From: Paraphysomonas bandaiensis
Taxonomy: Eukaryota > Protista > Chrysophyceae
Length of the DNA stretch: 64,000 nucleotides
Reading direction: 5' to 3'
NCBI GenBank assembly: GCA_965644295.1
Contig: CBFFRP010000378.1
Span: 372,001 to 436,000, forward strand
Part shown: positions 1-64,000 of the stretch, piece after piece
Position numbering within the stretch: the stretch's first letter is position 1
Layout: every line of letters begins with the position of its first letter
The notes under the pieces: generated by a model
Seen by the model: only the letters and a program-made list of their open reading frames with translations
What the model was told of the DNA's origin: nothing
Databases searched by the model: none
Made by a program: the position numbers and the translations under genes

Positions 1-80
1 GATACTGAGCATACTTCATCATAATTACTGATAGCAATAGCGAAGAATATATATTCCAAAGAAATTGCTAACTACGCAAC

Positions 81-2824
81 CTATGACTGTTGCGGTTTGT
101 AACTTTCACTCAACGACATGCCTCTTACTCTTTGGTTTGGTATACGAGCCTTGGCGCGCTGGATTAAATGTCGCAGTAAAGCACTGCGTTCCTCTCCGGA
201 TGAAGTCCTACCGGAGAGGAGCTGGCCGTATGCATCCTCTGGACGCACCCTGAAATAAAAGTAATGACAATACAAACACTTCAGCACCAAAAATAATATT
301 TCAACAGCAGAGTCTACTTTCCATGATACACAACGAGACACATCAAAGCGACATACTTGGATATAGTTGTGCTACCCAGGAGTTCCGGACAGGCCCTGTC
401 TCCCTCACCGATCTCCTTGCAGGCAATCATAAGATCATATGCAATACTGGAGCTCACCACAGAGTCGTGCTTATAATCCGGGTGTTCAGTCACAAATTTA
501 CGGATCCAGGATGCCGTTGTCATGAGCCGACCTGTGGCACGACTACAGCACAGTACAAATTACTCAAAAATTACTGAGGTAAGTCTTTCCGCTTACTCTG
601 AGACAAACTTAAGATATTGGTCCACCTTAACAAACGTCTCTTGGTCACAATTGACGTAGTCTAGGTACGCATAGACCAGAGGTAGCAAGCCTGGGAAGTA
701 ACAGCATTTGCCATTGAATATTTCATCTAAACTCATCTCCTCAAACGAGTTCTGTGCGTCCCACTTATTAGTGTTGGCGAATGTAGAGATCTATGACAAG
801 AAACATTTGAGACACAGAAGTCATACCGCAGTAAAATAGAAGTAACTCGTCATATCAGTGTAATGCATAGCAATCATACATCTCATCAGTGGTGAACATA
901 TACGTGGACGGCTTACATGATCCGTCAGATCCTGCTCCGTGAGCCCAGCGGTCGCGCAAGAAGGGTCTGTCATAGATCCACAAGTGTTATAAACCGCGGC
1001 AACTTTGGGGTCATTAAGATCTGGAGGTGATACAAACCGACGGAAAAAAAATTTCTGAGTATTGCAAGAATTTATCATATGCGCCCTCCTCATGTTTTCG
1101 TCCACCTGCAATAAATTCGTCAAACTCAATGCTGTACTCAAATAAAGACATCGGTGCACAATCTACTCTTCTATATAAGTATACCTTAGACAGAGGGATG
1201 TAGAGTGCAAGATCAAAGGCAAGGATAACACGGGTAATGAGCACAACGAAGACTGTAAAGGCTGCATTCTCAAAGTCTGTGAGGGAAAGCTCCATTGATC
1301 GGAACTCCGTACGCCACCCAATATGAGGATCGTCAGGTTTAACTCTAGGGGGGGGAGGCTTCCAACGTACAGTCTGCCAGTTGGTGGACTGAATATTTTC
1401 AAAGTGGTCCGTATGAGTAGAATCATCCAATTCAACTCCATCCTCGAAGATTACAAGAGGATCGCGAACGAACAGATGAGCGATATGGTGAGCAAGGTTC
1501 ATATCTACCCCCGCATCCAGGAGGGTCTGCCTAGTAGGTTCATCGATCTCACAAGGAATATCATTATACATCTCAAACGAGCGCTCACAGTTCTTATCAC
1601 CACTACAATGGTAAATGTAAGTGCTAATAGAATCATAACGACTCTTGTGTAGGCGTTGTACCCCTCTTCCAGTGAGATCAATAGATTCGTCTGACACGGC
1701 ACGCATCTCAGAGTCATCCACTAATCCCCTTTCAGCGTCGGAGCGATCATCAACAGACTGTGAAATAACTGTCCACCTCGCATCAATGTCTGCAAGGCGC
1801 CCTTTGAATATGGGTGTGGCAGCTGTGAGTGAGAGCATGATAGGAGCCAGGACAGCCAGTTGGTCGTACATGTATCTGCTCTCATCCACATCTCTGGCCT
1901 GGAAAGTCACTTGAAGACAACACATTCCCATTCCAAAGGCCATACAGTCCATGTCAATGTATGGTCGGTCGTCGGGAATCTCTCTTGGAAACCCATGCTG
2001 CTCCTGGTCTAGCGACGTCGGAGTACTTCGGGCATATTCCGGAGTGTTAACGTCCTTGAAGAGTGGAACACGGATGTCTACTTTAGAGCCCCGACGCGAT
2101 CGAATGTTGTTTGTTAAGGCGGCAAATCGGGGATGAGGGTTAATAACTATATCAGGAACATAGTCGGATCGAGAGTGAGGTGCATCCAGCTCGACCTGTT
2201 CTCCGCTTCCAACGTGAATGAAGTCCGTTGTCCCCATTAAAGGAAAGGCCGTTACATAAGGTATAATTTCATTCGGCTTTAAAACGGAGAGCAGGCGTCG
2301 TCGACGGAGAAGCATATTTCGTTCCACCCGCAGAAGTTCTGCAACATAGTTCGAGTAAGGTCTGCTCGGAGTTGATTCAACCTGCAAAATAACACATCAT
2401 ATGAACAATTTCATAGAGTAAACACACACACACACTTACCATCCATGCACCATATTCAGGATGCCATGTACATCCATCCGTTAAATGATCCATTGAAACT
2501 TCACAATCCGCCAAAGCATCTCTTATCTACACATAAACATTCCTTTAATATAACATACATACATACATACATACATACACTGTCTATATATATATATATA
2601 CATACCTCAGCTGCACGTATAGATAATTTCACAGTTCTTGTTTTTGTATCAATGACAAATACACCACATTCAATTTCATCCCCCCATCTTAATTTATCAT
2701 CTTTAATATCTTTAATACGATTCCATACATTTAAAAATTGGATGATCCCATGCTGTCTTACATATGCAGAGTATTGACGTGAATTTTCCCATTTTAATGG
2801 TTTACCAACAGCTAATAAACCCAT
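81..2824 (-). CDS. GCLC: Glutamate-cysteine ligase catalytic subunit (eukaryotic type), multi-exon
   Basis: Motifs MGLL..G.PL.W, LRWGDEIE, WHPEYGAWM/VESTP, NPHPRF, MDCMAFGMGMCCLQVTFQA, DHFENIQSTNWQTVRWKPPP, GWRTEFRSME. Exons join through GT-AG introns, and the last exon (RVRPEDAYG...KPQQS*) ends at 81. Confidence 0.96.
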
Positions 2825-4298
2825 ATGAGATGATTAATATATATATCTATGTATATGTTGATATAGATTGTGTTCTATAGTGTTAGGAGTGATATATATG
2901 GAGGGTTATGTGGAGAGTCAACATGCATGTATGTACATGTATGTATGTATGTATGTAGATATAGTAGCTACCTACACCATACATACATACATACAGGTGT
3001 ATGTAGGAATATATATGGAAATCTCTTATATATAGAAATACGTGTATATCCTGCTGAATGTATATGTATTTGTATACATGATGAAGTGTATCTTTTTTGA
3101 TTTTCTACTTCTACAGTCGACGTCGATATGGAGTTTAGGAATTCTATAGGCACATTCATGGGTTGCAAAAAATTTCCAGGTTTTTTCCATTACGTCCGGA
3201 CCGCTAAAAAATAGTGCATACTAGTATTTATGAGAAAGAGTCGTAAAAATCCTGGTTTTTATATATGAACACATAAAAATCTTATTTTCACACAGATATC
3301 CCTGTTATTTTATATATGGATTTCTCCTGTTACTACGATGCAGCTATAGGAGTACTTCGTAGCAGCACAGTGCTCAGCTGCTGTATCCACAACAAGAATT
3401 CATGATGGACTTACCCCAACGATAACATAATGCAATACGGATTATCTCACCTGTCAGCCAGTGATAAGGTGCATATTCACTACTAGATATCACAGTACAT
3501 TGAACTGGACCGTCACAGTGACATGCAAACCATGGAGCATTGTGTCAATGGAGACAACATTGCAACATGAAGGTTGTTATCCTATGACTAACTTGTCGTT
3601 GCCACCAGTACTTTCTTACCGAATGGTCAACATCTGGAGTATGTGCTATATGATAAGGAATGGCCAGTTGCTGATCAGCTCGCTATAATCGCACAAAGTC
3701 ACACAGAAAAATCTGCTGGTAAATGCCTTTATTGTATAACCAGTGCTGATTCTACGAATAACCATGACAAAGGTTATTGACGGTATATTAGCAATGCTCC
3801 AAATGTGCACATGGAGTGCTGTGGAACTAGAAATTTGAAATAAAGATTCACAATACTGGAGTCTAATTATTACGGCGATAGTCAGGCATCTCGACCGCGT
3901 AGAAAACGTATATACAATTTATTTCCTTGGTACTGTGTTTCATTTTGTACTAGCACTGTGATATTATTGTAAGAAACTAGTGTATACACCCCAACAAGCT
4001 TCCAGCAAAAAAAATTTCAATCTTCCCTTCGAACACAATTAATGGAATAATAATATTACATATTACTATAGTTACATAAAGCAACGAACAGATTCTGTTC
4101 TGTTCTTCTAACTGATAATTAGCTATGAAATCGAAAAAATATATATAGCAATATAAACAGTCCACAAAATGTTTCCAATGTACACCACCAAATTACAACG
4201 AAGTTGTAGATACATGACATAGTAGACAAAGGCACAGTGTTGAACAACTAATTCCCATTGGCAATGATGACAGTGCTAAGCAAAATAACAGAGCTTTT

Positions 4299-5213
4299 CT
4301 ACTCGGGGTCTGCTTGTTCCTTCTTGCGCCTCCCAAAGAGAACAGATTTCAATATCAGGAAAAACCAATAGTATTGTAGTCCCAGTACACTCAAAATGAA
4401 GTAGTAATACACCCCATAGGACAAGAGGTACTCTCGAACAGACAGTAGAGCGGTGGATGCGTTAACAATTCTCAGAAAAAAGAAGGCAATAGCAAACGAT
4501 TGCTCGAGGAAATTAATTCCGAATTGCATAATCGGAGTAGCTGGCTTGCCTCTATTCCATGCACGAGCAACCCAAGCCACATTGAAGCATATGGTAGAGA
4601 TCTCTGTGGCAAGCAAGTGAGGAAGGAGTTGTACGACCGGCCCAGAAGCTGTGAACCCTCTGTACAAGAGGGCAATTGTCAGAATATGATGGACCATATA
4701 GATATATTGTCCTTCAAAAGCTTTCTTTAAATGATAACCTAGAGTGTCCCCGACAAAGAAGCCTAGAGAAAATGGGATGACTCCTGTACTGGAGTATACA
4801 AGCCGATAGTGATCCTCCGGAAAGGCTTGTGGGCTTTGAAAGTACAAATACAAGTCCGAAACAATCACAAAAAAGAAGTACGGGGCGACAACAAGGTGAT
4901 GAAAGGTACTGAGAATATACGTGGGAAGTTCGTCTTTCTTACGAGCTGGTAAGTTACTATAGAACTCAGGTGCAATGGATAAGACGATATCTTTGAATAA
5001 GAAATGGAGTGTCGCAGTGACTGCAGCCCATAGAGCAACACAGCATAGAAAAGGAACCACTGAATCATCATTGACTTGTGGATCCACATATACATATGCC
5101 TTTTGAATAAATTCTGTGCTGTATATACACATATTAACCACTATATATATATATATATGTATGTATACTTACTACTGATTAAATAATCCAGAAGCAGCCG
5201 TTATAATCGACAT
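4299..5213 (-). CDS. TLC (TRAM/LAG1/CLN8) domain membrane protein
   Basis: Several hydrophobic helices with TLC signatures (STFHH, YMVHH, TEISTICFN, FFFLRI, LQYYWF). A short first exon MSIITAASGLFNQ(Y) splices in frame through a GTAAGT...TACAG intron. Confidence 0.85.
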
Positions 5214-7284
5214 CTCACCGAGCAAGAGTATGGGATAGGAAAGGACAGGATCAGAGAACAATAGGTACAACAAGTACCTTTATAAGAGTTAATATAACGA
5301 GTAGATTGTTGGAATATAATGGTAATGTTACTATGGGATTAACATCTTGAAATATACGTATGTATGATCTCTATAGACTGTAACATATAGAAAGATGGGT
5401 ATGTATGTATATTCTAGAAGAAGAATAACAAGAAAAATAGAAGTCTGACATATGAAGAGAAGTGAAAGAAATTGATTGGAATATTACTATTCTGCTGCTG
5501 GTGATGTGTGATAAATAGCCAATGATCATAGGTTAGTAGGTAATGATTGGATATGATAGATTTGTGGTGAGTGTTGTGGAGAATATAACCAATGAAAAGT
5601 GTTGAATAGATATTGATTTGAATGTGTGCATCTGTTGGATTGCACTATACATATACATGCAAACACTGCATGCGGTATATATACATATGGGAGGATATGC
5701 ACATCTATTGCATTGTAGACATGTACATGTACAGCATACATTGCAGCAGTTAACATAGAGATGTCCTACCTATCAAGTGCAAAAGAGTTATGATGAAGTA
5801 AGTTATCACCTCATCAAACGTATACAGTGAATATATATACCCATACTAACAGCACAGCAATCGATATGCAGTCATGTATATATACACACTGTTCGACTAA
5901 ACTTGGTACTTACAGATCCAAGATCCCATACATACCAGTATACTGGGGATTTCTTCGTGATCGATATGAAAACAAATGACATCATTTTGGGCTTACCGGC
6001 TTAAACTGGAAGGTTATATCCATTCATGTGTGCAGTTATGCAGCATGCCCAACAGCTGAGTTCGTTAGACATGGACATGGATACAAATGATGAGCCTATT
6101 TATCCCTGTTTTCTTATATGTGTTGTAAGTATCGCAGATCATTTTTTTGTTATAAAATTTAGTGTTTGTTTAATTAACACAATTAACGTCTTGGACTAAT
6201 CATAATTTACATAACGTAGAAATGGGATCACACTCCATAGAACGACCCTTTGCATTCCAGGTAAACTACTGCAACATGATGAGTTTCGATGTATGAGAGC
6301 AATTAAAAGCTGTAGTTCAAAGATATATGGAATAATACTGACGTGGTTAACTGTAATATGAGAACTAATGTCATGATAGTAATCATAGTAGTGAAACTGA
6401 AATATATTGCCCGTATCAGATCGTGATATCTAAGATCTACAAAAAAGTGTCTATATCTCTATAATGCCACTAAAACGTAGACCCCCTGAGCGCTAATAAA
6501 ATACTCTATATGCAACAATAACAATCATTTACATATATTTCGTAATATAGAACAGTAGAGTAATTGTGATCCAATAGTCGTCAGGCTCATCCTATAATAT
6601 ATAACATAGAGATAACTAAAATATCTCATCCGTCATATTTGTGGTGCAAGAAATAGGATTTTTACTGCCACAGAAACCAATATGACTCATATTTCTAGTT
6701 AATACTACATATGTAGTTTAGAATAACGAATCACATATACTTCCTATAGTTGTTGAGAAAAGAACTTGTATATCTCTATGAAATTACTGTATAGAATATG
6801 GTTCGCAGATTTCTCGATGATTCAAAATTTAATATCTGGTACAACTGTTAAGAATTAAACAGATAAAGAAGATGCATACTGACTTGATAATAGGCTATAT
6901 GATGCAAGATTCATTACTTTATCTTATAATGTATTAATAAAATACTATTTCAAGAAGATACCCCTAAGTGTCCTACAATGAGAATATGTACTACGTCAAC
7001 TGCAGAATGAAAACCACGAAGTCATAAAACTCTTTGTAACTGTTTGTAAGATGTGAAAATTTATTAATACTTCATTCTACAGCAGCTAATATTTCAAAGT
7101 CGTTGACTTATTCATAATATCTCATACGCATAGTACAACAGGAAAATTAGCAAGACAACGTTAGCTCGCCATCTATGTCGCATAGTATGAAAATAGTCTT
7201 CACAGCTAGATATTATACTGCATTTACATTAAAAACGCACTCCATAGTCGTGCAACGATACATGTTAGGGGAGCGTTAAGAGTT

Positions 7285-10200
7285 TCATGGCGACTCCTCG
7301 ACAATGAAGAGTTGTCCCTGGAGCTCATGAATACGATGATAATCTCGTTCCAGCTGCTCCGTATTCGAATTGATCAACACCACAACCCCCCCAAAATTGA
7401 AGTAATTAATTGTAGGTGTGATATTTTGTCCTAATTTGTTAAATATTTCCATACGGACAAACGAAGACATCTGGCGGATCTCCTCGATAATTTCAGCGCT
7501 GATTTCAAGCAGAAGTCCCCTCACAGTGCAGAGTATAAAGCAAAGTCTTCCATCGCTATATCGCTCAGTTGGCTACAATAAAAAATTGAATAATTGCTAA
7601 AAGATGATGAAATAAATAGAACGTACCAGATCTCTGAGTGCCTTGAACTTGTCTTCAAATAGATACGCATCCACACATGCGCTTGGCTGATTGCAATTCA
7701 ATACTGCATCTGCAACTGGTATCCACGCTCCCTCAGCCCCGTGGCATCGAGCACCCACTTCCACAAGTACAGGTTCCCCCTTGAACCATTTCACTTCCCC
7801 GTGGCTTGCGCCATTCTTAATGCCCAGGGCATTAACGACCTTTTTCTGATACTCCACGAGAGTATTGAACCTCTCCGGGTCATCGGAAATAAGGCACAGT
7901 TTCTGGCCGTACACTACAAAACCTGCACCATTCGCGGGTCTGCGATCATACTGCCATATGGCAGTTACTTTGTGTTCCCCATCTCTACCCACCATGTCTA
8001 CAACGTACTCGGTACCTTCCAGAAACTCCTGAACTAAGATAGACTTATTGATGATTCCCAGTCCATTCTTCTTGCCATAGAGATTATTAAAGGCAGTGTG
8101 GCATTGCTCCATATTTAAACAAAGTGTGACACCTTCTGACCCAGCACTGTCCATAGGCTTCACGATCACCTTGAATGGATCGGGCTGCCACTCCTCGATA
8201 TATTCCTGGATCTCACTCCATGTGGTCGCCTTGAGCTGGCGAACTGCACGGATACCCGCTGCACGAACTGTTTCACCCATGACAAACTTATTCCGGCGCG
8301 CCTCACTCTGAGCAGTTCCATTGGTACGTAGATTGAGGTGGCTAGAGAGCTGGTCGGCGAGCTCAACGCCTGTCTCTGCACCTGCGAACACAGCAACTAT
8401 ATTATCGCTTACGGCCCTCATACCAGCAGCCATGACATTAATGTCATTGTCGAATCCAATTACAGCATCAAATGTTAGCGAAATTCCTTCCGGCACAAGG
8501 TTCTGTAAGTTCCCGAGTTTCTCGAGCTCAGCACTGTACACAGCAATTACCCGAAGTCCACGAGCCGTGAGCTCTGCTGCGAGGCAGGCACCAGTTGAAA
8601 ACGGATCTACCACAGCTGCACAAGGCAACTCTCTGGTCTTTACCGTCTCCACTGTAAACAGAGACGTCTGAAGTTCTTCAATGCTGCATGATATATATAT
8701 CAGACACATATTATAAAGCAACAAACACATACCGTGCATAATCTCTCTCGAATGTTTCTTCATCTTCATTTACCAATTGAACGCACCCTGATACTGTGAA
8801 GCAGTTACGAGACTTCACAATCTTTCCCCCAACTTTTACAAACATCTGGTGTCCACGATAAGAAGCCATGGCTTTGATTTCGTCGATGACCTCTTGGTTG
8901 ATAGCCTGTGTTATAGTGCTCACGTAAGCATACAGTGTAGCTCGATATTAAAACCGAGAGCCTTACCTCGAGAGTACCTTCTTGGTAGCTGATAATAAAT
9001 TTGAGTGCTGCATACTTGTATCGGGAGACTGGCTGAAATATAAAACTATGATAATTGATTAAAGGGAACGAAAATAACTATACCAGCGGTGGGATTGCAT
9101 CGAACACCTCAGGAGGGTCCAAGTACATCTCCACAGTAGCTTTGGCCTGGTTGAATCCTGTGGCCTCCTCTGCAGGATCCACCCACAGGCCATCACTACC
9201 ATGACATCGTGAACCCACTTCCACGAGTACAGGCTCTCCCTTAAACCACTTCACCTCCCCGTGACTGGGACCATTCTTGATGCCCAACGCAGTTACAACC
9301 TTCTTCTGATACTCCACAAGCATAGAGTAGCGGTCAGAAAACTCCGGTATAATTCGCAGGCGCTGTCCGTAGACAACGAATTGGGCGTCATTAGCAGCTC
9401 TGCGATCATATTCCCATATGGTCACAACCTTATGTTCGCCATCACGGCTGACCATGTCAATGACATACTCTGGGCCTTCAAGATACTCTTGTACCAGCAC
9501 AGCTTTGTTCACAAGCCCAAGGCCGTTCACCTTACCTATGATATTACCAAAAGCAGCCTGCGTTTCCTCAATGCTTAAACAAAGTGTGACATCATCTGAC
9601 CCAGCACTGTCCATAGGCTTCACGATCACCTTGAATGGATCGGGCTGCCACTCCTCGATATATTCCTGGATCTCACTCCATGTGGTCGCCTTGAGCTGGC
9701 GAACTGCACGGATACCCGCTGCACGAACTGTTTCACCCATGACAAACTTATTCCGGCGCGCCTCACTCTGAGCAGTTCCATTGGTACGTAGATTGAGGTG
9801 GCTAGAGAGCTGGTCGGCGAGCTCAACGCCTGTCTCTGCACCTGCAATCACAGCAACTACTGGCCATTCCAGCGCCTTGATCTCGCTTACGAGGTTAGTA
9901 AAAGCAATAGTACTGTCAACTGTACTATTCAATGAAAGCACAGCACTGAAAGAGTAGTTGAGCCCCTCGGGAACCATATCCAAAAGACCTTCCAGACTTG
10001 CAGACAATACACAAATCACCTTATATCCCTTCAAGAATGCTTTATAAGCAACCATTGCACCAGTAGAAAATGTATCAACAATAATAACAGCTTCATTTTT
10101 TACAGGAATAGAAGGAGATAATTTCTTATGAAATGGTATATCAGCATTAATAAGTGGCTTTGGTATGACAGGCTCGGATGATATAACAACATTCTCAAAA

Positions 10201-10427
10201 TGACGACGAAACATCACATCATTCAGTTTCATGGGATGCCTTTGATGTAATTTATTTTTATTAACAAATGTAACAGCACGTTTAAGATTTGGTCCATTAT
10301 GTTTACGTGTTGATACAGATAATAGATTACGTTCATCAAATGTAAGTGCTTTACGCATGTATGGGGATGAACCAAAAGGGTCTTCATTTGTTGAAGGGGG
10401 GGTTGGTAGAGTGTTGTTATTTCCCAT
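7285..10427 (-). CDS. Tandem two-module ATP-grasp ligase (L-amino-acid ligase / DdaF-NikS-like)
   Basis: Two copies of VD(T/P)FSTGA...GAETGVELAD...RRNKF.M...IVKPMDSAGS...LVQE(Y/F)LEG.EYV.D...HGEVK...LVEVG.RCHG. Four introns join both modules into one frame. The start is uncertain (MGNNNT at 10427 or MSPQAV at 10520). Confidence 0.85.
8135..9845. repeat. 251-bp identical direct repeat (8135-8385 = 9595-9845) between the two ATP-grasp modules
   Basis: Base-by-base identity at offset 1460; the flanks diverge. Confidence 0.93.
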
Positions 10428-10640
10428 GGTGTTATATAAGGTAACATTTATGATGGATTGGAGAGATTGATATTCTTGGAGGTGTGGAGGATGGATATCA
10501 GAGACTGCCTGTGGAGACATATGTTTTAATATACATCTTGGTGGACACATGTTTTCATTGGAAATGACGTATGTGGTATCATTGTACACATATACATCAT
10601 GCAGCAGTACATATATAGGTACAGTCGTACAGTACCTGTG

Positions 10641-10712
10641 TACATATATACATACATACATACATACATACATACATACATACATACATACATACATACA
10701 TACATACATACA

Positions 10713-10746
<34 letters not shown>

Positions 10747-11477
10747 CATACATACATACATACATACATACATACATACATACATACATACATACATACA
10801 TACATACATACATACATACATACATACATACATACATACATACATACATACATACATACATACATACATACATACATACATACATACATACATACATACA
10901 TACATACATACATACATACATACATACATACATACATACATACATACATACATACATACATACATACATACATACATACATACATACATACATACATACA
11001 TACATACATACATACATACATACATACATACATACATACATACATACATACATACATACATACATACATACATACATACATACATACATACATACAAACA
11101 TACATACATACATACATACATACATACATACATACATACATACATACATACATACATACATACATACATACATACATACATACATACATACATACATACA
11201 TACATACATACATACATACATACATACATACATACATACATACATACATACATACATACATACATACATACATACATACATACATACATACATACATACA
11301 TACATACATACATACATACATACATACATACATACATACAAACATACATACATACATACATACATACATACATACATACATACATACATACATACATACA
11401 TACATACATACATACATACATACATACATACATACATACATACATACATACATACATACATACATACATACATACAT
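10641..11477. repeat. (TACA)n microsatellite, ~835 bp
   Basis: Near-perfect tetranucleotide array with a few substitutions, between two divergent genes. Confidence 0.99.
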
Positions 11478-11763
11478 CATATCTTCAGTACAATGTTCGT
11501 ATCGAATGTATGGAAAGATAAAAAAAGAAAAGGATAACACAAAAATACAACCATCAAGTGGGTTGTAGATATGCGGTGGGCATTTAATAACACTCCCCCA
11601 TACATACATACATACACCACACATACACATCTCGCTCCATACATACATATACACATACATCCATTGAACACCACAATATACACCCACTCCACCATTCATA
11701 TAATTAACACTCATATATAACATTTAATACGCAAACTACGGTATATTCCGCTTGTTTTGCGTT

Positions 11764-14700
11764 ATGTTTAACAAGAATCAGACTTTGATCTTTGGTGGTT
11801 CAGTCCTTATAGCACTTATTGGTGTTGGATTGTTTTATTGGTTTCGTCCATATAAAACACAGAATAAAACTATAACAAACTCTGATAAAAAAGATAATAT
11901 TAAGGATACATTTGATAAGAAATCTTTAGATGAGAAGGATACAGTTCATACACCGAATGATACACCTGTAGTAAAATCAACAGAGGATAATACAGCCCCT
12001 ACATTGGAAGATGATGATGAGGATGATGATGAAGATGAGGAGAGTAACTCTAATGAAGTGGCATTGAAAACTGCATATGATGATGCTCTTCGTATGGCGA
12101 AAAAACTTCTTAATGGTGGCAAATTCTCTAAAGCTGCGGATAAGTTTACTGAAGCTATTGGTCTCGCTGATCAGATTCCATCAGCCAGTAAAGATATCAT
12201 TACTCTTTACAACAATCGCAGGTAATAATTATTGTTTGTTGTTGTATTATTTTTGTGAACTTATAATGGTGATATGCAGTGCTATGTATGAGAAATGCGG
12301 CGAGCTTGACAGCAGCTTAAATGATATTATGGTTGTATTGACTATGGACGCCAATCACCTGAAAGCGCGTGTTCGTCGTGCAAGAATATATGAAGTCCAG
12401 GTACTCCATCTTGTCTGTCGTACTCTATGAACTATATTACAGTTATGGTTTATTACAGGGGCGTGTCAAAGAGGCTCTTGACGACTATGCTCTGGCCGTT
12501 CTTCTCGAACGTTCCAAAGGACTCCCACCTACTAATATGGAAAAGATTGATGAGCTTGTGAAGCAGCTCGCCACAAGCCAGCTGAATGGTGTAATGGAAA
12601 TGGTTAAAGCCGGAAAAGTTCGGTTAGTACATCCTGTCTGCGTGTTTTCTGCATGATCATATCTATCTAGCGACTCTAATTGTTGTACATGCCGCTCACG
12701 TTTTTATGGTGTCATACAGAGCACTTCCTAGTAAGTCTCATTGTCGTAACTTCATGGACTCTTTTCCTTCTTATCACATATGGAAAATTCAATTCGCACA
12801 GACAGATAGGTATGATACCAGATTTGCTGTTTTGCTCATCTCGTTTATTGGCAAATTGGACTTACATTTCCTTCTGCTGAATATATGAATGTTTGTATTG
12901 TTTAACATTACTTTGTGTAAAAGAGAGGAGCTTGTTGAGGCCGTGACCTCCAAAGGTGGTCCATTTATGGAAGGCGAACAGTGGTCGGACATGACTGCAC
13001 TAGATCACATGACCCTAGAGACCATCCCTGCTAGATTTGAGGTAACGAATCCTACTATCACTGTGTACCTTGTGTGATATGAATGTGTATATCCTGAAGT
13101 ATTTAAACGGATGTTCTTTAGACGGTTTTCACTCTGGCGTGTTTTGACTTGTCTCGCGGCGCGTTCCGTAAAGGATTTGATGAGATTTCTCGAGCATTCC
13201 ACGTTTTGCGCTCAGCGGAGTTTCCATCTGCTAACGAGAAGGAGAAGCAATACCACGAGATGTACACGGAGTTGATGAACACTAGCGAGTCATTCAGAAG
13301 GTATTGATCACTTGCTCGTTTGGAAAATACTATACCGTGATTTATTGTTCTGTATATTCTTTATATATTCTTGTAATATGCTGTGGTTTACAGCATTGCG
13401 GCTTCTTTGGAGGACCTACATGGTACCTCGCTACACCTTCGAGCTGACCTCCAAGGTGCTAAGCAGTGTTACGAGAACTCTCTTGCTATTCGTCCTCTAC
13501 CTCACGGTTTTGAAACTGCTCTCAAGCTAGCCTCTATTTTTGTTGAGATCGGCACGACTGAGGAGGTGCGTGTCATGTGGATGTGCCTGTGGCGTGATGT
13601 TTTTTTCGTAAATATTGTTATTACGACTGTGGCTGATTTTATCGTTAGAGCTCGCGCATGTATGACTCTATCCTCACCTCTATTTCTACTGAGAGTGATG
13701 AGCTTGAGAAACAATCTAAGACAGCATGGTTGTGTATTCACCGTGTCTCGAAGTGGGTTACAAGGTAAGTTATCACCTCATATTTGATAATAATATGCGT
13801 AACTCTGTACGCCATGTGTATTCAGAGACGAGCAAGGAAAGTATCCTGACAACGCTCTGGAAAAGGCAAAAGAGAATGTCGATGAGGCTTTGGCTTTGAC
13901 TGCATTTTATGGTTAGTTTTACACAGAGAATAATTCCCAGCATTTAAAAAGTTTCACAACCATGTATTGCAGAGGACGACAGCTCGAAGGAAAGATCCGC
14001 CGCAGTCAAGAGCTGCCGCTTGCTGGCCTTTGTGAAGAGAGTGCATGTCCTAATCCAGGCAAAGAGCCAGGTGCTGAATAAGTCATATAACTAATAAACC
14101 AGGAGTAATTGTATTAACTCATAATGCTTTGGATAATGCTGTAGATGGGGCAACAACCGGATAATGACGACATTAAGTACGCTAAGGAAGCCGTCGAGGA
14201 AGCGAAGAAACTCTTCCCAGACTACGAAACGGTAACTTGTTGTGTTGTATCATGCTCACTTCGAGTTATTATTACCAATTCATCAATATGTCGTTAACAC
14301 TGTGTTCTATATTAGGCACTTATGTTGGAAGTGGAGTTTATGACGACAGATGGTAACTTTGATGGCGCAGTTGAACAGATTGATCGTGTTATTGCTAAAT
14401 CTGACGGTGATGACGCTATCCCTTATGTCTTCAAAGCCAACACTCTGGCACAGAAGGTTAGTCTGCTGTAAATGCTGCCCAATTGTGGAGTTAACGTGAC
14501 ACCTCTAGGCTATGATGCACTTCTCTATCGCTCAGCAGTACAACAGCCAGAAAGATGTTATGGAAGGTCAAAACATTCTCAAGGTGTGAATACATATTGT
14601 GACTAGTTTGCGCATATTATTACTAACGTGTTATGGCAATATTAGGAAGTAGATGAGCTCTTTGAGAAGGCTATTGAACTAGACGCCAATGGTAAGTATG

Positions 14701-15037
14701 TTGTACAATGTCAAACAGTACTTGTGTAATACTGTTGTTCAATCTTTAGGAATTGAGGCACTCGTGCATAGCGCACAACTAAAGACAATGATGGGAGATA
14801 TGAAGGGGTCGCTTGGGCTGAGCGAACGTGCCCTTCCATTGGTCCGCAGCAGAGACGAGGTAATACGAATACACGTTAATGTCTAATTCCACGATACACG
14901 TGTATTTCTCAAGATTTTGCTGAGCTAATATGAATTGTAATGTGTAGGCATTGGAAGTCCTCAACATTAAAATCATGACGGAGGCCCAGCTTGCTGCTGT
15001 TGAAGAAATTCAGCGTTCTAATGGCGTGACTGCCTAA
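11764..15037 (+). CDS. TOM70: Mitochondrial import receptor Tom70-like TPR protein, multi-exon
   Basis: N-terminal signal anchor (LIFGGSVLIALIGVGLFYWF), acidic linker, clamp-type TPRs (LYNNRSAMYEK; KARVRRARIYE), an LPS...FMDSF segment and C-terminal TPRs. Stop TAA at 15035-15037. Confidence 0.8.
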
Positions 15038-15791
15038 TCATGCAGTAATTGGTGACACGATGTGATGCCAGAGCTGCGATTTAGTTGAGTATGCGTGATG
15101 GGCGTCAGTATATTCTTTGCACTACAGAGAGCGTGTGTAGTTGCCACGGCTTGTAGTTCTTGTACGATGGGCCTGGCAGTTGGTAATAGAATTATTGAAT
15201 GGTGGATGAGTAATAATAACTTTTGCAATCTAACAATCGATCCGTATCATTTGTTTTTCGAAAATATGAAGATGTCGCTTATCAAACATTAGTACTCTCC
15301 ATTTGAGTAGATGTTTTCTTTTGTGTCGTCTCCTTGAGTACTACCATGCATATCTAGTATTAGAGCTCGGTAGCAAAATAAAATAAATTGTATGCTATTG
15401 TTGGAAAGTCAGAGAACTACTACAACACTAATGATGGTAACCTAGTTTACAATACTATTTTAATATACTATTCCCTAGCCCACTTTACTATAAACTATAA
15501 AGTATGATTAAGAACAGAAGTGCAGTTTTCTAAGTTTAAAACATCTAACGTCGCTAATACCTCAGATTTACTGATTTAGTTACTCAGTGACATAACGGTT
15601 AATATTTATAAATAATAGATCTCTGTAGTGGAGCGACTGCAGTAGTTTCAACGAAACCCAGAAAATATTGTAGATATAGCACATATATCTTATGGTGGGG
15701 GTATATGCGTACTCGCAAAACACAATTTAGGAAAGGTGTAGAGCAGAGTTACCCAGTGTTATGGCCGGGATATTAAGAAGTCAGTCAATTA

Positions 15792-16307
15792 TTATATGCC
15801 ATGAAATATTATATATAGCAAACCACATAACACCATCACGACTACTGCTGCAGTGCCTCTAGATATCCTTCTCTTCTTATCATACAAGTGCAGTTCACTG
15901 AAAGGGCTCGTCATAATAGCAGTCCGTCCATCTCTCGTTAATACATTTCCCTTTTCATCTAGTAGCACTAGTGTTGGTATACCCATTACCCATAAAGCTC
16001 TACTAAGTGCAGAGCTTACAGTAGTTTCATCATAACTTAACATCTTCCATGGCATAGTTTTAAAATATTCATATGCTTCAATCGCATTATGATCATTAGA
16101 TATAAAAATAATTTCAAATTTATATCCATTATTTAATATTTCAATGTATTTATTTATTAATAATGGTGTAAAGTATCTACATGGACCACACCAGTGAGCA
16201 GAGAAGTAGATTCCAATGATGTGATGATGTAATGAATCAATTGTATATTGATTTTGATTATTATCAATGATTTTTGATGATTTGAATATGTTTAATATGT
16301 TTGACAT
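15792..16307 (-). CDS. Nucleoredoxin/tryparedoxin-like thioredoxin with C-terminal TM helix
   Basis: GIYFSAHWCGPCR.FTP.L, FEIIFISND, MPW, GIPTLVLL...GR motifs; hydrophobic tail. Confidence 0.92.
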   Translation of the reverse strand: MSNILNIFKSSKIIDNNQNQYTIDSLHHHIIGIYFSAHWCGPCRYFTPLLINKYIEILNNGYKFEIIFISNDHNAIEAYEYFKTMPWKMLSYDETTVSSALSRALWVMGIPTLVLLDEKGNVLTRDGRTAIMTSPFSELHLYDKKRRISRGTAAVVVMVLCGLLYIIFHGI

Positions 16308-16439
16308 GATTATATGGATGTGTAGTGATGGTGTATGTTAAAGTATGGGAGGAGATGTATAGATATGATTATGATGGTGGATGCTGGAGATATACATGTA
16401 CATACTCTTGTTTATGTGGTGGATCTCTGTGTTAGCTAT

Positions 16440-16630
16440 GTACTGCTATAGTGTACCTCTGTACTGCTATAGTGTACCTCTGTACTGCTGTAGTGTACTT
16501 CTGTACTGCTGTAGTGTACCTCTGTACTGCTATAGTGTACTTCTGTACTGCTGTAGTGTACCTCTGTACTGCTGTAGTGTGCTGTGGTGTACCTCTGTAC
16601 TGCTGTAGTGTACCTCTGTACTGCTACAGT
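16440..16630. repeat. 21-bp minisatellite (GTACTGCTRTAGTGTACYTCT)
   Basis: About 9 tandem units in the divergent intergenic region. Confidence 0.93.
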
Positions 16631-16889
16631 CTAGCATGCTTTTTCTTGGAACTCACATAGCAGTACGACATACCAGTGAAGTATGTACTGTGTATAAAAT
16701 TATATATATAGTATATGCAGACACGTACATGTAGAGAGGAACATATATGAGGAACACCATACATAAAGTACTGTAACACTAACACCTAACACCACATAGA
16801 GATCCATCTACTCATATATACATACATAATCTAATCATATCAATTAGATACCAAACATACTAACCTTCTCATAGATTATATATCATATC

Positions 16890-18543
16890 ATGTCAACCTA
16901 TCAATGTATTGGTTATGAACCTACTAATAAACCTACAGGAATATTTACAATTAAATTTATATTAGGTGCTTTATATTTTCTTAATCAACGTCCAGGTATA
17001 TTCATAGCCCCTTATTTATTAGTAAATGGATGGCGTGAAAGTAGAATTGGTATTGTATTATTTATAAGTGGTTTAATAGGATTAGTTGTACAAACTCCTG
17101 CAGGACAATTAACGGATGAAATTAAACGAAAGAGTTTGATTATATGGATAACAAATGCATTAACAACTATTGGATGTTTATGTTTAGTTTATTCATCTAA
17201 TTTTGGTATTATTACAGCAGCAGTATCTGCAACAGTAATTAGTGATGCTTTTTCTTTTCCTGCTCTATATGCATTGACTTTAGGATTGGTTGGTCCCAGT
17301 GGTATTGTTCAACAAGTTCCTCTGAACGAAACATTTACCCATTTCGGAAATGCTTCATTTGCCATTCTATGTGGAATTCTTGTTGCATTTACAGACGGCG
17401 GGATGGCCATATTTTGGATATGTGTTGTTATGCGCGCGGGGAGTTGCTTTGTAATATCTACTATAAACGATCGTGCCATTGACCCCTCTAGAGCTCGTGG
17501 ATTAGAAACGAAATCAGGAGAAATGGCTTCTGAACCAGTCTCTTACACTTCTTTGCTTACAGATTATTATGTGATTGTATTTCTTACTGCCGTGCTGCTC
17601 TTTCATTTTTCCAATGCTGCAATGTTGCCTCTCTTGTCCCAACAACTCTTCCTGGACAATACGGAACGAGGGTTCGAATTTGCTGCATTAGCAGTGATAA
17701 CTGCTCAAATAAGCATGGTTGCTTCAGCTATCTGTGCCGGTATGCTTGTACCAATATTTGGCACTAAACCTTTGTTTCTCACTGCCCTGGCTGCTATCCC
17801 TATCAGGGGGGCGATTATAGTTCTTTTGTTGTCTTATCACCCTGACAATTACATGTTACTGGCGACTCAAATTTTAGATGGGGTTGCTGGGGGTATCTTT
17901 GGAGTGCTACTTGTACTAATTGCAGAGAACTTGGCGAGGTAATTGCTTATGTGATGCTGGTTTGACCCAGAGTTGCTTGTTGCATCCACTTGAGTTCTAT
18001 TCGTTGCTTTTTTTATTGATTGATGATTGTGTGAGGTGGTATAGAGTAAAATCGCAGAATAAACCATGCTACAATTTTATCAATGGCTTTATGTATAGCA
18101 GTAATAGTATTTTTCTTCGCAGGGGAAGTGGACGCTTCGCCTTACTAGTAGGTCTTGGTAAGACAGCTGAAGGGGTTGGTGCTGCTTTCAGTAATCTTGT
18201 TGGTGAAGCCGCTGCCGAGAGTTATGGATATCGCACTGCCTTTGCGATCCTCAGCATCGCTGCAGTGGTCCCGCTTTTATTTTATGGAGCATTGATGCCA
18301 TCTGCGAGATTCACAGATGGGGAAGCCATTGACGATCTCTCCATCTCATTATCAAATAAGAGTACCTTCGGAGGAAGTGAGCATGGGTCAGAGGACAACT
18401 CATGGACGGCGCTTGGAGCAAAGCGAAATGGTAACGAAGGCCTCCTCAGTGGTCGGAATAACAGTACAGATGGTAGTAGAAACAGACAAGGTACAGTGAC
18501 CGCAGTAAAAACTCCACTTCATCGAATGGATATGGAGCTCTAA
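16890..18543 (+). CDS. Major facilitator superfamily transporter
   Basis: About 12 TM segments; QTPAGQLTD, LFHFSNAAMLPL and QILDGVAGGIFG motifs; intron ~17939-18122 joins LAR to GSGRF. Confidence 0.9.
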
Positions 18544-18878
18544 GAACCACTCTCTGTGAATATTGATGATATTATATGGGCTAATAGTTTCATACGTTTC
18601 AACGACTAATAATTGCGAAGAATTTTGTAGTTTTTTACATTTAACGAGGTATTATACGTATATTTTAGTCAATAAATGTAAATTTTATCAGCAATCGTAG
18701 TGATACACCACATATTGTGCTGTGATAAAAAAGTTACTCGTGAAAGTTTAGTTTCGATATTTACGTTGTCAATGTGCCCTCAATGAAGTGGTAGGAGTCA
18801 AAGGAATTGCGTGATTTGTGCACCATATGAATCCTGGTCTTGATAAAGCATCATGTACTTATCTACTCTTCCTGAGAG

Positions 18879-18967
18879 AAAGTGGTTGCACCTTGGTGCT
18901 TGCGATGACGCACAAGCAACTTTCGTAGCGTTAAATAGTAGGGTATCAGAGTTAAGCATGATTAGTT
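18879..18967 (+). repeat. Dispersed repeat with stem-loop (further copies at 44457-44544 and partially 25150-25165); possible retroelement 3' end
   Basis: AAGTGGTYGCACCTTGGTGCTTGCGRYGACGCACAAGCA...GTAGCGTTAAATAGTAGG shared between copies. Confidence 0.7.
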
Positions 18968-19320
18968 AGTTAAATTGTTTCGCTACCTTAGTTCTGACTC
19001 TTACTTGCCTACTATCTACTCTTCAATTTAAAATGAAAAAACTTCGTTATTTAATAACACATCTTCATGACATTGAATTAGTAGTGTTTAATATACCATA
19101 TACCACTGGAGAGTAATTATCTAGTGCATCCTTTCTTATCCTGTAAGAATCGCTGTACTTCCTCCTTCCAGACAAGAAGTGCTATTAGATACTTATAGCA
19201 GCACCACAGTGTATTCACGATAAACAGTTCAGCAATCATATCAAGGTATGAACATATGTACAAACGCTTCAACGTACTTTTAAAAATCAGCTTAAGCTGT
19301 AATCCGCTACTAGCTTAATG

Positions 19321-20439
19321 TCAGCGATCGACATTGGAGCGCTTTGTTTGTTTCAACTTTTCCAACCGCAGTTGCTGAATTTTTGTTTTTTCATTTTCCA
19401 ACTCCAGTTGAAGCCGAAGTCGACAAATTTTTGTTCTTTCATTTTCCAACTCTAGTTGAAGGCGATGACGCTGTAGATTTGTTCTTTCATTTTCCAAGGC
19501 ATTTGAACTAGATGCAATTAAAGATTGCACAAACGACATTATTGCTTCACCATCCCAATCTTCCTCTTCATCTTCTTCTTCGTCCTCTTCATCATCTTCC
19601 TCGTCCTCTTCATCATCATCTTCTTCTTCTTCCTCTTCATCATCCTCCACTTCTTCTTCCTCTTCATCTTCCTCCACTTCTTCTTCCTCTTCATCTTCCT
19701 CCACTTCATCCTCATCGTCGTTTCGTGCTGTGGAAGAATCACAGCGCCTCCTCTTCTTATTGTTCCCTGCAGTTGTTAGTAATACGAAATAAACGGTTAT
19801 TAGAGCCTTACCTGTAGCAAAATCTGTTTTATGAACTCCAGTAATACGCTGAGGTGTGGTAGCACGGGTCTTATCTGCGGCCACTTTCTTTATCCATTCG
19901 ATGCGAACTTCATTATACATAACAATTACATAATACTAAATGTAAATTACACCAGTACCGGCAGCAATAGACCGCAGTGAAGAACCAACACGTGCATTGA
20001 ATTTATCCTTCTCTATCCGTCTCTGCCTTATTGATTCCTTGGATTTCCCTTCCACAGCACTTTTAATATTGAGGATGTTGAAGAAGTCAACATATTCATT
20101 ATTAGCCATTATGATATTAGGTATATCAACAAGAACACATCTAATTATATTATGCAATGCCGATGGATTTATAGATCGATAGGCGTGCATTGCAACAGGA
20201 TCACCAGAAAGACTCTCTCTCAAGCTGGTTACCAAAGCAACCATTCGATCATACCGACTCTGCTTAACTCCTTCTACATGTTCAGCAGTAGTAGAGCTGC
20301 TAGTACGTTCATCTATACAGAAAGGATTTTCTGATGGTGCAACAGTCTCTAGAAACCTGATGAGTTCTGTTGCAAAGTGAGGACGGAGATAACACGTCAT
20401 TGCAGCTGCTTTGAGAGTTGAAATATGAATAGAAGACAT
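19321..20439 (-). CDS. Hypothetical protein with acidic D/E tract and three 16-aa coiled-coil repeats
   Basis: Two ORFs join in frame through a GT..AG intron, plus a second 45-nt in-frame intron. Contains a KKRRR putative NLS. No family recognised. Confidence 0.55.
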
Positions 20440-21053
20440 ATCATTTGAAAGCCCATGAGGTCCCAGGTGTTAATGATGCAACACCTAGTACAAATATGTA
20501 TGTTGTTTAGCATCATATGTAGCAATAGAGTATCTTAAGTGTTGTGGTGTTGGAAGCATATCTATTGAGGTGGTGTCCATAACGGTACTTGCAGCTATAG
20601 ATACTGAAAATCCTACAGATTAAGACTGCGAAAATACTAAAATCACGATTTTAGATAAATATAGGTGGTTTTATTCTAATTTTTTGTCGTTCGTATTACA
20701 TTTTGTCTGCAAAAGTGTAAAAATGATGGATATTATGACATTTTCCATTTTATTGAAAGCTTTTCCAGCAATAGAAGCATACCATACCGTCACATCTCAA
20801 AACAAGAATGTTGAAGTGAGAATGTGTGGAAGGTGGAAGTGGAGTCCTCATCTATCATACCATACATATACAGAGCAGAGTACATATGTATGTATCGTAG
20901 AGTATCTATCGTATCATATAAAAGAAGAATGAAGTCGAGGAAGTGAGAATTGAAGTGAGATGATGGATATGTATGTGCAGTAGATATACATATATATGAG
21001 TATTAGTGTAATCTAACCATCATTATACTGTCTATATATACATATACATAGTC

Positions 21054-24000
21054 ATGTTAGAGGATTGGAGTTACTTAACATCCACCCCTGATCAATTTCA
21101 TGATGATGATCTTGATACAGAAAGTTCTGTAAGGTATTGTATGCTAGTTGTTCTATAGTAATGTAATGGATAGTATGCAGATTACATGAGTCCATGTATA
21201 TACCGCAAGATAATGATAATGAAAGCATTATGCATGATATGGAAGAGACTGGTGATGAAACAGATGAATATGCTATAACTAAAGATTGCAAAAAAATCAG
21301 TGTCAATTTCTTAAAATCAGTAATGCATATGTAAGTCCTCCTGTACATACACTGCTATACTACTCATACACTGCTATACATACCACTGCTATACATACCA
21401 CTGCTATACTACTCATACACTGCTATACATACCACTGCTATACATACCACTGCTATACATACCACTGCTATACTACTCATACACTGCTATACATACCACT
21501 GCTATACTACTCATACACTGCTATACATACCACTGCTATACATATCACTGCTATACTACTCATACACTGCTATACATACCACTGCTATACTACTCATACA
21601 CTGCTATGCATACCACTGCTATACATACCACTGCTATTCATATCACTGCTGTACTACTCATATACTGCTATACATACCACTGCTGTACTACTCATACACT
21701 GCTATACATACCACTGCTATACATACCACTGCTATTCATATCACTGCTGTACTACTCATATACTGCTATACATACCACTGCTATACATACCACTGCTATA
21801 CTACTCATACACTGCTATACATACCACTGCTATACTACTCATACACTGCTATGCATACCACTGCTATACATACCACTGCTATACATACCACTGCTATACT
21901 ACTCATACACTGCTATACATACCACTGCTATACTACTCATACACTGCTATACATACCACTGCTATACATACCACTGCTATACTACTCATACACTGCTATA
22001 CATACCACTGCTATACTACTCATACACTGCTATGCATACCACTGCTATACATACCACTGCTATTCATATCACTGCTGTACTACTCATATACTGCTATACA
22101 TACCACTGCTGTACTACTCATACACTGCTATACATACCACTGCTATACATACCACTGCTATTCATATCACTGCTGTACTACTCATATACTGCTATACATA
22201 CCACTGCTATACATACCACTGCTATACTACTCATACACTGCTATACATACCACTGCTATACTACTCATACACTGCTATACATACCACTGCTATACATACC
22301 ACTGCTGTACTACTCATACACTGCTATACATACCACTGCTATACATACCACTGCTATTCATACCACTGCTGTACTACTCATATACTGCTATTCATACCAC
22401 TGCTATACTACTCATACACTGCTATACATGTCACTGCTATACATACCACTGCTATTCATATCACTGCTGTACTACTCATATACTGCTAAACATACCACTG
22501 CTATACATGTCACTGCTGTACTACTCATACACTGCTATACTACTCATATACTGCTATACATACCACTGCTATACATGTCACTGCTGTACTACTCATACAC
22601 TGCTATACTACTCATGTACTGCTATACATACCACTGCTATACATGTCACTGCTATACTTACCACTGCTATACTACTCATATTCTGCTATACATGTCACAG
22701 CTATACTTATCACTGCTGTACTACTCATATACTGCTATACATAACACTGCAATACTTATCACAGCTGTACTACTCATATACTGCTATTCATATCACTGCT
22801 GTACTACTCATATACTGCTATGCATATCACTGCTGTACTGCTCATATACTCCTATACATAACACTTCTATGTATAATCACTACTAATTGCTATTCTACTC
22901 ATACCACTACTATACTACTTATATTAGATATATATTACAACTGTTAAGCATACTACTATACATGTATATACTATTGACATGACTAGTAAGCTACTCATTA
23001 ACACTGTACTGCTATACTACATGACTACTAAACAATTCACTATTTGTATAACTACTATGCATATGACTACGGAACACCCAACTACTATACTACTTACATG
23101 ACGACTACTACTATAATATAGACATGAGAAGTGCACAAATGAGTGCTATACCAAAACCTACCATACATAGAGCTAATATTCACATAAATTACTATGTGAA
23201 ACTACTACACATATATCTATTATATTCACATGATTACAACGTTTTACTACTACACACATGACTACTAAACCAGCCAGTATACGTAAAACCACTATACATA
23301 TAACTACTATAGTACCGTTAAATTATTAAACTCTCTACATAACTACTATACATAAGACTCTGTTCTACTCATAAAACCATCAAACTTCTAGACTGGCCAC
23401 TATACTACTCATATATTTACTATTCTTCTTGTAAACTACACTACTTATATAACTACTATGTTACTCATTTAACTACTCATAGACCGCTGAAGGAGGTTGC
23501 ATCGATGCTTCGTATGTCGAATAGTAACTTGAAAAAGATTTGTCGGTATGGAGCATAGTCTGAGTAAATATATAATTGTCATGTAATGTAGACGACTACA
23601 TATATATCATTGGCCTGCTCGTCAGATCATGTCGTTGCAGAAAACTGTAGATGGTTTGGTTAATTCTATTGCAAGTGGAAGTAGTGATGTGGATCTGGCA
23701 AGGTTGGTGATTGCTTCGCCAATATTTATCAGCTGTATGACTTTTTAATTTTTGCTTTATTGAAAGCACTGAGAATCGAATTGCAACTCTCCGTCAAAAT
23801 ATTGTAATACTACGAGAAAATGCTGTCAGAAAACCGGCTTCTACTAGTGCTGAGAAGGAGACGCCCCAGTCTTCGAAAATGACTTGCAGCTCTCTTTCGA
23901 CTTTGCCTGTGCGTGAAATTGAACCTGAGATGAAAACGGGACATAGAAATGAATCGAAAATAGTGAGTTTGGGTACGACAAGTGTGCGAGAGCGAGTGGA

Positions 24001-24365
24001 TAGTCAGCCCAAGGAGGGTCATCATGGTTAGTAAGATATCCTATATGAAGCGCCATTGTAATGAGTTTATAGGTACAGAAAGAGAAGAAAAAGCACCATC
24101 TATACGCAACACTTGCTACAGTAAGATGAAAACGGCACCACAAGAAATATACTGTCCGTATACAGTGACCCTCGCTCCTCTTCAGCGACAACCCCTTAGC
24201 CCGAAGCACTATCGTGTTCGTCTCCTGGAACCTGACATCAACCCAGTACCCTTTGGAGGTGAATCTATTGATGTATATCCTCTTGGCGTAAGTCTTCTGC
24301 TCTTACGGCGTCTCAAAACTACATCCACAATTCCTGCTGAGGCGGCACCCAAGCCGTATGTGTAA
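21054..24365 (+). CDS. RWP-RK domain transcription factor (variant motif HWPARQ), 6 exons
   Basis: Exons 21054-21133, 21181-21330, 23483-23545, 23592-23702, 23767-~24027 and 24073-24365 splice in frame to give ISVNFLKSVMHIPLKEVASMLRMSNSNLKKICRRLHIYHWPARQIMSL, the RWP-RK signature. Confidence 0.88.
21344..22880. repeat. Compound minisatellite (15-mer CATACCACTGCTATA and 19-mer CTACTCATACACTGCTATA) with a 426-bp higher-order duplication, inside an intron
   Basis: Tandem units are visible. The same variant pattern recurs at 21606 and 22032, and the array decays toward ~23470. Confidence 0.95.
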
Positions 24366-25286
24366 TCTGCATATCACCATAATGTGCTGCTTCGATATGC
24401 ACACTTTAGTCTGCTGTGATAATCACAGCAAGTCAATTATTTGTTAATTATATTTCTATTATTTTGTTTCTTGAGTTTTCCTTTCTTTTGTCGAATGATA
24501 GATATATAAAATATATATTATTTTCTTACATAATATTCTCATACTTTTTCTAGTCGTGTATCTTTCAATTCTAAATAAGTATTTAAACAGAAAAGCTAGT
24601 TTATAATTTTGTCTACTAGTTATATAGTTGTTAAACCGGTATATACCCCCTACTAGCGGGGATACCAACTATCTACATATATATACTACATGTCAACCCC
24701 AGTGAGGAGCGGGGAGTGTGCTGTTACGCTGTTACCAAGCCAAGGGATCCAGTGGCTCTCTATAAGCACTTCAGATTAGTAACGATTATCACTCACTTAG
24801 GAGTCTACCATTACTACTAACTGCTTGTTGGTTACGTATGACGGCTTTCGGCACTATAACACAACGATTTTCCCACATACGGATTCCTCATCTTTGCTAA
24901 GTTTTAATGGATGGACTCTTAATCGAGTGTAGGCTGAAAAATTTAATCTATATCTTTTGCCGCATCAGATGAGTCTATATACATAATCAAACTCTACGTC
25001 ATCTCGTTGATGCAATCGTTTCTAAAAAGAATAATCACTAAAATCAAGATGTGATCATCTCCTTTGCGCCTCGAAACTTAATTATCACATTATTTAGTCA
25101 AAAATATTATTATGAATAGTATTATTTTTACAGTGTTGCATAATCTTTAGCACCTTGGTGCTTGCAGTCTCCGTTGCAATCTCTGTATTATTGTACATTG
25201 TCTTCAAGTGACATACTGAATATACTTGAATAAGATTCATATTCCAATAGTAGGAGTTAGTTGGTCAGCAGGGGTATACCGCGATC

Positions 25287-26784
25287 CAGGCTTGCGTAAC
25301 CATTAATGGTAATGGCCTTCCCCCATAAAAGGAAAAAAAGCAATTCATTAATGGCCATAAAAATGGGGGAGAGATGTAGTGCCCATTAATGGCCATTAAT
25401 GGCAATATCCATTAGTTAGTATCCAGTTGTCAGCATCATGTAAGAATACGTGACAAACCACGACCTTCCGGTGTATTATTAGTTATTAATATATTATATA
25501 TACGTATTTAAGTCATTTAAACAATCTGTTTTAAGAATTCATATAAATTCTATTGATGTGATAACATCACAATCATGTTGTGAATGTTGACATGAATTGA
25601 TTGTACCACCTTCTTTTCTAGTTTTAAATTCACAGCCCAGCCACTTGTCAGCACAAGCAATAAGAACTTTATGTAATATATTATTATACAAAAAGGTAAA
25701 GATATGTAAAGACTGTGAGTATATAGTGAATAAGCAATAAACGGAGACTTTAATTTAAACGAGAAGAAATTACAACACGAGTGGCTCGATCATAATTGCA
25801 ATGTGTAGGTGGCAACGCATATCTAATATAATGAACAAATATTGCATTTTTAATACTTATTAAATCGCCATTTGCTCAGAGTTCTCAGTCCTGTGTTTTT
25901 GTTACTTTCTCCTGTGTTGACTTGTGATAATTTTAAAGACGATGTTACTGACTAACTACCTTCTGTACCACAGCACCGACGGATCGCGCAAGTAACATCA
26001 GACCTTCTTGCTAAGTGCAACAACGAAGTCGCATTGATGCTGCAGAAATCGTCTGTAGATCATTATGTTGTGCGTAGCATGTTCGACAAACTTATTGAAA
26101 ACTTTCCAGATATGGAACAGTATCTTGGTGCTAATGCTACCATTACAACTGACCCATTATTCGAGAGAGCTGTTGTGAAGATCCAAAGCCAACTGGAGAA
26201 TACTCTGACTGTTGCAGAATCTAAAACCGTTAAGGGCTATCTCCTTGCGGCTCATAAGGATGACGATAACAGTGGCGATGATGAAACGGGGGAAACAGGA
26301 GGATTTGCTGTGGATATAGTGAGAGAAGCTGTGGCAAAAAAGGCAAAGAACAGCAGGAAAGCCACTAAATATCGCTCCATGAATCATTTGGTGACGACTT
26401 CCAATATTGTTGAGCGATTATTTAGCAGAGTAAAACTTATTATGAGAGACCAGCGCAAGCTAATGGAACCCCAACATTTGGAGCTACTACTCTTTTTGCG
26501 TGTTGCAACAAATTCTTATGGAACGAAGTCACCATTGATGATATCATAGTTGCTGATGATGTTTAAGAATATTGTTCGCATTAGCTATCTGACCTGACTG
26601 TAACATGGGAACGAACTGCTCATCATTGCTGTTAAATAGCTAGTACTTAATCTAATTATTAACACTTTCCATTTACTTCTTTCTAAAGCAATAGTAATCA
26701 AACCATAAATGGTCCATTAATGGCCATAAAAATGGGGGAATCAATGCGTCGCCACTAATGGCCATTAATGGTTGCGCAAGCCTG
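25287..26784 (+). mobile_element. Non-autonomous hAT DNA transposon
   Basis: 23-bp TIRs CAGGCTTGCGYAACCATTAATGG; 8-bp TSD CCGCGATC at 25279-25286 and 26785-26792; subterminal CATTAATGGCC repeats; internal transposase C-terminus. Confidence 0.95.
26034..26549 (+). pseudogene. hAT transposase C-terminal (dimerisation) fragment
   Basis: TTSNIVERLFSRVKLIMRDQRKLMEPQHLELLLFLR; the N-terminal part is absent. Confidence 0.85.
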
Positions 26785-27308
26785 CCGCGATCAGTTAAAT
26801 TATCATTATTATCAATCCCCTGAGACTAGAACTTATTATAATTGAGTTGATGTACCGACTTAATTAGTATTTCACCCATTCAAACCTGCAACAATATCTT
26901 CTCTATCTACTATTATGAAAAAGGAAACAATTATGCGAATTGCTTCACTGTGCTGCGTCCCGCAGAATGTGGGAGTATTTCCCAATGCAATATTTAATTT
27001 GCTTATCTCGGATACAAGTAGAAGCAACACACAAATATTCCATAACAACCGTAAACCGGTATTCCCCAGGGGGTATACCAACCAAACTGCTAATGAGGAT
27101 TATAAATCCTATCACATTCACTTAGTTACTAAACTCAACATGACATATTCGCTTGTCCAGTTGAGTTTGATTGTGATTAATATAGAGTGTATAATATTCT
27201 CTATGATTTAAACAAATGTATACGTATTGAAAGTAAGCATATTAGCAATTTGCTTGACGGCACAATGAAATATAGTTGTCCATATCTTCTTGAGTCTGAA
27301 TACGAAAT

Positions 27309-29282
27309 TCAAGAAATCTTCATTACATTCGGCCCTGGCTCTTCCTTGACAATCTAATAATTGTAAACAATCAGGTGTAGCAGCGCAAAAATAGGATTCA
27401 TGCTTACAGGGATCTTGCTATCGAAGCGCAAGCAAGATAATATGAAAAATACGGCCTCATTAGGATCCCCCATTGCCCATCTGTTTTATACACTTATTTG
27501 AACCGTAGCGGCTTATTCCTTACCTTGATATTCGATCTATATAATCGCCCACCCAAATCCATCTAACACCAGTCGACAGTGATTCGTCATTCAATAATTC
27601 GGCTGCAGCTTCAGCACTTGCAACAATGCCCTTTTTGTCTAGCCTAAATATTGAAAGTCATTACGGTGGACCACACTAATATATTCTATACCCAGATATA
27701 AGAGATGCATGGTAGGTTTCGTTGTCCGCAAAGCATGTGAATTTGCTAGCCATTTTCATCATGTGAACACTGTCAACGGGATATAAAAGGGCATATCTTG
27801 ACTGGTAGTGTGCTTTCGAATACTGGAGCGGCGATTTCAACCCACGCAGTCTTGACAAAAAATGAACCGCATATGCCTGTGTGTATAAAATATCATAATG
27901 GCAAAATATTTTACAAACTGCAGCACCTGCGCCGCAACTATCCGTTCGTCTTTAGTAGCTGCTTTCCCAATTGGAACCCCAGTGAACTGTGCTTCGGCTA
28001 AATGAATTTGCTCTTTCGAGATGCTGTTGACATCAAGAAACATCGATAACGTAGTGAACTCACTGCGTACCAGCCAGTACGGTGGAATGTATAGGGCCTG
28101 TCCAGGATACAAATCAACAGCTACCCCACTCACTGAACGAAACCGAGGAAAATCGTCCTCCTCATTGTCCCCACCACTCCCCATGTCAACCTGAGTACAG
28201 GAACAGTCAAAAAGAGAAGAGATAAGGAGAAAAAAGATAGACCATAACAACCTGAGAATGTCTGTGAAAGGCGTGAATGGCAGGATAAAGATAAAGTGAA
28301 AGATGTCTAGAAGGAGGAAACAAAACGTATCTACTGCGACCACGAAGTTGAACACGAACTCGATGATGTTCTTTGTAACTCGCTTGAAGCACTACACCGG
28401 GATGTGCAATAGACATACTTGGTGCTGGTTGTTTTAGTTTCACGCGATCAGATGGTGCGTCATTACTTTTATCGTCTTCTACTTTCATCGTTAATTCAAA
28501 AGCATCTTCGTCAACGATGAAGCTCCTCCAAGAAGTGTCATGCGCAAGCTAAATAAATAAAATCAGTATACAAGATATATCAAAAAGTCTCAATTACCTT
28601 AAGTACAGACTCCATCACCCTATAATTCGTTGAGTAAAGCATATATAACTTCGGGTTTACTATATTATATAGAAACTCAGTGAATTGTATTTCGTAAACC
28701 ACATCAGGGAGATGGATAGAATCATCAGGAGTAACAAAGCCGTCTTCTGTGGCACCCTAACATCAGCACAGAAAATAAAATACGTCAATATTAAATCCAT
28801 ACTGAGCTTGTGAATACCTGTTGTAATATAAACAAAGAATCATCTTCATTTACTAGTACATTAGCTAAAAGTGGCCATTTCTGTGATAAATCCCATAGAT
28901 CCCACTTCAATGCCCTCCAAGTGGTCGAAGGTGATGATACAAAAACATGAGGTTTATTTAAAGATGTCACCTTATTAATCGAATATTCTTTAGTCCATTT
29001 AATTGTTTCCACAGTTGTTGTATTCTCTCGTTTAAAGTTTATTGGCATTTTTGTATCAACAGTTTGAGTTAAATCAAATCTAAGATCACTTATCCCTAAT
29101 AACTCATTCCTTTCTACTGTATGATAATTAGAAAACCCTAATGGTTTATTAGTTGGTATATCTTTATTCAATATAGTTGTATGAGATGGAGTAGTGTGTA
29201 TAGTATGAGATGTGTAGAGGATATATGATGCAATGGATAGTAAAATGCATATAATGATATTGTATATGTTAAATAATTGCAT
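27309..29282 (-). CDS. JmjC/cupin-8 fold protein with N-terminal signal anchor; metal ligands degenerate
   Basis: P.VF...P...W.ALKWDL, VQLRGRSRYVLFPP...LYLYP..H...RHSQV, FPRF....G....L.PG..LYIPPYW. The 3' exons are approximate. Confidence 0.8.
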
Positions 29283-29939
29283 GATCTATTGAAAGGATTG
29301 CAAGAAATGATGATAATTGATTATAGTATGTAATTATATCTATTAGTATGATGGAATTTAGTTGTGGAAGATATCAAACAGTCTCCTTAACGCTTCTATA
29401 GGCGTATACATACATATGATACATACATACATATATACGCAGTTCGTACATGTACCTACATATATACACACATACATATATATACACACATACATATATA
29501 CCTACTACACATTGCCAGATGACTATGAAAAAACCTGTAGGAATTCTTAGTTTGTAGTATTATTTCACACGAAAATACACACCTTATACTGTACTCTAGG
29601 GGTACATACACAGCAGTACAATCTAGATCTACACCAACCCTCTATACACTCACTATACTGTATATTGTAGGTGGTTGTGCATACAATTTGTCGAATATTT
29701 CATTGAAAAGCCATCGTTTTTCAATGAAAAATGAAAAAAGTGACTTTTTAATGAAAAAACGATGACTGTATTCTATCGTATTATTATCTGCACCATATGG
29801 ACTGGTATAGTCTAGACGATCGTAGTCTATAGCTACAGTATGCATCTATGCATATAATATACACACAGCAGGCAGGAGTTTGATGGGAAACACTCTTCAT
29901 ATATATATACATACATATTGACAAGATATTAAAGTAAAT

Positions 29940-31413
29940 ATGAATATGTTTCGAAGAAAAGAAGAAAAGAAAAGTGATTTTGAGATTGAAGATGATGATG
30001 AAGAAGGTTACATATGCTCTTCTATATATATATGTATATATGTATGTATGTATGTGTGTGTGTGTATGTATGTGTATATATGCTCATATATTCGTCTATG
30101 TATATGTATATGTATGTGTTTATATATGGAAGTATGTGTATGTATGTATGTGTATGTGTGTGTATGAATATTTTCTGTATGTATTTTCTTATCGTGAATC
30201 TCATGCACTTGCTGATGTAGTTGCTAATAGTTGAGTTCGTATATGTGGATAGTGTCGTATATTATGTGTATGCATATTACATATCAGCTCACAGTGTTTC
30301 ATTGTATTGTAAGCTCATTGTGTTATACCTGCAGACGACGAGTACATTAATCAGCTCAAGATCAATTTATCTCGTATGATTGTTTACGCTGAAAGGTAAT
30401 TCTTATATATTATGTTAGTGACACTTTGGAATAATATGCATGTTAGTGCTGACGTGAAACTACAACGCGAAGTAGCCGAGAAGTTAGCAAATGAAGCCGT
30501 TAAGAGCTCTCGACAGGCTCAGATAGTTGAGTATGGTGGGTTGCGCTTGCTGGTTCCGCTGACAAAATCGTCGGATCCTGAAGTCCAACGCTTGGCGGCA
30601 CATGCTTTAGCAAACTTATCTGTAACGAGTAAGATTGTAGCGTTGTAATCACACAGTAGTAATATATATGAAGCTGATAATCAGGTGCTGATGGCTGAAG
30701 AAGGGGCCATTGAAATGCTGGTAGATTTACTTGAAAGCAAGCATGAGCTTATACAGCGTCAATCGGCGAAAGCTTTGGCGAATCTTGGTGTTAATGCAGA
30801 CAACAAAAGGCGAATTGCCGAAAGTGGTGGAATTCCTGGTCTAATAAGGCTTGCAACGAGCTCGTCGTTAGCTGTGAAGATTGAAGCTATTGCTGCAATC
30901 GCAAATCTTGCTGTTAATGGTTCGTTATCTGGTCTTGTGTTTATATGCCTAACACTATTATGTAGACGATAATGAAATGCGAATAGTGCAGCAAGGGGGA
31001 CTGGCTCCCATTGTTCGATGTGCAGCACTTGCTGCAGATTCAATGGATCCCGGATCGAAATCGTGTGTTTCTTCTGTACGAGAACTTGAAAATCTCGAAG
31101 AGTTAGGGGCCCAATGCGCAAGGTCACTGAGAAATCTTTCAGTCAATCGTAAGTGCATAAAACCATGTGAATTAGTGAAACGCTGCAGTTGTTATATTTC
31201 ATTTTCACAATGTCTTTGTGCAGCACAAAATAAAAGCGAGATCATATCTCTCGGTGCAGTACCTCACCTCCTAGTATTTTCGAAGTCTAGGAATGATCGC
31301 ATTTCTCAACAGGTATGTTGTTAGCCACGGAATCGTGATATCCTTCACCACTCTTTATGCAGGCAAGACGCGCACTACGAAACTTAGATGCCGAACCCAA
31401 TTCGCGGAAATGA
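29940..31413 (+). CDS. Armadillo-repeat protein (Vac8-like repeats)
   Basis: VQRLAAHALANLSV, IQRQSAKALANLGV, EAIAAIANLAV and CARSLRNLSV repeats; several short introns; stop at 31411-31413. Confidence 0.9.
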
Positions 31414-32861
31414 GCATGCCGAAGCACTCTATACAGAAGTTGCGTCCATTATATAACACTTTATTTTCTGGGGTTTGCATGTTCTTTTGAAAACACGTAG
31501 GTGTATCTTTACAAATACCATTTTTCGTTAATAAATGGGTCGTTGATTTAGTTGTTGTTTATGTTGCATATTATTAGTTATTGGTATCGTGGTAGGCTCT
31601 ATATTGACAACAAACGTACGAATTACAAAGAGCTGTTAATAACGTAGCACAAACCAGGGCCAGTCAACAATATATAATAATAATATTTTCAAGACCAATA
31701 ATGATTACTAAATATGTTGCAATATATTTAGCGCTAAGAATAAATGTGCTCGATTGGTAGTAACTAGTATCTAGTTATTAGTAGATTACAACATTACTAT
31801 AGTCCTATAAGATATACGGTTCCCTATCCCTGCTCTAAGTGTTCCAACCCATTCTTATGATCGGACAGTCCATCGTGGATGACCTGTTGCAATATATTGC
31901 AATCCAAACAAACAACTTGCGGTCCATGGTTTTGGCATATACCTCCTGAATATGCGGCAGATCCGGAAGGTGGTGTATTAGGATTCAGCTTAATACATGA
32001 TTGTATCTGTGAGTTATAATGTTCAATGAAATACACCATGAACTGAATTAGAGAGAGTATCTGTCGAAGATACGTGATCGTCATCATAACGTCGTCATTA
32101 TCAGTTACACTTCTAACTATTCCGTTGTGCATGATAGTACGTTCTATATTGTTATTCATAAATTTCACTCTATCGTGTTCATTACTTACACTCTAATAAT
32201 CACAACATTGTTTTACTATTATAAAGATCAATTCTTTATTTTGGTGCTCACATGTGCAGATAGTCTGGAGTAGGCAGGTAAGCTCAATCACCGGAACCTA
32301 TCACACACACTGACGAATGAAACAGACTTCTACAACAATCTGCTACAAATTCAAGCTCCCTCCAATTTAATGTCTTCCCAACATGGATATGAAATCGTAT
32401 GCATATTAATGAGAAATCGCTGCATGTACACTGTACACACAGCACCTATCTAGTTTACACTGTAATGCCGTTACCATTAACGGTTACCAGACCCTGGTTA
32501 ACAGTTTATACCACCGAAGTGAATACTTATTTTTACAATAGAAGAATGGTGTGCGTGTTCAATGTGTGACTGCTTCCATGTTGCACAATATTTCTTTAGT
32601 ACTAAAAAATTAAATTGCGAACGACGCTGCAAGGTATTGCGCCAGTTACAGTTGCTCATGAAGCTTCTGTTAGAGATGTGACGCATAAAAATACTTGAAT
32701 TAACATTGATTTAGTAAACGCAGCAAAGATTTCCATCACTATTTAGTGCGTCAATTCTACGCTAACGTTTCGCAGTATCATAACTACGATTACACATGAC
32801 ACTCAAGTTATTGACTGACATATTTTCGATGGAGGGAAAGTGGTGCTGTGTCATCGACTTA

Positions 32862-34975
32862 TTATTTACCAGGTGTTATATTCGCAGGTGAGCTGTCACG
32901 CTCATAATTTTTATGTACCTTTCCCTGCGCAGAACCATAACCACGAGGATTATCAGAACCGCCATTTTGATTTGGTGTAGATGGAGCTGGCCGTGCAAAC
33001 CTCTCTCCAAACTTTTGCTCATAATCCCTTATGGAAACATCAATGGATGCCTGAAGTTCACTGAGTTCTGTGAGTAAGGACGACTTTGAAGCAAGAGCCT
33101 CTGCCCTTTTAGCTTCTGAGGGTTCGTTGGATTCAGATGAGGTAATCTTTTGTATATACTTCAATTTATACTCAATATATTGTCTTCGAGTTATCATCTA
33201 TAAAACATCGTCATGAACTTCTGCTAGTCTAAAACAGACATACCTGAACAATAGGCAAACGTGCTGAAAGTCGTGTTTGAATTGCTTCATATCTTCGTGC
33301 CAATTCTGGTGTGTGGTCCGCACAGTCTAATAACGACAGTAATACTTGAACCTTTTCTTCGGCTGGAGTTCCAAGGCCATTCCACAACTTTAGTAAAGTG
33401 TCTCTCTGAGACGCAAGACTTGCCCGTCCAGCTTTTTTTTCCTTTTCAATATCAGAAAAACTTTTTTCCAAACCCTGCGTAATAATTAATAATAATAAGT
33501 ACTGCTTCAAAAATACATACGTCATGAGCCCGTCTTTCATCGAAAAGCTCCTTTTCTTTCTCCTGGACGGCATGTTCCGCATCAACTAGTTGCTCTCTAG
33601 CGTGTGCTAACTCGGACAAAAGACTTTCAACTTCACTGTACAGCACATATTATTTCAAAATGACCCAAGCGCAAGTTCATACCTCATATATCTTGACTCC
33701 AGAACAGTAACCATTTCGTGATAACGCTTTTGAATTTCTTTTTGATAGTCAGTTTTCCAACGACCACATGCCAGTTTCAAGCGGCGAAGTCTACTTTCAA
33801 ATCTTGCACGCTCAATGGCAAGATTTCCACCAACCTGCAACAGTGTTACTTTAAGAGCATAAACTACTCCACTGCACACCTGAAGAAGTTGTTCTTCGTA
33901 CTCTGTGAGCTGCTGGTCAGTTCTTTCAACATACTCAGCGAGTCGTGTGTCATAGAGGCGCCGACATTTCTCTTCAAACGCCCGCATAGTTGTCACCTGA
34001 AACAAATAAGATCAAAATCTGCATTGCCTCAACTACAATAAGAACATTATGTGACCTGCTGTCTATTTCGGGCTTCCACATCCTCCATCCACTGTTTATC
34101 TGCATCATCTTGAAGTTTCAATGCCATTTGCAGCTGACCCTCCATGTGATCAAGAACTGCAGAATAATGGTTCCGTAGGCGCTCTTCCAATTGCTTTGCT
34201 CGGCTTGACTCTTCCTCCTCCCATGATTTTCGCAGGTCACTTACAAGATGTTTAAATTTATTCGATACTGCAAGCTCTGTGGACTACAAAAAAATTAACA
34301 GATACGAATTTACTAAGGTAAATTACCTGTTGGGCCTCGAATAATTGTCTGGCACGCTCACTCTCTAGCCGGGCATTCCGCTCAAGATCTTCAAGTGCAC
34401 GGCGCATACGACTGTCCTGTTCAGCCTTTACCTTCTCTTGCAGCGCCTGCACCATACCTTCGTATTTAGTGCGAAGAGTTTCTTCGTACACCTGTATAAT
34501 ATAACAAACAAGCCGCGCTGCATCAATAATACCCACATGCTGAGCTTGCAATGCCTCTCGCCGTTCCTCTGCTATTGCAGTCCGAAGAATTTCTAGTTGT
34601 TGTTGATGCGCTTCTTTCATTTCCTATAATCCTTTTTAACTTATACCATATAACACTATATACTATTATATAACAGCATGTACACACATATATATCTATG
34701 TATAGTCATGTTGGATCGTATATTACCGAAATTATTTTTCCTTGTCGTTCTTTTGAATCTGATAGTGCATCCCTTAATAGATCATGCTCAGGTACTACTC
34801 CAGATCCATTGGATCCAGTGTTTCGTCCATCTTTCTGTAATTTATCCGCCCATTCTTTAAGAGACTCATTAATAGCATTTAATTGAGCTTCATCCCATTT
34901 TTTTCTTTCTTCTGTAAGTTTATTGAGACATTGTTCAGTTAAATTCTCAAATGCTTTAGTAAATGTATCGTCCAT
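32862..34975 (-). CDS. Coiled-coil protein, multi-exon, unknown family
   Basis: A series of E/R/K/Q-rich helical ORF segments bounded by GT-AG sites. Confidence 0.75.
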
Positions 34976-35221
34976 TATGTTATATGAGATGTGAGTATGG
35001 ATAGATGGGGGTTTAATATAGTGACTGTTGATACAAGTGTATGTATATGTAACATGCATGTATCATCTAGCTACATACTGCTGCTGTATAGTACATATAT
35101 ATACAGTGTATGTACCTTATATCTGTATACTCTATATCGATATATGATATGGTGTAGTGTATAGCTGCTGCTGTACTTGTACATAGTTGTGTGTTGATCC
35201 CATCAAGATATGCTGTATATA

Positions 35222-35800
35222 GTGCCGGTCAGGACACGGTTGTTGTTTTTTTAGTACCAGAAATGGACACATTGGAGGGTTTTTTGCTTTTTTTGTTTTT
35301 TTTTTGCTTTTTTTGGGGGGTTTTCTGCTCATTTTCCTCTCCAACATACAGCAGGCAGCACACTCAGCAGCAGGCAGATAAGCCCAATGTAGCTAACGTA
35401 TCCATCCATCAATTCGAATGTCCATCTTAATAAGTCAAATATATCCATATTAGAGAGTAATAACAGGCGGAAGGATGACATTGCTCGGTTGCAGACTGTA
35501 TTCCATCCCCAAGCTGAACAACACTTTCATGTAATATCGCACATGTAAATTGTGCAATAGTAAGCTTACTATGTTAGGTAATGTGTATAATTGCGTGAGT
35601 TATAATATTTTATACTTGATAGGATATACAGAAAAAAGTCGGACATTGTCCAATGGAGGTTCACATTCTCGATACTGTGAGCGAGCGAGGTCTTGTGCAT
35701 ACAATCACGGATGCAGTGCATAGAAGCGAGTTGAGAAATGTGGACTTGTCTAAGCAGAAATGCGACTGTGGAAAGTACCAACAAACTGGGCTGCCGTGGG
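35222..35800 (+). mobile_element. Mutator-like element end (~225 bp) followed by a SWIM zinc-finger fragment
   Basis: 35222-35447 is an inverted copy of 41499-41716. At ~35735-35800 the + strand reads NVDLSKQKCDCGKYQQTGLP, typical of a MULE SWIM domain. Confidence 0.75.
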
Positions 35801-36934
35801 TTAATTAGCTAAGAGTAGTGGGTTTGATTATCAAGTGACCTTAGACCTTATAATGGCAAGTACTAAAAATGGAAACTACGGATGTGTTTACTTACTGATT
35901 AGTCATACTAATATATTGCAATATATTGAAATATTATTGTAGGGCCGCTTTAAAAAGTCCATCAATACTATTGATGGAACGCTATCTAACAATAGTATTG
36001 CAATGTATTGTTCCCTATCTCTGATTTGGACATACATACATACATACATACATACATAGCGTTTCTGCGCCGACTGTATATTTTGCGATACTTTTTTGGG
36101 GGCCTGATCACATTTCCCCTACACACTGTATTGCTAATTGCTAACTACATGGTATGTACACTGCTCTACACTATCATGTGACCCAAGGAGTGGAAAGTCC
36201 TCCTGAAGGTGACTTCATTGTCTCAATTGCTCTCATAATATGCAGCTAACTATTGGGCTGAGTTTAGTGGTAATGTAGGCTTTATTATTGCTACTTTGTT
36301 ATGACATTAGAATCAGATTTATCAAGTTGCGCGTTTGATCGATATCACTACAAACAAACTAGCTACAGCATAGGCAGCGACAGTAGATGATGGATACCTT
36401 CCTATTTCGACTTTCCTCTGCGCTCGTATTCTGTGTCCTGTGAAGACTCAGAGGTTCCACCGTAGATGCAGCAAAGGCAGTAATGGGGACAGTGAGGGAA
36501 CCGTACTCATCGGAATCCAATGTCCATGTTCTTCCAGTATTTCACTTTCTGCTTCTCTGGACCCATGACCTGGTCGCCCCGCGTGCAAATGAGGTTTGAA
36601 GGCTCGGGTAAGTATTTCTTTTGACAACAGAGGTGTAGCATCTTCTTGCTCTTGAAATGCATTGTTATTACATGGTCCTCTTGAACCTTTTTACTGCAGG
36701 CACAGGAACAAACTGGTATTTGGCCAAGTGGACTACCCACTTGCACTCTTCTCTGTTGCTGGAACACAAACGTACGTCCTATCTACGACATCTGTCATCC
36801 CGCATGCACTCCTCCTTTAGGAGGACAATCCGAATCAATACTGAACTGCTTAAATTCCAGTGTTGTAAAGCCAGTGTTGAAAGTGTTTACTGTAATAATA
36901 TTATTCTGATTTATCCAGCCTTTAGCTCAATCGT

Positions 36935-37472
36935 AGCATCTTATTTTTCGGAAATAAATTGAAGCCAAATTCCTCTATATAACTGAAGTACAAATACGGC
37001 TAGAATACAGATAATTGTTGTATCAATATAGGAGAAATTTTTGAACAAAAATATACAGAGGATGTGATAACTTTCAAGTTTTTGAGTATAAAACCATGGT
37101 TTTACTATATAAAAACCGGGATTGTACAAACACCTCGTTTTCGGCAACAAAAACCAGTTTTTTTTATGGTGGCGACTTCCGTTTTGGTGACAACTTTCGT
37201 CATAGTACGTCCGTCATCTTAACGCGAGTGCACCACAGAGGTATACTCCTGTACGTACGTCACGGTGTACGTATTTTGTCCCTTATATATGCATGTATGT
37301 CGTAGCTAGGTGTGTACTGTGTAGTGTATCGTATGGGCAGTCAGCATCTTATTTTTCGGTAATAAATTGAAGCAAATATTCTCTATATTACTGCAATAAA
37401 AGTACGGCTGGAATACAGATAATTGTTGTCTCAATATTAGAGGCATCTTTGAACAAAAATATACAAAGGATG
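36935..37472 (+). repeat. ~130-bp dispersed repeat, two copies here (36935-37064, 37343-37472); also at 41782-41910 and inverted at ~53075-53225
   Basis: Shared TTTTCGGAAATAAATTGAAG...GAATACAGATAATTGTTG...GAACAAAAATATACAAAGGATG. Confidence 0.88.
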
Positions 37473-37556
37473 CCGATAGGATATGTGTATACAAGTATAT
37501 GAACTATCTCATGATGTCGTAGTGTATAGATACACTCTATTAGCCTCATGTAAACT

Positions 37557-38861
37557 ATGAATCAGTGTTCAGATAAGTCAAGTATATCTGATCTTAATGA
37601 TGATGTTCTTCGTATCATCATCTCTATGATCCCACACTCAGCTCTTCTTCCTGTGGTCATGACTAGTAAGAGACTTCACGATATAGTCTACACTGATAAG
37701 AGCAGAGAGAGACTTGAGTCACACGCATCTCACTACTGTATGACCAACTCAATGGTCTCATGGGCTCTGTCTATGGGCTGCCCACACACCAAACTAGTGA
37801 ATATATGTGCACTATACGGCAGACTACAGCAGATGATACACCTCATGAGACATATACAAACACATACATACACACAGGACCCCACATACATATGGGGTCA
37901 CGAATGTTTGTACAGGCCTGCAGTGTATGCTGCTAAAGGTGGACACTTGGATATTCTTAAGTGGCTTCGTTCACAGGACCCTCCATGTCCCTGGAATAAA
38001 AAAACTTGTGATGCTGCTGCTGGAGGTGGACACTTGGATATTCTTAAGTGGCTTCGTTCTCAGGACCCTCCATGTCCCTGGGAACCGTTGACTTGCTATA
38101 GAGCTGCAGAGGGAGGGCACTTGGAGGTACTGCAGTGGCTTCGTTCACAGGACCCTCCATGTCCCTGGAATAAAAAAACTTGTGATGCTGCTGCTAGCTG
38201 TGGACACTTGGATATTCTTAAGTGGCTTCGTTCTCAGGACCCTCCATGTCCCTGGGAACCGTTGACTTGCTATAGAGCTGCAGGGGGAGGGCACTTGGAG
38301 GTACTGCAGTGGCTTCGTTCTCAGGACCCTCCATGTCTCTGGAATGAAGGCACTTGCTGGGCTGCTGCTAGAGGTGGGCACTTGAATGTTCTACAGTGGC
38401 TTCGTTCACAGAACGTTCCAGATTCAGTGTTTGGAAGCACTTGTGAAGCTGCTGCTGGAGGAGGACACTTGAATGTATTGCAGTGGCTTCGTTCAAAGCA
38501 CCCTCCATATCCCTGGAATAAAGACACTTGTGAAGCTGCTGCTAGAGGTGGACACTTGGATATTCTTAAGTGGCTTCGTTCTCAGGACCCTCCATGTCCC
38601 TGGAGTAAAGACACTTGTGAAGCTGCTGCTAGAGGTGGACACTTGGATGTGCTGCAGTGGCTTCGTTCACAGAACCCTCCATGTCCCTGGAGTGAAGACA
38701 CTTGTGAAGCAGCTGCTAGTGATGGACACTTGGATGTGCTGCAGTGGCTTCGTTCACAGAACCCTCCATGTCCATGGAAGAAAGATTCTTGCAGTTCTGC
38801 TGCTGCATATTATAATCATGGGAAAGTTTTGAACTGGCTTCGTGCACAGAATCTTCCATGA
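37557..38861 (+). CDS. Intronless F-box-like plus ankyrin-like repeat protein (29-aa AAxGGHLxxLxWLRxQxPPCPW repeats)
   Basis: N-terminal ISDLNDDVLRIIISM, then ~11 tandem 87-nt repeats. Confidence 0.9.
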   Translation: MNQCSDKSSISDLNDDVLRIIISMIPHSALLPVVMTSKRLHDIVYTDKSRERLESHASHYCMTNSMVSWALSMGCPHTKLVNICALYGRLQQMIHLMRHIQTHTYTQDPTYIWGHECLYRPAVYAAKGGHLDILKWLRSQDPPCPWNKKTCDAAAGGGHLDILKWLRSQDPPCPWEPLTCYRAAEGGHLEVLQWLRSQDPPCPWNKKTCDAAASCGHLDILKWLRSQDPPCPWEPLTCYRAAGGGHLEVLQWLRSQDPPCLWNEGTCWAAARGGHLNVLQWLRSQNVPDSVFGSTCEAAAGGGHLNVLQWLRSKHPPYPWNKDTCEAAARGGHLDILKWLRSQDPPCPWSKDTCEAAARGGHLDVLQWLRSQNPPCPWSEDTCEAAASDGHLDVLQWLRSQNPPCPWKKDSCSSAAAYYNHGKVLNWLRAQNLP

Positions 38862-38999
38862 CCACGTTTTTGAAGGATATGTCACTCTGATGCTTGGATG
38901 TTTTGAATGTCTTTATTCATATTATGCATCATGGCCTATTTTTTAGGAGGTTTCTATTATTCTAAGTCAGACAAGAAGTAATAACAATCTCATGATTAT

Positions 39000-41723
39000 T
39001 TTGTATATATGGATACAGAGAGCATTTTTTAAATCCAAATCGAGTGTATTACATACAGGGGAGATACAGAATAAACAAGCTTCTATAATAGCTGCATTCA
39101 AAAAGTCTATGTCATCTCTACATTCAGCAAATGTTATTGCAAACCCACCAGCTTGCGTAACAATTAATAGGCTATTAATTGGTGACAGGTGTCCAACAAT
39201 ATAATAATTGCAATTATTAATCAAGCATCCAATTATTGGCAATGCAACATTTCAAGGTGTCTAGGTGTTATTCGTTTGAAAAAATCTAGTCATAACAATC
39301 TTAGCTCTAAACAACCTCTCACAAACATTGGTAGTGCTATACAAATACTTCATTCAACGATATCGTGTTGGAAGTTTGATGCGTGCTTTTTGGCGATTTT
39401 GGTTGCCTTTAAAAAGTAAACGAATGTACTCGACTTCCTCATCATCATCGTTCTCTCTCGCGTGCAGGTACATCATTTATCAAAGAGCGTCGCACCTGTG
39501 CTTTTTTAGCGCAATTCAGTTCTTCTTCCTCACCGCGCTGAATTCTGACTACTGCTCTCTCGAAATCTGCGTTCTGAACAATTTCCGCGTCTGCACCCAG
39601 GTGAAATTTCATCTCAGGTACTGACGAATTAAATCATCATTTGTTCATTCGATGCCATCCTGTTGAATAAATAAGAATGATAAGTATGGCTATCCAATGC
39701 TTCTAGTTCATTACTGTTGTACACACACACTACGGATCCTCTGTATTAAGGTATTCTTGCACACACACATACTTCTCTTCCTCTGATAGTGGCACCTCTA
39801 TAAGAGAGTCTGATTATCACTTTGCTGGCTCTACTAGTCTGATAGATGCTTTTATACCACAATATTGGTGCACGAAAAATACAGGGAACTACCAGCCGTA
39901 AAAGTCCGTGGGGAGGCTGTGAGCCAATCTGCTGTAAGCCAGTTGAGCACTATGATTGTACAGGAAAGTACAAAAGTAGAGTAAGAGGAAAAGTCGTTGA
40001 TATGAGGACTCAATGCGCCAAACAAGGTACAAGGCAAGCTGGGGGCAGCTTTTGGGACATCTGGGCTTTGTTCTGGTCCACATTGGAGTAGAGTGAGGCC
40101 TGTTATGGCTAATTTAGTGCAACTTTGTGTTGGGCGGTATTTCGTTCCGAAGTGCAAAGAAAAGTGTACGACCTTTGACATGATATATTACTCTTGCATA
40201 CTGAGGTTAAAGTGTATACTAACCCTAATTACGATTAATAAAATGATAACGTGACTGTGCACATACATCCATACTACTATGCTTTTACATATAATGGGTG
40301 TGTACCTAAGATCAGTAGCTAGATATCGTAAGATGCTATATATAATTTAGCCAGCCAATTAATTGCAATTAATAGGCAACAATTTCCAATAATAATTGAC
40401 ATTTTCACTTTTAAAACCAATTAATTGTTACGCAAGCCTGCATACTATCATGTGATTATCAAGGGTTCGTCCACTCACAACCGTTAAAAACATTGGTCGT
40501 ATAATGATATCGCCCTGGAGGGAAATCTTCATATGAGAAACATCCAGACCAAATATGCGCCTCAGGTACTCATGTTCAATGCAATTCTTAACGTCTGGAA
40601 AAACAAATGCTAAGCTACTAAACTCCTCCGCAATATTGTTACGGCGAAGTTCGTAATGAGCACCGGGATTTTGCTCTTTGTACAGCTCTAGAAATGGCTC
40701 TAGCAATGAAAAACTGCCCAATTGGTCTTCTAATTGAATTCGACTAAGTGCTGCAGCTTTCTTAACCACATCGGGCGTGGCATTTATGCCATCAACCAAC
40801 AGAAGTTGCTAGTTAAAAGAGCAATTATATTTATACATTGTCATATATCTTTGTGTCGACTCATATATTTGTGTATTCAGTGGTGAGAACAGAAAGGCGT
40901 AGGTATACTAATAAATGGCGTATTCTCTCACCCTCCCATATCATAAGATTTGCATACAAAATTACAGTAGTAAATGCCTTGCATCACAAGAACATTATAG
41001 TTCGTATATGATGGCAATGATGTGTGTGTTTCTCACCTGAATACGGGTAGTGCTAATATTACGACGACCGACTCCAACACCCTTCAGATCACTGCAAACA
41101 TTTTTCGTTGTTCAACACCTCGTTCTTGAAGTACTGAATAATGAAAAGTTTATACATATATATATACCTGTGATTCTCATGCCATCCTCGCTCAACGCAT
41201 AGTGCTCCTTAATACTTGCAGCAGTATCCATACAGTATGCTTTATCACGCTTACGCCGAGCACATGCTGGATTCATACATATCATAGTAACTCTATTGCT
41301 TCCTTGCGCTACATGTGGATCGCGTCGCAGTTGTTTTCCTGTACGTGTGCCTCCACAACTGGCTATCTGTTGCATGTGGTTCATGACAGATTGAAAGTCT
41401 GGAAACACTTGACCTTCCTCTGAGAGTTCCATCACATGCATAGGTAAAATAATATCTCATCATAGCCAATACAGGATCACAATACATCACTGAATAAGTG
41501 GATATATTTGACTTATTAAGATGGACATTCGAATTGATGGATGGATACGTTAGCTAGCTACACTTGGGCTTATCTGCTGCTGATGAGTGTGCTGTGCTCC
41601 ATGGTGCTGCCTGCTGTATGTGTATGTTGGAGAGGAAAACCCCCCAAAAAAGCAAAAAAAACTCCAATGTGTCCATTCTGGCACTAAAAAAAAACCAACC
41701 GTGTCCTGACCGGCACCGGGCTC
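39000..41723 (-). mobile_element. Mutator-like (MULE) element: terminal sequence plus disrupted transposase, interrupted by a hAT insertion
   Basis: Terminal sequence 41499-41723 (GAGCCCGGTGCCGG...). Transposase segments IFGLDVSHMK...LTVVSGRTLDNHMIV resume after the hAT as (C)GFAITFAECRDDIDFL. Confidence 0.8.
39148..40440 (-). mobile_element. Degenerate hAT element related to 25287-26784
   Basis: Ends CAGGCTTGCGTAACAATTAAT (40440 side) and a damaged copy at 39148. Frameshifted transposase remnant at ~39230-39625 (PEMKFHLGADAEIVQNADFERAVVRIQ; TTNVCERLF). No TSD seen. Confidence 0.8.
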
Positions 41724-42121
41724 GAGATATCGTAGATATTTATACAGGAGCAGTTTGCATGTGTTGTACAAAATATCGTATGCATCTTAATTTTCGGAAA
41801 TAAATTGAAGTAAATATTGTCTATATTACTGTGATACAACTACGACTGGAATACAGATAATTGTTGTCTCAATATTAGAGGCAGCTTTGAACAAAAATAA
41901 ACAAAGGATGCCAATACGATATAGAAATTGCAGTTGTATAGTTTATATAAACATACAATATATCCAGGTTTTCTAGTCTAAAAGCCAGAGATTTCATATT
42001 TTATTTCCTATTACTATCACGTACATATATATACGTACTGCTATCTAGATAGCATCAATGCAGGCATCTATAGTATCATTACTACCATACTCCTTTACAC
42101 ACATATATATCATACCAAATC

Positions 42122-43210
42122 ATGTCAAGAACTGTAAAACAATTATTTGATTTAACTGGAAAAACTGCTTTGGTACATATCATCACTTATAACATTAACT
42201 GTATGTATTGTAAGCATGTATTTGCTATAGGTTACAGGCGGGTCCAGAGGACTGGGATTAAGTATGGCATATGCATTAGGGGAAGCTGGTAAATACTCAT
42301 ATAAATATATTATATTATTGTATTTTATAATGTATATATGGGAATACATATGAATACAGGGGCACGTGTAATTATATCTTCTAGAAAAGAAAAAGATCTT
42401 GATGTTGCAGTGGAAGAGTTACGTGCTAAAGGGATTGATGCATCATATATTGCAGCTGATTGTGCAAAAGAGAATGATATTAAACGACTTGCAGATGAAG
42501 CTATACAGAGAGCATCAGGAGAGATTGATATTCTTGTGAATAATGCCGGAGCTGCTTGGGTATGTTATCACACTACCGCCCTGTATTGTTATTGCTCTAG
42601 ACGTATTTTATGCTAATGTATATGATCGTTCTGATTGCACAGGGATGTCCCGCAGAAGACCACCCGTTGGAGGCGTGGGACAAGGTAGAGTGATGTATTC
42701 TTCTTTGTATGTTGTTTTTCAAAACCCGTGACTCTTTAATTGTATTCTCATGGATTTGTTTTTCAGGTCATGAATTTAAATGTGCGTGGGTACTTCTTAT
42801 TGAGTCAACACATGGCCAAGAAAAGCATGATTCCCCGCAAAAATGGACGTATAATAAATATTGCATCTATCCAGGGCCTTGGTGGAAATCCTCCGGGTCA
42901 TAATACAATTGCTTATAACACCTCAAAAGGTGCAGTTGTTACTTTTACTCAAGCACTTGCAGCTGAATGGGGCAAGTATCACATAAACGTGAACAGCATA
43001 TGCCCTGGGTTTTTTCTCACTAAAATGACCGCTGGGTCTATAAAGAACATGGGTGGAGAAGAGGCGTTGTTATCTCGCACACCAATTGGTAGGCTGGGAT
43101 GTGACGAAGATCTTAAGGGTGTTGCTGTTTTACTGGCTTCTGATGCTGGTCAGCATATAACCGGTCAATGGATTGCAGTTGATGGAGGGTACTCCGTGTT
43201 GGTCGGCTAA
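42122..43210 (+). CDS. Short-chain dehydrogenase/reductase, gluconate-5-dehydrogenase-like (proteobacterial type), 4 introns
   Basis: LFDLTGKTALVTGGSRGLG, DILVNNAG, AYNTSKGAV (YxxxK) and ITGQWIAVDGG; exons splice in frame. Confidence 0.93.
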
Positions 43211-44154
43211 TGGGATTATGTTGCTGCGATCATTATCAGAAAGCATCGTGCCATTAGGTGTTTATTGGTACATAGAGCTACTTTGCGACTTCGCATGTGC
43301 ATATAGCTAACAGTTAAAAGTAGTCTACTAGCATCGGATGAAGTGGTACTTTTTGCGTAAATGTCAGCTATAACAAAAACTTTCGAATTAAATTTGTCGA
43401 TTGCATTGGTCTGTGCTGTATTGTGTATTTAATATTTAAGAGGTACCGTACAATGCAATGATAAAAATTTCCATACTAGAGATCCACAATCCATTATCAC
43501 GACTCCGTGCTGAAGTGGAAGTATTTTTTTCTGTAGAGTCAAGATAAATCGTCATGTTTGATAGAAATATATATCGTAAGAACTAAGGCTAGATATTGAC
43601 TTGAAAGTTACATGGTCTGGTATCTGGTACTGCTGTACACTGTACACCATGTACAGCAGGGTCTGATAACCATAAACAGTAATACCATTATAAATGCGGC
43701 AAAATTGATAACCCTTTAATAATAACATTTAATATATGCTATAAAGAATTAAGTGTTATAATATCAGAATTAAAAGGTGAAGTATAACACACTGATAAGG
43801 CGAGACGCCTGAACGATGAATGCGTACCGAAGTAGTGATATTCGGAGCTTGGTTGAGGGTGAACCTAACAAGACGAGTGTAAGATCTGTGGACACAGTCG
43901 AATGCTTCCAATGAACTCATCGGAAGCAATAAGAAGAGATATAAACTATGGCATATGACAGTAAAATATCTGATAAAGGCTTTAGCTCTAGACCTGCTCA
44001 AGTAGACTTTAAGCAACTTCTGAATGATTACTTACAACGTGGCCAAATCAGTTTGCTACAAACGGAGTAGTGACATTATTGCCTTCCATATTTTAGATGA
44101 AAGCGTTTCAAAGGTACATCAAACAGGAGGCTTAAGTCAAGTGAAACTCAATTA

Positions 44155-44544
44155 ATGGAGTCTTTCTATGGCTTATTGAGAGACTACGGGGCTATTCAAA
44201 ATGTCCATATAATTGTTAATGATCCTGAGGTCCAAAAAGAGCACAGCATCAATGCCCACACATTCAACGCCTCATCCCATTGCTCTGTCCAACTCACAGC
44301 CCACCCACCTAGAACTCGCTACACTCAGGGGCTTAATACAAAACCCTGAGCCCCCTCCTAACCCAGTGGAGTCTCATCCCAAGGGGAGACCTCCACGCGC
44401 CGGTGAGTCCCAGGACACACGATTATGGCGGGCCTTATAACACACACAAAGAACGGAAGTGGTCGCACCTTGGTGCTTGCGGCGACGCACAAGCAGATTC
44501 TGTAGCGTTAAATAGTAGGATAATAGAGTTTGTATTGATTAGTT
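44155..44544 (+). mobile_element. Possible 3' fragment of a non-LTR retroelement
   Basis: GC-richer ORF remnant ending just before the dispersed stem-loop repeat; no RT motif visible. Confidence 0.35.
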
Positions 44545-45122
44545 ACGGATAGAGGTCTAAATAGTATGTCTAGTATTCTTCTAGCCACTAATTAGTGCAG
44601 GTTTTCAACGCCTATTGCTAAATAATAAGACTTTTAATATAACGACAAAGTTGATATATCTAAGTGTAGGTCCAAAAGTCATGTGTGTAGTATTTACATG
44701 TAAACTGTGAAGTATTACATTATTGTTTCTTCGCCCTGGTATGAAATACAATGAGAAGTAGGTCTTCGTATCAGTCGACTATCGATTCATTATTAGTATT
44801 GTGGTGTGATAGTTGAGTTGGCAATACTAGAGCATACATATGAAAGGAATAATGTTCCATTGCGCTGTTGAATATTGATGCTAGTTTGAGCTCTAGGTAG
44901 TTGTTATTTACTATATATATGCACGCGGCGGTGAAAATAATATCACTATCCTGGGGTGTATTATAGAGCTTTACTCTTTCCATTCACATGAGCCATGATT
45001 GAGGATATACCAGATATGATTATATACTAACAGCCAGGTCATTAAAGAAAACGTTTTCTAGAGATACCATGTAAAGAACCACTACCACAACGAAAAACTT
45101 TGAGAGTTGCACTACCAAATCA

Positions 45123-47355
45123 TTAAATAGCACCTAAAACAGAATTTATAAATTCTGATGAAAATTCTTCCTCTTCATTCAACGTTTGCACTTTTTGGAG
45201 AGAGGTCTCTTCTTTCGTCTCGCAGTCCGCAAGACCACGGGCGTGTTTAAGTTTTCTCACAAGGTCTTGACTGTAACGCGAGACTACTCCATTTCCACCA
45301 TTCAAAACACTGTTATAGCTCTTGTCAATCAAACGTACATCTCGCACTTTTTTCATCTGCAAACGGGCATTATTCTTCCTGATAATTTTCTGCATCGTTT
45401 TTGATTTATTCGACAATTCATCATGCAGCTCCTTGGGAATTTGTCTGCGCCGGTGTGTATCGGACCCACCAGTGACACACCAGTTGATAGGTACTGTTCT
45501 GCTAAGAGTCTGAGATCTTTTCCCACCGCACGCCGTAGGTAACTCTAAGTATTGTTGCATTTGAGGTGATATATCGTTTACATCAGCACGTTCACGTCGC
45601 TGCCGCGGAACCAAAAATCTACTTTTCGGCGGGGGTGGCCGCAATGACACCCTTTGAAGAGGATCCACCAGTGTCTGGAAGTTATAGAATGTGTCGGGGT
45701 CTGGTGGAGCACTCGCTCCCGTGCTTTGATGAGATGCGGCCCGATGATCGACAGTCATCTTAGGAGCCTGTACAGGTGGCGGTGCATCACTCAGAGCATC
45801 CAGATCTTCGCTATTATCATCGGGAACAATGAACCCCCGTCGGTGAGATTTTTGAGAGTGAAGACCTGATGCTGAACGTGTAGCGCTGGATGCGAACGGC
45901 GACGCAGGCTCAGATGTTGTTCCATTAGGGCCAGCAGCCTTCTTGCCGTGTACAGGGACTGCCAGTGGAATCATTTCATTATCTTCTGCCTCATCATCAT
46001 CTTGCACCTCCTCCGGAAAGAGCTTTGCCCACGCCACGCGAACAGAAACGGGACAAAGTTGTACCCCATGCATGACTTGTACAATCTGCAGCAATATAGT
46101 TTTCCGAAGACCTTTGGAGTACAAATGCCGAGACCCAGGACACAGGAAGTAGAAGCCGTAATAAACAGCATTCGCAAGAATATAGGGAAAATATTTAAAA
46201 ACAAAATCTTTGTTGTTTTCGCCGTGAGCACGGCGGGACAAAAGCTCTACAATTTTCACGTATTCTTTCCCCACTTTACGTAACAAAAACTTCTCAGCCC
46301 CGGCCTCGTTTTCACTTTGAAAGAATAGCACTTTAATGAACCAAAACATGTAGACAAAATACTGTTGTACCGCTGTGTACTTAAAAAACCATTGAAAGAT
46401 GCCTTCGCCAGAAGGCAAGTTAATTCGCTCCAATGAATACAATAAGAGTAATTCTGGGTTCATTTCCCCCTCACTACCTTCCATATTGCTCACTTTAGAC
46501 TCACGATTGGGCCACTTAATCGAAATCGGCCACCGAATCTCTTCCTGAGGATTACTCGGTACTATAAAGTCTAATTCGGGTTCATTAACAGATCGAGTGA
46601 CATAGCCCTCCATATTTTGAGTTAACTCTTTTTCGTGCTTCTGCCGAAGTGATTTTTTAATTTCGTACCGCTTAGTTTGGGATTCCTTCGTGCGGTGGGC
46701 CACTCTGGTAGTTTTACTTTTCTTACCTTTCATTTCTAGTCGGGATGAGCTATATTTATCTTCTAGCTTGGTCTCAAGTTTCTTCGCTGATTCAGTGGCT
46801 TGCTTAGTCTTCAACACAAGTCTCACAGGATCCATCGACACTCCCTCCGTAGAAACAAGATTAACGTCCTGTCAATAAAAGTGAGAAAAAAAAGAAGAAA
46901 TACTCTGTGTATAACATCACCTTTGCCATTGGAACATTAGTTTTAACATCTTTAAGCAGAACTTTAGGGTTGACGTGTTGATCTTCGAATTCTTCCATGA
47001 TCTTTGGAGCCATTTTGGACTCTTTCTTAGAATTAGCCATCAAATCCTCAGCGCAAAACTCAAGTCGAACTCTTGCTGCTGTTTCCAATGCTCGTAATCG
47101 TAAATGAAGAACATCAACCATTTGATTTAAATTTCTTTCTAGTACCATACTTTTATTACTATCAGATTCTGATACTTCACCCATCACTTCATCTTCAATT
47201 CTTTGCATATACAGACTGTCCTCTAGAGTGTTTTGTCTGGCTAGACTGACTAAAACATCTCCAGGTGTCTCCTCTGCTTGAGAGGCACCATGAGTATAAT
47301 TCTTTGCAATATTCCATGCGTTTTTAGATACTGTAATTCTATTAGATTTCTTCAT
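45123..47355 (-). CDS. FAM227-like (FWWh domain) protein
   Basis: FVYMFWFIKVLFFQ...KDFVFKYFPYILANAVYYGFYFLCPGSRHLY and ISPQMQQYL resemble FAM227; one intron near 46860-46920. Confidence 0.72.
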
Positions 47356-47947
47356 AGTGTTACTATGGTATGATATCAATAGGCAGCTATAGCTGTATGA
47401 TATACTGATATACACTCTATGATACCATTAAATGCAATGATTTATATGTGATATGCTTATGGTTATTCAAGTGATTCAGATAGCTTCTATTATGACTCAT
47501 AGACTATGAAATAGAAGCAGAGAGTTATAAGCCTTAACTGTCTATCAATCCACAGGCGTATGTATGTATGTATATGCACTCTGTATGTATATGTATATAG
47601 AGATATGTATGTATGTATGTACAGTAGAGCTCCGTTACATATTAGAGCATCACGAGCAGCAGATATAGAGTCATGATCTGTATTCTGAGCGTATTCCTAT
47701 ATATAAGTATAGCAGTATAATTTATAGGTAGGCTATGTACAGTATGTATATATGTATATACTACGTATACTGCTACAGTAGTACATAGTAGTCTCTGTAT
47801 ACCCCATACGACTATATGTCCAGTATGTTCATAGCACTCTCATACTAACATACTTAGAAGAATTTATAACACCAACACACTATCTATAGACAATAATATC
47901 ACACCACATCCCCATTATGTATATATCTATTATAATCTAATATATTT

Positions 47948-50900
47948 ATGGAAAAAATATCTTTAAAAAAGAAAAAGAAACTTAAAAAATCAAAGAAAGA
48001 TGAGAACATTTATCAAATCCGTGTGATACTACGTCCCAATGAGCCTCTTGGTACAACAATGGAATATGATACACGTATAAAAGCTTTATGTGTATCAGAA
48101 TTTGTATCTAATTCAAAAGTACAGCAAAGTGGTGTAGTTCATGGAATGTATCTTACACAAGTGGATGATTTGAATGTCATGGGATTAAAACAAGGGGATG
48201 TGGTGTTTATTCTACAACAGAAAGCATCGAATATGCGTGAGTTAATATTTTCAGATATTGATGTGTCCAAATATGCTGTACCGAAACCGGAGCCGCAAAT
48301 CATTAGTCGGGATTTACGTTCTCAGAGTGCCAATTTGTCCAGTATGGACCGTCCTTCATTGCTCACAGATAGAAATAATAGTAGCACAACGAATCATGGA
48401 AATGGTATGTATCCCAAACCTCCGAAACCAAAACCTACAAGTAGTGATCGTATGCTTCCAACTGGTATTGCATCAGATCACCTCCGAACTCACACACTCC
48501 CCACTTACTCAAAGACCCCACCTACTAGTAATTGTATCGATGCTGGCTACAAACAAGTGAAGCCTACAAAGAATATGCCAATAGCTAACAGCAACCTCTC
48601 GTCCTTAACGACATCCCAAGGCGACCCGTTCTCCACTCCTGCCCGACGCCGGCGCTTGGTAGCTGATATATCTCGATTTCTCCTCAAGCAATATTGCCTG
48701 AAAGCTTGTGAGAATGTACATGCGCAGAGGGTACGATATAGTTGTGCTGTGATTATACAGTCGGCAGTTCGTCGATGGCGGGCTGTAAAAGTACTTCTAA
48801 TGCTGCGGTTTGAGAAGCAGACCTCTGCTGCGATCAGAATGCAGGTATTTTACATGTATATCTCACTATATAATGTTCTTTTTGATGTACTATTTATGTA
48901 TCACTGTTTACATCATGTTGATATTGCATGTGCTGACCAAGATGCCGGTTTTAAATTTGAAATAACGTGTCATCAGGTAGTTGCTAGGTGTCGTGCGGCA
49001 CGTGCAGAACTTCAGCGAAGGCGTGAGCTTCGTCTTTTACTGCTCTCTACAGCTTTGGCTGTGAAAATGCAGTGTATATTTCGTGTTCGACGGGCGAAGG
49101 CTATTCGTGCTAGGCTAGAAAGAGAGAAGGCGGAGCTTCTTGCATTAATGGAACGCTGTGTGATTATTATTCAGTGTGCGTATCGACAGTACACCAGCCG
49201 GAGAGTGGTGGTAAAGCGTCGGAAGGCTCGGGAAAGGATGATTAAACTTCAGCACCGTGCTGCATTGAAGTTAGAATGTGCATATCGCAGGAGGGCAGCT
49301 GTGAAGGCTGTTGATGCTCTGCGCAGAGCTATGCGAACTAAAGATGGTATGGCATATCGTATTTCCCGGCAATGGAAAAAGTATCGGGCTAAAATGCACG
49401 GAGCTGCAACTGTAATGCAGAAAATATATAGGGGGCATGTGGGTAGAACACGTGCAGCTGGTTTAAAACGAGAGCTTCTTCAACGCCAAGAAGAAGAAAG
49501 GTGTCGCCGAAATGAACTTATGTTGATGCGTCGTGAGGATGAGCTATCACATTTCCTGAGGGATCAAGAAGCTGTGGAAATTCGAGTGGAACTCCCTTCA
49601 TCTTTACTACACTGTATTCGCCGCTGCTCAGTTAAAGATACCATTCAGTGGTGTATTGTACAGTCTGTTCTTGAGTATGATTCAAATAAAGACGAATACA
49701 CAGTAGGTGAGCTCATACGACGGGTAATGCGAGCAGCTAATCTGAATACGACCATTCGAGACCCCTCTTTGCTGGATACTTCTGGTCATGATTCTGAAAT
49801 TGACATATTGGCGCCTACACCTGCCATCCGTTCCCATGATCTTCCACCTGATAGTAGCTATCCTGGAGAATGGGGAGCCCGGCATATCAGTAGGCATTCT
49901 GCCGGAGGAGAATATAGTCGATATTTGTCGTACAGTGCTGAATATAATGATTGTATGAGAAGTTTAACTGTATCTATGGGAGTATCTGGAAGAGTAGTCT
50001 TGTTGCTGGAGAGGCCAGTGAATATATATCGCTGTAAGAAAAACAAAGGTTCAAGCTACTGTTATGATAACGCGAATATTGCCATAATACTGGTGGAGTC
50101 TTCACATGATTCGCGACCTATGGATGCTTCTAACGAGAACAAACCACCCCCAGTAGATGTTGAGCAGACGACACCAGTTGAATACAGTGATAACAATAAG
50201 CCTATGCTCGAGTTTAAATTTAAGGATGTCTGCGTGAGTGTTTCGGTGACAGCTATGGCAGATGATAAAGTCCAGAACATAGTTGAAGAGGAGCATCCGA
50301 GAAGTGAAGTCGAGGCTGAAGAAAGTGAAGCGAAATCTGAGACCAATGTTGAGGATGTCATCGAAGTGGAAGAAAGTGATAGCGAAGAGGAGGAAGTAAT
50401 TGTGGAAGTACGCCCAGCTACTTCTCGTCCTAGTACTGCAACAACGCGTATGCGGGTATCACTATTTGATGAACTTGAGGCAGAGCGAGCCAGATTGGCT
50501 GCCGAGGAGGCGGCACGAAAAGAAGCGGAGGAGAGGGCTATACAAGAAGCACTGAGAATTCGAAGTGAGAAATTGCTCGAAATATTGAGACGAGTCACAG
50601 CACGTAAGATCCAGGTAGGAAGTGGCGCATGTAAACTTCAAGCGTATATATATCGTACACATCGGGAAATTGATATTTGTTGTGTTCGCAGAGAGCGTAC
50701 AATATTTATCGAGCCCATCAGCTCTTAGTAAGTCGAATTACCAAGCTGCAACGATTTTTACGGAGATCAATGTGTATGGGGCGCTGGCACTTTGCTGTAC
50801 GAATGCTTATGCAGCGAGCAACTTTCAGTGTGACTCGCCTCCAGTCCTATGTACGCAGGAAACTTGCTGTGTCTTTATGTCGTAGTGTGCGTAAGGAAGT

Positions 50901-51441
50901 ATGTAGAGATATATATAGTTCACTCTCAGAAGCATGGTGGGAAGAGCGACTCTTGAAGCGGTACTCCTATGCCCCTGGTGGGAGTGGTGTGGATGTGCAA
51001 AATGCATGTCAACTTTTGGACAATTCGTTGGAGGATGTAAAGAAGGAAATTACTGCGAGGATCTTAGATTATCGCGGCATTTTCTCAGCGAAAGACCAAG
51101 AAATGTCGGAGGACAGTGGTTTATATTTGACTACTGTAGAACGGACACATGGAGGAAAGACATCGATGCAAGGTTGTAGCCCCTGGGCAGCCAACATAAT
51201 GCATATAATGGAAATACCCCAGCCACCGGAAAATTGTGTGCTTCCCCATGATATACTCTTTTACTCAGATCAGAAATCGGAAAACCTTACCGAAAATGCG
51301 ACCAATAGCACAGATGACGATAACAACAGGAGTTTTGGTACGATAAAGCCATATGGAAAGAAGGTGAATATGGCCAGATACAAGAGTCCTCCTCAAACTT
51401 ACCCTCCAATATATGAAAACTTTGTAAAGAAATTTAGCTAG
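47948..51441 (+). CDS. PDZ-like domain plus multiple IQ calmodulin-binding motif protein
   Basis: N-terminal EPLGTTM...LTQVDDLNV (PDZ-like); IQ motifs IQSAVRRW, MQCIFR, IQCAYRQY, MQKIYRGH, LQRFLR; introns near 48845 and 50615. Confidence 0.8.
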
Positions 51442-52450
51442 CGCTGTCCCGTTGTGAGTATCAAGTAGGATTACGTACCGATCTGAGCATTAGTGTTGTA
51501 TAGTGTATATAGATAGTGTTCTTTAATTTCTGTCGTTCGTGTGTGTACATAATGCAAACAGTGCGTTTTTATACTTATGTACGTTGCTTTACATATGAAT
51601 GAGTGTTCCATACTCCATACAGTACTGGACAATATACAATAGTACATATGATGGAATCTTTTATATAGTTAGTGCAAATAGAGTAGTTGTAATAACCACC
51701 CTCGGGTTATTTTATATTTTATACCATGATCACTCTTAGTACATGTTGAAGCTTGCACATATTATATGTTTGAAACCATACAAATATTATTATTAGTTCT
51801 TGGATCTATGTACGAGGATCTAGAGCATATTGTATCAATAGTATGATGGGCTTACAATTGAGATATCAAATGATTTAGCGAAAACAGTCAAAGAGATAAC
51901 AGAATTGTCAAAAAGACTAAGACTACGTAACATGAGACAGTGTTTGGTGATATTTATAGGACATATAATAACGCGTAAGGCTGGATAATCTTACTGGAGA
52001 ATTCCAGGGCCCAAGGTCTCTCGCATCCGGTGAAAATGTAATCCAACATCCAACCATCAAGGGCCCATACTGATATGTATTCCCAGATGTGGAAGAGGAT
52101 GGTCCTGTACAAAACGACACTCTAGCAGGAAACAGGTATACAAGGAAGAAGCAAAGGTAAAACTATCTTGCTTGGAGTAGTGCGCAACACTCAACCACCG
52201 GGTTAGAATAAATCAGTGGTACTTCCAGATATAGAAGTATAGGGAGAATAGCAGAACAATATCAAGTATGTGAGATCCATAGAGATACTCGGCTAGAGGA
52301 CTGTGCTACTACTGTTCAGCACAACGCTGTGCTAACTGCAAAGACAGAGTTCATTCAACAGAACTCCACTGAGAATTATGTTTCAAATGTCGAATGATAA
52401 GTATAGAAATGTACTGTTTGTAGTATGTACACATATACATACCTTAATCT

Positions 52451-53401
52451 GGGACCGGTGCCGAGTGTGAGGCACTTTTGGGGGGGTTTCACGGCTCGGT
52501 GCCAAGTGCGAGGCATTAGATGCAAATATCCAGGTTTTTGAAAATCGATTTTAGAGAGAGGGGGTTTCTATTTTACGTGTGATGGAATGTAGGGTCGGTG
52601 GTGCAGATTTTACAACGACTGGTCTTCCCGATGTTATATCTTTAGTGACAACGGAATTCTCTGAAGGAGAGGATCGCCAGGTTATATCCTTCAGAGAATT
52701 CCGTTGTCACTAAAGATATAACATCGGGAAGACCAGTCGTTGTACAATCTGCACCACCGACCCTACATTAATGCATCCATCACACGTAAAATAGATATAT
52801 GGCAAAGATTTGACATATGTGACTGACATATCAAATGAACACACTGCAGTCACAGCCCTCACAGGGGCAGCTAGAGTCGGACCGAAAGTAGGGACACGAT
52901 CAGCGCTCTTGAATGTAGATGGGGCAGGGGAAGCAGCGCTTATAAATTGTGAAGAATTGTGAGCAAGTCATGAGTGTAGTAGAACAGAGAGTGTGAACAA
53001 GTAAGTCAGTTATGTCCTTGGTGTACTGGTCTGGTTGTCCAAAGGCCAAAGGTCTTATGACCACACTTGGACGTATTGGCATGCTTTGTATATTTTTGTT
53101 CAGTGATGCCTCTAATTTTGAGGCAACAATTATCTGTATTATAGCCGTATTTGTACTGCAATAATATAGAGTATATTTGCTTCAATTTATTTCCGAAAAC
53201 TATAATGCTGACTGCCGATACGGATATCTAGCTACTGTATATATCAGCAGAGTATATACAGTATATATACAGTATACGGAAAACCCCCTCTCTCTACGAA
53301 AGTCAATTTTCAAAAACCTGGATATTTGCATCAAATGCCTCGCACTTGGCACCGAGCAGTGAAAAAAAACCCAAAAGTGCCTTACACTCGGCACTGGTCC
53401 C
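52451..53401. mobile_element. Non-autonomous MULE (Pack-MULE-like) with ~118-bp TIRs and an internal long hairpin
   Basis: TIRs start GGGACCRGTGCCGAGTGT; TSD CCTTAATCT at 52442-52450 and 53403-53411. Confidence 0.92.
52568..52794. repeat. Inverted repeat, ~101-bp arms with an 18-nt spacer
   Basis: Arms 52568-52668 and 52687-52794 differ by one mismatch and one 7-nt indel. Confidence 0.95.
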
Positions 53402-54120
53402 GCCTTAATCTTAGTATGATAGCATCGTATATGTCTAGATGTGTAGTATACGATTGAAAGATTGTTATGTTTTACTTTTCAGTTTTTTAGATATGTGTAT
53501 TCCATATATACATGTATGTATAAGAATACATACATACATAGTAAGAGTGTAATATACGCTATGATCTTCATAGTGTGTGTGGTATACTGTATATGTATAG
53601 TTAGTACAGTGGACTATATGATCTGGTCCTGTGTATTCAACTACTCTGAATGGAACTGGAAGGTGCCATACGGGCATTATGAGGTGGTGTTACTGGAACT
53701 TTGAGGAAGAGAGGCACACAAAGAGGTAGAGATCACTAGATTAACCAATAGAAGCTTGATAAATTGAAAGTCGACTAGATGATAGGATAATAGTGACTTC
53801 ATATCTCTAGATATGCATACATATCTGGATATGCAGATTTGGTTTTATACTGTAAATATTCTAGATATATCATACATTTGGTGCGGTATTTCCGGATATT
53901 TTCAAAAATCCGATTAAAAAGTTATATATTCAAGTTTTTTATTACTACAATAACACATATATCCGGATATCTAGACACCCACTGAAGATATCTGTAAAGA
54001 GCTACAGTACATCATCAGTATGGATGTACGACGTACTGTTATGTATGTATACATATAACAAGCAACTGCCTCTGCATACAATTCTTTACTTTAACCATAT
54101 TTGCATAAAAACTACATACA

Positions 54121-57100
54121 ATGGATACAACAACACTACCCATTACAGAACTAAGGAATGAATTTTCTGGTTGTCTTGATGGCAGTCTTTCTGCAAGTGA
54201 TTTCCTTCGCATTCTTCGTGCAACTGACAGTCAAATATTTTCTGGTTGGCATCATTATGAAAACATATTTGATACATATGTGATCTCTCAATGCAATAGA
54301 GTTATAGAAGCATGTTCACATTTACTTCAACTTGCAATTTCAGGTAAAAATGTAGCGATTGTGATGACTGGATGTGGCACTAGTGGAAGAATAGCCTTTC
54401 TAACTGCCAGACGGTTCAATACCATACTCTCAGATCATGGGATGGAGAAATGCTTCTATTACTTGATATCAGGGGGAGATTCGGCGTTGCTACTCTCAGA
54501 TGAACTACCTGAAGATGATCCCATTGTTGGTGCTAATGACTTGGAAACGCTGATTCGAGACAATGGACGAGATGGATCCTATCTTATTGGAGTCACATGT
54601 GGTCTATCGGCTCCGTACGTTGCTGGTCAGTTGGAATATATGATGTGGAGCACTAGTTCTGTGGAAAGCTCTTTTACTGGATGTGCTGTTGTTGGCTTCA
54701 ACCCGATTTCTCTTTCTCGAAATGTGCCGATTGAAAAAGCCCCTGGGCACTGGACCTTCCGGGACATAGCTCTCCGGTTACAAACATTATGTACAAGCAC
54801 AACTAGTGGGGTGCCGAGATATGCTGCAGTCACTCCTGTTGTAGGACCGGAGCCGGTGGCCGGATCCAGTCGCATGAAAGGGGGTTCAGCAACTGCTGTG
54901 CTGTTGGATGCTATCTGCCGCTGCGCAATTAATGCTGTTATCTCGCCAACGACATCTAAACCTATCAATCATCAGTTAGAAACCAGTTTTACTGATTTTC
55001 AAAATACACACGCTCGTACTTATGCTGCATCATTAGCTGTCAGCTCTCCAGGAATGTCAAAAGGTAGTGTTGGGGGACTTCCTCTTGTGATGGAGGCTGC
55101 TGCTGATGCCCTGCGGACGAACTCCCGCCTCATTTTGTTGGGTGCTGGGTCTGCCGGATGTATGGCGGTCATAGATGCTAGCGAGATGCCCGATACTTAC
55201 GGTTAGTAATAGAACATTTTTGGGTTTGTATGAGTGCTGGATTCATATCAGGATCTCCGTTTGATCAAGTTCGTGCTTTTGTTCTTGGCGGGTGGGACGA
55301 ATTAGGTAATAAAGATGGAGATATTTCCTCTCAAAGCTATCTCCACCGAATATCTCTTCAGCATTTTAGGGAAGATATTCTTCCTAGTCTGAAGGAAACG
55401 GATGCCGTGGTTATTGTGTACAATAATACCGATATGGACGTTGTCACTGCATTTTCCTCTGTTGCACGTGAGATTGAAGACAAAGGAGCAAGAGTAAATA
55501 TTCTTGGTGCACTCTCTTCTAGCGGTAGCGTTCTCAACGAGGTATTGCAGCTATGTGAAGGAAGGCATGTGCTTGTGGATTTACCTGGTGCTCATACTGG
55601 ACTAACAGACTTCGCTCTCAAGCTAATGCTGAATGCCGTTTCTACTTTTGCTCAGGTGCAAGTATATGCCGTGAGCCTGCATGTCCAAATTTTATGGCGA
55701 TTCTTTCCATGAGATATTTATGCATATTATAAAATGTTAATTAGGCGTCCGGTCGTGGTGCTGTCCACAAGGGCCTCATGATAACAACTGGGCCAGCGAA
55801 CGATAAAATATATAGCCGATGTGTCAGGCTACTGACGGAAACGATACCGAACACAACTGCAGATGATGCGGAAGAGGCACTTATAAAAGCGATATATGGT
55901 AAATATAGCTATTATGTATACGCTAGTTTTTTTCATGTATTCCTCATTGGTTGTTAGGCGTGGATGTGTTGGACGAGTCGTTGCGGAAGGCTCCGAAATC
56001 AGCACATATTGCCGCCTCTATTCTTCCTGCAGGTAGTTTCTTGTACCTATCCTTATATTATGGGGTGATCTCGTGTACAGATCGTCGACACTGTGCTCAG
56101 ACTGTGCTTCCGGTTGCAATGCTTCTTCTTGCGGGTAAGAAGTGCACTGAAAAGTGGACTGTAGATGCCGCGCGGATGGCCCTCTCATCTCAGCCTGTTG
56201 TTGGGTTGATCCTCAAGGATATTTTTAATCCCACTAAGGAATTTTCTGGAGAGTGTTCTGCTGTAGTATTTGATCTAGGGGGAACGCACGTTCGGTGTGC
56301 TCTGGCCTGTGGTGGTCGTGTGTTCGGAAGAATTTACAAGAAAAATATCGGCAATGATAAGTCTGTTGGCAGTGTCATGAAGATAGTTAAAGAAGTATAT
56401 GACCTTGTCTTGTCGCAAGAGAGTTCCAGTGTGATGCCTAGCACAGTGGTATTTGCGCAACCGGGATGTGTTAACGACGATGGGACCATTTGTTCTCTTT
56501 CTAATTTCCCTTGGGAAGGGAATATTCCCATTGAGTCATTGCTCCGCGACGTTTTACAGTGTGATGCAAAGATTGTGATCGTGGATGATGCATGCGCAGC
56601 GTTATGGGGTGAAGTAACGAGATACAATGATAGTACTGAGTCAGCTAAGGTTGGCAAGACTATGTGTATGTTGACTGTCGGTACTGGTGTTGGAAGTGCA
56701 GTTTATATGAATGGCCGAATGCTAGAAGGTAGTCGAGGGTTGGTAGAATGCGGTCACCAAATTGTGTATCCGGACGGTCGTATTTGTGGCTGTGGTCAAA
56801 AAGGATGTTTAGAATCCTATGCATCAGGACCCGCAATGTTTAGAATTGCCTGTGAGAAAGGGCTATCTGTAGTTGATGCGGAGGGCGTGATATCTTTGGC
56901 TCAATCAGGAAACAAAGATGCACAGGAAGTATTTTCTTATTGCGCACGATACCTGGCAATTGGGTGTTTAAACATGGTGCGTGCATACGACCCTGCTGTG
57001 GTGTTTATTAGCGGAGGATTGGGGGTGGCGATGTATAGTGAAGTCATAGCGCAATATAAAGAGATATCATGGAACTTACATGACGATTTATCTAGTGTTG

Positions 57101-57180
57101 AAATTATCCCTGCTCAATGTGTTGAGGCGGGCATCACTGGCGCTGCTATGATATCTGCCAGAAATAACTGTGATGTATGA
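54121..57180 (+). CDS. Fusion protein: GKRP/MurQ-like double-SIS region plus C-terminal ROK-family sugar kinase
   Basis: SIS motifs GCGTSGRIAF, ISGGDSAL, LPEDDP, GVTCGLSAPYVAGQL, GFNP, VGPEPVAGSSRMKGGSAT, IDASEMPDTYG, LKLMLNAVST. ROK motifs DLGGT, DDACAA..GE, LTVGTGVG, ECGH, CGCGQKGCLESYASG. Introns at 55202-55251, 55656-55744, 55899-55957 and 56033-56080. Confidence 0.9.
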
Positions 57181-57484
57181 GATATGTGATATAGTTCGGA
57201 TGGTTCTTTGTCTATGCTAGTTAAATTGATATTGACACGAAGGCCCATGAGTAGTAGGATGATTGTAATTCTCTTGTTACTCTAATATAGTTAACAAAAT
57301 TATGAAATGTTCATGATTAACGGCAACAAGAGCTTTAGTAAGTCAGTAACCCACAAATTGTAATATGGACAAGATCAATTTTAAGTGTTAAGACTTTTTA
57401 AATATTACTTTCACCTTCCATGCATATAAGTTGCGCATATATTTTCATTCTGGAAAAATAAATTACACAATATACACTCTGCAG

Positions 57485-59941
57485 TTATACGAGTAAGTAT
57501 GACAGATCTTCAACTCTGAAACAACTCCGAACAACACGTCGTTCTTTTCCTCTGCCATTTGTCCACTTATCTACAAATTGCATCTCCACAGCATACTCAC
57601 TCTCTCGTGGAAACAACAATGATCCATCTGCATTTCTCAACTTGTGTGCATCACTCAGATCAAACTGCCATTCAACGGAAACGTCTGCAGGCCCTTTAAC
57701 TTTTTCCCATCCATCGTTCAGGTCTTCCTCATTGCTATGAAGAACTGCATTCCATCTACCCGAGATCTCAGTTACAGCGTCGGTACTCGTAACCACTGTC
57801 ACATACGGATCCCTTAGACCTAACCGCTTGGTGAAAGAAATATGAGAGCCGTGGCTAACTGTCCCAACTGGTTGGACAATAATTGTAATATTAGTTCTAC
57901 TGCTCCTTATTTTAGCTTTCTTGTTTGCCAAATGTAAGGAAGTATATCCACTGATATAATTGTTGTCACTTGTCATAACCATTACACCTCTGCTTGCAAA
58001 TATATTCTGTGTTTCGAACTTCATAATGTCCTTATCCAGAATTTCGCAATCCTCTGTCCCAATTCTCGTTGATGGTTTTTGCTGTGCAAATACACGCATG
58101 TTAGTAAGTTGAAGGGGATCATAGTGATCCCACAAAAACCCCTCAGGCACCATGGACGGAGAAGCAGTGATTTCAGCTGAAGGGGAAAATGTCACCACAG
58201 TAGAAGGTGGGGGGGTAGGGTTTATGTACTCGTAAATACGGATGTAATTGACAACCATCGCCTGCGGTAAAGCACTCGCAGAGATGCCAGAATTCTCAGG
58301 GCAGTCAACCCAGGAGTTGCAGTCACCAGTACCTGCATGTCCAAACAAACAGAATATTAGCAAGATACTTCAAGAGTTTAAATCTACAAATAACGAAGAT
58401 GTAACCAATTATCACAAAGAAATTTATTAAGTGCACACAGCACATGACGCCTGTGAGTTTACCGATTCCCATGGCGACGTCCATTAAGGTAACGTTAAAC
58501 CTCGTGTCCTGGGCGAGTACTTCCACTCCATCCACGTAGTATACTAGCTTCTCAGGAGTCCACTCAAGTGCATACAGATGAAAACTATTCGTCCAATCCA
58601 CACCATTATCAACTGTAGAGCCTTGTTGAGCATGAGAGCCGTCTTCATTGTAATGCTGAGTCAGAAACAACGAGGTTGGGTCTCTACCGATTAATTCAGC
58701 GAAATCTACTTCTGGGGGCCATGATTTGTCGGTAGGAAAAAGACCAATATATCCAGTAAGACCAAAGCCACTTGGGAGCTTAGCTTCCACTTCCCATTTT
58801 CCATATACCTTCGATAGCACATGCAACAAATTAAATTTCGAACAACATCAAACTATTTAACTGCCTTAAGCAATAAATACACAGCATTGATGTAAAGGCC
58901 TACAAGCTATACCTGAGCATGAGGTGACCACGACCCTATCCCAGCAGTTGAGTATTCTCTGCTACCGGGGTTAGATACATTCGTTGCCCACAAAAATAAC
59001 TGTCCATTTCGAATCTCTGCATTATCCTTAATGAAGTACGCATTCGAGCTTGAACCAAAGGGACCCGAGTAGATATTAAAATCCCAACTAAGCTCTTCTT
59101 TACTCCGTGTAAATTCATAGTTCCACACAAGAGTAAATAAATCAGAGTTATTCGTTATTTGATTGAACGAGAGTTTGTCATAAAACATTTTCGACTCGAA
59201 GGACCCAGCAGATCCACAGTTGTTGTAGAGGTTCTCCGCCTCAACTGTCAGTACTGTTGCGGGATCAAATGATCTAAGCTCAGAAGCGATCTTTATTCCA
59301 GTTAAATTAGCGCTATGGATCTCAGAATTATCTGCTTCAGCGACAGTTAAAGAAATGTACTCGTTGGAATCGAAATCAACGGTCAAGACAAGGTTGTACC
59401 AAGTATCCGCAGATACTACGGGGACAGTGTCCCATAAACTATTCGGTAAAACTTGCCACACAGCAATATTAGGTGAAGATTCCACCCAAATATTCCATTT
59501 ATCCGGTATATAAGTGGATGCAATATTTTGTATACCACCAATCGTCGTGTACGTTGTGCCAGTGCCGTCATCTCGTGTATTTTGAATACTGAACTCAGGG
59601 CCCACTTGAGAACTGAATTCATATTCTTTGGGTAATTTCGCATAAACACTATATTGCCATACTCCATCCACACCAGAGAATACTTTTCTTCCAGCAATTA
59701 AATGATTACTATATAAACTATGATTAGCATTAGACCATAAGACGATACCATTCGAGCCCTCATATGATGCGTGTGTACTAATAGACATGTTTCCGATATT
59801 ACGAGAATAACATGATGTCACAACTTCTTCAAAAAACGTCCATTCTGTTAAACCATTATCAAAATTTTCATTAAAACTATAAATATTTGTAATAGTTGTG
59901 TGTATTAGTAAGATATACACCCATATCACAGAAAGGATCAT
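57485..59941 (-). CDS. Secreted multidomain GH16 glycoside hydrolase (laminarinase-like)
   Basis: Signal peptide, beta-rich N-terminal domain, YGKWEVEAKLP, WPPEVDFAE (ExDxxE), FHLYALEWTP...YYVDG, MVVNYIRIYE, P/T linker and an unknown C-terminal domain. Confidence 0.88.
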
Positions 59942-60366
59942 TGAGAGGACTGGATATTGATAAGGTTAGATAGGATTGTAATGAGATAGTTATTTATAGA
60001 AGGGAACTAATAGTTTATATATGTATATAACTGTGAGCTGAGGTGTGTATGGTTGAGTGTGTATATATTATGGAACCATGTATCCGCCCTTAATATACAC
60101 GCACTTACGATTCCTATAAAGTTCACACACGATGTATTTACTCCAATCATTTGCTTTATATCTCGTATGATTGGATATTGTAGAATGTTTTTTTGTTGAA
60201 CAAATTGTGGTCGTATAAAAAACAGGTCAACATCTTAAAAAATTAATAGTTTTTAGGATGTCTAGAGTATATACAGTATGAATATCCCTGTTTTTAAGGG
60301 TTGGAGCTAAAACAGTTACGCTCTGCTCTGTATATATATATATATATATATATACTTATATACTTA

Positions 60367-63300
60367 ATGGAAGCACTTGAGATGCATGCGATGCAAGCCT
60401 TAATGAGTATATTTATTACTTTCAAGATAATAAAACATTGAGTTGAATAGTTATTTTAACTATCAGATCAAACAAATTGTTATATTATACTAATTGTTAT
60501 ATATTATTATATGAACTTATGTACCGTTGATTAACTCCGATATACAACATGGATTTAATCATCTTCTTTAACAGAACAATGCTTGGTGAGATCAGAGATG
60601 ATCTTATTAAAGAAACTGGTCTACATTCTGTTGGTTTAGTTGAGTTTTGCATGGTTATGATGAAATGTATTGGACGCTACTGGCCAAATAATTCTCTTGA
60701 TGAAGGATTAATAGGGATGCTTTGCCAAATATTTGATTGTGTAGATGTTGACTCGAGAGGTATTATAGACTTTGAAGATTTTGTTTCATTTGCACTGCGT
60801 AGGTATGATTATTTTCTTTATGTTTCTGTGTTTTATTGCTATATTGCAGTGGGAGAAATCGATTCAAGCCAGTGTCTGGCTACTCCAATATTGAGTACTC
60901 TCAAAGATTGGATATTCCAGACAACGTTCCCGTAAGGCAACTATTCTTTTGTGAAGATCTACAGACTTTATTTGCTTTCGATGGAGATCTCCCGGTTGTT
61001 AGAATATTCAAGTAAGCGTATAGAAGTTATTGTTGAATGAAGTCGTTGATGCAAAACGACGAAAGTGGCATGTATATAATATAGTGTCTAATGAGTTGTC
61101 ATGTCCTTACACAGAAAAAATGGTGATTTGGCGGGGAATTTTAATCCTATCGAGGGAATTCTTCGGTTGATGAAAGTGCGGTCATTGGGAAAGCAGCCTT
61201 ACTATGCAAAGAAGAAGGCAGCCAAGCTTAATGCTGTCAAACGTAGTAAGGTGGCTAAGAAGCCTTCGGCGCAGAAGGGGACTGTTACCGCTATGGCCTA
61301 TATAGAACGCAAACACCAGCTAGTTATATCCACCTCGGACTGCTTTATATCTTTCTGGAACTCGAGACTACAACACCTTGTCGATTTTGTGCAGGCAGAG
61401 ATACCTCAAGTAAGCCTACATGTAGTGTGTATTCGATAGAGTATTCATTGCTTCTTAAATGGTTTAGATGGGAATGACTTATTGCTCTGAAGCTGATGTT
61501 CTTTTGTCATGGGGAGGTGGGTATATATTCTCGTGGCCTATAGCAGTATAGATTGTTAGCTTATCCATTTTATTGATCCAGGGGATTCTGAAGACCATGA
61601 CTATAGAGTATGGGATGTCAACGCTCGGAAATTGAAGTTTAAGTTTAATCTTCATTCCCGTACGATTCTTACAACTATTGAGATACGCGGCTTGTCTTCC
61701 ATTGTTTCCTCAAGTATTGACAGGTGGATATCTCATGTTTTATTGGTCAATAACATTTATACATTGAACTAATAGAACTCTGTTGTTGTGGCCTACTGCT
61801 AAGCTTCTGAAGCATGGCTTACCGGACTATAATGAAGTACAGAAAGATTTAGCTGAAACATATTTATTAGGTATACATAGCCTCGTTCTCTTCCCATTGA
61901 AATTGTAGGTAATATGTGATATAGGGCACACTCATGCAATCCGTTCCGTTGCCTATGCACCCGACAACGACATGATACTTGGAGCTGGCTTTGACTATGA
62001 TGTGAGAATATTTACGACGCATATATGACACTAATAACTTTTACCCTTGACAGATATATGGTTGGGATACTACCACACGCACACTTCAATTGAAAATGAT
62101 TGGACACCGACATAGTGTTGTTGCGGTCGCAATCATTTATAATCCACATGAGAGGGCTGCCTCGGTTGATGAAGTAGGTACAGTGAAGGTATGGAATCTG
62201 GATAGGGCGCAAGGCATGAGAGCTCAACACCTACAATCTATTGCTATTGGAGGAAGACTGAAAGTATTTGCTTTCACACCGACTATAAATCACGGTATGC
62301 TCGCAGTATAGATTGATCTTTGTCCTGGGTGCCATTCATTGTATTTTATCGCTTGCTTTGTACGATTAGTTGTTTGGCTGACGGCTGATTATATACATTT
62401 TGCAGGAGCAACTCTTGCGGTTCTGGCCGAGCAACTTTATTTTTTTGATTTACAAGGGGGTATTTTGGAGGATAATCGTTGCATTTCGGGTGGAATGATT
62501 GTGTGCGAACAAACAAGCCGACTTTGGGTTATTGCCAGAAAATTGACATTTGAAACGGATCTTAGCACTGGCAGACCAGGAAAAGTGTTTGAGATCATAT
62601 CAGAAGAGAGGATGGATACTTGTGCCACCGGTCGGATTGTTACGAAGTCGAAGGCATTGGCGGTTGCACAGGTATGTTCGAAGGCCCAAAAGAAGGCCAG
62701 CTCTTCTTCGAGTGTAATGTCTGAGTCTTTCGCAAATGGAACAAGTAAAATTAACAATTTTGATGCGCGAGATATATACACTGATGACGATACCACAGCT
62801 GCGACAGGAGGTAAAGAATATTTGCTATTCAAGTATTGAGTTTACAGAGTTTGTGTGGGTGACACAGATCTACGTGGTAAAAAAATATTCACGGGAACAC
62901 AATCTGGCCTAGTGTTGATGTACGATGCCACAACGGTAGGAATACTCACTCAACTTTCGTATGAGGAGCACACAACTGGGAGAGAGAACACTGGAGCAGT
63001 GGTTCGTTTGCGGTATTGCGAGCGGTCCGAAATTCTTGTAGCGGCTTACGCAGGTCGGTCACTTAAATAGGATACCTTTCAAATGTGACGTTTTATGTGC
63101 CCGTGATAGCTGGTGCTGTGAAGGTGTTCAGTGGTTGTCATCGTACCATTTCATCAGATAAGAAGAGCTTATATGTGGATTCCAGCGATATATGTGACGA
63201 GTGGTGCCCGTACTTTCAAGGTGGAGGCACACCACCTGCTCCCCAGCTATTACGTGTGAACTACCTCGTTCACGAGACCACTGTAATTGCTATGGATGTG

Positions 63301-64000
63301 AGTGAAGAATTTGGGTTGATTGCTGTCAGTGGTGCGGACGGAACTGTCAGAGTATTGGACTTCTATACTTTACTTATCAGGTCTGGTATTTGTAAAAAAA
63401 TATTATAGTGACAGTTCTTGTAGATCAGTGTATGCAGCCCCGTATATAGAGCGACAGCCGGTTGAATGCACTCATCTCTGCTTTGTTCCCTCTGCTCCTC
63501 TTCTCTTGGGAGCTGATAGTCAAGGAAGATTGACACTCTGGTCAGTGTACCCTCTGAAGCCTGTGTGGGTATACACATGGAGTCTGTCTCAGGGAGTGCG
63601 ATTGTTCTCGTATACATCTATGTCGCCTGGTCCAGGAAGCCCAGGTGGAGGTACTGGTGCAGGTATACCCGACGTTGATATTGTGATTTATACCTATTAA
63701 CAGTAAGATGTTTTGCCTAGGAGGTACGCGTAGTCCAACAAAGGATCTAGATAACATCTCCGATGCTGGCATCGAAGAAGAGAATAAAGATGGGGACTAT
63801 GCTGATACAGTAGATTATAGAGCTGTTGACGAAGATATGCTAGAGGACGAGTCCGGAGTGGGGGTTACCAGTCTCCAGTGTGTCGTATGGCAGAACAGTG
63901 AGTATCAGAATTACTCTGAAAAAAAGGCAGAACGAGTTGAATGGACGTGCATAGTTGGTGATAGTGTCGGTCGAATAACGTTGTTGGACATAACTGATGT
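60367..64000 (+). CDS. EF-hand plus WD40-repeat protein (WDR49/EFCAB8-like), runs off the window
   Basis: QIFDCVDVDSRGIIDFEDFVSF EF-hand; WD repeats GHTHAIRSV...GAGFDYD and GHRHSVVAV...VKVWNL; many short introns. The start is approximate. Confidence 0.8.

Follow-up and report, generated by a model that had tools for sequence, protein, structure and literature searches.

A single five-exon gene joins a GKRP/MurQ-type double-SIS protein to a ROK sugar kinase: a candidate for MurNAc salvage

A single five-exon gene on the + strand, at positions 54121-57180 of the window (the whole stretch of 64,000 nucleotides that was analysed), comprises 937 codons and encodes a protein of 937 residues. Judged by its domain matches and motifs, the N-terminal half of this protein belongs to the double-SIS (GKRP-type) branch of the GKRP/MurQ etherase family, and the C-terminal half is a ROK domain of the kinase type, not the repressor type. 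We consider it probable that the fused kinase and etherase together turn MurNAc from prey bacteria into GlcNAc-6-P and D-lactate.

The gene model rests on spliced transcript contigs and on the open reading frames of the genomic sequence, and is laid out as follows:

54121-55201, +, exon 1: start codon, first SIS domain, beginning of the second
55202-55251, +, intron 1: 50 nt, GT..AG, phase 1, skipped in contigs X1 and X2; the split codon is Gly
55252-55655, +, exon 2: remainder of the second SIS domain (GKRP_SIS_2, 1.1e-8), colinear with residues 382-517 of homologue P0002
55656-55744, +, intron 2: 89 nt, GT..AG, removed in transcript contigs
55745-55898, +, exon 3: last part of the second SIS domain, followed by the first part of the GKRP lid
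55899-55957, +, intron 3: 59 nt, GT..AG, skipped in X1, X2 and X4
55958-56032, +, exon 4: lid domain
56033-56080, +, intron 4: 48 nt, GT..AG, in frame and stop-free, skipped in X1, X2 and X4
56081-57180, +, exon 5: final helices of the lid (56098-56202), a linker of about 20 residues, the complete ROK kinase and the stop codon TGA (57178-57180)

An in-frame stop lies 15 nt 5' of the ATG. Two transcript contigs from different studies, X1 (2873 nt) and X2 (2782 nt), are each one record spanning both halves; they align at 54128/54219-57246 with the four GT..AG introns removed, are identical in structure and carry the gene in a single frame. A third run, X4, joins exons 3, 4 and 5; its contig 8 extends into intron 2 (to 55707) and must therefore derive from unspliced RNA or DNA. 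At intron 4 the genomic frame reads through, and P0002 has no residues at this position. The first-pass annotation had listed open reading frames at 54121-55206, 55230-55712, 55778-55957 and 55951-57180, all of which were recovered. It had also argued that lid helices and kinase share the last of these, so that the fusion does not depend on a speculative splice. The junction is indeed open inside exon 5; however, frame 55951-57180 also takes in the in-frame intron 4 and the final 7 nt of intron 3, which leaves the conclusion unchanged. Transcripts over the junction, which that annotation had suggested looking for, are those of the two studies described above.

For domain assignment each exon was searched separately; full-length structure, alignments and trees were obtained with P0002, a natural homologue colinear with the gene, and with relatives of P0002. 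The motifs to which we refer below are:

54376-54390, +, GTSGR: residues 86-90, phosphate-binding loop of the N-terminal SIS domain
54496-54519, +, SDELPEDD: residues 126-133, E-x-x-E-D of SIS1
54868-54885, +, SRMKGG
55174-55200, +, DASEMPDTY: residues 352-360, D-x-S-E of SIS2
56269-56286, +, FDLGGT: residues 635-640, DxGGT phosphate-1 loop
56581-56601, +, VDDACAA: residues 739-745, holding the catalytic Asp (Asp741)
56680-56694, +, GTGVG
56746-56757, +, ECGH: residues 794-797, ExGH
56785-56808, +, CGCGQKGC: residues 807-814, zinc motif

The N-terminal half matches GKRP_SIS_N (2.1e-39, at 54301-54645), GKRP_SIS_2 and, in exon 3 alone, GKRP-like_C at 3.4e-4; the last is under the Pfam gathering score, its domain being divided among exons, and in P0002 all three GKRP domains score above their cut-offs. 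Exon 1 matches Xenopus GKRP (PDB 3W0L) with E = 9.8e-48, and in alignments SDELPEDD and DASE (352-355) fall on their counterparts in the Xenopus and human proteins. All 17 fused homologues examined conserve GTSGR, E-x-x-E-D, SRMKGG and D-x-S-E. The glutamate motifs E-x-x-E-D (SIS1) and D-x-S-E (SIS2), whose glutamates (Glu128, Glu131 and Glu355) we take to be the catalytic acid/base of MurQ/GKRP etherases, are invariant not only in these 17 but also in 30 unfused relatives. The GTSGR, ED pair and DASE.P.TYG seen in the first pass are present, far beyond chance, and the caveat given with them also stands: mammalian GKRP, which has lost etherase activity, keeps the equivalent Glu, so that conservation of the motif is not proof of catalysis. 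This is the one GKRP-like gene of the host genome.

The C-terminal half is a complete ROK domain (Pfam, 1.4e-39) and matches the PDB 3VOV glucokinase (2e-27), NanK (2e-19) and the kinase domain of GNE (5e-18). All of the kinase motifs named earlier (DLGGT, the DDA catalytic Asp, ExGH and the Cys-rich zinc motif) were located; the catalytic Asp, the Asp and Thr of DxGGT, ExGH and the CxCGQ..C zinc residues are each found in all 17 fused homologues, and a few positions flanking the motifs in 15-16 of them. No helix-turn-helix match was found by Pfam upstream of the ROK domain, where the GKRP lid lies. Scores against NCBIfam equivalogs were all far under their cut-offs, the best being NanK, ROK glucokinase and allose kinase. 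Beside the catalytic Asp, 12/17 fused kinases (this one included, as Asp740) carry a further Asp where a sugar-contacting Asn occupies 37/38 free ROK kinases.

The search of domain architectures proposed in the first pass found the same fusion in about 20 protein clusters, most of which carry a third, C-terminal GNAT domain; a chrysophyte and the haptophyte Chrysochromulina parva are among them. All three carriers that are named or inferred so far are presumed phagotrophs. A protein query with the ROK part of P0002 gave 6 matches and added nothing. Separate phylogenies of the halves, likewise proposed there, are congruent and place all fused forms in one clade; the fused SIS forms are a distinct clade marked by D-x-S-E-M-P-D-T-Y. 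Since the trees of the two halves agree, a single old fusion is likely, with loss of the GNAT domain in this lineage. A search of this genome with a single protein found no GNAT domain of this kind, nor does the interval from the stop codon to the neighbouring, convergently oriented gene leave space for one. The architecture had been put forward as undescribed. This holds for the literature searched, in which no GKRP-ROK or MurQ-kinase fusion is described, although Veiga-da-Cunha et al. (2009; Biochem J 423:323) may mention such fusions. It does not hold for the sequence databases, where automatic annotation gives this widespread fusion names such as 'sugar kinase/MurNAc-6-P etherase', and parts of the gene are already present in metatranscriptomes.

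The host appears, from its gene content, to be a colourless, bacteria-eating marine flagellate. Its genome contains no light-harvesting LHC/FCP genes and no PsbO, three strong radial-spoke-3 genes and about 8 silicon-transporter loci, a combination that fits a colourless bacterivore. The silicon transporters suggested a photosynthetic diatom, which is ruled out by the absent LHC/FCP and PsbO and by the presence of radial-spoke-3. The genome encodes a NamZ exo-muramidase (221 bits; its locus is host-like and contains an intron, and its N-terminus resembles a signal sequence), GH20 hexosaminidases at at least five loci, and NagA. AnmK and a eukaryotic-type GlcNAc kinase were not found in it, nor was a BcrAD/BadFG kinase of the characterised MurK type (PF01869) found anywhere in it; it has no Hexokinase_2 domain, and its glucokinases are of the bacterial Glk type. 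It also has no match to the muramoyl-L-alanine amidases Amidase_2 and Amidase_3, its lysozyme-like matches are weak, and no NagB was found with model PF01182, the match at contig C46 looking like a 6-phosphogluconolactonase; these gaps count against a salvage role.

In the pathway that we propose, prey peptidoglycan would be broken down in the food vacuole, with lysozyme-like proteins, the GH20 hexosaminidases and NamZ as candidate enzymes, and free MurNAc would enter the cytosol. There the C-terminal ROK domain would phosphorylate MurNAc at O-6 using ATP, and the N-terminal double-SIS domain would take off the D-lactyl ether to give GlcNAc-6-phosphate and D-lactate. GlcNAc-6-P could then pass on via NagA or into UDP-GlcNAc synthesis. 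What we infer is that the SIS half is an active etherase, that the kinase acts on MurNAc, that this happens in the cytosol and that the sugar comes from prey. With neither AnmK nor a MurK-type kinase in the host, another kinase must make MurNAc-6-P, and the tethered ROK domain is the obvious candidate. The added GNAT of the relatives, a three-enzyme layout, speaks for a metabolic function and not for a regulatory one. In published assays, GKRP homologues from Naegleria gruberi and the lancelet (Veiga-da-Cunha et al., 2009), and also reconstructed ancestral GKRPs, are reported to be active MurNAc-6-P etherases.

Several observations weigh against MurNAc as the substrate. The closest named relatives of the ROK domain are glucokinases and ManNAc kinases, and the extra negative charge brought by the Asn-to-Asp change may be ill-suited to the carboxylate of MurNAc. 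We know of no characterised ROK-family MurNAc kinase and of no MurNAc transporter. It is conceivable, if unlikely, that the two halves work in parallel, the ROK domain acting on GlcNAc, GlcN or ManNAc and the etherase on MurNAc-6-P made by another enzyme, so that both converge on GlcNAc-6-P, as the GNAT of the relatives would too. Besides the ROK relatives (NanK, glucokinases and NagK), this would suit a genome with no eukaryotic-type GlcNAc kinase, where this task may fall to a ROK protein. A metagenomic NagA-ROK-NagB fusion places related ROK domains in GlcNAc catabolism, and the Asn-to-Asp change may favour an amino sugar. However, the etherase would then be left with no evident source of MurNAc-6-P, there being no AnmK, no MurK-type kinase and no PTS (eukaryotes, to our knowledge, have none), and a dual MurNAc/GlcNAc kinase, such as Clostridium MurK, would fit both readings.

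Of the two accounts of the fusion offered in the first pass, the metabolic one (MurNAc-6-P made by the kinase and cleaved by the SIS half) has the stronger support, because of the invariant or near-invariant etherase and kinase motifs in the 17 fused homologues, the host gene set and the GNAT of relatives. The other account, a sugar-phosphate sensor exerting allosteric control over its tethered ROK kinase, convergent with vertebrate GKRP and glucokinase, found no positive support and is unlikely. The GKRP site does bind several phosphorylated sugars, even in unregulated GKRPs, and the AlphaFold model of P0002 (pTM 0.76), with its short disordered linker, would allow a fixed interdomain arrangement. 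Yet glucokinase inhibition is reported to be a novelty of jawed vertebrates among GKRPs and is aimed at a hexokinase-family enzyme, a target missing from this genome; the etherase catalytic set is completely conserved, and a metabolic role fits both the third domain of the relatives and the host's genes for peptidoglycan digestion. Least probable by far is an artefact, whether two adjacent genes, a chimeric assembly or a pseudogene. Transcript contigs alone cannot prove a single RNA molecule, but the frame is open over the junction within one exon, the contigs of two studies match in structure, a DNA contig is colinear with the gene, and the exons leave no gaps when aligned with natural homologues of 900-1300 residues that have the identical domain order.

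MurNAc salvage by this protein would bear on several wider questions. Eukaryotic GKRP-like etherases are thought to serve the digestion of bacterial cell walls; many eukaryotes, like this one, have no AnmK or MurK, and the attached kinase is a concrete candidate for making MurNAc-6-P. The fusion also casts light on the function of the ancestral GKRP in free-living protists, and the gene could mark the use of peptidoglycan sugars by marine bacterivores in metatranscriptomes. More tentatively, and as something less likely than not, this family may supply the MurNAc kinase that eukaryotes are missing, fused with its etherase, and this kinase would be the first of ROK type. It might have begun as a three-enzyme etherase/kinase/acetyltransferase protein of phagotrophic stramenopiles and haptophytes that funnelled prey cell-wall amino sugars into GlcNAc-6-P, with a third domain in the family of the human O-GlcNAcase pseudo-HAT. 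The three-domain relatives tie the HAT-like acetyltransferase family of O-GlcNAcase to amino-sugar metabolism, and on this reading its enigmatic pseudo-HAT domain would descend from an amino-sugar acetyltransferase.

Among known systems, the closest are the eukaryotic GKRP-like MurNAc-6-P etherases of Naegleria gruberi and the lancelet, which share with this protein the double-SIS and lid architecture and the same catalytic and phosphate-binding motifs; identity to GKRP-like proteins of choanoflagellates, amoebozoans and invertebrates is 36-42%. Those etherases are kinase-free proteins of about 600 residues, whereas here a ROK kinase follows about 20 residues past the lid. Vertebrate GKRP (PDB 3W0L, 4BB9, 4LC9) is homologous throughout the SIS region (E = 1e-47 to 4e-38) and conserves the ligand-site Glu. 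Its etherase activity is reported to be lost or nearly lost, and it inhibits a separate glucokinase of the hexokinase family, in contrast to the attached ROK kinase here and a genome with no hexokinase-family gene.

In Clostridium acetobutylicum and Tannerella forsythia, MurK and MurQ convert MurNAc to MurNAc-6-P and this to GlcNAc-6-P and D-lactate (PMC5790795), the same two-step chemistry as proposed here. However, the bacterial genes are separate, MurQ is a single-SIS homodimer rather than a double-SIS protein, and MurK belongs to the BcrAD/BadFG family (Tf_MurK is PF01869) rather than to ROK. The ESM Atlas lists MurQ-ROK (Bacteroidota, about 574 aa) and MurQ-BadF/G fusions (Ascomycota, Actinomycetota, Verrucomicrobiota), Atlas entries that we treat as a lead. 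Like the present protein, each combines an etherase-type SIS domain and an ASKHA sugar kinase in a single polypeptide, but their MurQ part is single-SIS; none of their ROK domains is among the 150 closest to this one, and they probably arose independently. Finally, GNE (UDP-GlcNAc 2-epimerase/ManNAc kinase) is a precedent for an amino-sugar enzyme with a C-terminal ROK kinase, although its N-terminal enzyme is a different one and its pathway is that of sialic acid synthesis.

Four successive ORF pieces lie on the + strand of the region, and public runs were aligned to window positions 53900-57400 to define how they are joined. Assembled transcripts from two studies each gave one spliced contig (X1, 2873 nt; X2, 2782 nt), running from ~54128/54219 to 57246 through both halves of the gene and skipping four GT..AG introns. 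A contig of a third run, X4, bridges exons 3, 4 and 5, and the window sequence is matched colinearly by a DNA contig, X10. The refined model has the following exons:

54121-55201, + strand, exon 1
55252-55655, + strand, exon 2
55745-55898, + strand, exon 3
55958-56032, + strand, exon 4
56081-57180, + strand, exon 5

The fusion gene comprises 937 codons, and its split codons encode Gly, Gly and Asp. Intron 4 is 48 nt long, stop-free and in frame, which explains why the lid helices and the kinase appeared in one ORF to the first-pass annotation; its claim that the fusion does not depend on a splice stands, and X1 and X2 span the junction for which it proposed an RNA-seq check. That the joined gene is an artefact is, in our judgement, very improbable. 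Another X4 contig (55382-55707) extends into intron 2, covering 55656-55707 of it, so this run contains unspliced RNA or DNA. The convergent neighbour (57485-59941, - strand) is a multi-exon gene with a GH16 glycoside hydrolase domain (7e-16) and no evident link to amino-sugar metabolism.

Exons were searched singly, and full-length analyses were performed on natural homologues. The exon translations cover residues 6-975 of the colinear homologue P0002 (977 residues) end to end, gapless and at 49-63% identity. The ATG is preceded by an in-frame stop 15 nt upstream, and since the N-terminus lines up with the beginning of P0002 and a presequence is absent, we infer that the protein is cytosolic.

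Pfam identifies GKRP_SIS_N (2.1e-39), GKRP_SIS_2 (1.1e-8), ROK (1.4e-39) and, from a single exon alone, the GKRP lid (3.4e-4). Searches with exon 1 hit Xenopus GKRP at 9.8e-48 and its human and rat counterparts at ~4e-38, and the final 40 residues of this exon hit bacterial MurQ as well. For the kinase part, matches include Thermus glucokinase (2e-27), E. coli NanK (2e-19) and the kinase domain of human GNE (5e-18); all of its NCBIfam equivalog scores fall far below the cut-offs, so its sugar cannot be named by similarity. Every motif listed in the first-pass annotation was located in the gene. Across 17 fused homologues GTSGR, S-D-E-x-P-E-D, SRMKGG and D-x-S-E-M-P-D-T are invariant in the SIS half, as are the catalytic Asp, the Asp and Thr of DxGGT, ExGH and the zinc motif C-x-C-G-Q..C in the kinase, where flanking positions (e.g. 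one DxGGT Gly and the GTGxG Thr) are kept in 15-16 of the 17. Both halves thus look catalytically constrained. Immediately before the catalytic Asp, 12 of the 17 fused kinases, this one included (VDDACAA, 56581-56601), carry an Asp in place of the near-universal sugar-contacting Asn, which is found in 37 of 38 free ROK kinases (Asp in one); this clade-specific change may be a specificity determinant. The AlphaFold model of P0002 is confident (pLDDT 92.9, pTM 0.76), and the only disordered linker in it joins the lid to the kinase.

The 409-residue ORF 55951-57177, which extends from the last bases of intron 3 across the ROK domain, served as query in an exhaustive HMMER search. This returned many proteins of 900-1300 residues that match it all the way from lid helices to kinase, in which Pfam confirms GKRP_SIS_N, SIS_2, lid and ROK. 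A word-index search with P0002 gave ~20 clusters at 90% identity, automatically named 'sugar kinase/MurNAc-6-P etherase' by JGI; the fusion is accordingly a family rather than a one-off. Named carriers are the single-cell 'Chrysophyte H1' assembly and the haptophyte Chrysochromulina parva. Separate phylogenies of the halves, as had been suggested, both unite the fused proteins in one group, with agreeing inner groupings; SH-aLRT support for it is 99 in the GKRP tree, and in the ROK tree 88 for the full set of 20 rows and 99 for a core of 18. The few 'solo' rows inside the fused clades are mostly short and probably truncated models. Sumerlaeota bacteria also have double-SIS proteins of GKRP length (P0231, P0276; 583-625 aa), so the duplicated layout is not exclusive to eukaryotes.

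Many fused relatives carry an additional C-terminal GNAT domain (P0016, residues 890-1109; P0019; P0160, whose cluster includes C. parva; P0159, P0125, P0028, P0011 and P0006); the domain also occurs with GKRP in P0183 and with ROK in P0005, P0018 and P0032. It matches PDB 3ZJ0 (2e-33), 4BMH (2e-25) and O-GlcNAcase itself (~6e-11), the first two being bacterial homologues of the C-terminal pseudo-HAT domain of human O-GlcNAcase (PMC3814719, PMC3919268). The attachment of the GNAT domain to an etherase and a sugar kinase gives a hint that the substrate of this family is an amino sugar. Haptophyte-type three-domain proteins branch first and the window's subclade (with P0002, P0155, P0012, P0008 and P0156) lacks GNAT, so that the simplest history would be one old fusion with later GNAT loss, an order read from unrooted or midpoint-rooted trees.

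The host genome (62.6 Mb) has ~8 silicon-transporter loci and three strong radial-spoke-3 genes, and searches of it found no light-harvesting (LHC/FCP) genes and no PsbO. This content favours a silica-forming stramenopile that is flagellated and colourless, with a Paraphysomonas-type bacterivorous chrysophyte as the likeliest candidate; a photosynthetic diatom was rejected on the last three counts. The genome holds a single GKRP-like gene, three ROK loci (one of the two others resembles fructokinase), two Glk-type glucokinases, NagA on a host-like locus, at least five GH20 hexosaminidase loci and weak lysozyme-like matches. Hexokinase, AnmK, BadF/G kinase, muramoyl-alanine amidase and NagB were not found in it. 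A NamZ-type exo-beta-N-acetylmuramidase is clear (221 bits; G000:C294:79087-79728, on host contig C294; locus L017, ~1354-2932), its locus containing an intron and the microsatellite typical of the host, and its N-terminus being hydrophobic and signal-like; this bacterial-type peptidoglycan enzyme in a eukaryotic genome was possibly acquired by gene transfer. Bacillus NamZ frees terminal MurNAc from peptidoglycan strands (PMC8054146). The microsatellite, a long (ATAC)n type read as TYIH or MYVC repeats, adjoins the NagA, ROK-paralogue and NamZ genes (L011, ~2574-2960; L003, ~831-1342; L017, ~794-1391) and may simply be common genome-wide.

An etherase requires MurNAc-6-P, and to our knowledge the PTS is absent from eukaryotes; since AnmK and the MurK family are also missing from this host, the tethered ROK kinase would be the natural supplier. 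We consider a consecutive-step salvage enzyme, predicted to act as kinase and then etherase, the probable reading. Published assays found MurNAc-6-P etherase activity in non-mammalian GKRPs, among them those of Naegleria and lancelet and resurrected ancestral forms, and glucokinase inhibition by GKRP originated only in jawed vertebrates (bioRxiv 10.64898/2026.05.08.723886); a self-regulated kinase, the other proposal of the first-pass annotation, seems a distinctly poor prospect here. Parallel salvage, with the kinase acting on GlcNAc or GlcN, is somewhat more plausible but still unlikely. In free-living protists, a link has also been drawn between a bacterial-type etherase and bacterial wall digestion (PMC7052976).

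A description of the fusion was not found in the literature searched, although an earlier mention is possible; the view that the architecture is undescribed holds for papers, whereas databases already carry automatic names for it. We regard as new the covalent joining of a eukaryotic double-SIS etherase to a ROK kinase, its spread over stramenopiles and one haptophyte, and its putative three-domain ancestral form. The MurNAc kinases characterised to date belong to the BcrAD/BadFG family (PMC5790795), and one of ROK type would therefore be new as well. The metagenomic protein P0057 (782 aa) unites a NagA fragment, a ROK and a NagB-type domain, a further case of an amino-sugar pathway in one chain that centres on a related ROK kinase. 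Compared with the known MurK/MurQ route, the proposed chemistry is the same and both domains come from known families; ESM Atlas entries, taken as a lead only, include independent MurQ-ROK and MurQ-BadF/G fusions in bacteria and fungi, which would fit a recurring pairing of kinase and etherase.
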